Positions 1-64,000 of a DNA stretch of 64,000 nt are shown in pieces. Location of the stretch: NCBI RefSeq assembly GCF_963921235.1, contig NC_086107.1, forward strand, positions 95,854,001 through 95,918,000, written 5' to 3'. Within the stretch, counting starts at the first letter, position 1, and every line of letters begins with the position of its first letter. The translations under genes were made by a program, and so were the position numbers. A model generated the notes under the pieces. That model worked only from the letters and a program-made list of their open reading frames with translations. It ran no database searches and had not been told where the DNA came from. The DNA comes from Mobula hypostoma (lineage: Eukaryota).

Positions 1-940
1 GCTGTCTGACTGCTGGTTCAAAGACACAACTGTTGGCATCAGGGCACCTTGCATTAAAATAGTACGCAGTAAAGTTGCAATAATGTTAAATATAAAGGCC
101 ACAGAATCCAAACCCAAGTGTCTTCCAAATTCTTTGTAATACCTTCTTATTTCTTCATGATCCACACACTCTGCCAATCCAGTCTCTCATCGTAACTGAA
201 ATATTCCATCCCAGGCAATATCTCCTGGATCACAAAAGATAGTATAGCAAGAAACGGACCCTTTGGCCCGTGATGTTGTGCTGAACTAATTAAATTAGTA
301 ATTAAATGTGTAATTGAACTAATTATTTCTGCCTACACAATGTCAATTTGCCTCCATTCCCTTCATGTGCCTAACTAAGAGTCTCTTAAATGTCCGTATC
401 ATCCCTGCCTCCACCACCACCAGTGTATTCCAGGCACCCAATCAATCACCAGTGTATTCCAGGCACCCACTGCTCGATGTAAAGAAACTTGCTCCACACA
501 TCTCCTTTGATGTTACTTCTCTTGTCTCTCAGGGTCTCTTTCTGTGGTGTGCAACTCGCCACTGGCTCCCATTCACAGAATTAAATGTTCTGCCGTCACC
601 CCCTAGCTCCCATCACCAAGACCATTTTGGGTCCATTTTACCATTTTACCTTTGATCCTGAGGGGCCCAGTGCCCTATGTGGCACCCTGTCAAAGGCTGT
701 TCAGAAGTCCACAGAAACCACTGCACTTGCCCGTGTTAATAACCCTGTGATTTTTTTTGAAACATTCATTGAGCTTAGTCAAACAAGAGCTCCAGTTAAT
801 GAAGGGGAGGGTGCAAGATGTGAAATTAATACTTCACACCAGTATTCAGCAAGTAGAAAGGCATGGACGTAGAGAAATAAGGGAACTGTATGCTGATTTT
901 CCCAGAGTATAATGATATAAAATGGAGGAAGTATTAGGTC

Positions 941-1750
941 TTTTAACAGTAAGAAGGCATGCTCTCAGACAGGGTCAAACGAAGATGTTACTGTCTTTTT
1001 AAGCATATTTTTTACAATTGCAAGACCCTGCTGGACATTAAGAACATAAAGTCCTGTAGGTCTACCCCATCAGCGAGTTGCTCGTTGGCGGAGAAACTGA
1101 AGGAACTGGACCTTGTGCTGCGTGCTACAAGAGGGATGTCAGGGTCAGTGCGTGAAGGTAGTGTGCGATAACAGCAAATGTTGTCTGAGTCGCTTTTCTT
1201 GTGATCGCAAGACCCTGTCGGACATTGGTGATGTGAAATGCTGTAAGTCCGGTTCACTGGTTCATTGGCAGATCCAGTGGCAGGAGAGCTGTGTGGCCTC
1301 AGTTAGAGCAAGGACTAGGCTTCAAGCCGCTGTGTTGCCTGTTTGCGGCTGTTTAGGACAGAGGTGTGGGGAGGTGGTATGGCAGGGTGTCCATGCTGGT
1401 GTCGGAGCTCCCTCTAGTGTTTGCTCGGTGGACGACTAGGCCTCAAGCCACAGCATTGCCTGTTTGCAGCCATCCAGGAGAGAGTATCGGAGTCGATGCT
1501 GGACGCACCTACTGGCTTTGGTGCTGCCCTCCAGTGTTTGCTCAATGGAAGACTACTGCAACATGGACTCAGGGACTTGGACTATATTTTTTGTGTGACT
1601 GTATTTTACTGCTGTCTTATATATGCTATATGTACCTTGTGCTGTGTATGACTTTTGGTACTTTGTTTTGTACCTTGGGTCCACAGTAACTCAGTTTTGT
1701 TTGGCTGTATTCATATATGTTTGAATGACAATTAACTTTGAACTTAAAAC
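941..1750 (+). mobile_element. Non-coding interspersed repeat (non-autonomous retroelement-like); related copy at ~21350-21785
   Basis: The motif tgtgat(c/a)gcaaga(c/g)cctg-ggacattg is shared with the 21440-21480 region; ends in an AACTT-type short-repeat tail. Confidence 0.5.
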
Positions 1751-1999
1751 TGGATAAGTCCTGATAGGATTGATCCCAGGTTATTGAGAGACAAGAGATG
1801 ATATATCAGGGGTCTGGAGAATTACAAGTGTTGCTCGTTTATTTAAGAAGGGAAGTAGGGGCACACCAGGTAATAAGCCAGTAATCCTTAAGTCAGAGGT
1901 AGGAAAATTACTGGTGACAATTCTTAGCGATAGGCTTTGCTCACATTTGGAAAAGCATTTGGAGCAGTGCCCAATCAGAGATCGGAAGCCTAAAAAGAT

Positions 2000-4900
2000 G
2001 TAGCTCACTCAGGTTTGCCGATTGAGTAGAAAAGGCAGCGACTCACGGCAGTTCAGTGCTTTGAGCAGCAGCCAATCAGCATTCAGGATTGATTGGCAAG
2101 AACAAATTAAAGTAAGGCAGGGGGCAAGCATCATTGGAGCGGCCATCATTGGAGTGGTCAGAGTTAGAGTGGAGATTTTTTTTAGTCTTTAGCTCTTCGA
2201 GGCTTCAGTGAGGAGAGATGAATGAGAGAAGGCAAAAAAGCTGTAGGCAGAGTCCCTGCAGTTTATTGTTCTGCTTTCTTTATATTTGCTCAGTTAGAAC
2301 AGTAGAAATACAAAGTAAGATAGTGGAATGCTCCTCTTGCGGGATGTGGGAAGGCAAGGAAATATCCAGTGTACCTGACGACTACAACTACAAAAAGTGC
2401 ATCCACCTGCAGCTTCTAACCCTCCACGTTAAGGAGTGGGAGCTGGAACTAGATGAACTCTGGATTATCTGGGGTACTGAGGGGGTGATAGATGGGACAT
2501 ATAGAGAGGTAGGACACAGGAAACTGGGTAACAGTCAGGAAAGGGAAAAGAGTTAAACAGCCAGTGCAGAGTACCCCTGTGGCCATACCCTCAACAACAG
2601 GCATACCACTTTGGATACTGTTGGGGAGGGGGGGTATGACCTAACAGAGGAAGGGTGAACAGCCAGAGGTTGTGGTCCATTTAGGTACCAATGACCTAGA
2701 TACGGAGAGCAATGAGGCTCTGCAAAGTGGGTTCAGGGAGTTAGGCGCTAAGTTAAAGGGCAGGACCTCCAGGGTTGAGACCTCAGGATTGCTACCTGTG
2801 TCACATGGTAGTGAGGCCAGATATAGGAAGATTATACAATTTGACATGTGACTACAGAGCTGGTGTAGGAGGGAGGGGATAAAATTTTTGGATCATTGGG
2901 CTCTCTTCCAAGGATGGTGGGAGCTTTACAGAAGAGGCAGTTTGCATCTGAACTGGAAGGGCACTAATATCCTAGTAGGAAGGTTTGATAGTGCTGCACG
3001 GTGGGGTTTAAACTAGAATTGCAGCGGGATGGGAACCAGAGTGCAGAAAAGTTAGTGGAGAGGTTGTGGAGGCAGATGTTTAAGACCTCAGACAAAGTCA
3101 GGAATCAAAAAGTTGATCATGGTGCGACTACTGCCCTGAGCTTTATGCATTTCAATGCAAAAAGCATTGCTAGAAAGGTAGATGAGTTCAGGGCATTGAT
3201 CAACATCTGGAATTCTGATATTGTAGCTGTTAGGGAGACTTGGTTGCAGAGGGGCAGGACTGGCAGCTCAATATTCCGGAGTTCCATTGTTTTAGACTCG
3301 ACGGAGCCGGGAGGGATTAAAGGAGGAAGGGTGGTATTACTAGTCAGAGAAAATGCCTCTGCAGTGCAGTGCTCAGTCAGGACAAAATGGAGAACTCATC
3401 TAGTGAGGCATTATGGGTAGAATGAAGAAATAAGAAAGGTATGACCACATTAATGGGGCCATATCACAGAGCACCCAAAGTCCGAGGGATTTAGAGGATC
3501 GAGTTTGCAGAAAGATCGCAGATTGTTGCAAGAAACATAAGTTATAGTAGGTGATTTTAACTTTCCACACAGTGACTGGGACTCTCATACGTAAAAGGAC
3601 TATGTGGGATAGAGGTTGTCAAAAGTTTTCAGGGGAGTTTCCTTAATCACTATGTAGAAGCCCTAATGAGAAAGAGTGCGATATTTGATCTGCTATTAGG
3701 GAATGGGACAGGACAGGTGAAATAAATTTGTGTAAGGGAACACTTTTCATCTGGTGATCACAATGCCATTAGTTTCAAAGTAAATATGGAAGAAAGTTAT
3801 GTCTGGTCTGTGGATTGATACTCTAGATTGGAGAAAGGCCAATTTTGATGGTATCAGAAAAGTGTGGATTGTTATAGGCTGTTTTCTGGCTAAGGTGTAC
3901 TTGGTAAGTGGGAGGCCTTCAAAAGTGAAATTTTGAGAGTACAAAGCTTGTATGTGCCAGTCAGAATAAAAGATAATGATAAAAGCTCTTGGTTTTCAAG
4001 AGATATTAAGGCCTTGGTTGAGAAAAAAGTGCATAGCAGGCATAGGCAAGTAAGAACAAACGAGGTGCTTATGGGGTATAAGAAATACAAGAGAGCGTTT
4101 AAGAAAGTAATCAGGAGGGCTGAAAGGAGGCATGAGGTTGCCCTAGCAGACAAGGTGAAGGAGAATCCTAAGGGATGCTACAGATATGTTAAGTGCGAAA
4201 AGACTGTAAGGGACAGAATTGGTCATCTGGAAGATCAGAATGGTAATCCATGTGTGGAGCTGAAAGAAATGGGGGAGATGGAAAATGAATTTTTGCATCT
4301 GTATTTACTCAGGAGATGGACACTGTCTATGGAAGTGAGGCTAGCAACAACGAGGTCAGAGACTCTATACAGATCACAGAGGAGGAGGTGTTGACTGTCC
4401 TGAGACAAATTAGAGTGAATAAATCCCCTAGGCCAGACAAGGTATTCCCTTGGACCCTGCGGGAGACAAGTGCCAAAATTGCAGAGGCCCTAGCAGAGAT
4501 ATTTAACTCTTCCCTAGGTGACAGGTGAGGTGCCAGAGGTTTGGAAGATAGTCAATATTGTTCCAGTGTTTTAGAAACACTAAGAATAAACCAGAAAATT
4601 ATAGGCTGGCATCAGTAGTGGGTAGGTTATTGGAAGGTGATTTAAGGGACCAGATATATATGTAAGTATTTGAATATACATGAACTGATTAAGGATTGTC
4701 AGCATGGCTTCGTGTGTGGTAGGTCATGTCTAACCAATTTTATAGAGTTTTTCGAGCAAGTTACTGGGAAAGTTGCGCGCGGCCTCTCCGGTGAATGATA
4801 TCTGTAATCCGTATAGTAGGGGACCGTGCACAATTCTGATTTGATGGAGATGGACGTGAGAGTACGGAGGAACATCTGGAAAACTTCTGAAATGCCCGCT

Positions 4901-6633
4901 TCGCTGCCGCTGCTACTGTGTAGTAACTGGAATCTCCGGAGCAGAAGGCCCTGAATTCTCGGCTTTGCTTGTTTCAGCGGCCAGGGCTAGGTCGAAGGTG
5001 CTCGGCAGAGGATGGCGCTCAGGAGGCTGTATCGGAGGGGCTGGTCGGAGGCTCAAAGTTTTTGGACGGACGGACTCAGAGTCGGCTGTGGTCAGCTGCT
5101 TCCAAAGCATCGGCAAGTTGACGGTGCCTGGAGATTTATGGCAGGGAATTTCTCCCTTTTGCTGCCGGCTATCGGGGACTTAGGAGGCGATCGACCCGGG
5201 GACTTTGAGACTTTTTTTACTGTGCCCATGGTTTGTTCTTCATCAAATTATGGTATTGCTTTGCACTGCTGTAACTATATGTCATAATTATGTGGCTCGG
5301 TCAGTGTTAGTCTTTGGTTTGTCCTGCTTTTTTGTGATATCACTCCGGAGAAACATTGTATCATTTCTTAATGCATGTATGCATTTCTAAATGACAATAA
5401 AAGAGGACTGAGTGTTCTCATAATCTGAAAACAAAGTTGATGAAGGCAAGTAAGCGTATGTGGCATTTGACAAGGTCCCGCATGGGAGATTGGTTAAGAA
5501 GGTTCAGTCGCTCAGAATTCAAGATGAGCTAGTAAATTGGGTTAGTCATTGGCTTTGTGGGAGGAGCCAGAGTGAGGTAGTAGATAGTTGCCTCTCTAAC
5601 TGGAGGCTTGCGACGAGTGGAGGACAGGGATCGGTGCTGGGTTCATTGTTGTTTGTCGTCTATATCAACAATCTGGATGATAATGTGGTTGATTCAATTA
5701 GCAAGTTTGCAGATGACACCAAGATTGGGGGTGTAGTGGACAGCGGAGAAGGCTATCATGACTTGCAGTGGAATCAGGATCAGCTGGAAAAATGGGCTGA
5801 AGAACGGCAGATGGAATATAATGTAGACAAGTGCGAGGTGTGTCACTTTGGTAGAACCAACCAGAGCAGGTCTTATACAGTAAACAGTAGGTCACTGAGG
5901 ATTGTGATAGAATAAAGGGAAATGGGAATACAGGTCCATAATTCATTGAAGGTAGTATCACAGGTAGATAGGGTTGTAAAGAAAGCTTTTGACACATTGG
6001 CCTTCATAAATCAAAGTATTGAGTACAGGAGATGGGATGTTATGTTGAAGTTGTTTAAGACATTGGTGAGGCCTAATTTGGAGTATCGTGTGCAGTTTTG
6101 GTCACCTATCTACAGGAAAGATGTAAATAAAGGTGAAAGAGTACATAGAAAAATTACAAGGATGTTGCCGGGTCTGGAGGACCTGAGTTATAAGGAAAGA
6201 TTGAATAGGTTAGGATTTTATCTCTTGGAATGTAGAAGATTGAGTGGAGATTTGATAGAGGTGTATACTCAATGACGCGGGGCATAGATAGGGTAAATGC
6301 AAGCTGGCTTTTTCCAGTGAGGTTAGGTAGGACCACAACCAGAGGTCATGGGTTAAGGGTGAAAGGTGAAAATTTTAAGGGGAACATGAGAGGAATCTTG
6401 TTCACTCAGAGGGTCGTGAGAGTGTGGGACAAGCTGCCAAGCACAACCGGTGCACGCAAGCTCAATTTCAATGTTTATGAGAAGTTTGGATAGATATATG
6501 GATGGTAGGGGTATGGAGGACTATGGTCCTGGTGCAGGTTGGTGGGAGTAGTCAGTTTAAATGGTTCGGTACTGACTAGATGGGCCAAAGGGCCTGTTTC
6601 CGTGCTGTACTTTTCTATGACTCTGTGACTCAT
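2000..6633 (+). mobile_element. Near-full-length, decayed CR1 (HER1-like) LINE: ORF1 (Cys-rich region plus SGNH esterase) and ORF2 (APE-RT)
   Basis: ORF1 CSSCGMW..KKC and VVVHLGTND; endonuclease NAKSIARK, DIVAVRETW, GDFNFP; RT AFDKVPH, QGSVLG, KFADDTK; 3' end CTATGACTCTGTGACTC; many stops and frameshifts. Confidence 0.9.
4776..5432 (+). mobile_element. Non-coding CpG-rich retroposon inserted in the CR1 RT; second copy at ~60938-61475 (-)
   Basis: 7-bp TSD AAAGTTG (4769-4775 and 5433-5439); AATAAA then TAATCT 3' end; high similarity to the minus-strand copy, which carries an (AATCT)n tail. Confidence 0.8.
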
Positions 6634-7194
6634 TAGGGACATCAGTATGGTCTTGTCAAGTCAAGTCAAGTTTATTGTCACATGCACAGATGCAATGAAA
6701 AATTTACTTGCAGCAGTGTTACAGGCATGTAACACCATATAAGCAGCAATCACAAGAAAACATAAATTAAACAAAGTTCTACATGATTTTTAAAAGAAGG
6801 AGCATAGAAGATGATTGATGAGGGCAGGGTAGTGGAGGTTGTATATATAGTATAGTAAAGCATTCAACGAGGTCCCTCATAAAAGGCTGATCCAGAAGCT
6901 TAAGGTGTATGGGATCCATTGATGACTGAACCATTTGCACTTATTTTGGCTTGGTCATACAGGTCAAAGGACAGTGGTGAAGGGGTGCTTCTCTGACATG
7001 GAGGTCTGTGACCATTGGTATTCCACAAGGATCTGTGCTGGAACGTCAGCTTTTGGTGTTATACATACATGGTTTTGTTGGAAATATAGATTAGCTGTTC
7101 AGTAAGTTTGCAGGTGACATAAAAATAGGTGGAGTTGTGAACAGTGAGGAAGGCTGTCAAAGATACAGTAGGGTGTAAATCATTTGGAAATGGC

Positions 7195-7840
7195 ACTACT
7201 ACTACTACTACTACTACGTCAACTCAGGCCTAGGGGGCTGGCGTCGGGCACGATGACGGACTCTGCGCTTCTCCCTCTCCCTCATCAGTGTGTTCAGTTC
7301 ATCTACATTAGCCGTGCCGCTGTCTTCTAGGACCATAGTCTTGGGAGAGCGCCCAGGGTTCATCCTCCCGTGCTTGGGCCCCCACAAAATGACTAGGCTG
7401 GCAGGTAGCTCGGGGTGGCGCAGACAGTACCCCACTAGTTGCAGTCTTCTCGCTTCAATTTTAGTGACGAGCATCAGTAGGTTGTTATAGAGCTCAACGT
7501 TCATCATGTGCTGTTGCCAACTTGTGTCAAGAGCCATCTGGAGCATTCATGTAAAGCAACCATCTAGAGACTTTCGCATCGTCTTGGTGAGTGTCCATGT
7601 CTCGCATCTGTACGTGAGAATGGACTCTATGACTGCATGAAAATCCTCTTTTTAAGCCCTCTGGTCAGGTTCGACTTCCAGATTTCCTTCATGTTGTTCA
7701 TAGTCCTCCACGCCAGTGCCTTCCGTATCTTTATGTCCTTCTCCGAACTCATCATTCTTGACCCAAGGTACTTGTAGTCAAAGACTTTCTTAATGGTATC
7801 ATTCTCTACGGTCTTGAGAGTACCTTCGTCGCAGTTAAAT
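7195..7840 (-). mobile_element. 5'-truncated RTE-clade LINE 3' end
   Basis: DYKYLGS..SSEKDIKIRKALAW and RRLQLVGYCLRHPE..LW.PKHG..GR motifs; (GTA)n microsatellite tail at 7195-7217. Confidence 0.8.
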
Positions 7841-8342
7841 GCAGGAAAATGACAGATGGAGTATAACCTAGGCAAGCATGAGGTGTTGCACTTTCAGAGG
7901 TCAGATGTAAGAGGAAGAGCAGGACCCTTTTTAGCATTGATGTACAGAGAGATCTGGAGTGCAAGTCCAAGGCTCCCTGACAGTGGTAACAGAGTGGAGA
8001 GGGTGGTAAAAAGGCATAGGGCGTGTTTGTTTTTATTGGTCAGGGTGCTGAGTCAGGAAGCATTGTTGCAGATGTGTAAAACTCCGGTTAGGTCACACCT
8101 GAGAGTATTGCATGTAGTTCTGGCTGCAGTATTACAGAGGAAATGGAGACTTTGGAGAGGAAACTGAAGAGGTTTACCAGAGTGTGGCCTGCATTAGAGG
8201 GCATGAGGTATAAGGTGAGGTTGGACAAACTTGGGTTATTTTCTTGGAGCGGCAGAGGCTGGGGGGAGATCTGATAGAGGTTTATAAGATTATCAGACAG
8301 ATAGGTGGGGTAAAGAGATTCTTTTACCCAAATTCTTTGATG

Positions 8343-9219
8343 TGTCACATACCCCGTGACAGGTTAAAGCACCAGCAGAAATGGAAAACACTTTGGAGTC
8401 CAGTATTGTTATTAACTAGTGATATTTATTAGTAACTACACAATACAGTAATATAAATGCAGATAAATCAAACAGGTTAGCAATGATTATATATAAATAA
8501 GGGTGGAATATATATGAAAACCAAGCTTCTTCAAGTCTAGGGGTAAATAGATAGTCTTACGATGATGAGTAAAGTTCAGTTCAGTTCGTGGTATTGAGTT
8601 GAGTAGTGATGGAGAGAGAGAGAGGGAGAGATTTGAGTCTTCAGGTGAGCTGACACCGTCGATCTTCCTGTTGTCCTCCGAATTCCTTTAGAAGTCACCG
8701 ACCATGACCACAACAAAGGGGACCGTTCTTCTGTGGTGGAGCTATCAACCTAGGTGAGGGTTGGACACACAAACAACTCCCCACCGGTCACTTCCTTTTT
8801 ACACTGCAAGAGCCACTGATCGATCCTCCAAAAACCCACTTTTTCTGTGGGCACAACAAAGCTCATTCAGTGTCCAAAATCATGTATTGCAGGTCTATCA
8901 TCTGACCTTCTATTTATCTCCCTGTGCTGAATACCGACTGTCTCTCAAATCAGCTCCTCCCTTCTCTCTCTGTCTAAGAATGTACAAGCAGGCCATGTCC
9001 TTGTAGAAATGTAAACATGCTGCCGAAAAATCATAACACCATCTCAAAGCAGTCTTCATCTCTCTATTAAAAACAAGATGTCGGTGTAAAATAACTCTCT
9101 CTTTCTCTTTTTAACAAGTTGTCAGTTGTTGAGCACCTCTCTCTCTCTCTCTTTTCAAAAGCCCAGTTCACAGGGGTAATCGAGCACAGTTCATAGGGGT
9201 AATTCAGGACGCCGTCACA
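8343..9219 (-). mobile_element. Solo LTR (Gypsy-like)
   Basis: TG...CA termini; flanks GATG/TATG (4-bp TSD, 1 mismatch); AATAAA on the minus strand; splits a CR1 3' region. Confidence 0.65.
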
Positions 9220-9399
9220 TATGTGAAATAGCGGCAGCCATAGCTTTAAGATGAGGAAGGAAGTTTAAAAGAGATATGCAGGGCAAGTCTTTTTTTAAAA
9301 CAGACAGTGCTGGATTGTGCTGCCAGGGCAATAGTGGAAGCAGATATATCAAGAATATTTAAGAGGCATTTAGACGTGCACATGAACAGGCAAGGAAGA

Positions 9400-9690
9400 T
9401 TTTTTAAATTTATTTATTGAGATATAGTGTGGAATAAGCCCTTCTGGCCCTTTGAACTGTGCCGTACAGCAATGCCCCAATTTAATCCTAGCCTAATCAC
9501 GAAACAACTTACAATGACCAATTAACTTACCAACTGGTACGCCTTTGGACTTTGGGAGGAAACTGGAGCACCCGAAGGAAACCCGTGCGGTCACGGGCGA
9601 ACATACAAACTCCTTACAGATGGCAGTGGGAATAAAACCTGGGTCACTGGTACTGCAAAGCATTGTGCTAACCACTACACTACCACATAG
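9400..9690 (-). mobile_element. tRNA-derived V-SINE (HE1-like); relatives at ~23150-23300 (-), ~33990-34165 (-) and ~34975-35240 (+)
   Basis: Minus strand has an A-box-like GTGTAGTGGTTAGC and the V-domain GGGTTTCCTTCGGGTGCTCCAGTTTCCTCCCAAAGTCCAAAG. Confidence 0.75.
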
Positions 9691-9802
9691 TGGAGGTTTT
9701 AGTTCTAGATCTGGAGTCAGGGTTTAAGGATGACCAGCAGCGTGTGAGTTTTGACATGGTAGCAGAACACAGAAGAGCTGTCAGAGGTTAGAAAGCAAGG
9801 TA

Positions 9803-12450
9803 CAATAGACAATAGGTGCAGAAGTAGGCCATTCAGCCCTTCGAGCCAGCACCGCCATTCGCTGTGATCATGGCTGATCATCCACAATCAGTATCCAGTT
9901 CCTGCCTTATCCCCATAACCTTTGATTCCGCTATCTTTAAGAGTTCTATCCATCTCTTTCTTGAAAGCATCCAGAGACTTGGCCTCCACTGCCTTCTGGG
10001 GCAGAGCATTCCACATATCCACCACTCTCTGGGTGAAAAAGTTTTCCTCAACTCCGTTCTAAATGGCCTACCCCTTATTCTTAAACTGTGGCCTCTGGTT
10101 CTGGACTCACCCATCAGCGGGAATGTGCTTCCTGCCTCTAGCGTGTCCAATCCCTTAATAATCTTATATGTTTCAATAAGATCCCCTCTCAGCCTTCTAA
10201 ATTCCAGAGCATACAAGTCCAATCGCTCCAATCTTTCGACATATGACAGTCCCGCCATCCCGGAAATTAACCTTGTGAACCTACGCTGCACTCCCTCAAT
10301 AGCAAGAATGTCCTTCCTCAAATTTGGAGACCAAAACTGCACACAATACTCCAGGTGTAGTCTCACCAGGGCCCTGTACAGCTGCAGAAGGACCTCTTTG
10401 CTCTTATACTCAATTCCCCTTGTTATGAAGGCCAGCATGCCATTAGCTTTCTTCACTGCCTGCTGTACCTGCATGCTTGCTTTCAGTGACTGATGTACAA
10501 GAACACCTAGATCTCGTTGTGCTTCCCCTTTTCCTAATTTGACTCCATTTAGATAATAATCTGCCTTCCTGTTCTTACCACCAAAGTGGATAACTTAACA
10601 TTTATCCACATTAAACTGCATCTGCCAAGCATCCGCCCACTCACCCAGCCTGTCCAAGTCACCCTGCATTCTCTTAACATCCTCCTCACATTTCACACTG
10701 CCACCCAGCTTTGTGTCATCTGCAAATTTGCTAATGTTACTTTTGATCCCTTCATCTAAATCATTAATGTATATTGTAAACAGCTGCAGTCCCGGCACTG
10801 AACCCTGCGGTACCCCACTGGTCACCACCTGCCATTCCAAAAGGGACCCGTTAATCGCTACTCTTTGTTTCCTGTCAGCCAGCCAATTTTCAATCCATGT
10901 CAGTACTCTGCCCCCAATACCATGTGCTCTAATTTTGCCCACTAATCCCCTGTGTGGGACTTTATCAAAGGCTTTCTGAAAGTCCAGGTACACTACATCC
11001 ACTGGCTCTCCCTTGTCCATTTTCATAGTTACATCCTCAAAAAAGTCCAGAAGATTAGTCAAGCATGATTTCCCCTTCATAAATCCATGCTGACTCGGAC
11101 CAATCCTGTTTCTGCTATCCAGATGTGTCGTAATTTCATCTTTTATAATTGACTCCAGCATCTTTCCCACCACCAACGTCAGGCTAACCGGTCTATAATT
11201 CCCTGTTTTCTCTCTCTCTCCTTTCTTGAAAATTGGGACAACAATAGCCACCCTACAATCCACAGGAACTGATCCTGATTCTATAGAACATTGTAAAATG
11301 ATTACCAATGCATCCACGATTTCTAAAGCCACCTCCTTAAGTACCCTGGGATGCAGACCATCAGGTCCCGGGAACTTATCAGCCTTCAGACCCAACAGCC
11401 TATCCAACACCATTTCCTGCCTACTATAAATTTCCTTCAGTTCATCCATTACCCTAAGTCCTTTGGCCACTATTTTATTTGGGAGGTTGTTTGTGTCTTC
11501 CTGAGTGAAGACAGATCCAAAGTAGCTGTTCAACTCGTCTGCCATCTCCTTGTTTCCCATAATAAATTCACTCTTTTCTGTCTTTAAGGGCCCAATTTTG
11601 GTCTTAACTATTTTTTTCCTTTTCACATACCTAAAGAAGCTTTTACTATCCTCCTTTATATTCTTGGCTAGTTTACCTTCGCACCTCATTTTTTCTCCAC
11701 TTATTACCCTTTTAGTTATCTTCTGTTGCTCTTTAAAAGTTTTCCAATCCTCTGGCTTCCCACTCATCTTTGCTATGTTGTACTTCTCTTTTATCTTTAT
11801 ACTGTCCTTTACCTTTACTTCCCCTGTCAGCCACGGCCTCCCCTTACTCCCCTTACTCCCCTTAGGATCTTTCTTCCTCTTTGGAATGAACTGATCCTGC
11901 ACCTTCTGCATTATTCCCAGAAATACCTGCCATTGTTGTTCCACTGTCATCCCTGCTGGGGTATTGTTCCATTGAACTTTGGCCAGCTCCTCCCTCGTAG
12001 CTCCATTATCCTAGTTCCCTTTGTTCAACTGTAATACTGACATTTCCTTTCCCTTTGTTCAACTGTAATACTGACACTTCTGATTTTCCCTTCTCCCTCT
12101 CAATTTGTAGAGTAAAACTTGTCATATTATGGTCACTACCTCCTAATGGCTCCTTTACCTCAAGGTCCCCGATCAAATCCGGTTCATTGCACAACACTAA
12201 ATCTAGAATTGTGTTCTCTCTGGTAGGCTCCAGTACAAGCTGTTCTAAGAATCCATCTCGGAGGCACTCTGCAAACTCCCTTTCTTGGGGTCCAGTACCA
12301 ACCTGATTCTTCCAGTCTACCTGCGTGTTGAAATCCCCCATAACAACTGTAGCATTACCTTTGCTACATGCCAATTTTAACTCTTGATTCAACTTACACC
12401 CTACATCCAGACTACTGTTTGGGGGCTTGTGGATAACTCCCATTAGGTGG
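9803..12450 (-). mobile_element. CR1 LINE ORF2 (endonuclease part plus RT), relatively young, 5'-truncated
   Basis: ORFs 12006-12443, 10595-11950 (451 aa; NYRPVSL, YLDFQKAFD, PQGSV, FADDTK) and 9878-10474; CAATAGA repeat tail. Confidence 0.93.
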
Positions 12451-12693
12451 GAATGGGCACACAGTCACAGACAAGACATGAAGCAGTTCTTTAAGAGTGA
12501 GAACACAGTCTTCCCTCCCCTGCGAGATGTTTATCCAGCTATTGCCCCCTTAAGAACAAGGCATCTGGAGCGTATTCAGTGTACTGTTCACTGGAAAATT
12601 CATCACACAGTGCCTCGAAGGAAAACGAGTAAATACCTTGCACCCCCTTTACCCCACTCCTTCCCATTATAATGGCCACTGTCACCCCTGATT

Positions 12694-12920
12694 AGCTGGC
12701 TGGTGGTGCAGTGGCATCAGCGCTGGACTTCGGAGCGAAGGCACCCGAGTTCGAACCCAGCCAGCACCCCAGGCACGCTTTCCATCCGTGCTGGGTTGAG
12801 CTTCGAGCTAGCAACTCGACCTCGTAAAAAAGAAATTGCCCGCTACAGAAACATCAACAACAAAAGGTTGATGGCCTATGCTCCCCTTGAGTTAAAAGGC
12901 AATTTCCTTTCCTTTTTTCC
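12694..12920 (+). mobile_element. tRNA-derived SINE
   Basis: A box TGGTGCAGTGG and B box GAGTTCGAACC; ends in CCTTT repeats. Confidence 0.65.
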
Positions 12921-13715
12921 ACCCCTGATTGGACCGGTGAGCCCTCGCTGTGGGAGTATGATCCACACAGCTGATTGATCCTGTCTTGGGGAGGTCATAC
13001 GTCATGCGACCTGTCTCAAGGGTTGTGGGTCAATGAACACGCGGCAGGGGAGGATCAGAGGTCACTGGCCCTGGTTCGGGGGGGGGGCGGGGTGTGAGGA
13101 TCTTGCCTCATGGTATAAGGGGTAGTGCGACAGTCAGTGGGCTTGACCACTGTCATCCTGGACAGGAATGTTGAGGAGGAACACTGAAGCTGGGTCGAGC
13201 TGGCTGCTTGTGCCCCAGTCTCCTCCGAGGGGACAGCGACCACGTCGAAATGCCCATCGTAAAGAAGATGCAGGACTATAAAGCAAAACGTTGAAGCTGC
13301 TGGTCAGTCAGAGAACCACAAAGCATGAGACATTGGAGCAAAATTAGGCCATTCAGCCCATTGTGTCTGCTCCACCATTCCACCATTATCCCTCCCAACC
13401 TCATTCTCCTGCCTTCTCCCTGTAATCCTTGTCGTAGTTGCTAATCAAGAGCCTATCAACCTCTGCTTTAAGTTTATCAATGACTTGACTTCCACAGCCA
13501 TTGGTGGCAATGAGTTCCACAGATTCACCAACCTCTGGTTAAAGATATTTTTTTCTGCATTTCTGTTCGAAAGGGATGTCCTTCTATTCTGAAGCTGTGC
13601 TCTTTGGCCCTAAACACTCTCAGTATAGAAAATATGCTCTCCACTCTAGACACTTCAATATTCAATAGGTTTCAAATTCAAAGTAAATTTATTAACAGAT
13701 TACATACACTATTTT

Positions 13716-14025
13716 AAAGGCATCCGTTAGTCTTGCGAGACCATGGATTTGCGCCTGGAAAGTCTTCACTCTCCAGGGCGCGGGCCTGGGCAAGGTTGTA
13801 TGGAAGACCAGCAGCTGCCCATGCTGCAAGTCTCCCCTCTCCATGCCACCGATGTTGTCCAAGGGAAGGGCATTAGAACCCATACAGCTTGGCACCAGTG
13901 TCGTCGCAGAGTAATGTGTGATTAAGTGCCTTGCTCAAGGACACAACACGTTCCCTCGGCTGGGGCTCGAACTCACAACCTTCAGGTCGCTAGTCCAATG
14001 CCTTAACCACTTGGCCACATGCCCA
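13716..14025 (-). mobile_element. tRNA-headed SINE, copy 1
   Basis: Minus strand GGGCATGTGGCCAAGTGGTTAAGGC (A box) ... GAGTTCGAGCC (B box); near-identical copy at 32968-33272. Confidence 0.8.
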
Positions 14026-14039
14026 ACACTATGTATATA

Positions 14040-14690
14040 CACTATATGTCACCATATTCTACCCTGAGATTCATTTTCTTGTGGACATTCAGATTAAGTA
14101 CAAAGAAACACAACAGAATCAATGAAAAACCATACACAGCAAGTATGAACAAACAACCCATGTGCAAAATAAAACAAATTGTGCAAACACAAAAAAGAGA
14201 CTAATAATAAATAAATATTGGGAACATGAGTTGTAGATTCCTTGAAAGTGAGTCAGTTGTAGACTCAGTTCAGTGTAGGGATGAGTGAAGTATCCACTCT
14301 CATTCAAGAGCCAGATAGTTGAAGGGTAATAACTGTTCCTGAACCTGGTGGTGTGGGACCTAAGGCTCCTGTACCACCTCCCTGATGGCAGCAACAAGAA
14401 GAAGAGTGTGGCCAGGATGGTGGAGGCTCCTTGATGATGAACACGACTTACCTGCAACAGCACTTCTTGTAGATGTGCTCAAAGGTGGGGAGAGCTTTAC
14501 TTGTGATGGATTGGGTTGTATCCACTACTTTTTGTAGGCTTTTCCTTTCACGGGTATTGGTGTTTCCATAGAAGGCTGTGATGCAACCAGTCAGAATACT
14601 CTGTTGAAGTTTGTCCGAGTTCTAGAAGACATGCCAAATCTTCACAAACTTCTAAGTAGAGGCACTACCATACCTTCTTTGTAACAACAC
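14040..14690 (-). mobile_element. Rex1/Babar-like LINE 3' fragment
   Basis: FLLLPSGRWYRSLRSHTTRFRNSYYP C-terminal motif. Confidence 0.7.
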
Positions 14691-14699
14691 TTAGATGAA

Positions 14700-16200
14700 C
14701 AAGGATGTTTCAGTGAGATCCCCTTCATTCTTTTAAACTCCAACAAGTACAGGCCCAGGGCCATCAAATCCTTCTCGTACATTAACCCTTTCATTCCTGG
14801 GATCATTCTTGTGAGCCTCCTGTGGGACCCTCTCCAATGCTAGCACATTCTTTCTTAGATAAGGGGCTCAAAATTGCTCACAATACTCCAGGTGTGGCCT
14901 AACTAATGCCTTATAAATTGTCAGCATTACATCCTTGCTTTTATAGTCCAGCCTCTCAAAATGAGTGCTAACACTGCATGAGGTCTCCCTTTGCACCTCT
15001 GATTTCTGAAGTTGCTCTCCATCTAGAAAATAGTTTAGGCCTTTATCCCTTCAACCAAAGTACATGGACATTCACTTCCCTATGTTGTATTCCATCTGCC
15101 ACTTCTTTGCCCATTCCCCTAATCTGTCTAAGTCCTTCTGCAGACTCCCTGCTTATTCCCTGCTAGATTTCCAATCCTCCAGCTTCCCACTAATTCCTGC
15201 TATATTAAATGCCTTCTCTTTTGCTTTTATGCTGTCTTTGACTTCCCTTGTCAATCAAGGTTGCCTCATCCTCCTTTTAGAATATTTCTTCTTCATTGCA
15301 ATCAATCCATCCTGCATCTTCCAAATTGCTCCCAGAAACTCGAACCATTGTTGTTTTCCCTTCATCTATGCTAATGTCCCCTTGCAATCTACTTTGACCG
15401 GCTACTCTCTCGTGCCTCTCTATTTCCCTTTACTCCACTGTAATACTGATACATCTGATTTTAGCTTCCCTCTCTCAAACTGCAAGGTGAATTCTATTAT
15501 GATCACTGTCTCCTAAGGGTTCCTTTACTTTTAGCTCCCTAATCAAATTTGGTTCATTATACAACACCCAATCCAGATTTGCCTTTTCAACCACAAACTG
15601 CTCCAAAAAGCTATCTCATAGGCATTCTGCAAATTCCTCTACATGGGATCCAGCATCAACCTGATTTTCCCAATTTATCTGCATATTTAAATTTCCCATG
15701 AATATCGTAACATTGCCCATTTTAAATACCTTTTCTATCCCCCATTGTAATTTGTACCCCACATCCTGGCTACTGTTTGGAGGCCTGTATTTAACTCCCA
15801 TCAGGGTATTTTCACCCTTGCTGTTTCTTAACTTGTACCCACAAAGATTCTACATCTTCCAATCCTATATCACCTCTAAAATTTGATTTTTTTTTTAAAC
15901 CATCAGGGCCATCCCAACCCTCTTACTACCTGCCTAGTTTTTCAATACAATGCGTATCTTTTGATGTTAAGGTCCCAACTTTGATCTTCTTTCAGCCTTG
16001 ACTCAGTGATGCCCACAAAGTCAGACCTGCCGATCTCTAACTGTACTACAAGGTTATCTACATTATTCAGTATACTGCGTGCATTCAACTATAACATCTC
16101 TAGTCGTGCATTCATCACCCTTTCTCACTTTGTCTCCATGTTACTGGAAGTTAAATTCTTAGCTCTTTCTAAACTTTTTTATGATTTTATTTATTTCAGA
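14700..16200 (-). mobile_element. Decayed CR1 fragments
   Basis: YRPPNSSQDVG and MGNLNMQINW endonuclease remnants; CR1 3' region. Confidence 0.7.
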
Positions 16201-16404
16201 GACTTTCCAAATTCAAAGTTCAAAGTAAATTTATTATTTAAGTACATACATCAGCATACTGTGTCCAACCTCGAGATTCTCTTCTTGCGGGCATTCACAG
16301 TAAATACAAGAAACACAATAGAATCAATGGAGGACTGTCCTCAATAGGATGGACAATAACCAATGCGCATAAGGCAACAAATTCTGCAAATACAAAAGAA
16401 GAAA

Positions 16405-17385
16405 AATATAATGTTAACCATTTTTACTGATGGATCAAAAGATAATTTAACTGGGAATGTTGGTGTGGCTGTTTTTGTGCCTGAGTTACAGGTAACTATA
16501 AAGGAACGCCTTACTAACCATTTATCAAAATATACAGCAAAACTGGTTGCCATCATTTTGGCCTTACAGTCGGTGGAGGAAATTTGTCCTTGCAATGTTG
16601 TAATTTGTCAGATTCTTTTTCAGTTTTGACTAGTATTAAAACAGGTCATTCTAGCAGCAGGTCAGATTTACTGCTGGAAGCTCTTCAAACTTTATTTCAT
16701 TTTCAAAGTATTGGTTTACATGCCTGCTTCTTATGGGTTCCTGCACATAGAGGTATTGAGGGGAATGAGTGGGTTGATTGACTGGCCAAAAAAGCTGTCA
16801 GCTGTGGATATAGACATTCCACTCAGCAATTCAGAAGCTAAGTGGTTGGTGGGGCTAAGAATTAAGGGATTATGGCAAAACCTGTGGGATATTGAGCATA
16901 AGGGGAGACATCTTTACAGAATCCATAAAACTGTTGGATTGATAGGAGAAAGGGGTAAAACAAGAAGGGAAGGAATGTATTGACTCAACTTAGAATTGGG
17001 CATCCTATGCTTAATTATTCCTTGTATCTTGTTGGGAAACATCACTCTAGGATGTGTAGGTTTTTCCATCATTATGAAACAGTTGAACAGGTTCTTTTAC
17101 AATGTGAAGCATATAAGGTTGAAAGAAATCAAATGCAGGATTCACTACTATCCTTGGAGGTTGATAGTTTTCATTTAAAGACCTTACTAAGTTACGGAAG
17201 TGACTTTAATTTAATTCACAATATCGTCTTTCATTATTTACAATCTATAGGACTTTCTGGAATAATTTAGTTTTCATTTGATAAAGAACTAGTAGGGGTT
17301 TTATTTCCCAACTCTCTACACCACACACCAGTCCAGTTGGTGGCAGTAATGCACCTTTAAATTGGACTGCCAACCACCATTAAAA
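16405..17385 (+). mobile_element. 3' portion of an RNase H-bearing non-LTR retrotransposon (Nimb/I-group)
   Basis: IFTDGSK...VGVAV, FLWVPAHRGIEGNEWVD.LAK, TQLRIGH, decayed C-terminal zinc knuckle; 3' UTR GTTGGTGGCAGTAATGCACC...ACTGCCAACC. Confidence 0.8.
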
Positions 17386-17389
17386 GTCA

Positions 17390-18206
17390 GAGGAATAAGA
17401 AGGTCGAACTGCTGGTGAGTCAGTATCCTGGCAAAAACTACGCCATGAAGACAAAAGAACACTCCAAGCAATTCCATGAAAAGTTTATTGAAAAGCACAA
17501 GTCAGGAGATGGATGCAAGAAAATTTCCGAGTCACTGAATATCCCTTGGGGTACAGTGAAGTCAATCATCAAGAAATGGAAAGAATATGGCACAGTGTGA
17601 ATCTGCCTACAGTAGGCCGTCCTCAAAAACTGAGTGACCGTGCAAGAAGGGGACCAGTGAGGGAGGACACAAAGAGACCTGTGGCAACTGTGGTGGAGTT
17701 ACAAGCTTCAGTGGCTGAGATGGGAGAGACTGTGCAGACAACAACTGCTGGGTGCTTCACCAGTTACAGCTTTATGGGAGAGTGGCCAAGAGAAAGCAAC
17801 TGTTTTTTTAAAAAATACAACTCACATGAGATCTCGGCTAGAGTTTGCCAGAAGGCACGTGGGAGTCTCTGAAGTCAGCCGGAAGAAGGGTCTATTGTCT
17901 GATGAGACCAAAATTGAGCTTTTTGGCCATCAGACTAAATGCTATTTTTGGTGTAGTCAAACACTGCACATCGTCAAAACACACCATCCCTACCGTGAAG
18001 CCTGGTGGTGGCTGCATCATGCTGTGGGGATGCTTCACTGCAGCAGGCCCTGGAAGGCTTGTGAAGGTAGAGGGCAAAATGAATGTGGAAAATACAGGGA
18101 GATCCTGGAGGGAAACCATATGCAGTCTGCTAGAGAACTGCAACTTGGGAGATTTGTTTTCCAGCAAGACAATGACCCCAGACATAAAGCCAAAGCTATA
18201 CAGGAG
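17390..18206 (+). mobile_element. Tc1 transposase fragment (frameshifted); right end of the element at ~20050-20237
   Basis: HKSGDGCKKISESLNIPWGTVKSIIKKWKEYG helix-turn-helix, SDETKIELFG, TVK.GGG.IMLWGCF, FQQDNDPRH. Confidence 0.9.
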
Positions 18207-18694
18207 ATAACGGGGCTTTGGAATGTAAGTTATCCGATGGGAGAAATGTTGTCTTTTCTTGTGTGTCTGGGAGCCAGGTTTTTCGCGGTTTTTCGTCGGG
18301 GAGCGATGCAGGAAGAGGACGCAAATGGAGAGAGTCGGAAGACCACCGGATGGAGTGGACTGAGGAGCGAGGGTCCGAGAGCTGGCTACGCTTCGAGGTC
18401 GATAGGAACAAATGAACAAACAGTGAACTCCAACGATGCCCAATAGACTGTTAGACGAGAATGGGCCCTTTTCTTTTTTTTTGTTTCTTTGCTAACCACA
18501 TAGTCAAATTAAGAATTGAATTATAAAGATCAATTGTTTAATCGCATATTGTGTACAGTTTGATTTTTTGCGGTGTGGATTTGTAACTGGGCAACACATC
18601 ATGCAGCATCCACACAACCGAGATTTCTCAGTTTGGCGGGCCAGAAGTTGTTTTCCCCTGGTTGAACACGTGCTGGCCGAGGCTGAGGGTTACA
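18207..18694 (+). mobile_element. Probable LTR fragment interrupting Tc1
   Basis: Non-coding, CpG-containing block ending in GGGTTACA; no clear TSD. Confidence 0.4.
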
Positions 18695-18699
18695 CTTAC

Positions 18700-20025
18700 A
18701 TCCTTCATATACGTGAAGAGTAAAAATCTTTATGTTATGTCTCCGTTCAAATGTGCAATTATAGTAATTTATAATAAATATTATATACAACAGGATAGTT
18801 AATATAACATAGAAATACAGTTGTGTCAGCATGAATTAATCAGTCTGATGGCCTGGTGGAAGAAGCTGTCCCGGAGCCTGTTGGTCCTGGCTTTTAAGCT
18901 GCGGTACTGTTTCCCTGATGGTAGCAGCTGGAACAGTTTGTGGTTGGGGTGACTCGGGTCCCCAATGATCCTTCGGGCCCTTTTTACACACCCGTCTTTG
19001 TAAATATCCTGAATAGTGGGGAGTTCACATCTACAGATGTGCTGGGCTGTCCGCACCACTCTCTGCAGAGTCCTGCGATTGAGGGAAGTACAGTTCCCAT
19101 ACCAGGCAGTGATGAGCAATCGTGCCCCTATAGAAAGTTCTTAGAATTTGGGGGGCCATACTAAACTTCTTCAACTGTCTGAGGTGAAAGAAGCACTGTT
19201 GTGCCTTTTTCACCACACAGCCAGTATGTACAGACCACGTGAGATCCTCGGTGATGTTTATGCTGAGGAACTTAAGGCTGTTCACCCTCTCAACCCCAGA
19301 TCCATTGATGTCTATAAGGGTTAGCCTGTCTCCGTTCCTCCTGTAGTCCACAACTAGCTCCTTTGTTTTTGCGATGTTGAGGGAGGCTGTTTTCTTGACA
19401 CTACTCTGTCAGGGTGATGACTTCCTCACTGTAGGCTGCCTCATTACTACTTGAGATTAGGCCAATCAGTGTAGTGTCGTCAGCAAATTTAATTAGCAGA
19501 TTGGAGCTGTGGGTGACAACACAGTCAGAAAGTAAAGCAGAGGGCTTAGTACACAGTCCTGAGGGGCACCTGTGTTGAGGGTCAGAGGAGCAGAGTTGAG
19601 GGAGCCCACTCTTACCACCTGCCGGCGATCTGACAGGAAGTCCAGGATCCAGCTACACAAGGCAGGGTGAAGGCCGAGGTCTCTGAGCTTCTTCCCCTGG
19701 AGGGAATTATGGTGTTAAATGCTGAACAGCAGTCCAAGAACAGCATTCTCACATAAGCATCCCTCTTCTCCAGATGTGTAAGGGTGGTGTATAGAACTGT
19801 GGCTATTGCGTCATCTGTCGATCGGTTGGGTCGGTAGGCGAATTGTAAGGGGTCCAGTGTGGGTGGCAGCAAGCTGCAGACGTAGTCCTTGACCAGCCTC
19901 TCAAAGCATTTGCTTATTATTGAGGTGAGTGTGACAGGACGCCAGTCGTTCAGACATGTTACTCTGGTCTTTTTAAGTTCAGGGATAATGGTGGATGTTT
20001 TGAAGCGGGGGTGCACTCTACATTG
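18700..20025 (-). mobile_element. Rex1/Babar-like LINE RT and 3' end
   Basis: [55 protein letters not shown]. Confidence 0.9.
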
Positions 20026-20049
20026 GAAGAGGGAGAGATTAAAAATTAT

Positions 20050-20237
20050 GCAATCAATTATTTTGTGTTTAATGATTGTAATCAATTTAGACAAATTTGT
20101 TTTCACTTTGACACGTAAGAGTCTTTTCTGTTGCTCAGTGTCAGAAAAGCCAAATTAAATCCACTGTGATTCAACATTGTAAAACAATAAAACATGAAAA
20201 CTTCCAAGGGAGAATGAATACTTTTTATGGGCATTCT
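20050..20237 (+). mobile_element. Tc1 3' terminal region
   Basis: Ends TGAATACTTTTTATGGGCA-TCTG, resembling Tc1 TIRs. Confidence 0.55.
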
Positions 20238-20352
20238 GCATACCCATCCAACTGTCTTTAAATTATTATAATTGTAGCCACCTCTACCACTCACATATAC
20301 TGAGTATGCTCTGTTCTACCACAGCCATAACTGTCTCTCTCTCCTCCTACAG

Positions 20353-20412
20353 GGACACAGCAAATTCAGTGAAGGAGAATTTTGGAAAGAAGTTGTACGA
20401 ATCGCTGCTGGT
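20353..20412 (+). CDS. GYS1: Glycogen synthase (muscle/GYS1-type), coding exon equivalent to human exon 9
   Basis: ctcctcctacAG acceptor and GTaagt donor; 60 nt; encodes (W)DTANSVKENFGKKLYESLL(V), matching GYS1 WDTANTVKEKFGRKLYESLLV; phase joins the next exon (GT|A = Val). Confidence 0.93.
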
Positions 20413-20669
20413 GTAAGTACTGGCTGTTTTGGAGGGTCACTTTAGAGGTGGGGTGTTTGTGATCAGGGCACGGAGGAGCAAAAGTGACTCAACCCGGGAA
20501 GATTTGCCAGCCAGTTTTTCCTTGTCAATTCAAGTACTCATCCAAATATAAGTATTTCATGTATGTGTGTTGATCTGTCTCCACCAGCGAGTTTCAATCT
20601 GCATTCACCTCTTGGTAATTCTCCAACTTACTCTAACTTCCCTTCTTTTCACTGTAAGCTAATGCCCTG

Positions 20670-21130
20670 TACATAGAAACATAGAAAACCTACAGCACAA
20701 TACAGGCCCTTCGACCCACAAAGCTGTGCCGAACATGTCCTTACCTTAGAAATTACCTAGGGTTACCCATAGCCCTCTATTTTTCTGAGCTCCATGTACC
20801 TGTCCAGGAGTCTCTTAAAAGACCCTATCATTTCCGTCTCCACCACTGTTGCCGGCAGCCCATTCTACGCACTCACCACTCTCTGCGTAAATAAATAAAT
20901 AAAAATTTAAAAAATAATAATGACCCCTGACATCTCCTCTGTAGCTACTTCCAAGCACCTTAAAACTGTGCCTTCTCGTGCTAGCCATTTCAGCCCTGGG
21001 AAAAAGCCTCTGACTATCCACACGATCAATGCCTCTCATCATCTTATACACCTCTATCAGGTCACCTCTCATCTTCCGTCGCTCCAAGGAAAAAAGGCCG
21101 AGTTCACTCAACCTGTTTTCATAAGGCACA
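20670..21130 (-). mobile_element. CR1 3' end
   Basis: YENRLSELGLFSLERRKMRGDLIEVYK; ACATAGAA tandem tail. Confidence 0.85.
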
Positions 21131-21787
21131 TATGGGGAAGATTTCTCACTATCCATCCTATCTGTGCCCCGCATAATATTGACTACCTCTATGACAAACC
21201 ACCATTCCGCCCTCCCTCCTCCTCCACTCCAAGGAGAAACCTGGCCCATCCAGTCTCCCTTATTACTGAATGTTCCATCACAGACAACATTCTGGCAAAA
21301 CTCTGTGGCAGCCTTTCCTGTACAATCACGTCCTTCCTCTGGAATGAGGATCAGCCCGAGCTGGACTTGCTGCAGATCGTGCTGCTGCCTGCGTCAGAGG
21401 ATTTGGTCTCCAAAGGCAGTGTGCAGTCTTAGTTGTTCTTCTTGTGATAGCAAGAGCCTGTTGGACATTGTTAGTGTGAAATGCTGCAAGTCCGATTCAC
21501 TGATTTATTGACCTCAGTCGTAGCGCGGTCTAGGCCTCAAACTGCGGTGTTGCCTGTTTACAGCTTCCTGGGGGAGAAGGGTTGGAGTTGTTGTTCTCCA
21601 CTGCAGTGCCGGGGCAGTGTGGCGCGACATCGAAGCTGGAGTCAATGCTGCCCCCCAGTGTTCACTCAGCAGAAGACGAGGCGTATTGTGTTCGACTGCA
21701 AACCACTGAAACATTCATGGTCTTGGACTATGTTTTTTTTCTGTGACTGTATTTTACTGATATCTCATATGTTCTTGCTACCCTGTA

Positions 21788-21880
21788 CAGTACTGTGCAA
21801 AAGTCTTAGACACATATATATACAGCCGAAGACACATATATATATATCGCTAGTATGCCTGAGACCTTTGCACAGTACTG
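21788..21880. mobile_element. Short inverted-repeat MITE-like element (Tc1/mariner-type)
   Basis: CAGTACTGTGCAAA ... TTTGCACAGTACTG terminal inverted repeats around (TA)n. Confidence 0.6.
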
Positions 21881-23555
21881 CATTTGTTAATGTGGAACAG
21901 AGAGCAAGTTGGAGCAAAGGATGTTGGGAATGGTGAGGGTGGAGTGGCTTGGGAGGGGTGTGGGACAGATGGCAGAGAAGGAGTGCCGGGGAGTGATTGG
22001 TGATGTGAGTGCAGACTCCAGGCAAGGTCAATTGATTCCAAACAATTGGTTTATTGATCAATACAGAATGTCTCTCTGGTGCTTCCCTCTCCCAGCAGAC
22101 TTGACGGGCTGAATGGTCTATTCTCCTCCTGTGTCTTATGGTCTTATAGGTCTGGAATGAACTAATATCATGAATCATACAGAGATGATTATTCTCTGCA
22201 CATGGTCGTAGGTAACCTGCGTTATCCAGCTTTCAGTTATACATCACAGATGAGTAATCTCTTGATGAATGCACAGCAACATAGCTATCACCTGACATAC
22301 ATGGAATGACCCTTGCCCCGGTCCGTATCCAATGAAAACAAAGCAGGTGGAGTTAAGTTAAGCTTCAATTTTGCGATGGCTTTGGGTTTAGATCAAAACA
22401 TTCTCAAAGGCTTTTCATCCTCTGAAGAGAAGTTAGTTTTTATAAAACTTATATGTCAAAGGATCTGCCAATAATTAAAAGTTCTTGTATCTTATTACTA
22501 ATATTTCTATTTCTCTTGGCAAAAACCTGCTGTAAAGTTCTCAACTGTGGCTTAAACAGTTGGTAAAATAAAGGGAGATCATCTATTTTACTCAAGTTTT
22601 TCATGCACTGGAATTACAGCCAATATTTTCAAGACAATAGTTAGTTAATATTAATTTTATTGATTGAATTCCACACACATTGGTTGCTGCAGCAAGTCTA
22701 AGATGACCATTCCAAGCGTGCTTTAGGTAAGTTGAAGAACAGGCTTTGGGAAGCATGGGTGGGTGGGTGCTCAAACTCGGCAGGTCAGGCAGTGTGTATG
22801 GGGGTAGAAGGGTGGTGGACACTTCGTGACTGCATCAGAACTGCATGGTGGTAATCTTCACAATCAAGAATCTGGTCCAGTGTTCACCAAGTGGTGTGAG
22901 GTCCACATGTGGTCAGCCCGCCAAACTCAGTGGGCTGTTGCACTGGATCACTGAAGAAAGTCTTTGTGGCCTCATCTACTGGTTATGTTGGGACCAAGCA
23001 AATCAGCAGTGCAAGGTAGTTCATTTGTCACTTCCTATGACCATTCAGTCCATCATATCTATGCCAGCTTTGAGAGCAATCTCTCCTAACCTGTTACATG
23101 TGCATATAAACTCCGTTTTGTGGACACCAGCGGATTTCTCCGCCTACGTTTAGAATATGGGAGGAAATCAATGCACCAGGGAGAAACCCATGTAGTCCAG
23201 GGGAGAGTGCAGACTCCACAGAGGTCTGACTCCACACCTGAGGTCGGAATCCATCCCAGGTCTCTGGAGCTGTGAGACAGGTGCTCTACCTGCTGTGGCA
23301 TGGGGCCAACCCAAGTAGTGGAACGTCCTGCAAATGTACTGCTATTGCATAACAACAAATTTCATGACATATGCCAGTGATATTGCGCAGAGTTGTCAAA
23401 TACGAATTTTCCTGAATCAAAGGATATTGATTTTGTGTAGTTAACACTGTCTGTATGGTGGGGATGGAGTAAATTGGAATGTAATGCTTTAACCGAAGAG
23501 CAGCTTTGGAACTGACTGGTTTTCTTAAACCAAATTCATTTCTGTTCGAGTGCAG

Positions 23556-23634
23556 AGGGGAGTTACCAAATATGAGCAGGCTGATTGACCGGGAAGATAT
23601 CACCATGATGAAACGAGCATTGTTTTCTACCCAG
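23556..23634 (+). CDS. GYS1: Glycogen synthase exon (human exon 10 equivalent)
   Basis: tgcAG / GTgaga; 79 nt; GELPNMSRLIDREDITMMKRALFSTQ vs GYS1 GSLPDMNKMLDKEDFTMMKRAIFATQ. Confidence 0.95.
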
Positions 23635-24468
23635 GTGAGAGTGCTCCACTCAAAGGTAAGGGGAGGGAGTGAACTGGGGAGCTTCAATAGGTGGATGAAA
23701 CTTGCCTTGAGATATACTGTACCTGCTATGGATGGAGAATAAACTAGAGCGATTCCTGTGACATGTCAAATTGTTGGGTGAACAATTAGTGTTTGTTGTA
23801 CTGCAGATCGTGCTCTTTATTGGGCATGCTTGGTGGGTGGAGGGGGCTGATGCTTTTTTGCAGAAGTGGGTGGGGGGGTGAGAGATGGTCATTGCTTTGC
23901 TGCTGCTTGTGCATGGGAGGTGGGAGTTGGGGGGGGCTTTGGGGTTTTAACATTTCAACTGCCACTCATTCTTTGGGGCACTCTTCTGTTTTCGTGGATG
24001 CCGGCGAAGAACAGGAATTTCAGGATGTATATTGCGTACATTTATCTGACATTGAATGGAACTATTAAATCCCAACATCAGACTCTACTCTGAGTCCTGG
24101 CCCAAAGGATTTATCGGGTGGGCAGCAGGAAAGAGTCAAGGACATTCCCCAAAACCTCCTTCGAAAAGGTGATCTTCCTACCAAATTTTGGGAATCCCTG
24201 GCTCTCAACTGCACAAAACAGAGGAGTATTCAGGATGGCCCTGAGCACCAAGTCCATGTGTTAAGGGCATACAGACGCTCTGGGGAATAGAGTGAAAGAG
24301 GTACATCTCTGGCCCAGCAGAGACAGAACAAGTCCTCCTCAATCCAGGGGGACTGTGCTACTGCTCAGGGAGCAGCATGGCCGCCTCTCGGAGAGTTATT
24401 GTTTTATATTTTGCTTCTGCCAGATCTGAAGGTGTCAGCTGTAAATCTAATCTTGTTGTACTCTCCAG

Positions 24469-24582
24469 CGACACTCGCTGCCTCCCATCTGCACTCACAA
24501 CATGTTGGATGATGCCACTGACCCGATCCTGAACACCATTCGACGCATTGGTTTGTTTAACCACCCCAATGACCGGGTAAAG
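24469..24582 (+). CDS. GYS1: Glycogen synthase exon (human exon 11 equivalent)
   Basis: ctctccAG / GTgaga; 114 nt; [38 protein letters not shown]. Confidence 0.97.
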
Positions 24583-24739
24583 GTGAGAACCCTGGCTGGT
24601 GCTGACGGACTCGACATGAGCTTGGCATTCACAGCATAGAATGTCCGAGTGAATATTCTCTGGTTTTCTGTAAGGGAAGCAAAATGGCAGTGGAGAGTGG
24701 AAGGTGGAAGAGACACGCGCTTCCTGATTCATAAAGACG

Positions 24740-27700
24740 TAGAACACTGCAGCACAGGAACAGGCCATTCGGCCAATCTAGTCCATGCCAATCATTGATG
24801 CTGCCTAGTCCCACCAACCTGAACCCAGACCATAAGACATAGGAGCAGAATTAGGCTATTTGGCTCATTGAGTCTGCTCTGCCATTCAATTGCAGCTGAT
24901 CATGTTCACCCCTCCTCAGCCCCACATAGCCCTAAATATCCTTTCCATCTATGTAGTACCTATCCAAATTTCTCCCAACTGTTGAAATCAAACCCGCTTC
25001 CACTGGCAGCTTGTTCCACACTCTTGCCACCCTCTGAGTGAAGAAGATCTCCCTCATGTTCCCCTTAAACATTTCACCTTTCACCCTTAACCCATGACTT
25101 CTAGTTCTAGTCTCACCTAACCTCAATAGAAAAAGTCTGATTGCATTTACCCTATCTATATCCTTCTTAATTTTGTACACCTCTATCAAATCTTCCCTCA
25201 TTCTCCTATGCTCCAGGGAATAAAGTCCGAATCTGTTCAACCTTTCACTATAAGTTAGGTCCTCAATATCCTTGTAAATTTTCTCTGCACTTTTTCCATC
25301 TTATTGTTATCTTTCCTGTAGGTGATAAGAACTGTGCACAATACTCCAAATTAGGCCTCACCAACATCTTATACAACTTCAAGATAACATCCCTATTCCT
25401 GTACTCAATACTTTGATTTATGAAGACCAAGAGCCAAAAGCTCTATTTGCAACCTTATCTTCCACTTTCAAAGAATTGTGGATCTGTACTCCCAAATCCC
25501 TCTGTTCTACCACTCCCTGTGTAAGCCGTACCCTAGTTGGGCCTCCCAAAGTGCAACACCTCATACTTATCTGTATTAAGTTCATCTGCCATTGTTCAGC
25601 CCATTTTTTTCCAGCTGGTCTAGGTCCCGCTTCAAGCTTTGATAATCTTCCTCACTCTCCATTGCACCCTCAATCTCAGTGTCATCTGCAAATTTGCTGA
25701 TCCGCATTATCATCCAGATCGTTGATGTAGATGACAAACAACAACGGATCCAGCACTGATCCCTCTGGCACTCCACTAGTGATAGGCGTCCAGTCAGAGA
25801 GGCAACCATCTACTACCACTCTCTGATTTCTCCCACTAAGCCAATTTATAATACAATTTCCTACCTCATCCTGAATGCCAAACAACTGAATCTTCTTGAC
25901 TAACCTCCCAGGCGGGACCTTGGCAGAGGCCTTGCTAAAATCCATCCATTGCCATTCTTTCATCAACTTTCCTGACACTTCCTCAAAACAACTCTGGAAG
26001 AGTGCTTAGACATGGCCTGCCATGCACAAATTCATGTTGACTATCCCTAATCAGTCACTGTCTATCCAACTAATTGTATACCTGGTCCCTTAAGACACCT
26101 TCCAATAACTTACCTAATACTGATGTCAGGCTTATTGGTCTATAATTTCCCATTTTATTCTTAGATCCATTCTTAAACAACTAAACTCCAATCCTCCAGT
26201 AGCTCACCCATGGCAAAGGACATTTTAAATACCTCTGCCAGCACCCCTACAATTTCTGTACTAGCCTCCCATAAGTTCTAAGGGAACACATTGACAATCC
26301 CTGGGATTTATCCATCCTAATTTCCTTCAACACAGCAAACATCTCTTCCTCTGTAGTCCATATAAGGTCCATTGTCTCATTACTATTTTGCCTCACTTCT
26401 ATAAACTCTGTGTCTGTTTCCTGTGTAAATAAAGATGCAATAAGTCCATTTGAGATCTTCTCCATCTCTCTTGGCTCCATGCATAGATGGCTACTCTGAT
26501 TTTCAAAAGGACCAATTTTGTCTCTTACTTTATTTTTGTATTTAATATATCTATAGAAACCCTTTGGATTCTCATTCAGTTTGTCTGCTGGAGCAACCTT
26601 GTACCTTTTTTAACCCTTCTGATTTCCTTCTTAAGTGAGTTTCTTATTCTCCTCCTCAGGTTCCCCATTTGTTCGTTCCTGCCTATACCACCTTCTTTTT
26701 AAACAGGGCATCAATATCTCCTGAAACTCAAGGTTCCCCAAACCTCCTCTCCTTGCCTGTGCTCTTACCAAGTACAGCTTTCCCAGTATGCAATCTGTCC
26801 CGATCCACACTTGCCAGACCCTTTCTGATACCATCAAAATTGGCTTTTCTCAATTTAGAATCTCAACCCAAAGACCAGACCGATCCTTCTTTATAATTAT
26901 GGTGAAACTAATGGCATTATGATCACTAAATCGAAAATGTTCCCTCACACACACTCCTGTCACCTGCCCTGTCTTGTTCCTTAGTAGGAGGTCCAGTATC
27001 ACGCTCTCTCTAGTTGCAAACACTGAAGTTTGATTAAGGAAACTTTCCTGAATGTATTTAACCATCTCTATCCCATCCAGCCCTTTTACAGTATGGGATT
27101 CCCAGTCAATATGTGGAAAGTTAAAATCACCTACTATCACAACCTTATGTTTCTTACAACAGTCTGCGATCTCTCTACAAATTTGCTGTAATAAATCTCG
27201 CTGACTATTGGGTGGTCTAGAATATAATCCCATTAACATGGCCATCTCTTTCTTCTTCCTCACTTCCACCCATATAGCCTAGTATTGCCTCCACTCCTCC
27301 TTCCCGCTCTGCCATGTCGAAAAAACAATGGAACCCTGAAAAACTGAGCGGCCAGTCCTGCCCAGCCTGCACAAGTCTCACTAATGACATCAGTGTCATA
27401 ATTACACGTGCTGATCCATTCTCTAAGACCATCTGCCTTTCCTACAATACTCTTTGCACTGAAATAGATGCAGCTCAGAGCCCATCATGCTCAACCTTTT
27501 GATTCCTGTCTTTGTATGCAGACTTTTTCCACATCTTTTTTCACAACCACTCCACTATCTGCTCTGGCGTTCTGCTTTCCATCCCCCTGCGACTCGAGTT
27601 TAGACCAGCTAGTGCAGTACTAGCAAACCTACCTGTAAGGATATTTGCCCTTCTCTGGTTCAAGTGCAAACTGTCGCTTCTGTAAAGGTCCCACCTTCCC

Positions 27701-28900
27701 TGGAAGGGAACCCAACAATCCAAAAGTCTGAAGCCCTCCCTCCTGCACCAGCTCCTTAGCTATGTGTTGAACTGGATTGTCCTATTTCTGGCCTCCCTGG
27801 CAAGTGCTATGGGTAGCAATCCTGAGATCACGGCCCTGGAGGTCTGAACTTTATCTTGGCATCTAAACTTTATCTAATCTCGTTTTGCAGGACCTCCACC
27901 CTTCTTACCAATGTCATTGATACTGACATTGTCCGCTGTTCACCCTCCAACTTAAGAACACTATGGACTCAATCGAGGTGTCTCTGATCCTGGCACTCGG
28001 GAGGCAACATACTATCCAGGAATCTTGTTCTCATCCTCATAACCTCCTGTCTATTCCCCTAACCAATGAATCCCCCATCACTACAGCTCACCTCCTCTCC
28101 CTGCACCCCCCCCCAACCTTCCCTTCTGAGCCCCAGAGCCAGATTCAGTGCCAGAGGTCTGACCTTTGTGGCTTTCCTCTGCTAGGTTATCCTTCTCAAC
28201 AGTCTCCAAAGTGGTATACCTTCTATTGAGTGGAGTGGACTGGCCACATGGGTACCCTGCACTAACTGCCTATCCCCTTTCCCCCTTCTGATAGTCAGCC
28301 ATTTACCTGTGTCCTGCACCTTCAGTGTAACTATCTTCCTGTATCGCCTGTCAACCTATCCCTTTGCCTCCCAAATGATCTCTTGTCCATCCAGCTCTCA
28401 TTCCAATTCCTTAACAAGGTCTGTAAGAAGCTGCAGCTGGATGCACGTCTTGTCAGTGTGGTTAGTCATCAGTGACACTGGAGGTCTCCCTACTTTCCTA
28501 CATCCCACAAGAGGAGCATTCCACTATCCAGCCTGGCATCTCCACTGCTCTGGCTGTGCGATGAAATAGAAAGAAAAATTAAACGAAGAAATCTACCTAC
28601 AGCCGTCACCTCTCCTTGCCGTAGCCTCTAGGAGTCAAAGCCTAAACTTCCCACTCTAACACTAGCCCATTCCCACAATGACCGCTCCCACAATCGTCAC
28701 TCCACTTAAACCCAATTCTTATTATTGGCCCTTGCCAAGTGCCTAATTACCCCATGATATGTGGCACATTGACTGTCCCAACTGCTGCTGCTTACTACTT
28801 TTTTAAATCTCGCTCTCGCTATGCACAATCCAACAGCTCCCAGTAACCTGTGGCATCCAGAGTGTCTCAGCCACCCCCCGTTCACTTTTTTTTCCAAATG
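24740..28900 (-). mobile_element. Near-full-length decayed CR1 LINE (ORF1 esterase plus ORF2)
   Basis: WDLYRSDSLHLN, YSRPPNSQ, VGDFNFPHIDW, VPEGSVLDP, FADDT and RMREDLIEVYK remnants in collinear order. Confidence 0.85.
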
Positions 28901-29054
28901 TCTCTCCTGCTACGCACAATCTAAAGGCGCCTAGTGATCTGTAGTGTGCAGAATGACCTCTGTCCCGGAATATTCTGGAATATGGGTCAGAAGCTAGACG
29001 CTTCCTGACAGTCATCTCACTTCAAGGTGCAACATGCAGTAATCATGCAAACCA

Positions 29055-30040
29055 GTGAAACTGCAGGTGCTGGAAATCTCAGAGAAAAGCATAATATGTA
29101 GGAAATACTCGGTAGGTCAGGAAGCATCTGTGGGAAGAGAAGCAGTTAACTCTTTGTCAGAGCTCGTTAAACAGCAGGAAGGGTGGGGGAGGGGCGTTGC
29201 TGAGAGGGTGAAACTGGGGTGACGTGTGGGTGAGCTGGTTACTGGTCAGGGACTGAATGGGAACAGTTAGAGAATGAGAAGAGAGACAAAAGAACGTGAG
29301 AGTTGTGAAATAGAGAGCAGGAAGGCATGTCCAATCTGATCACAGCTGTTTCGTGGTGAACATCTCCCAACTGGAGTTACTGGCTGTGGCCATGGAGATC
29401 AACCCCAGAATGTGACACATTTAATTAAGGGGTCAGTCTGTAAGTGGGATCTGGTGCATATTTGGTGGCTTCTGTCCTAAACTCCAGCAGTGTAACAGGC
29501 AGTAACTAACTAACTAATGCGTTGTATGTGTGGAGGCTGGTGCGGTTGAAAGGTGAGAACTGGGATTCTTTGTCTTGCTCTGTCCAGAAAAAGGAGCAGT
29601 GAGATTGGAGGTGTTGGAAATGGTTGAGATGCAGACAAGAACTCTCTCCACTATATTAGAAGGAAGCCATGCTTCAGGAAGGAGAAAAATTTCACTGAGG
29701 CATCTGTGCAGTAAGTCTTGAGATCAAAGCCAATGTGACAGGGATGGAGGAGCTGAGAGATTGGAATAGTTCAGTGGAGATGGTGTGGGAGGAAATAAAG
29801 TCAAGGTACTTTGTGGGAGTTATGCGGGCGTGCTGGGGATGTTGATAGCTAGCCCATGAGATGGAGACAGGGAAAGGGGAGAAGTTGGGGATGAACTGTG
29901 TGAAGGAGCGAGCGGGGAATTAGGATGCAAAAGTGATGAAGATATTGAGATCTGCATGAGTGCGGGGAGTAGCAATGGAGTTGTGTGAGGGGACCCAGGT
30001 AGCAGTGAAACAAAAACCCTTCTCTATCTACCTAGCACGA
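29055..30040 (-). mobile_element. Highly decayed Penelope-like fragment with pLTR
   Basis: 29060-29150 matches the pLTR family seen at 41990-42120, 53430-53550 and 56700-56880. Confidence 0.5.
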
Positions 30041-30287
30041 CGTACACAGCTTGGGCCATGTGACTGCCTGTAGCTGGAGGGTATGTACTGAGAAAGCTGC
30101 ATTGTCCAAGGTGCAAGGTTTGAGACTGGAGGGTTTGGTGTGGGGTGAAGAGAAAATCCACGTATCTATCTTACCCTCTGTGCCACTCTCCCAGCAATAT
30201 ATCATTTCCTCTGCATTCTGGAGGCATAATCAGGTGATGGGTTTTCACTTTGGGAGGAGCAAAAGTAACAAGGCTTGTGTTGTCCAG

Positions 30288-30414
30288 GTGATCTTCCATC
30301 CAGAGTTCCTGTCATCCACCAGCCCACTGCTTCCACTTGACTACGAGGAGTTTGTACGTGGTTGTCATTTGGGAGTCTTTCCCTCGTACTATGAGCCTTG
30401 GGGTTACACGCCAG
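30288..30414 (+). CDS. GYS1: Glycogen synthase exon (human exon 12 equivalent), GT3 catalytic region
   Basis: tgtccAG / GTgagt; 127 nt; [42 protein letters not shown], containing the first Glu of the E-X7-E motif. Confidence 0.98.
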
Positions 30415-30704
30415 GTGAGTGGAGGAATCAGCACTCGCACTTGGAACTAGGCGGAGTGGATGTATCTGAGCAAGTGGACTGAACTTATTTCCTCTCTACA
30501 TAACATCTATATCTTGCTTTTTCCTGCACCTATCTAAGAACTTCTTGAATGCCTCATTTGTATTGCCTCCAGCACCCTCCCCTCCCGACAGAATATTCAA
30601 GGCACCCACCCAACTCTGTGTAGACAACCTGTCTGCTCATTTTCCCCGAACTTGCCCCTCCCACCACTCAGCCATATCTTCAATCTCCCTCCTATATGAT
30701 TCAT

Positions 30705-31640
30705 CACCACCTTTTTATTCAGCTGACCACAGTAGTGTCATCAGCAAACTTAAATATGGCCTTGGAGCTGTGCTTAGCCTCACAGTCTTTAGTATAAAGT
30801 GAGTAGAGCAGGGGGCTAAGCACACAGCCTCGTGGTGCACCTGTTCTGATGGAGATTGTGGGAGAGATTTTGTTGCCAATCTGAACTGACTGGGGTCTGC
30901 AAGTGGGGAAATCCAGGATCCATTTTACAAGGAAGTATTGGAGCTTATTGATTAGTTTTGAGGGGATGATGGTATTGAATGCTGAGCTGTAATCAATAAA
31001 GAGCATCCTGACGTATGCATCTTTGCTGTCCAGATGTTCCAGAGTTGAGTGATGAGCCAATGAAATGGCATCTGCTGTGGACCTGTTGTGACAGTAGGTA
31101 AACTGGAGTGGATCCAACTCACTTCTCAGGCAAAAGTTGATATGTTTCATCACCAACCAGTCAGAACACTTCATCGCTGTGGATGTAGGTGCTATTCACA
31201 TTCTTCTTGGGCACCGGTAACTGAAGCCTGCTTGAAGCAGGTGGGGTACCTCAGACTGCTGAGATGAGAGCTTAAAGATACCGATGAACACTCCAGCCAT
31301 TTGATCAACCAGGCACCCCGTCTGGGCTGGATGCTTTCCATGGGTTCACCCTCCTGAAAGATGCTCTCATGTCAGCCTCAGAGACTGAAATCACAGGGTC
31401 ACTGGGGGCTGTGAGAGTTCATGAAGGTTCCTCCATGTTTTGATGGTCATAGTGAGCATGGAAGGCATTGAGCTCATCTGGAAGCTAAGCTCTGTTGTCT
31501 CCCGTATTGCTTGGTTCCACTTTGTAAGAGGTAATAGCATTCAAGCCCTGCCACAGCTGTCAACCATTCGCCAGTGACTCATGTTTGACCTGGAATTGCC
31601 GCTTCACAGGTGAGATGGTTTTCTGGAGACAGTACCTGGA
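30705..31640 (-). mobile_element. Rex1/Babar-like LINE RT fragment
   Basis: [61 protein letters not shown]. Confidence 0.88.
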
Positions 31641-32139
31641 CTTGGAGCCCAAGATCTTCTGCACATCAACACTGAGGATCCTGCCATTATCAGTGCACTG
31701 TCTATTTACATTTGACCTCCTGAAGTTCAACATGTCACACTTGCCAGTGAGGGAGTTACTGACTGCCACAGGAACCAGACTGCTGACAAGGATAACAGGT
31801 CATATTGACTTAGCTACTACACAGGCCAAAAGTAACTTCTAATGAGTGCAGCAAAGCACTCCTGTTTGAAACATACAGAAGCTGATGGCACAGATGGTCT
31901 AAACAGATGACTGAAGGAGGCTTTTCAAACCGCACTTTCCTCTTCTGGCTTTATGCAGTAACTCCCCTGTCCCTGATTAATGTGAAGTCTTGTCCCTTTG
32001 GGGTGTGACTCCTGCTTCAGGTTGAAGGGAGAGTTCTTTTATTTCTCTGTCTTATTATTCAATTATTTTCCCTCTTTATTTCACCCTTGCTCCTTTATTT
32101 GAATTACAATTACATTTATTTAAAATTATTTGAATAACA

Positions 32140-32955
32140 AGATCAATATAAATTTAGTATCGAAGTACCTACAGTATATGTCACCATATACTACCTTGAA
32201 ATTCATTTCCTTGAAGGCATTTACAAGAAAATAAAGAAATACAATACAACATATGAAAAGCTGTACATAAAGACTGACAAACAACCAATGTGCAAAAGAA
32301 TGCAAATTGCGGAAATAATAAATATTTAAATGTTACCGACAAAAGGAGTTGTAAAGTTCCTGAAAGTGAGTCTGTGGGCTGTGGAAGTAGTTCAGATTTG
32401 ATGAGTGAAGTTATCCACATCAGTTCAGGAGCCTGATGAGTGTAGGATAATAACTGTTCCTGAACTTGGTGGTGTGGGACCTAAGACTCCTGGACCTCCT
32501 TCCCAATGGGAGCAGCGAGCAGAGAACATGACGTGGGTGGTGGGGTTCCTTGATAATGGATGCTGCTTTCTTGTGACAGCGCTCCTTGTAAATGTGTTCA
32601 ATAGTGCCAAGATTGACTGGGCCGTATCCACTACTTTCTGTAGATGTTTCTGTTCCTGTGATTGGTGTTTCCATACAAGGCTGTGAAACGATCAGTAAGG
32701 ATACTCTCCAAGGTACACCCATAGAAATTAGTCAAAATTTTAGGTGACATGCTGAATGTACACAAAGTTTTAATAAAGTTAAGGCACTGCTGTGTCTTCC
32801 TTGTGATGGTACTTAAGCACTGGTACCAGATCAGATCCTCTGATATGATAACGCCAGGGAATTTAAAGTTAGAGCGGGGGGCTAAGCACACAGGCTTGTG
32901 GTGCACCTGTGCTGATGGTTATTGTGGAGGAGATGTTACTAATCCGCACTGACTG
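32140..32955 (-). mobile_element. Rex1/Babar-like LINE 3' fragment
   Basis: SLLPLGRRSRSLRSHTTKFRNSYYP; LTNFYGCTLESILT. Confidence 0.75.
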
Positions 32956-32967
32956 AGATTAAATACT

Positions 32968-33272
32968 AAAGGCATCCGTTAGTCTTGCGAGATCATGGAT
33001 CTGCGCCTGGAAAGTCTTCACTCTCCAGGGCGCAGGTCTGGGCAAGGTTGTATGGAAGACCAGCAGTTGCCCATGCTGCAAGTCTCCCCTCTCCATGACA
33101 CCGATGTTGTCCAAGGGAAGGGCATTAGGACCCATTGGGCTTGGCATCAGTGTCGTCGCAGAGCAATGTGTGATTAAGTGCCTTGCTCAAGGACACAACA
33201 CGTTGCCTCGGACTCGAACTCATAATCTTCGGGTCGCTAGTCCAATGCCTTAACCACTTGGCGACGTGCCCA
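32968..33272 (-). mobile_element. tRNA-headed SINE, copy 2
   Basis: Near-identical to 13716-14025. Confidence 0.8.
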
Positions 33273-36149
33273 CACACTGACTGAGATACGTAGGTGATTA
33301 CATCAGGGATCCAGTTGCACAGACGAACAGACAGGGTGTTGGAGCAGGCCTGTCAGCCCACCAGTACTGTGTTGACCACATTCTCCCATCCTGGTGGTCG
33401 TCTGTCGTGTCCCACGATGATAGGATTCCTTTGGGAGAAGAGTTTTTAAAGTTGAAAAGCCGTTGCACTAGGGCAGTTCCACTCTTTTGGCCTCAGAAGT
33501 CCAGGTCCAGTGGTATGAGTAGTCATCACAACTAGGGTCTTCCTTGGTTACGGTGGATGACCGCGTCGTCTTCTGCGCCTTGTCGTGCCCTTCGCTCTCC
33601 ACAAACCATTGCAGAACCGAATTCCTGGCCGTTGGGATCTCCCTGTTGATCTCAGCCACCCAGTCCGCTGGACCTGACTTTGCACGCTAGGACAGGCATG
33701 TCCCCGTCTCACCGAGGTACGAGGCCCCCCAGCTACCCCCGCCTGGTTTAACGTGCCTGTCAAAGTGGTGTGCCGGAGCATGGCTGCTGTCGAATCCTAA
33801 CAGCTACTTGGACCCACGGGTGAGAGCTGTGTCCAGTGGGGACCAAAGGTGAGTAAGGTGCCCTAGAACGAGCACAACAAGCCATTCAGCAGAGGTGCTA
33901 CCCCTCCCTGGACACTCCACACACCTCAACACCTCCCATCCTACATCCATCCCAATTCCCTTTCTCCGCACATTCTCACTCTAAATTCTACCTTTCACCT
34001 ACGCACCAGGGGCTATTACAGAGACCAATGAACATGCTAACTCGCATATCTTTGGGATGTTCGAGGCAACTTGATCACCAGTGGAAACTCACATGGTCAC
34101 AGGGAGAACACGTAAAGTCATAACAGACAGCACCATAGGGCAGGATTGAACCGGAGTCCCTGGCACAGAGACACCCCATTCTCATTACAACAGCACTCAG
34201 GTCCTCTTCAGTAACTTTAAATAAGAACTTTAGAAGCAGGAGCAGGCCATATGCTCCTCAAGCATTTTCTACCTTTCAGGAAGATCTTCACTCATTCAAC
34301 ATTTGTCCTTTAGTCTACTTTCTTGTCTCATCCTCTTAACCCTGAATTTTCCTATGGCTCAACAATCTTCAGTGTTTGGACTGGATGGTGAAATCTGGGC
34401 CCGGAGCGAGTTGCTGGGTGGCGTGATCTAGGCCCAAAGCCTTTCGCTGCAGTGGTGTCCGGGTCCTAGTACGAGGTATGATACGCAGTTTAGACAGTTT
34501 AAACACTGACCCAGATAGACTGGAAAGACAGGATGTCAGGATCAGAGGCGAGAGCTGGATTTTCTTGCTCTCCCATGATGTTCATTCCTCTCTTCGTGGT
34601 GCTGAGGCTATGAAGATTACCCTGGCTGCTGTGCTCCATACCTGCTAACATGATGAACTGACACTGGGCTGCTCTGGGGTTCGGACCTAAGGACTCATTT
34701 TGGTTTGGAATGTTGTTCCTCGCTTCTGTTGTTTGCATGATTTGTGTTTATTCCCCCTTTTCTTGCACTTTGGGTGTTGGTCTTTATTTTATTTTTAAAA
34801 TTAGGTTCTTTCAGATTTCTTGCTTTGTGACAAACAAATCTTAAGGTTGTACAATTTATACATTCTTTGATAATAAATGTACTTTGAAACTTTGAATAAA
34901 TTAAATGATGCACAGCACAATTTCCATTTTCCACATCACAGACTCTTTATCATCCTTGTGACTGGGACTGTGTGAATGGCAGCAAGGTAGCATAGTGGTT
35001 AGTGCAACGCTTTACAGTACCGACGGCCCAGGTTCAATTCCCGCCTCTGCCTGTAAGGAGTTTGTACGTTCTCCCCTTCACCCCGTGTGTTTCCTCCGGT
35101 TGGTAGGTTAATTAGTCATTGTAAATTGTTCTGTGATTAGGCTTGGGTTAAATTGTGGGGGGTGGGGGGCTACTGGATGGTGCAACTCGAAAGGCCAGAA
35201 GGACCTATTCTGCACTGTAGCTCAATCAATAAATAAATACTGGGAGTGTGGAATTGATTGCTCCTTTCAGCTTAAGGTCTGCATTCTCTATGTGGATCTG
35301 CTCTTCAGGCTACCTAGACAGATCTCTGTCCTAACAAGCGCTTCCTAATACCCCAATGCTCATTCCCCAGCATAGGCTCATGATATTATTAAAAAGAGCT
35401 GGTTGGCAAGGTTGATTCTGCAATGATATTCAGGCCCTTAGACAATGATGGGGACTGGTTACAGCTCCTCATGTTCAGATCAGTACAGATGATGAACTGA
35501 GCTCCGGAAATTTCAGTCTGTTTGGGATGGATGAGCTTCCTGCACACAGTACAACTGCCCTGTATAGCGATACAGGTCTGGAAGTCAATAGGTTAGACAG
35601 GCTTCTGGTATGTTCTCTGGAGTGATGAAGGCTCAGGGGCATCTTGATAAAGCTATAAAATGATGAGAGGCACAGGGAGGGTAGATGGTCTTTTTCTGAG
35701 GGTGGAAATATTGAATATTGGAAGACAAAAGTTTGAGGTGATGGGGGGAGGTTTTAAGGGTGAGATGTTTTTGTGCAGGGGGAGGTTTGTGCCTGGAACA
35801 CTTTTGACTGAGGAGGTTGCTAAAGCAGATTTCAGAACAATAGTTAAGAGGCATTGAGACTTACACATGAACATTCAGGGATCGTGGTTGGCACAGATAA
35901 GGTGGCAAGAAGGGCCTGTTTCAGTGCTGTACAGGAGCTCAGGACCCACACCACCAGGTTCAGGAATAGTTATTAGCCCTCAACCATCAGGGGATAACTT
36001 CACTCATCCCAGCACTGAAATGATCCCACAACCTATGGGCTCCCTTTCAAGGACTCTTCATCTCATGTTCTCAATATTTATTGCTTATTTGTTTATTATT
36101 ATTATTATTATTATTTCTGCTTTTTGTATTCTGGCTGAATGCCCTGGTC

Positions 36150-37563
36150 AGAATCAGAATCAGGTTTATAATCACCGGCTTGCATGTGAAATTTGTTGAC
36201 TTAGCAGCAGCAGTTCAATACAATACCAAATATAGAAGAAAAATAATAATAAATAAATAAATAAATTGCAGTATACTTGTATTGAATAGTTTAAATTTGT
36301 GCAAAAAATGAGAAATAATATATATTTTAAAAGTGAGGTACTATTCATGGGTTCAATGTCCATTTAGGAATCGGATGGCAGAGGGGAAGAAGCTGTTCCT
36401 GAATTGCTAAGTGTGTGTCTTCAGGCTTCTGTACCTTCTACCTGATGGTAACAATGAGAAAAGGGCATGTTCTGGGTGCTGGGGGTCCTTAATAATGGAC
36501 ACTGCTTTTCTGAGACTCCGCTCCTTGAAGATGTCCTGGGTACTTTGTAGGCTAGTACCCAAGATGGAGCCGACTAAGTTTACAACCCTCTGCAGCTTCT
36601 TTCGGTCCTGTCAGTAACCCCACCATACCAGTGATGCAGCCTGTCAGAATGTTCTGCACAGTACATCTATAGAAGTTTTTGAGTGTATTTGTTGACATAC
36701 CAAATCTCTTCAAACTCCTAACGCAGTCTTGCCTTCCTTATAACTGCATCCATATATTGGGACCAGGTTAGGTCCTCAGAAGTCTTGACACCCAGGAACT
36801 TGAAACTGCTCACTCTCTCCACTTCTGATCCCTCTATGAGGATTGGTATGTGTTCCTTTGTCTTACCCTTCCTGAAGTCCACAATCAGCTCTTTCATCTT
36901 ACTGATGTTGAGTGCCAGGTTGTTGCCGTGACACCACTCCACTAGTTGGTATATCTTGTTCCTGTACGTCCTCTCGTCTCCATCTGAGATTCTGCCAATG
37001 ATGGTTGTATCATCAGCAAATTTATAGATGGTATTTGAGCTATGCCTAGCCACACAGTCATGGGTATATAGAAAATAGAGCAGTGGGCTAAGCACATACC
37101 CCTGAGGTGCACCAGTGTTGATCGTCAGCGAGGAGGAGATGTTATCACCAATTCACACAGATTATGTTCTTTCAGTTATGAAGTCGAGAATCCAATTGCA
37201 GAGGAAGGTACAGAGGCCGAGGTTCTGTAACTTCTCAATCAGGATTGCGGGAATGATGGTGTTAAATTCTGAGCTACAGTCAATGAACAGCATTCTGACA
37301 TAGGTGTTTGTGTTGTCCAGGTGGTCTAAGGCCATGTGAAGAGCCATTGAGATTGCGTCTGCCGTTAACCTATTGTGGTGATAGGCAAATTGCAATGGAT
37401 CCAGGTCCTTGCTGAGGCAGGAGTTCAGTTTAGTCATGACCAACCTCTCAAAATATTTCATCACTGTAGATGTGAGTGCTACTGGGTGATAGTCATTAAG
37501 ACAGCTCGCATTATTCTTCTTGGGTATTGGCATTATTGTTGCCTTTTAGAAGCAAGTGGGAAC
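36150..37563 (-). mobile_element. Rex1/Babar-like LINE (continues 38331-38390 after the LTR insertion)
   Basis: [39 protein letters not shown]; (GAATCA)n tail. Confidence 0.9.
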
Positions 37564-38330
37564 TGTTAGAGTGAGTTTTTGGTAGATGATTCATTTACAC
37601 TTAAATGACTTTGGCCACCAGACTTCTATTTGACAAAGTACTGTGGATTGAGTCCACAACAATGCGCTTCCTAAAAAGGTGTGAATACCAGATGCTTCTG
37701 GCACCATAGTTTCACCTGATGCTGTAGTTTTGAAGACAGCATTATCTATACTTTATAAATATTAATTGTCTTCTATGTTAGCTCGTAAAATGCCAAATAA
37801 ATGTATTGTGGATTTAACTTGCATTCCTAAAGGCTGTGGATACCAACCCAGACATGTTGGCGTCGGAAGGAAAGGATGGTGTGATATTTTGTATGTAGCT
37901 TCAATAGGAAGCATTGTCTATAACTTTTTAAGTAGCGATTGCCTTTGTGTTTAGCATATAAATATCGAGCCCACATTGGGCTAGCAGACCTTTCTACTGA
38001 AAGCGTCTCCGTCCGTATGGTGCCTGCTGTACCTTGTTGTGTTGAATAAAGAAGCTTCTTTGTATCTACGCAAACAACAGGAATTCTGCAAATGCTGGAA
38101 ATTCAAGCAACACACATAAAAGTTGCTGGTGAACGCAGCAGGCCAGGCAGCATCTCTAGGAAGAGGTGTAGTCGACGTTTCAGGCCGAGACCCTTCGTCC
38201 TGAAACATCGACTGCACCTCTTCCTAGAGATGCTGCCTGGCCTGCTGCGTTCACCAGCAACTTTTATGTGTGCTGCTTTGTATCTACCAGTGACTCTGTC
38301 TCTCCGGTGATTTCAACCCATGCTACAACA
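37564..38330 (+). mobile_element. Solo LTR with 5-bp TSD
   Basis: TGTT...AACA termini; TSD GGAAC (37559-37563 and 38331-38335); TATAAA-like box at ~37957 and AATAAA at 38045. Confidence 0.8.
38070..38275. mobile_element. Penelope pLTR fold-back insertion
   Basis: 74-bp inverted arms (38111-38184 and 38199-38272); TSD CTTTGTATCTAC on both sides; sequence matches the pLTR at 54387-54483. Confidence 0.85.
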
Positions 38331-38666
38331 GGAACTGCTGCCTGTAACAGTGAGAGTTTGAAAATATCCTTGAACACTGTGCTTGAAATTTCCTGGTTGG
38401 GTGGGTCTTCCACTGATTCTGTTGTGCTTATTATTCCAGAGATTTATTGAGAATGCCCACAAGAAATTGAAACTCAGGGTTGTATATGGTGACATATATG
38501 TACTTTGATAATAAATTTACTTTGAACTTTGAATTTTGTATAGTTCTATGTATTCCAGAAATGGCGACACCAGGGACTGCGGAGGTACGAAGGGTGTGGG
38601 ATGCCCCATGTGTAGTGCTTGTTGTGTTGTGTTTGATCTGCCTCTGAGTGCTTTTTCCTCTTCTAG

Positions 38667-38762
38667 CCGAATGCACAGTGCTGGGAATTCCCAGTGTCTC
38701 CACTAACCTCTCTGGTTTCGGCTGCTTCATGGAGGAACACATCACAAACCCATCAGTATACG
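38667..38762 (+). CDS. GYS1: Glycogen synthase exon (human exon 13 equivalent)
   Basis: ttcctcttctAG / GTgagg; 96 nt; (A)[31 protein letters not shown](G). Confidence 0.97.
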
Positions 38763-39063
38763 GTGAGGATCAGTGATCGATGCTGTCTGAGCCGCAATCA
38801 GATAAGGTCACCCCGTCCTCCTCGTTTCTGGTCCTTTAGCCCTGACATCCCTCTACTCGAAATCAGGTGCTTGTAGACAATATTTAGGTTTGGTCAATTA
38901 ATCTGATCAAATGTGGGAGTGGGACAGACACCAAATGAAACTCTCAGCAATGTCATCAATGGGCACTGACCAAGGCTGCTTTAGAATTCCAAAGCAACCA
39001 GGAATGCCCATGGTTTTGCATGGGAAGTAAGTTGTATTGAATGTACTGATCTTTCTCTCCCAG

Positions 39064-39227
39064 GGATCTACATCTTGGATCGCCGCTTTAAGAGTCCGGA
39101 GGAGTGCTGCAATCAGCTCACCTCGTTTTTGTACAGCTTCTGTCAACAGTCCCGACGCCAGAGAATCATCCAGCGAAATCGAACTGAGCGCCTCTCTGAT
39201 CTGCTGGATTGGAACTACCTTGGCCGG
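39064..39227 (+). CDS. GYS1: Glycogen synthase exon (human exon 14 equivalent), regulatory arginine helix
   Basis: ctctcccAG / GTaaga; 164 nt; [55 protein letters not shown]. Confidence 0.98.
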
Positions 39228-41499
39228 GTAAGAAGAGCTTTGAAGAGAACCGTGTAGAAGTACACAGGGAGAGTTTCCCCACAGTCATCTCACCAGTGAC
39301 AATGGGAAGCTGCTTATCTTCACAAGATTCGACATAAGGCTAAGTCAGGAATTAGTTACAAAGCCAGTCAGCTGATGCCCATTTCCCTCTGCAGTTTCTT
39401 GAGTCCTTCAAGTATCAATGTTTACAACTGGAGAAGCCTGACTAGCCCCTTTTGTAATGGGTAACAATGAGATGTGGGTCCAATGTGGGTTCATGCTCAG
39501 TCCCATCAATGGGATCTGCAGGAAGTGCTGCAGAGACCTGATAGATGGTGGACTGGTTCGTGAGAGCTGTCACCTTTTAGTTAAGAAGATTGAGCTGCAT
39601 CAGGATCTGACCTCCATGGGAGAATGGATCCATATTGAGAAGATTACTTTTCATATGCTTTCTGCCGATGGCCAAGGAAGGGGACCACTGTATTAGGATA
39701 GGTAGATACTTTATTGATCCCAAAGGAAATTGCAGTGTCACAGCAGTGTTACAAGTGTACAGATATACACATATTAGAGGAGAAGTAAGAAAAAATTTAA
39801 AAATGTTACCTCTAACAGGAGGGGGTCATCACTTCCCTGGCTATAGGGTGACTCATTATAGAGTTTAATGGACAAGGGTAATAATGACCTCATATATCCT
39901 GTCTTGTAGGTCTTCAGCATCAGTGGTAACAGGGAGCTGTGCAGGCTTACTCTTCCCAAAGTCCATCACCATCTCCTTTGTCTTACTGATGCTGAGCTGC
40001 AGATGATTCAGCTTGCACCATTTGACAAAGGAGTAAAGGAGAAGGGACAAGACCTTGGTATATTGTTGTATGGATCTATGAAGGTTTATGAATTTGTGGG
40101 ACATGGAGACTGGTTCAGAAGGAGAGGAATGGAAACGGTTCCATTGACGAGAGCCAAGGATCTCTGTGACTTTTGCAGCAGCTTTTTCAATGCTCTGAGT
40201 AACACCCTCCCAGATATCTGCTGTCCCTGCACCCTGTTATTTCTCTGAGTAACACTCAAAGGTAGGGTTTCAAAGGTACAATTTAATGTCAGAGAAATGT
40301 ATACAACATACATCCTGAAATGCTTTTTCTTCACGACCATCTACAAAAACAGAGGAGTACCCCAAAGAATGAATGACAGTCAAATGTTAGAACCCCAAAG
40401 TCCCCCCCCAGCTCCCCCCTCCCGCTGTAAGCAGCAGCAAGCAACAATCACCCCTCCCTCCACCAGCAAAAAAAAGCATTGGCACCCGCCACCAAGCACT
40501 CAAGCGTGAGCAAAGCAACGGTAAAAACACAGACTTGCAGTTACCCCAAAGACTACATTGTTTGCCCAGCATTCGACATACCACAGGTTCTCTGTCTCCC
40601 TAGTAAGGGAGAAAGAGCTGTCTCCGTTTTCCCAGCGAGCAGGGAGACATAACAAACAACTCACTGGTTTACGATGTTAAAAGTCCCCCATGTCACTTTT
40701 CTCGAGCTCTGTGCCCAAAAATCTGGGCACACAACAGCAGATATTCCGACTCCCCCGACGACACACGGGTCTCCTGTCGTGACACCGACCCTCGATCCGC
40801 CATTCTCCAGAGCCCTGAGATCCTAGGCTTCCAAATCCGAGCTGGACTTTTAGGCCAAGCCCTTGACGTGCTGAACAACAACGGCTGGTTATGAAACCCC
40901 AAGAACAGGTCCCATTCCCGCAAAGAACCATAGATATCTCCCAGATATCTGCTGTCCCTGCACCCTGTTATTGTCCCACTAATTGTCAGTTCTCCATCCC
41001 ATTCTGCCATGCATCACCTCTGATTCACCTGAAGTCTGTATGTGTTGTTTACACTGTTAGTTATATTTCCAAAGTTTTGGCTTCTAAAATTGCCTCTGAA
41101 GATTCACCTGATGTCACCCCTACCCCTGGTGGAGGAAAGTGACCCTGTGAACAGAGCAACCAGCTTCAGAAACAAACTGTCCTTCACCAGCATCTTTGGG
41201 TAACTCAAGAGTAGAATCCCAAATGGACTGAGTCAGACATTTATAGTGGATAGAACAGGTCCTTCGACCCACCATGTCAGCGCTGACCTACAAGTACCTT
41301 TCTGTTTTAATCCCACTTACCAGTGCTTGGTCTGTAGCTTAATATCCCTTGGTGAATCAGAGCTTTCTAGATGGAGTATGTACGTATCTGCCTCCACCAC
41401 CTTCTCAGGCCATGGATTCCAGGTTGTAAAATGAGTAAAGAAAAATCTTCCTCGGTCCACTCTTAAAACCTTTCACCTTCAACCCATGACCTCTGGGCT

Positions 41500-42130
41500 T
41501 GAGCACCCCTGCCACGAGGAGAAATTTCCTTGCACCTCCGATTCATCTGCCAAAAGCGGAATTTCCCAGTGGCCAACCATATTGATTTTTATCCTCCTCC
41601 CTGTTCTGACATGTTGGTCCATGGCCATCTTCTGCCATGATGAGCCCCCTCTCAGGGTGGTGAACACACTATATTCTGTCTAGGTAGCCTCCAACCTGAT
41701 GGGCTGAACATCAATTTCTCCTTCTGGTAATTTTTTTCTCTTCCCCTCCCCCTTCCCTCTTCTATTCCCCAATCTGGCCTCTTGCCTGATCTCCTTACCT
41801 GCCTATCACCTGCCCCTGGTACCCTGCCTTCTCTCCTTTCTCCTATGTTCCATTCTCCTCTCCTATCAGATTCCTTCCTCTCCAGCCCTTTATCTTCCCT
41901 CCCTCCCCACCACACACACAACTGGCTTCACCCATCACCTTCTGGCTATCTTCCCCACACCTTTTTATTCTGTTGTCTTTCCCCTTTCTTTCCAGTCTTG
42001 ATGAAGGATCTCGACCTGGAACATCAACTGTTTATTCATTTTCATAGATGCTGCCTGAGCTGCTGAGTTCCTCCAGCATTTTGTCTGCGTTACTCTAGAT
42101 TTCCAGCATCTGCAGAACCTCCCATGTTTA
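41500..42130 (+). mobile_element. Decayed Penelope-like 3' end with pLTR
   Basis: Homologous to 53930-54480 (GGTAGCCTCCAACCTGATGG); degenerate hammerhead TTGATGAAGGATCTCGACCTGGAACATC. Confidence 0.75.
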
Positions 42131-42774
42131 CAGTCTACCATATTTATGCCCCGCTATCAGGTGCCCCTTTCACTTCAGGGAAAAAAAATCCAGTCTGTCC
42201 TCAAAACTGAGCTGCTTGATCCCAGGCAGCATCCCGGTAAATCTCCTCAGCACCCACTCCAGTACAATCACATAATGCAGTGATCAGAATCGTGCACAAT
42301 ACTCAGATTCAGATGTGTACATCACATGTACAGTAAAAAGGATCATTTGCATTACAAGCCAACACACCCAAGGATCCCACAATACTTGGCAGAACAAAAC
42401 AGAACAAGAAAAAACAAAACAAAACACAACAAACAACTAAACAACAAAAGCAAAACAGGCCCATTTCCTCCCTCCTACCCACATACATGGACAATATTCC
42501 AACTCTAGTTCTCCAGGCTGAGGAGTTTCCGGCTCGAACTCTGGGCTCACTGTCTGACCTGCCCTTGTGCCTCCTGCTTGCACAAACATCCACTCCCAGG
42601 ACCCAACGACCTGGGACTACCTGACATTCACGGACGTCCGCGTTCATGTCACCGGCCTTCAAAGGCAGAGCTGAGGCCTGGACTCCAAATGTCCTTCGTC
42701 ACCTGTCCATGGCGCTGGACTTCAGCCGCAGCATGGAGACCTAACCTCCACAATCCTAACCCTAAACCTGAACC

Positions 42775-43565
42775 CAGCCTCGAACTTCCCCCACATCCCT
42801 GTCCCTGAATCCTAACCCGACCTCTAACTTCCCCACATCCCTGTCCCTAAACCTGAACCTGACCTCTAACTTCCCCACATCCCTGTCCCTAAACCTGAAC
42901 CTGACCTCTAACTTCCCCCACATCCCTGTCCCTAAATCCTAACCAGACCTCTAACTTCCCCCACGTCCCTGTCTCTAAATCCTAACCAGACCTCTAACTT
43001 CCCCCACATCCCTGTCCCTAAATTCTAACCCGACCTCTAACTTCCCCCACATCCCTGTCCCTAAACCTGAACCCGACCTCTAACTTCCCCCACATCCCTG
43101 TCCCTAAATCCTAACCAGACCTCTAACTTCCCCCACATCCCTGTCCCTAAACCTGAACCCGACCTCTAACTCCCCCACATCCCTGTCCCTAAATCCTAAC
43201 CCGACCTCTAACTTCCCCCACATCCCTGTCCCTAAACCTGAACCCGACCTCTAACTCCCCCACATCCCTGTCCCTAAATCCTAACCCGACCTCTAACTTC
43301 CCCCACATCCCTGTCCCTAAATCCTCACCCGACCTCTAACTTCCCCCACATCCCTGTCCCTAAATCCTAACCCGACCTCTAACTTCCCCCACATCCCTGT
43401 CCCTAAATCCTCACCCGACCTCTAACTCCCCCACATCCCTGTCCCTAAATCCTAACCAGACCTCTAACTCCCCCCACATCCCTGTTCCTAAATCCAAACC
43501 TGACCTCTAACTTCCCTCACATCCCTGTCCCTAAATCCTAACCCGACCTCTAACTCCCCTCTCTG
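42775..43565. repeat. ~43-bp minisatellite, about 18 copies
   Basis: Unit CTTCCCCCACATCCCTGTCCCTAAATCCTAACCCGACCTCTAA with variants. Confidence 0.95.
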
Positions 43566-43777
43566 TTCCTAAAACCATCCCTACGGACTTACAAAGCTAC
43601 TGCGTCTGTGCCACGAGCTCAATGGAGTCCAAGTGTGGTTTAACCAATGTTTTATGAAGACTTCTCTCTCATACTCTATGCAAGCTTCACTGCCCTTGCT
43701 GGGATCTCTGGACTTGTACACCAACAACCTGCTGTTCCTCAGTCCTCACTAGAAACCTTCCATTCATGATATATAAA

Positions 43778-46700
43778 AACATAGAAACATAGAAAATAGG
43801 TGCAGGAGTAGACCATTCGGCCCTTCGAGCCTGCACCGCCATTCAGTACGATCATGGCTGATCATCCAACTCAGAACCCTGTAGCTGCCTTCTCACCATA
43901 CCCCCTGATTCCTTTAGCCACAAGGGCCATATCTAACTCCCTCTTAAATATAGCCACTGAACTGGCCTCAACTGTTTCCTGTGGCAGAGAATTCCACAGA
44001 TTCACCACTCTCAGTGTGAAGAAGTTTTTCCTAATCTCGGTCCTAAAAGGCTTCCCCTTTATCCTCAAACTGTGACCCCTCGTTCTAGACTTCCCCAACA
44101 TCGGGAACAATCTTCCTGCATCTAGCCTGTCCAATCCCTTTAGCATTTTATACGTTTCAATCAGATCCCTGCTCAATCTTCTAAATTCCAGAGAGTACAA
44201 GCCTAGTCGATCCAGTTTTTCATCATATGAGAGTCCTGCCATCCCAGGAATCAATCTGGTGAACCTTCTTTGTACTCCCTCTATGGCAAGAATGTCTTTC
44301 CTCAGATTAGGGGACCAAAATTGCACACAATACTCCAGATGTGGTCTCACCAAGGCCTTGTACAACTGCAGTAGTACCTCCCTGCTCCTGTCCTCGAATC
44401 CTCTTGCTATGAATGCCAGCATACCATTTGCCTTTTTCACCGCCCGCTGTACCTGCATACCCACTTTCAATGACTGGTGTACAATGACACCCAGGTCTCA
44501 TTGCACCTCCTCTTTTCCTAATCGGCCACCATTCAGATAATAATCTGTTTTCCTGTTCTTGCCACCAAAGTGGATAACCTCACATTTATCCACATCAAAT
44601 TGCATCTGCCATGAATTTGCCCACTCACCTAACCTATCCAAGTCACCCTGCATCCTCCTCACAGCTAACACTGCCGCCCAGCTTTGTGTCATCCACAAAC
44701 TTGGAGATGCTGCATTTAATTCCCTCGTCTAAGTCATTAATATATATTGTGAACAACTGGGGTCCCAGCACTGAGCCTTGAGGTACCCCACTAGTTACTG
44801 CCTGCCATTCTGAAAAGGTCCCATTTATTCCCACTCTTTGCTTCTTGTCTGCCAACCAATTCTCTATCCACATCAACACCATACCCCCAATACCGTGTGC
44901 TTTAAGTTTGCACACTAATCTCCTGTGTAGGACCTTGTCAAAAGCCTTTTAAAAATCCAAATATACCACATCCACTGGTTCTCTCCTATCCACTCTACTA
45001 GTTACATCCTCAAAAAATTCTTTGAGATTCGTCAGACATGATTTTCCTTTCACAAATCCATGCTGACTTTGTCCGATGATTTCACCGCTTTCCAAATGTG
45101 CTGTTATCACATCTTTGATAACTGACTCTAGCATTTTCCCCACCACCGATGTCAGGCTAACCGGTGTATAATTCCCCGGTTTCTCTCTCCCTCCTTTTTC
45201 AAAAAGCGGGGTTACATTACCCACCCTCCAATCCTCAGGAACTAATCCAGAATCTAAAGAGTTTTGAAAAATTATCACTAATGCATCCACTATTTCTTGG
45301 GCCACTTCCTTAAGCATTCTGGGATGCAGACCATCTGGCCCTGGGGATTTATCTGCCTTTAATCCCTTCAATTTACCTAACACCACTTCCCTACTAACAT
45401 GTATTTCCCTCAGTTCCTCCATCTCACTAGACCCTCGATCCCCTACTATTTCCGGAAGATTATTTATGTCCTCCTTAGTGAAGACAGAACCAAAGTAGTT
45501 ATTCAAATGGTCTGCCATGTCCTTGTTCCCCATAATCAATTCACCTGTTTCTGACTGTAAGGGACCTACATTTGTTGTAACCAATCTTTTTCTTTTCACA
45601 TATCTATAAAAGCTTTTACAGTCAGTTTTTATGTTCCCTGCCAGCTTTCTCTCATAATCTTTTTTCCCTTTCCTAATTAAACCCTTTGTCCTCCTCTGCT
45701 GGACTCTGAATTTCTCCCAGTCCTCAGGTGTGCTGCTTTTTCTGGTTAATTTGTATATTTCTTCTTTGGAATTGATACTATCCCTCATTTCCCTCCTCAG
45801 CCATGGGTGCACGACCTTCCCTGGTTTATTCTTTTGCCAGACTGGGATGAACAATCGTTGTAGTTCATCCATGCGATCTTTAAATGCTTGCCATTGCATA
45901 TCCACCATCAACCCTTTAAGTATCATTTGCCAGTCTATCTTAGCTAATTCACGTCTCATACCTTCAAAGTTACCCTTCTTTAAGTTCAGAACCTTTGTTA
46001 CTGAATTAACTATGTCACTCTCCATCTTAATGAAGAATTCCACCATATTATGGTCACTCTCACCCAGGGGGCCTCACACGACAAGATTGCTAACTAACCC
46101 TTCCTCATTGCTCAAAACCCAGTCTAGAATAGCCTGCTCTCTAGCTGGTTCCTCAACATGTTGGTTCAGAAAACCATCTCGCATACATTCCAAGAAATCC
46201 TCTTCCTCAGCACCCTTACCAATTTGGTTCACCCAATCTATATGTAGATTGAAGTCACCCATTATAATTGCTGTTCCTTTACTGCACACATTTCTAATTT
46301 CCTGTTTAATGCCATCCCCAACCTCGCCACTACTGTTAGGTGGCCTGTACACAACTCCCACCAGCGTTTTCTGCCCCTTAGTGTTATGCAGCTCTACCCA
46401 TATCGATTCCACATCTTCCCGGCTAATGTCCTTCCTTTCTATTGCGTTAATCTCCTCTTTAACCAGCAACGCCACCCCACCCCACCTCCTTTTCTTTCAT
46501 GTCTATCCCTCCTGAATATTGAATATCCCTGAATGTTGAGTTCCCATCCTTGGTCACCCTGGAGCCATGTCTCCATGATCCCAACTATATCATATTCATT
46601 AATAACTATCTGCACATTCAATTCATCCACCTTGTTATGAATGCTCCTTGCATTGACACACAAAGCCTTCAGGCTTGCTTTTACTGGCCCTTATACAATT
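43778..46700 (-). mobile_element. CR1 LINE, almost complete ORF2 (APE plus RT) with a few disruptions
   Basis: [59 protein letters not shown] tandem tail. Confidence 0.94.
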
Positions 46701-47538
46701 ATGTTGAAAAGTGGCCCTTTTTGATTTTTGCCCTGCCCTACCTTATCTGACCCTGCCAAAATTATCATCTTACACCTGTCAGGGACAATTCCTTCTGCCA
46801 TTGTTCTGTCCAATTTACCAGCTGATCTACATCATTCTATAACCTGATATTTCCCTCACTATCAACAACAAAACTAATCATCCACAAACTTATTAATCAT
46901 AGCACCTCAATTGACATCAAACTCATTAATATAAACAATGAAAATAGGGGATCCTATGAGCAGCAATCAGTTCTTGTGCAGAGTATTTGTGGCTCCTTCC
47001 ATGGTCAGATGGCTGAAGGGATTGGGAGCCCGAGGCTAGGGCCAGCGGTAAGCTATAAGAGAACTCTCGGAGGTAGCCGAGCGAAGCAGCCGCTGGTTAT
47101 GGATGAAGAGGAGTGACGGCCACTGGGCCCTAAAATGACCCATGGGTGGCCAGATGTGAAGGGGGTGTGCATCTGGAATGCCGGCTTGCACAGTTGAGCC
47201 CTCTGGAGATGTAGTGGACTTAAAATGGCAGAGTAGACTCGATGGGCCGAATGGCCGACTTCTGCTCCTTTGTCTTATGGTCTTGTCTTCTGGTCTTAAA
47301 CCAATGAAGCATCTAAGAAAGGGAGTGCCCACCTGATGACCCCTGGGAAGCATCTGCCACCCACCAAGCCCCACCTCAAGATCTCTATGCTATGACCCGA
47401 GTTAGGATCTGCTTATCAAAGGGATTGAAACATCTAGTCCTATGAACTCGAACTGCTTAAACACTTACACCACCATCCTATCTCCTATACTGAACCAGTT
47501 TTGAGGTATTGGATCCCATGAGCTCTAACCTTTCAGAC

Positions 47539-47608
47539 CAGGGGTTCCCAACGGTCCCCTCGGTTAATGGTAGGGGTTCATGGCATGAAAAAGGGTTGGG
47601 AACCCCTG
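47539..47608. mobile_element. 70-bp hAT/Charlie-type MITE
   Basis: TIR CAGGGGTTCCCAAC / GTTGGGAACCCCTG; 8-bp TSD TTTCAGAC / TTTTAGAC. Confidence 0.85.
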
Positions 47609-47940
47609 TTTTAGACTAATCATCATGTGGGACCTTGTCAAAGGCTTCAGTGATGTCTGTAACACACATCAACCGCATTACTTTCGTCAATACATTTAGC
47701 TACCTCATCAAAGGCAACTCAATTAAATTAGTCAGACAAGATCTACCACCAACAAATCGTTGCTAATTATTGGTATCAATTGTTGGTTTATTATTGTCAC
47801 ATACACCGAGATACAGTGAAAAACTTTGCTCTGTGGGACATTCCTAATTCATCATAACAGTGCACTGAGATAATACAAGGGAAAGCAATAACAGAATGCA
47901 GAATAAAGTGTTACAAGAGAGAAAGTGTAGTGCAGGCAAC

Positions 47941-48172
47941 TGTGGTGAACCATGTATATAGGTTGTAAGTGGGTTACCTGTCTGGACACGCCCCTCTGCT
48001 GACTGCTCCTGTGGCTCCCCCCACAGACCCCTGAATAAAGGCAATTGTGTCACTGCTGCTCCCACAGTCCAGGACAGACATACAGCATGGACGGGGATCC
48101 ATTTTACTGTTAATAAAAGCCTTTCAGTAGTTACTCTACTTCCAGTCTTTTGGAGTAATTGATAGTGCATCA
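47941..48172 (+). mobile_element. Short solo LTR
   Basis: TG...CA termini, internal AATAAA, flanks GCAAC / GCAAG. Confidence 0.6.
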
Positions 48173-48204
48173 GCAAGAATAAGGTGTAAGGTCGTGATGG
48201 GGCA

Positions 48205-49400
48205 GATCATCAGAATCAGGTTTAATATCACTGGCATATATGATGATACTTGTTGTCTTTGTGGCAGCAGTGCAATGCAGTATGTAATAATAGAGGGGAA
48301 AGAAGTGAATTACAGTAAGTATATACCTCCTTTCTGATGGTAGCAATGAGAATAGGGCATGTCCTGGGTGATGGGAGACCTGAATGATGGAGGCGCCTGA
48401 ATGAGAATATGTCCTGAATACCCTACAGAGGCTAGCACCCATGATGGAGCTAGGTTCACAATGCTCTGCAGCTTATTTCAACCTGTGCAGCAGACCCACA
48501 ACAACACCCCCCATACCAGATGCAGCCAATTAGAATGCTCTCCATAGTGCTTCTGTGGAAAGCTGTGGGTGTCTTTAGTGACATACCAAATCTCCTCAAA
48601 CTAAAGTGTCTAATACCAGAGGGCATGCATTGAAGGTGTGAGGGAGTAGGTTCAAGGGGGATGTGAGGGGTGAGTTTTTTACTCAGAGAGTGGTGGATGC
48701 CTGGAATGGTGATAGAGGCAAATACATTAGAGGCTTTTAAGAGATGTTTGGATAGGCGCATAGATGTAAGGAAGATGGAAGGACATGGTGTAGGTAAGAG
48801 GGATTAGTGTTTGGTTGTTTTTGATTTGCTTTTTAGCTGGTTCAGTACAACATTGTGGGCCGAATGGCCTGTTCCTGTGCAGTACTGTTCTATGTTCCTA
48901 ATGAAATATAGCTGCTGTTGTGCCTTCTTTGTAGCTGCATCAATATGTTGGGCCCAGGATAGATCCTCAGAGATATTGATACCCAGGAACTTGAAATTGC
49001 TCACTCTCTCTACTTCTGATCCCTTGATGGGGATTGGTTCGTGTTCCCTCATCTTACCCTTTCTGAAGTCCACAATCAGTTCTTTGGTCTTACTGACAGT
49101 GAGTGCAAAGTTATTGCTGACACACCACTCAATGAGCTGATGTATCTCGCACCTGTATGCCCTCTTGTCACCACCTGAAATTCTGCCAACAATAGTTGTG
49201 TCCTCAGCAAATTTATAGATGGCATTTGAGCTTTGCCTAGCCACATGGTCATGGATGTAGAGAAAGTCGAACAGTGGGCTAAGCATACATCCATGTGGTT
49301 TACCAGTGTTGATTATCAGCGAGGTGGACATGTTATTTCCAATCCGCACAGACTTTGGTCTTCCAGTTAGGAATTGAGGATTCAGTTGAAGAGGAAGGTC
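48205..49400 (-). mobile_element. Rex1/Babar-like LINE with a CR1 3' fragment (+, ~48605-48895) inserted
   Basis: GCMLSPL, KFAEDTTIVG, SKTKELIVDFRK and FKFLGINISEDL motifs. Confidence 0.8.
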
Positions 49401-49982
49401 GAGTGTTCGCATTATTGTACTAGTTGGCCATTCAGTAGTCATATAACGGTGGGACCGAGCTGTCCTTGAGCCTGGTGGTACATGCTGTTGGGCTTTTGTA
49501 TCCTCTGCGTTACAATACATGAAATGCTTCAGGATTGTATCTGTCAGTGATATTTCATCAACCCTCTTTGCCCTCATAATTTTTTCAAACTCCCTTGCAC
49601 TCTCTATCTTCTTGAAGGGCCTCTCCCTACTTTCAGTTCTCTGGACCTACAGTACCATATATTTCTGTATCAAATCCTCAAGATCCTTTAATCCAGAGTC
49701 CAGTCTGTAAACTTGCTGTTCTTACCCTTCAGTCTTGTGAGAACATGTTGGCCTACAGCTCTCACTACTTTACCTTTACAGGACTTTTGGAGGTAAATTT
49801 TCCAACAAGAAATCACTCCTGGTTTACAATGTCTGGATACCATCTCATGATTTTGAAATTGAGCTTTGCTCAGTTCAGACAGTTAGTTTTTGGACTATTC
49901 CCGTCCCCTTTCATAATCATTTTGAAACTTACTGATTTAAGGTTTGTAGAGAGGAGTGACAGGGTGGAGGTACTTATCTACT

Positions 49983-50320
49983 AGAGGAGATGTAAGGTGC
50001 TCCTTCCCTCCGCTAGTCCACCGGTCACCCTTGGGCAAGGTGTAGCACCTGCTTAGCCCCCCTGATCAGGGTCACGTGAAGCCATGAGAGCAGGTGGTGG
50101 ATGGTCATATGAGCAGCTGGTGCACATCACAAGTCCTGGTTATGTGACCATTGACACCAGGCAGGCCATCTCTGAAGAGTATTGATAATGGTTGGGGTCA
50201 TCTGTCTTGTAAAGACACTGCCCAGAAGGTGTCCACTACCTTAGTAGAAAATTTGCCAAGAGCAATCATGGTCAAAGACCAGTCACCTCCGTCTTACAAC
50301 ACAGCACATGATGATGATGT
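49983..50320 (+). mobile_element. Non-autonomous RTE-like retroposon
   Basis: Non-coding block ending in (GAT)n, splitting older repeat sequence. Confidence 0.45.
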
Positions 50321-50515
50321 GAGGAGTGTGTCAAAAGGGAAGAATGGTATGAATGCTTAGAATGAGGAGTGAATAGAGTGGGGGAGAGGGAAGGGTGATT
50401 GGGGGAGTGGGCAGACATGAATGGAAGGGGTGAAATGATGTGTGAATGGAAGGAGGAATGAGAGGGCTATTTTCCCCAATTCATTTAAACTGTGTATTTA
50501 CCCTTTTTCTTTCAG

Positions 50516-50596
50516 TATTACAATCATGCCAGGCTTCTGGCTCTTGCCAAAGCTTTCCCCAATGAATTCAGCCACAACGTGTTAGGAGTTTCAAGT
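50516..50596 (+). CDS. GYS1: Glycogen synthase exon (human exon 15 equivalent)
   Basis: ttctttcAG / GTaagt; 81 nt; YYNHARLLALAKAFPNEFSHNVLGVSS vs GYS1 YYMSARHMALSKAFPEHF. Confidence 0.93.
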
Positions 50597-51654
50597 GTAA
50601 GTAACAAAATAAATTAATAAAACTGCACTAGGAATCAAAGAGAAGCTTGAGGAGGAAAAAGTCTGCCCCTCTCCCAGACATTATCCACACTTACCATGTC
50701 AGTGGCCAGAGATGGTATCTTTCCAATAAACAATAAAACATTCATCTCCCACTGTCTTCCATCTGTAGTTATGTTGACCAGTTCCTGCCTTTCTTTCCCT
50801 ATCTTTCCATCTGGTCTCTCATCTCCCCTTCCCCAAATGTCACCCTTTCCCCCTCCCAATCACATCCCATCCTAAAACCCATGAATAGCATCTCCATTCA
50901 CAGACTCCTGTTCTCACGCCTTTCCCAACCCTCAAACCCTACATCTACTGTCCCCGAACTCTTTCACTTTCTATATCCCTTTTCCCTCTGTCCCTTTGCT
51001 GAATCCCGTTTGAGTTTGTTTTTCACACTTCCCAGTCCTTTCCCGTTGTCCCTAGTAACCGTTCTCCTACTCAACCCCCATCTTCCCAATCCCTACATCC
51101 CTACCTGCCAATCCCATTTCCTCTTCCCTTATTTACTGTGTTCCCCAATTTCCCTGAAGTCCAGTAGCTCTGATCTCCTCAATCCCAATTCCCCATTCCT
51201 AGCAACCTTCCTAAACTTGGGGCTAGAAGCAGAAAACTTCAGAGATAGATAAAGTAGGGATGCAGGAGCTTCAGTAGTTGGTAAAACGCTTCATACAAGT
51301 TCTGGTCATCGAGAGATGCTGAACATTCTGGAGGTGGAGGTGGGTGAGCTTTAAGTCATAGTTTGGAATAAAGATAAGCAACTGGTTAGGATTCTACAGA
51401 TGGAATTTCTGGCTGCCTGGCTCAACTACATGGAACATTAGAAACTTCATCTTCCAGGCAACACGTATTCAGGAAGTAGAGGGAGGCTGATGTGACCTAT
51501 AGATTATGTTAGTCCTGGAGAGATGAAATTGAGATATAGTTGAGTGATACAGCACAGAAACAGGCTCTTCAGCAACCCCCTCCCCCCACTCGCATACCCA
51601 TACCAACGATCAAGTACCTAACTAAATAAGTCCCATTTCCCAGCACTTGGACCA

Positions 51655-52446
51655 CACAGCGGTCAACAAGTTTTTTCAAAAGTGTTGCTTCCTCAGATTT
51701 CATTTTGTTTTTTGTAGACCACTTCGACTCAAATATAGTTTAAGGCTACATGTATTGCATAGGAATTTGGAGAAAAACTAATTTTTATTGAATATAATGT
51801 GATTAATTGCATAATGGTGCTGATGCTTTGCTCAGCTCAACTAAGCTAAAAATGTTCTGTTGATTATTTTCATTTGTACTCAGTATATGAAGCTTCTCAC
51901 TTAAATGTCCAACAATAATCAGCCAGCATTGATGGATTCCAGTTGCCCTGATACTGTTTCTCCACGACAACAATGTCCTGGTGAGACCTTTCACCATGCT
52001 CAGCACTGACAGTGCCAAGATTTGCAAGGTGGAAGTCTAAATGGGAATGAAGAAAATGAATCTTTAGTGACATGTACTTTATAGTTTTGTATCCTTGAAG
52101 CATGTTGTCAACCGGCTGAATGTAGCTTGGTGCTCTGTAGTTGCCAAGAAAAATCTCAGCAGCACCCTTCAATGCATTCCATACAATTTTCTCCAGTCCC
52201 TCTACAAGTTCTTGGAATTGCCTGTCATTGATGACCTGTTTGATTTGTGGACCAACAAAAATCCCTTCCTTAATTATGGCATCGGTTATTCTGACTTGGA
52301 TTATGAATTGAAATGACAAATATGGACAATTTCAAACTTCGGTGTGTGTGAGATAGGGAAATATTGTGGTGATCTTCACAATCAGCAGCCAAAAATCCAT
52401 AAGATCCATACAAAAGTATTCACGAACTGATCTTTATTGTCCAGTG
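51655..52446 (-). mobile_element. Internally deleted DNA transposon, Chapaev3 (CMC)-like
   Basis: IKEGIFVGPQIK...MSLKIHFLHSHLDF..NLG.VS.EHGER.HQDI...YQG.W...LADYCW; terminus TTGTCCAGTG followed by TAA. Confidence 0.6.
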
Positions 52447-53559
52447 TAACTGACCACTGTTGAACTAGATACCTCTTAAATGCACTGAGACTCTCTGCTT
52501 CCTCAGGCTCTCAGGTTCCTGATCCCAGCCTCTCTTTTAGTAAATATGTTCCTCCTTAGACTTCTCCTCCAAATCTCTCCCCCTCACCCAAGGAAAACAA
52601 GACCAGCCACTCCAGTTTCGCAAAACTACATGCTTCATCCGCCCATAGCAGGCTTGAGACTTTCTCCAGTGCAGTCCTTCCTGTGGTATAACAGACAGAA
52701 TGTCACACAGCATGAACACACATACTGTGGCCTAACCAATCTTTAACAAAGTTTTCCATAAACTTCCAGCTTTTATATTTTAACTCCAGCAGATTGAGTG
52801 AAACATTTCACATACTTTATCCACCTGCACCCCCCACCTTCAGGGATCTTTAGACTTGTATCCCAAGCTCCCTCTGTTCCTTGATACTTCTGAGAGTCCT
52901 GCAGTTCACCGTGTATGTCCTGCACTTATTGGTCCTCCCTTGTACTTATCAGGATTAAATTCCATCTGTTCTGTTCTGCTCATTTTAACAACTGATCAAT
53001 ATTTTCCTGTAAACTGAGCCTCTCGTCTTCACAATCAACTACAACAACCAATCTTCATGAAATCTGTAAACTTGCAAATCATTTCTCTTACATTCATATC
53101 TGCATTATTAATGTAAATGGCAAACAGTGATAGTACCGACACCAGTCTGTGAGCAATTTTGAGCTGCAGTAAAGATTTGTTGACTCTCGAGAAGGTCCAG
53201 AGAAAAGTGCACAAGAAAAGTGCCAGGAAGGAGAGGATGACATTAGTCAGCTCCTGTCTTCTGGTGTCTCGCACATGGCTAGGGGAGATCAAATAAATCT
53301 CCAGCCAAGTTGCCAGAGATCTCTTCCCTCCCACGCACCTGAGGGTGCACTTGGTCAGGTCTCTGGGATTTATCCGCCTTTATACACCTTAAGACATCCA
53401 GCACTTCTTCTTTCTTAATGTCATCAACACAAAAGGTTCTGCAGGTGCTGGAAAGTCGAAGTAACACACACAGAATGATGGAGGAACTCAGCAGGTCAGG
53501 CAGCATCTGTGGAAAGGAATAAACAGTTGACCTTTTGGACTGAGACCCTTCAATTCTTT

Positions 53560-54484
53560 CTGCATTCCGCAGGGATCGCTCCCTACGCGACATCTTTCCC
53601 TCCCCCCCCCCCGCATTCCGCAGGGATCGCTCCCTATGTGACTCCCTTGTCCATTCGTCCCCCCCATCCCTCCCCACTGATCTCCCTCCTGGCACTTATC
53701 CGTGTAAGCGGAACAAGTGCTACACATGCCCTTACACTTCCTCCCTTACCACCATTCAGGGCCCCAAACAGTCCTTCCAGGTGAGGCAACACTTCACCTG
53801 TGAGTCGGCTGGGGTGATATACTGCGTCCGGTGCTCCCGATGTGGCCTTTTATATATTGGCGAGACCCGACACAGACTGGGAGACCGCTTTGCTGAACAC
53901 CTACTCTCTGTCCGCCAGAGAAAGCAGGATCTCCCGGTGGCCACACATTTTAATTCCACATCTGATTCCCATTCTGACATGTCTATCCATGGCCTCCTCT
54001 ACTGTAAAGATGAAGCCACACTCAGGTTGGAGGAACAACACCTTATATTCCATCTGGGTAGCCTCCAACCTGATGGCATGAACATCGACTTCTCTAACTT
54101 CCGCTAATGCCCCACCTCCCCCTCGTACCCCATCTGTTACTTATTTTTATACACACATTCTTTCTCTCACTCTCCTTTTTCTCCCTCTGTCCCTTACCCA
54201 TCCTCTGGGTCCCCCCCCCCTTGTCTTTCTTCCTGGACCTCCTGTCCCATGATCCTCTCGTATCCCTTTTGCCTATCACCTGTCCAGCTCTCGGCTCCAT
54301 CCCTCCCCCTCCTGTCTTCTCCTATCATTTTGGATCTCCCCCTCCCCCTCCAACTTTCAAATCTCTTACTAGCTCTTCCTTTAGTTAGTCCTGACGAAGG
54401 GTCTCGGCCTGAAACATCGACTGCACCTCTTCCTAGAGATGCTGCCTGGCCTGCTGCGTTCACCAACAACTTTTATGTGTGTCT
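53560..54484 (+). mobile_element. Penelope-like element 3' part: GIY-YIG endonuclease plus pLTR
   Basis: VIYCVRCSRCGLLYIGET..RL.DRF.EH...EEQHLI..LGSLQPDGMN; 12-bp TSD CTTCAATTCTTT (53548-53559 and 54485-54496); an older inverted pLTR lies at 53430-53550. Confidence 0.92.
54387..54422 (+). ncRNA. Minimal type I hammerhead ribozyme motif in the Penelope pLTR
   Basis: AGTC-CTGACGA-AGGGTCTCGGCCT-GAAA-C-ATC-GACT: stem I AGTC/GACT, conserved CUGANGA and GAAA boxes, NUH triplet AUC. Confidence 0.7.
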
Positions 54485-55298
54485 CTTCAATTCTTTATTC
54501 CTTTCATAACGTCTAAATGTTTCACGATATTACTGTCTCTCCCCTGGACTCACTGACCTCCCTGACCTCCAAGGTAAATATAGAAAGCTATTCACTCATG
54601 ACCTGACCCATCTTCTGTAGCTCCACACTGATCATTAAGGAACCTATTCTCTCCCGAGTTACCCCGTTTGCTCATAATATAATTATAGATCTTTCAGGGT
54701 TCTCCTGTACCTGGTGATAAGTGTTGAACCAGAGTCACCAGACCCACTGCACAGTCAGTCGTCCAACTTCTCTGAGAGCCTTCTGAATGTCTTCTCCAGC
54801 TTTCTTTCCTCCCCTTCCGCTACGAGTTCCATGAGCAGGTCCGGAAGGGAAGCTTGGGAAGCAATTCATCGGTGTGGTTAGTAACTCACTTCCCTCTCAG
54901 GGCTCTTGCACTTCCCCACTCTGTTTGTAGGAGACGACGTGCTGCAGCTGTTGTGTTCTGGAGCACGGCTGATGCGTTGCTGTGACGCACTCCCATCTGG
55001 AATAACCGGAGGAATTTCTTCGCCGAGTGCTTGGAGTTCGGAGAGTGCTGAAGGCAGAGACACTCGCCACATTTAACAAGGCTTCTCGACATGCAGCTGA
55101 ATCACCAAGGTGCAGAAGGCCAGTGACAACATGCTTTTCAGTGGGATTAGAACAGATGGGTACCCAATGATCATCACGGCCATGATGGGCCTTTCCTGTA
55201 CTACATGACTCAATAATGGAATTTTTGATGTATAAAGCTAATTGATATAATTGCCTATATCTAAAATAGTGACCAATTATCATTGTACTTTGTTTCAG

Positions 55299-55988
55299 AT
55301 TTACCACGTCTCAGACTTATCACCGTTCCCTGTGACCCCAGTCTTGTCTGTCCACACCACTTCTCACTACCGTAACACTGAAGATGAACAATATACTGAG
55401 GAAGGGGAGGCTGAGAAAGATCGTTCAAGTATCAAGCGGCAGTCCATCATGGACTTCCTCCCTGATCTGAATAGAAGTATCATGGAATCCATTGCGGCAT
55501 CAGCCAATCCCAGCATCAGTAGTTCTAGAAGGTCCAGCAAGCCTATCGATGACAACACCTTTGCCCATCCCACCATGCCCACTGAAGCCACCAGCCCAAG
55601 CAATTTTACAGATCCCAGCAGCTGGAGTAATCCCAATCCCACAAATCCTAATCCTACTAATCCCACCAAACTTGCTGATCCCAGCAGCCCAAGTAATCCC
55701 ACCAACCCTGCCGATCCCACCAATCCAAGCAGCTCAAGTAAACCCACCAATCCCAGCAGCTTGAGTACCACCAATCCCAGCAGCTCAAGCAACTCCACCA
55801 ATCCCAGCAGCTCAAGCAACTCCACCAATCCCAGTGGCTCAAGCAGCTCCACCAATCCCAGCAGCTCAAGTAATCCCACCAATCCCAGCAAACCCACCAA
55901 TCTCAGTAGCTCAAGTAATCCCACCAATCCCAGCAAACCCACCAATCCCAGTAGCTCAAGCAAGTCAACCAAGCCTGGTGGAATCTGA
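55299..55988 (+). CDS. GYS1: Glycogen synthase terminal coding exon (human exon 16 equivalent) with divergent regulatory tail and repeat extension
   Basis: ctttgtttcAG acceptor in phase 0; 229 codons to TGA; EDEQYTEEGEAEKDR matches the GYS1/GYS2 motif E-RYDE(D/E)EEA(A/E)(K/R)DR; PVTPVLSVHTTSH aligns to PPSPSLSRHSSPH. Confidence 0.85.
   Translation: MYHVSDLSPFPVTPVLSVHTTSHYRNTEDEQYTEEGEAEKDRSSIKRQSIMDFLPDLNRSIMESIAASANPSISSSRRSSKPIDDNTFAHPTMPTEATSPSNFTDPSSWSNPNPTNPNPTNPTKLADPSSPSNPTNPADPTNPSSSSKPTNPSSLSTTNPSSSSNSTNPSSSSNSTNPSGSSSSTNPSSSSNPTNPSKPTNLSSSSNPTNPSKPTNPSSSSKSTKPGGI
55590..55975 (+). repeat. Coding tandem repeat (27-, 18- and 9-nt units: TNPSSSSN(S/P), TNPSKP, NPT)
   Basis: Repeated ACCAATCCCAGCAGCTCAAG core; the reading frame stays open through the array. 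Confidence 0.9.
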
Positions 55989-56125
55989 TGATCCTCGTAT
56001 GCCAAGTAAATCCAAAGAAACCAAGGAAGGTTCACATCAGCACATTGTGACTGCTCTCTTCCTTTAACCTGACAGAGTGTAACTGAAGTCCATCCAAATG
56101 GAACGAGAAGCAAAGTACAATTTTC

Positions 56126-56131
56126 AATAAA
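56126..56131 (+). terminator. Candidate polyadenylation signal of the glycogen synthase gene
   Basis: First AATAAA after the stop codon (~140 nt), followed by GT-containing sequence. Confidence 0.5.
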
Positions 56132-56692
56132 CTGTGGTGCTGACCGTTGCAACATTCCCTTGGCAATTGACCATCCTTAATCAGACTAATCAGAGGCAAT
56201 ACAATTTTGGTTCAGTTGATGTTGCATGAGTTCCAGCATTGGCCACCTTGTTACTGTTGGCATGGGAGGAGTGACTGCTGATGTCGCTGGGGTTTGGCGA
56301 TATTCAACTCTCCATCAGTGTGACAGTTCTAGTTTGGCTGAGGCTAATTTCTCGACAGTTACTGTGAACCCACAACCCCGGCTCCGATGAAATGAGCTCG
56401 GGGAATCTTTGTACACTCCTGGTCTAATGGTCACCCATACTACCCCTACCTACACACTGGTCATGTAGCTCTCAGCTTGCTAGGTGCACTGTAGAACTCC
56501 AGCTGCTGCTTGGGTTCTGCACACTGGGACTCCAGCGATTCTGACTGACAACACTTTCTGGATGTGTGGTCTCCCAGGAGGTAAGCTGCACCCCAGAGCT
56601 TCACATGACACAACAACTGAGACCATGGTGTTTCGCCGTACCCCTATTTCCCAGGGGATAATCACTTTCAAATCAACACTTCCTTTACGTTG

Positions 56693-56883
56693 AACAAGAG
56701 AAAGTCTGCAGATGCTGGAAATCCGAGCAACACACACAAAATGCTGGAGGAACTCAGCAGGCCAGGCAGCATCTATGAAAAAGAGTAAACAGGACTCACT
56801 TGATGAAGGGTCTCTGCCCAAAACACTCTTCCGTAGATGCTGCCTGGCCTGCTGAGTTCCTCTAGCATTTTGTGTGTGTTGCC
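56693..56883. mobile_element. Penelope pLTR fold-back insertion (second subfamily)
   Basis: 49-bp inverted arms at 56727-56775 and 56834-56882; degenerate TTGATGAAGGGTCTC core in the loop. Confidence 0.8.
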
Positions 56884-57199
56884 TCCTTTATGCCAGGTAG
56901 TTACAATTAATACCATTTCAATAGTTGCTGCATTCTTCTTTATTTAATGCTATTTAGTTATAGTTATTAGCTGTTCTTATTTCCCAGAGGTACATAGCTA
57001 ATTAATAAGCCAGGGGTGGGAAGTTGCTGTGGGTAGCTGGAGTCGATTAACGTCAATTCGTGATCCTGTTGAACGGTAGAACAGTCGACAGTCTATTCCT
57101 GCCCCAAGTCCACAAGCTTCTGTGTACCAGCTGCCACTGCTGTGAGCTGGGGACTTGGCAGTAACTCTTCGCCCCCAGTCAGGAATGCTGCCGGCTTCT

Positions 57200-57725
57200 G
57201 GACTGAGCAATGAGCCCATCGTTGCTGAGGTACGTCACCTCTTTGCTGACTGAGGGTGCGGAGAAAGATGAAAGAGTCTGTGGCGCCATTTCACCCCCAG
57301 CAGCTGCATGACAGAAGACTCCCTGATCTACGGGCTGTTCCCGGGGATGCACACAGAGGCAAACATCAAAAATTTTGGGCCGACCAAAGAGCATCTGATG
57401 GTCTACCAGCACTTGGAGATGTCCGTGGGAGAATGCTGCCGACTGGCACATTCTCGGCTGCAGGAGTACGTGCTGAGGGACGCACTGAAACCACAATGTC
57501 GGGTTCTTCTACTGGAGAGGGACGGGCTGTGGGGGGGAGAAAGCTCCTCAATTATCGTAGTAGATAGAACACCACCCTAGGGTGCTACATGAGTGGCAGC
57601 AGAACTATTAATATGTATGAATGTAACCGAACAGTATGACCATGTGTGAAAAGAATGAAAAGGCAGTGAACTGTTTATTCTTGTAAGCTTTTTTATTATG
57701 AATAAAATTTATTTTGTTTTTAAAA
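57200..57725 (+). mobile_element. L1/Tx1-like LINE 3' fragment
   Basis: DSLIYGLFPG.HTE.NI...CCRLAHSRLQEYVLRDALK; AATAAA with an A/T-rich tail. Confidence 0.6.
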
Positions 57726-58049
57726 CTGAGCCCATCATTTCATATCGTCGTCATCTACAGGTTTATTTTTCAGATGTTCTGCATCTACAGAATTTCCCTA
57801 CTGAGAAACATACAGTGTGTGTGTGGATTACACAGGGTAAATACAGAGATCTCAGAAAAGAGGGCACTGTGGGGGGAAATGGATGCACCCACTTGAGACT
57901 GAGATGAGGAAGGATTTCGTTTCTTCAGTGCTGGTTGTGTGTTTTCAGAATTCCTTGCCACAGTCCTTGATCACATTTAAGGCTCAGGTAGCGAGATATC
58001 TGACCAGTGGGGAAATTGAGGGTTATTATGAAAGAGTATACAACGAACA

Positions 58050-59070
58050 TGGATTCCAACATCGTTCCTACAATTCTGATTGAAAAGCTCCAGAACCTGG
58101 GCCTCTGTACCTCCCTCTGCAACGGGATCCACGCCTTCCTAACTAGAAGTTCACAATCTGTGCAGGTTGGAAGTAACATCTCTGTGCTGACAATCAACAC
58201 TGGCACACCTCAGGGGTGTGTGCTTAGCCCGCTGCTCTACTCTCTCTACACCCGTAACTGTGCGGCTAGGCACAGCCCAAATGCCATCTATAAATTTGCT
58301 GACGATACAACCATCGTTGGCAGAATCTCAGATGGTGACAAGAGGGCATACAGGAGCGAGACATATCAACTAGTCGAGTGGTATCTCAGCAACAAGCTTG
58401 CACTCAACATCAGTAAGACCAAAGAACTGGCTGTGGATTTCAGAAAGGGTCAGACGAGGGAACACACACAACTATCATCACAGAGGGATCAGAAGTGGAG
58501 AAAGGGAGCAATTTCAAGTTCCTGGATGTCAGTATCTCTGAGGACCTAACCTGGACCCAACATGTTGATGCAGCTATGAAAAAGGCAAGACAGTGGCTAC
58601 GTTTCATTAGGAGTTTGAGGAGATTTGGTATGTTACCAAAAACCACTTGCAAATTTCTACTGGTGTACTGTCGAAAGCATTTTAACTGGCTGCATTATGG
58701 GGAAGGGGGGCTACTGCACAGGATTGAAGTAAACTGCAGAGAGTTGTAAAGTTATCCAGCCCTGTCATGGACACTAGCCTGCAGAGTATCCAGGTCATCT
58801 TCAGGGAGGTGACGTCCATCATTAAGGACCCCCACTCAACGATTCAGGGAGTTTCTTCCCCTCTGCCATCTGATTTCTGATTAGACATTGAACCCGTGAA
58901 CACTACCTCACTATTTTTTTATTTCCTAATTATTGCACTACTTATTGAACTATTTAATAAATATACTTACTGTAATTCACAGTTTTCCCTTTTCTCTCTA
59001 TTATCATGTATTGCATTGCACCGTTAACAAATTTCACGATGTATGCTGGTGATAGTAGATCTGATTCTGG
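58050..59070 (+). mobile_element. Rex1/Babar-like LINE RT and 3' end
   Basis: [39 protein letters not shown]. Confidence 0.88.
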
Positions 59071-59569
59071 TTGGGTGGATCAGCCATGACCCTTTTGTGT
59101 GGTGGAACAGGTTTGAGGGGCTGGGTGGTGTCCTGCTCCCCTTCCTTGAGCTCTTCTAGCAGTTTCCCAGTGCTGGTGCCCAGTGAATGCGAGCTGGCAT
59201 CTTCGATCCACAGTTACCAAGCACAGGAATGTGAATACGTCAGCAAGAGACAGAAATCTGTGGGAATCAGAGAAACCAGCTCATGGATATCTCTGTTCCT
59301 CCAGTCAACTTACAAAAATAAACTGGCATCAGTTGGAATAACTTGGTTTGCATTCTGCCAACAAGCAGCTGTCACCATCAACAAGCCATTCCCTTTAACC
59401 ACAGCATTTCTCTGCTCTGAAACGGAAATGTCAGAGTGACAGTATCTCTGGGCATTGTCTCACGGCAGCTTCTTCGCAGAGGAATACCTCCCTCAGGGAG
59501 TGTGGCAGGTTGCAGATCTGCTGAATGCCGGTTGGCCTAGGGTTTATTATCTTCCTTCGTTCTTATTAA

Positions 59570-60175
59570 AGTCAAGTCAAGTTATTTAACTATATACATG
59601 TATATAACATATATAACCTTATAATGTATATAGAAACAAGACAACATTTCTCCAAACCAGGATGTAAAGCACAGTAACACACAATAACTTATGAAGGTAC
59701 GGATAAAATCTACAGATGACTCACACATAAATAGCAAACTAAAGTGCATTACTATTAAATATTGTAAGGTATGGAACAGGTTAACCAGTGACACCTCGAA
59801 TACGATGTGGCAGGGAATTCAGAAGCCTAACGGCCTGAGGGAAGAAACTGTTTCTCATCCTGACCGTTCTCGTTTTTATGCATCGGAGTCTCCTGCCTGG
59901 CTGGATGGATGGGTGGGATCAAGGGCCTGAGTACACAGCGCTCCTGATAAATGTTCCTGATGGATCGTAGGGAGACCCCTATGATCTTCTCAGCTGTTCT
60001 CACAGTCCTGTGTAGGGATTTCTTGTCCCATGCTCTACTGCTCCCATTCCAGATGGAGCTGCAACTCAATGGTGCTCCTGTAAAATGCAGTCAAAATGGA
60101 GGGTGGGGGAAGCCCTATTTGCCTCAATCTTCTTAGGAAGTGGAGGCACTGCTGTGCCTTCTTGTTCAGGGCGTG
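59570..60175 (-). mobile_element. Rex1/Babar-like LINE 3' fragment
   Basis: KKAQQCLHFLRRL, FYRSTIE, RTVRTAEKIIG; TCAAG repeat tail. Confidence 0.75.
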
Positions 60176-60369
60176 ATAAGGTTCAAAGGTTTGTTTTATT
60201 ATCAAAGTAAGTATGCAGAATACAACTCTGAGATTGGTTTTATTAAAATGTAGTGAACTATTCATTCTGGGTCTATGTCTCTCTTTCCGTACTGGGCCAT
60301 CACTGAACTGCCAGTGGTTCAGAAGTCACAATAATTAAACAGCGTTTAAAGGTAGAACAGTAACTTCTG

Positions 60370-60735
60370 AGGAGTGGTAGACAGAATTATGAGGGGTGTA
60401 GGTGGGGGAAATGCAAGCAGGCTTTTCCCACTGAGGTCGGGTGGGACTACAACCAGAGGACATGGGTTAAGGGTGAAAGGTGAAAAGTTTAAGGGGAGCT
60501 CGGGGGTGGGTGGGGGGAGCTTCTTCACTCAGAGGGCCGTGAGAGTGTGGGATGAGCTGGCAGCACAAGTGGTGCATGCCAGCTTTATTTCAATGTTCAA
60601 GGGGCATGGGTGGTAGGGGTATGGAGGGCCGTATGGTCCCGGTGCATGCTGATGGGACTCGGCAGTTTGAATGGTTCAGCACTGGCTAGATGAGCCGAAT
60701 GACCTGTTTCTGTGCTGTATTTTTTCATGACTCTA
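60370..60735 (+). mobile_element. CR1 3' fragment
   Basis: TRGHGLRVKGEKFKG..FFTQRAVRVWDEL; similar to 6290-6630. Confidence 0.8.
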
Positions 60736-60937
60736 AGCCAACGCTTCTACATTAAAACAATGATAATTATTATAAATTCCCTCTCTGTGAAGAAAGTTGT
60801 GGCGGCCACCAGGAGCAAGTGGTAAATATCCATGTATTTCCACAGAGAATTCTCAGAACAGAGAACTGAACCTGTATTTTTTTTCTCTCTCTCAGATTTG
60901 CATTGGTATCATGATTAATTAATTGTCCAGCCCTGAT

Positions 60938-61475
60938 TAGATTAGATTAGATTATGTGAACACTCAGTCCCCTTTATTGTCATTTAGAAATGCATACATG
61001 CATTATGAAATGATATCTGGAGTGATATCACAGAAAACAGGACAAACCAAAGACTAACACTGACAGAAACACATAATTATAACATATAGTTACAGCAGTG
61101 CAAAGCAATAGCATAATTTGATGAAGAACAAACCATGGGCATGGTAGATAAAGTCTCAGAAGTCCCGAGTCGATCGACTCCCGAGTCCCCGATAGCAGGC
61201 GGCAAAAAGGAGAGACTCCCTGCCATAAACCTCCAGGCACCGTCAACTTGCCGATGCCTTGGAAGCAGCCAACCACAGCCAACACTGAGTCCTTCCATCC
61301 GAAAACTTCGAGCTTCCTACCAGCCCCTCCGATACAGCCTCCTGAGCGCCATCCTCTGCCGAGGGCCTTCGACCTCTCCCCAGCCGCTGAAACACGCAAA
61401 GCCGAGGATTCGGGGCCTTCTGCTCCGGAGATTCCGGTTACCACACAGTAGCAGCGGCAGCGAAGTGGGCATTTC
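60938..61475 (-). mobile_element. Second copy of the 4776-5432 non-coding retroposon
   Basis: Reverse-complement similarity; (GATTA)n on the + strand is its tail. Confidence 0.8.
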
Positions 61476-61619
61476 AGATGAGGGGTCTCGGCTGGAAACA
61501 TCAATTGTTTAGTTCCCTCCACAGATGCTGCCTGACCTGCTGAGTTCCTCTAACATTTTGTACTTGTTCCAGCATCAGCAGAATCTCTCGTGTTTTTGTC
61601 ATTGTGTTAATCTCTACAA

Positions 61620-62095
61620 AGGGACAGTGGAGAGCGATCAAATGTTTGCATCACCGTCTGGTATGGGGGGGGGCACTACAGGTGATTGAAAAAGCTGTAG
61701 AAAGTTTAAACTCTGCCAGCTCCATCATGGGCATCCAGGACACCTTCAAAAGGCGATGCCACAGAAAGGCAGTGTCCATTATTAAGGACCTCCATCACCC
61801 AGGATGTGCCCCCTTCTCATTGCTACCCTCAATAAGGAGGTTCAGGAGCCTGAAGACACACACCCAATGATTCAGGAACAGCTTCCTCCCCTCTGCCTTC
61901 AGATTTCTGAATGGGCATTGAACCCACCAACATTTCCTCAGTATTTTCCCTCTCTTTTTGCACGACCTATTTAATCTGTTTTATATATAATCTTATCGTA
62001 ATGTATAGTTTTTATTACCATGGATTGTCGTGTATTGCTACCGCAATGCAATAAATTTCACGACATATGCCGGTGATATTAAACCTGCTTCTGAT
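61620..62095 (+). mobile_element. Rex1/Babar-like LINE 3' fragment
   Basis: KAVSIIKDLHHPG..FSLLPS.RRFRSLKTHT. Confidence 0.75.
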
Positions 62096-62329
62096 TATTT
62101 TATTGTTTATTTTACAGACGTTAAAGTTATGTATAATGTATGTATAACTTAACAGAAGTTAAATTATTGGTTGATATCCGGATCTGACGATGACCACCAC
62201 GATTCTAGCTGGGCGGACGAGACGGTGTGAATATGTATACAGAGGGGAAGTCTGAAACATGCCACGGCAGAAACTGTTCAGCCTGTGGTGCTGTGGAGAC
62301 CGAATCAAGCTGGAGACACTTCATCCGAG

Positions 62330-62830
62330 TTAGCAATATCTGTGCCGGACCGGACATGAATTATTGTACAATTCTGTAGTTGGGCGTGTTGGGGTAACCG
62401 GTGCATCGCCGCATTAATTACAGTACAGACTTTCACCCAAGCCGATCGTTTCCTCCGCAGCCGCGGATGCCGGTACAGTACCAGAGCTGCCGGCAGAGGG
62501 CAGCCGTGGGCGGCGGCCGGGTCCCACCTGGGCAGGTGACACTCACACCTTCCTGAGGAAACGAAACTGAGCGACAGAGAGAGCGAGAGCAGGGGCGGGA
62601 TCGCCCGAGGTCCGAGTCCAGTACAGCCGGCGCCTCCCCAGCCTGCGGACTGAGTGCCGGAGCTTTCAATCGGACCGGGCCGAGTTTTCCAGGATACGGC
62701 GAAGAACCCGAGGGAGGGGAGAGCACAAGGCAGGTAGGTGATGGAGGGAATTCCACTGTGGGAGCTTAGCATGGAGCAACGGGAAGCGTGGTCGCCTGTA
62801 TCGATCCCGGTTTAGAATTCTGAGTCTCAC
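62330..62830. promoter_or_regulatory. CpG-island-like putative promoter or first exon of a downstream gene
   Basis: Abrupt CpG/GC enrichment in non-repeat sequence; GC box GGGGCGGG at ~62592; + strand donor CAG|GTAGGT at 62733/62734. Confidence 0.55.
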
Positions 62831-62844
62831 GCTCTGAATGATAT

Positions 62845-64000
62845 GAGGTCCCCCACCACCCTCTTCTCTCCGGTACTACCTGCCCGCCCCCCCCCACCCC
62901 AACCACCACCTCTCTTCTCTCCGGTACTGCCCCCCCCCCACCACCCCCTTCTCTCCGGTACTGCCCCCACCACCACCCTCTTCTCTCCGGTACTGCCTGC
63001 CCGCCCCCCCCACCCCAACCACCACCTCTCTTCTCTCCGTTACTGCCCCACCCCAACCACCACCTCCCTTCTCTCCGGTACTGCCCCCCCCACCACCCCC
63101 TTCTCTCCAGTACTGCCCCCACCACCACCCTCTTCTCTCCGGTACTGCCTGCCCGCCCCCCCCACCCCAACCACCACCTCTCTTCTCTCCGTTACTGCCC
63201 CACCCCAACCACCACCTCCCTTCTCTCCGGTACTGCCCCCCCCACCACCCCCTTCTCTCCAGTACTGCCCCCACCACCACCCCCTTCTCTCCGGTACTGC
63301 CCCCCCCACCACCCCCTTCTCTCCGGTACTGCCCCCCCACCACCCCCTTCTCTCCGGTACTGCCCGCCCACCCACCCCCACCACCCCCTTCTCCCCGGTA
63401 CTGCCCGCCCACCCCCACCCCCACCCCCACCCCCACCCCCACCATCCCCTTCTCCCCGGTACTGCCCGCCCCACCGCCCCCCTTCTCTCCGGTACTGCCC
63501 GCCCCACCGCCCCCCTTCTCCCCGGTACTGCCCGCCCCACCGCCCCCCTTCTCCCCGGTACTGTCCGCCCCACCGCTCCCCTTCTCCCCGGTACTGCCCG
63601 CCCCCACCCCCTTCTCTCCGGTACTGTCTGCCCCCACCACTCCCTTCTCCCCGGTACTGCCCCCCCACCACCCCCTTCTCCCCGGTACTGCCCCCCCACC
63701 ACCCCCTTCTCCCCGGTACTGCCCCCCCACCACCCCCTTCTCCCCGGTACTGCCCCCCCCACCACCCCCTTCTCCCCGGTACTGCCCCCCCACCACCCCC
63801 TTCTCCCCGGTACTGCCCCCCCCACCACCCCCTTCTTTCCGGTACTGCCCACCCGCCCCCCCCACCACCCCCCCTTCTCTCCGGTACTGCCCGCCCCCAC
63901 CACCCCCCCCTTCTCCCCGGTACTGCCCGCCCCCACCACCCCCCCCTTCTCTCCGGTACTGCCCGCCCCCACCACCCCCCCTTCTCTCCGGTACTGCCCG
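62845..64000. repeat. C-rich ~30-bp minisatellite running off the window end
   Basis: Unit CCCCTTCTC(T/C)CCGGTACTGCCCCCCCACCACC with variable C-runs. Confidence 0.97.

What the first reader, a model, noticed from the sequence alone, without database searches (positions are those of the whole stretch)
55299..55400. Glycogen synthase that has lost the key inhibitory phosphosite (3a) and the CK2 priming site (5)
Seen in the sequence: the last exon begins IYHVSDLSPFPVTPVLSVHTTSHYRNTEDE and aligns without gaps to human GYS1 GYRYPRPASVPPSPSLSRHSSPHQSEDE. Established: CK2 primes Ser657 (site 5), GSK3 then phosphorylates Ser653, 649, 645 and 641 in 4-residue steps, and pSer641 (site 3a) is the dominant inhibitory site. 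This motif is strongly conserved in vertebrate GYS1 and GYS2. Here the 641-equivalent is Pro (CCG, 55323-55325), the 657-equivalent is Arg (CGT, 55371-55373), and the upstream RYPRP is gone. The middle acceptors survive as T/S/T at 4-residue spacing. A CK2-like TEDE lies 6 residues from the site-4 equivalent, off the GSK3 register. Inference: this enzyme may be largely uncoupled from insulin/GSK3 control, or may be regulated by a different kinase logic.
Basis: partly seen in the sequence, partly recalled or inferred. Interest (0 to 1): 0.78.

Follow-up and report, generated by a model that had tools for sequence, protein, structure and literature searches.

The report
Devil-ray glycogen synthase paralogue lacking Ser641
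Devil and manta rays carry an extra glycogen-building enzyme that has lost the main "off-switch" phosphorylation site of the vertebrate enzyme, but they also keep a normal copy, so this is an unusual spare copy and not a loss of control in the whole animal.

Summary
The exon at 55299-55988 is the last exon of a glycogen synthase matching Mobula hypostoma XP_062917579.1 at 100%. The 641-equivalent is Pro (CCG) and the 657-equivalent is Arg (CGT); a sequencing-run contig repeats both with no mismatch.

This is a second GYS1-type paralogue of sharks and rays ("copy B"). Mobula also encodes "copy A", whose tail is canonical in 14 of 14 species.

Copy B's tail eroded in steps. Arg638 is gone in 8 of 8 batoids, Ser657 in 4 of 17 species, and Ser641 only in the two Mobula species (Pro, Leu). 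Sites 645, 649 and 653 stay S/T in 17 of 17, and the catalytic, G6P and arginine-cradle residues are intact.

Most likely this is an active, G6P-responsive enzyme with weakened tail inhibition. The main rival is a one-residue slip to Ser640, kept in 8 of 8 batoids, by five-residue GSK3 priming from Thr659. Orthology of A versus B is unresolved and nothing is tested biochemically. No earlier scan note bore on this.

The parts
20353..20412 (+). internal coding exon of glycogen synthase copy B (about aa 400-419 of P0003); earlier exons were not found in the window
   Evidence: exact match to P0003; AG/GT flanks read
23556..23634 (+). internal coding exon (about aa 420-445)
24469..24582 (+). internal coding exon (about aa 446-483)
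30288..30414 (+). internal coding exon holding the conserved EPWGYTP catalytic motif
38667..38762 (+). internal coding exon (about aa 526-557)
39064..39227 (+). exon encoding the regulatory helix with the intact arginine cluster (human R579, R580, R582, R586, R588, R591)
50516..50596 (+). penultimate exon, donor GT at 50597, phase 0
   Evidence: exon-limited contig cover in runs X1 and X4
55299..55988 (+). coding part of the last exon, to stop TGA 55986-55988
   Evidence: 100% match to aa 640-868 of P0003; X1 contig 55299-55797 with 0 differences
55314..55316 (+). Asp in place of Arg638 (RYPRP motif lost)
   Evidence: Arg absent in 8 of 8 batoid B proteins
55320..55322 (+). Ser640, candidate substitute acceptor
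   Evidence: Ser in 8 of 8 batoid B proteins
55323..55325 (+). Pro (CCG) in place of Ser641, site 3a; Leu in M. birostris
55335..55361 (+). retained middle ladder T645-P646, S649, T653 (sites 3b, 3c, 4)
   Evidence: the only 4 of 25 tail columns with no change across 17 B proteins, S and T counted alike
55371..55373 (+). Arg (CGT) in place of Ser657, site 5
   Evidence: also Arg in Pristis and Narcine, Ser in Hemitrygon
55377..55388 (+). T659-E-D-E, the only S/T with an acid at +3 in the scored tail stretch
55629..55960 (+). coding tandem repeats (periods 9-45 nt) giving an Asn/Pro/Ser/Thr-rich C-terminal extension typical of copy B
56126..56131 (+). AATAAA, likely polyadenylation signal
   Evidence: contig cover ends in the bin before it

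Best explanation
This is the regulatory tail of an intact, probably expressed, second GYS1-type glycogen synthase of elasmobranchs (copy B). SHOWN: the catalytic core, G6P site and arginine cluster are unchanged. The tail evolves fast while a paralogue (copy A) keeps the canonical tail. Arg638 was lost in batoids, Ser657 in several non-skate batoids and Ser641 in the Mobula lineage; the three middle acceptors are held. FROM KNOWN STRUCTURES: pSer641 is what locks the tetramer through Arg588/Arg591, so that lock cannot form as in human GYS1. INFERRED: the Mobula B enzyme has a higher resting -/+G6P activity ratio and a blunted response to CK2+GSK3. It is set mainly by G6P, with residual damping from T645/S649/T653, S640 and N-terminal serines. 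Redundancy with copy A (and a probable GYS2) allowed the loss, so insulin/GSK3 control of glycogen synthesis in the animal is not lost.
For: Identity and gene model. Second copy in both Mobula species. Both copies recorded in 11 species. Copy A keeps R638 and all five sites in 14 of 14; Mobula versus Narcine differ at 0 of 28 tail positions in A and 20 of 28 in B, while cores differ at 25 and 64 of 591. R331, K337, H501, E510, E518, R579, R580, R582, R586, R588 and R591 are present in both Mobula B proteins. Position 641 is Pro in one Mobula and Leu in the other, so no new residue is being conserved there. S/T641 is present in 205 of 210 scored glycogen synthases; the 5 exceptions are the two Mobula B proteins and three tails that look out of frame (79 proteins without a scorable tail were dropped, and many rows are isoforms or near relatives). 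Role of pS641: passages and Discussion of PMC9188544, passages of PMC9287172.
Against: No activity or phosphosite data exist. The middle acceptors are conserved and S640 is kept in 8 of 8 batoids, which suggests the tail still does regulatory work. PMC9188544 argues for redundancy between phosphosites, and both structure papers say N- and C-terminal sites contribute together, so losing one site may change little. Expression rests on contigs of runs whose RNA status is a guess, and the splice joint itself was not among the rows shown. Tissue and level of expression are unknown. GYS2 in Mobula was not fetched; it is inferred from catshark primers only.
Confidence: 0.55

Rival explanations
1. Register slip: regulation is kept but re-wired. 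CK2 phosphorylates T659, GSK3 walks T659, S654, S649, T645, S640 by 5-5-4-5 steps (or a proline-directed kinase primes T645-P), and pS640 fills the arginine cradle in place of pS641.
For: S640 in 8 of 8 batoids; 645/646/649/653 unchanged in 17 of 17 (chance that all three sites fall among 4 invariant columns of 25 is 0.0017, a post-hoc figure). The chain exists in both Mobula species; random placement of the other 3-4 S/T gives such a chain in 41 of 1540 or 397 of 7315 cases. Pristis, also R657, has a CK2-type T658 five residues from T653. 'Four or five residues' priming: passage in PMC3275790. R588/R591 are kept.
Against: S640 and S654 also occur in Hemitrygon, which keeps S641 and S657, so they predate the loss. 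The arginines also stabilise the tetramer, so their conservation does not show a phospho-ligand. Three five-residue steps in one ladder is unusual (my recall, not from a call). The chain was noticed after the fact in an S/T-rich tail. A relative in run X4 shows a variant that removes T659 while having S657 (variant list incomplete).
Confidence: 0.25
2. Inhibition has moved to the N-terminus, as proposed for C. elegans GS, which also lacks S641. The Mobula model has two tandem site-2/2a-like pairs (S8/S11 and S17/S20).
For: P0003 and P0121 begin with an extension that places R6, S8 and S11 ahead of the S17/S20 pair homologous to Pristis S8/S11. R579/R580 are kept. Precedent in the Discussion of PMC9188544.
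Against: The first exon is outside the window and the start codon is a RefSeq prediction. No Arg stands at -3 of either serine. The tail-docking W18 is not kept (N-terminal alignment is weak).
Confidence: 0.1
3. Copy B is a minor, dispensable gene in early decay, and the tail changes have no physiological consequence.
For: The B core evolves about twice as fast as A. Position 641 differs between two close species. The tail carries expanding low-complexity repeats.
Against: The open frame and key residues are intact; only 4 of 591 core differences separate the two Mobula species. B is recorded in 17 shark and ray species. The middle phosphosites are still held.
Confidence: 0.07
4. Artefact: assembly error or wrong last exon.
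For: The joint row was not displayed in the read lay, and no whole genome could be searched for another exon.
Against: X1 contig identical over 499 nt starting exactly at the acceptor; X4 contig aligns from the acceptor with 1040 further letters upstream and the same depth (11.4) on the penultimate exon; no cover in the unique intron bins flanking both exons. The same exon is modelled in M. birostris, Hemitrygon and Pristis. A full-length skate B protein lies on 2.6 kb contigs.
Confidence: 0.03

Closest known systems
Human/vertebrate GYS1 (muscle glycogen synthase; PDB 7Q0B, 7ZBN, 8CVX and related)
   Same: Best solved-structure match, 1175.6 bits. Catalytic, G6P and arginine-cluster residues are kept. 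The tail aligns in register with sites 3b, 3c and 4 retained.
   Different: No S641, S657 or R638; P654 is Ser. A roughly 180-residue Asn/Pro/Ser/Thr repeat extension replaces the human C-terminal end. The N-terminus is divergent.
Elasmobranch copy A (XP_062918097.1; the 'gys1' of the catshark study PMC11136554)
   Same: About 69% identical in alignment.
   Different: Its tail is canonical and almost invariant (14 of 14 keep all sites), it is about 726 aa, and it forms a separate clade at 100/100. The catshark gys1 primers match A (6/6, 7/7), not B (4/6, 5/7).
Copy B of other sharks and rays (RefSeq 'muscle-like', e.g. Pristis XP_051898824.1, Hemitrygon XP_072889737.1)
   Same: Same clade (100/100 for the 11 B rows; Hemitrygon not in the tree because it is partial), the same long repeat tail, and the same retained middle sites.
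   Different: All 15 non-Mobula B proteins keep S641.
C. elegans GSY-1
   Same: Also lacks S641 (PMC9188544 Discussion).
   Different: It also lacks R588/R591 according to that paper, whereas Mobula B keeps both.

Membership tests
Eukaryotic glycogen synthase (Pfam PF05693) | full-length match to the family model | tested here: met
   1128.6 bits, model positions 1-629 of 639, for P0003
Eukaryotic glycogen synthase (Pfam PF05693) | catalytic/UDP-glucose residues R331, K337, E510, E518 (positions recalled, not from a call) | tested here: met
   present in both Mobula B proteins
Eukaryotic glycogen synthase (Pfam PF05693) | G6P site R579, R582, R586 (PMC9287172) plus H291, E292, Q294, K301, H501 (recalled) | tested here: met
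Eukaryotic glycogen synthase (Pfam PF05693) | enzyme activity and glycogenin binding | not testable with these tools
   needs expression and assay
Canonical GSK3-regulated vertebrate GYS1/GYS2 tail | site 3a Ser641 | tested here: not met
   Pro in M. hypostoma, Leu in M. birostris
Canonical GSK3-regulated vertebrate GYS1/GYS2 tail | CK2 priming site 5 Ser657, four residues from site 4 | tested here: not met
   Arg; nearest CK2-type site is T659
Canonical GSK3-regulated vertebrate GYS1/GYS2 tail | Arg638 / YPRP motif before site 3a | tested here: not met
   Asp; absent in 8 of 8 batoid B proteins
Canonical GSK3-regulated vertebrate GYS1/GYS2 tail | sites 3b, 3c, 4 at four-residue spacing | tested here: met
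   T645, S649, T653
Canonical GSK3-regulated vertebrate GYS1/GYS2 tail | arginine cradle R588/R591 | tested here: met
Canonical GSK3-regulated vertebrate GYS1/GYS2 tail | N-terminal sites 2/2a with a basic residue at -3 | tested here: inconclusive
   serine pairs present, no Arg at -3; first exon outside the window
GYS1 one-to-one orthologue | clade with bony-vertebrate GYS1 to the exclusion of copy A | tested here: inconclusive
   A and B both lie apart from GYS2 (100/100) but their branching with GYS1 is open. AU tests on 23 rows reject none of five arrangements: p 0.465, 0.308, 0.212, 0.053, 0.152
GYS1 one-to-one orthologue | conserved neighbouring genes | not testable with these tools
   no genome held; three downstream ORFs tested gave only a reverse-transcriptase hit

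The most novel reading that the evidence does not exclude
Sharks and rays keep a third vertebrate glycogen synthase, one of A and B being an ancient duplicate lost in bony vertebrates. In mobulids copy B has become a naturally de-repressed, G6P-only enzyme with a tissue-specific job, or the first natural case in which the GSK3 ladder has slipped by one residue onto Ser640. The series shark, skate, sawfish, stingray, Mobula would then be a ready-made natural mutant panel for what each site of the hierarchical ladder contributes.
Probability: 0.2. Interest if true: 0.75.

Novelty: new variant of a known kind. Interest (0 to 1): 0.5.

Why it matters
Site 3a is the textbook effector of insulin/GSK3 control, and it was present in essentially every intact tail among the glycogen synthases fetched here (205 of 210). 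A natural enzyme that keeps the arginine cradle and sites 3b, 3c and 4 but lacks 3a and 5 tests directly the question left open in PMC9287172: how much sites 2/2a versus 3a contribute, and why the middle sites are conserved. It also shows that elasmobranch 'gys1' studies cover only one of two muscle-type genes. Interest is tempered because the protein is already in RefSeq, a canonical copy coexists, and relaxation of regulatory tails in duplicate genes is a familiar pattern.

Tried and rejected
AlphaFold models of Mobula B and A had mean pLDDT 45.8 and 47.1 with the tails under 50, so they say nothing on tail docking; no fold search was run on them.

The 50%-representative search returned unnamed, mostly distant or fragmentary proteins; the 8 of 150 that I read included no cartilaginous-fish GYS2. 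Listing members of GYS2 and GYS1 clusters (at most 15 shown per cluster) showed none either, so GYS2 in Mobula is not shown.

The run search listed no holder on record as RNA; this is not evidence either way. Laying contigs over the repeat-rich intron filled the joints table with transposon joints (15 rows shown, 401 not), so the exon joint was not displayed. The X4 variant list is partial (290 rows not shown), so its residue 641 is unknown.

Trees could not assign orthology. I rejected the reading that T659 is site 5 displaced by an insertion, because copy A and several non-mammalian GYS1 have both S657 and T659. I rejected a conserved new Ser-Pro kinase site at S640-P641, because M. birostris has Leu641. 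I set aside Arg335 as damaging: the column varies (S, T, N, M) and a distant family member has Arg there (P0305).

Five look-ups in earlier scan notes gave one unrelated bacterial note.

Literature: (search listings) and term searches in the mobulid genome preprint 10.64898/2026.10.27.761883 (0 hits for gys, glycogen, insulin in the main text) found no description of copy B or of the S641 loss. The library lacks most subscription papers, and preprint supplements could not be seen. Searches did not yield a passage with activity ratios of single-site S641 mutants.

Full report
What is in the window. The stretch 55299-55400 opens the last exon of a glycogen synthase gene on the + strand. Two exons used as queries both returned one protein at 100% identity, P0003, recorded as Mobula hypostoma XP_062917579.1, 'glycogen synthase, muscle-like', 868 aa. 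Eight exons in the window spell residues 400-868 of it exactly, with AG/GT ends. The junction 50596 to 55299 is phase 0 and is the one in that model.

Is it real and in register? Run X1 holds a contig of 499 nt that starts exactly at 55299 and has no difference from the window. Run X4, from a relative, has a 1449-nt contig that aligns from 55299 and shows the same depth on the penultimate exon. The unique intron bins beside both exons have no cover. The ungapped register scores 37 against 16 for the next offset, and Hemitrygon, Pristis and Rhincodon score 62, 85 and 86 at the same register. phmmer prefers a two-residue gap that pairs human S657 with T659. Copy A and several non-mammalian GYS1 carry both S657 and T659, so Arg657 is the true replacement of site 5. 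No canonical alternative last exon was found in the window.

Mobula hypostoma and M. birostris each have a second muscle-type protein (XP_062918097.1, XP_072128514.1), which I call copy A; the gene in the window is copy B. Both copies are recorded in 11 shark and ray species among those listed (the largest A cluster showed 15 of 35 members). Copy A keeps R638 and all five acceptors in 14 of 14 sequences, with one substitution in the whole 633-657 block. Primers for catshark 'gys1' in PMC11136554 (passages read) match A, and its 'gys2' primers match bony-vertebrate GYS2 better than either copy. Three genes are therefore likely, although no cartilaginous-fish GYS2 protein was fetched. In a 43-row tree A and B are each one clade at 100/100 and both lie apart from GYS2, but their branching with bony-vertebrate GYS1 is open. 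AU tests on 23 rows rejected none of five arrangements. Whether B is the GYS1 orthologue or an extra duplicate is unresolved.

How the tail of copy B changed (17 proteins). Sharks are close to canonical. R638 is absent in 8 of 8 batoids. Position 657 is Arg in Narcine, Pristis and both Mobula, and Ser in Hemitrygon, Rhinoraja and the sharks; in two skates the aligner puts a gap there, but ungapped counting gives Ser. S641 is lost only in Mobula, as Pro in one species and Leu in the other. Against this churn (3.4 changes per tail column against 0.63 in the core), the only columns of 25 with no change, counting S and T alike, are 645, 646, 649 and 653. S640 is kept in 8 of 8 batoids. Of 289 fetched proteins with the core anchor, 210 had a scorable tail, and 205 of these have S/T641. 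The exceptions are the two Mobula B proteins and three tails that look out of frame (rows include isoforms and close relatives). The enzyme core is sound: the catalytic residues, the G6P site and all six arginines of the regulatory helix are present, and the two Mobula species differ at 4 of 591 core positions.

How it most likely works. In human GYS1, pS641 sits in a pocket formed by R588 and R591 of two subunits and holds the tetramer inactive; G6P binding through R579, R582 and R586 overrides this (PMC9188544, passages and Discussion; PMC9287172, passages). Mobula B has the pocket but not the serine, nor the usual priming site. I infer a weakened C-terminal brake, a higher resting activity ratio and control mainly by G6P (confidence 0.55). 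It is not cut off from insulin: in mouse muscle the G6P route carries much of insulin-stimulated glycogen synthesis (PMC3046837, passages), and copy A remains canonical.

Rivals. The serious rival (0.25) is a slipped ladder. GSK3 priming is described as four or five residues away (PMC3275790, passage), and T659, S654, S649, T645, S640 form such a chain in both Mobula species; random placement gives one in about 3-5% of cases. That test is post hoc, and S640 and S654 predate the loss of S641. A second rival (0.10) is take-over by N-terminal serines, as suggested for C. elegans, which also lacks S641; the Mobula model has two S-x-x-S pairs at its start, outside the window. Inconsequential decay (0.07) and artefact (0.03) fit the data worst. 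Structure prediction was uninformative.

Novelty. The protein is a member of the glycogen synthase family and already annotated, but it fails three defining features of the canonical GSK3-regulated tail. I found no description of copy B or of this loss; the library is partial and preprint supplements were closed. PMC4370744, PMC11876434 and two preprints were seen as term-search passages only and added nothing on this point. Verdict: a real, new variant of a known kind. It is less dramatic than first read because a canonical copy coexists, and it is useful as a natural mutant series. Interest 0.5.

Noticed in passing
window 55629-55960 and B proteins P0004, P0007, P0134, P0148, P0149: Every copy B protein measured carries a long low-complexity C-terminal extension (100-408 aa past the acidic patch) built from lineage-specific Asn/Pro/Ser/Thr or Pro-rich repeats, against about 45-55 aa in copy A and mammalian GYS1. 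It could be a glycosylation or multi-phosphorylation surface; unexplained.
   Followed up: partly
P0003/P0121 residues 1-20 (first exon, outside the window): The Mobula models have an 8-residue N-terminal extension creating a second site-2/2a-like pair (S8/S11) ahead of the homologous S17/S20.
   Followed up: partly
copy A proteins (P0256, P0257, P0171 and others), N-terminus: Copy A has also lost the R-x-x-S motif of site 2 and the tryptophan at 18 while keeping a perfect C-terminal ladder, so neither elasmobranch muscle-type copy has the textbook AMPK/PKA site-2 motif.
   Followed up: no
This may reflect a chromosome fusion in Mobula.
   Followed up: no
P0272 (Callorhinchus milii): The one chimaera protein fetched groups weakly with copy B (80/82), has Leu at 638, all five acceptors and a long divergent tail.
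   Followed up: partly
P0003 residue 344 (human 335), outside the window: Arg replaces Ser/Thr next to the catalytic Lys in Mobula and Hemitrygon B only.
   Followed up: partly
window 1-50500 and 51400-54500: The introns are packed with fragments that look like LINE reverse transcriptases, Tc1-type transposases and short interspersed repeats (ORF list; very high contig depth at 51800-54500; one downstream ORF confirmed as RVT_1). The intron before exon 20353 appears to exceed 20 kb.
   Followed up: no
P0161, P0282 (bird GYS1 models): Their tails read out of frame at the same GC-rich motif and would falsely look like site losses in a database survey.
   Followed up: no
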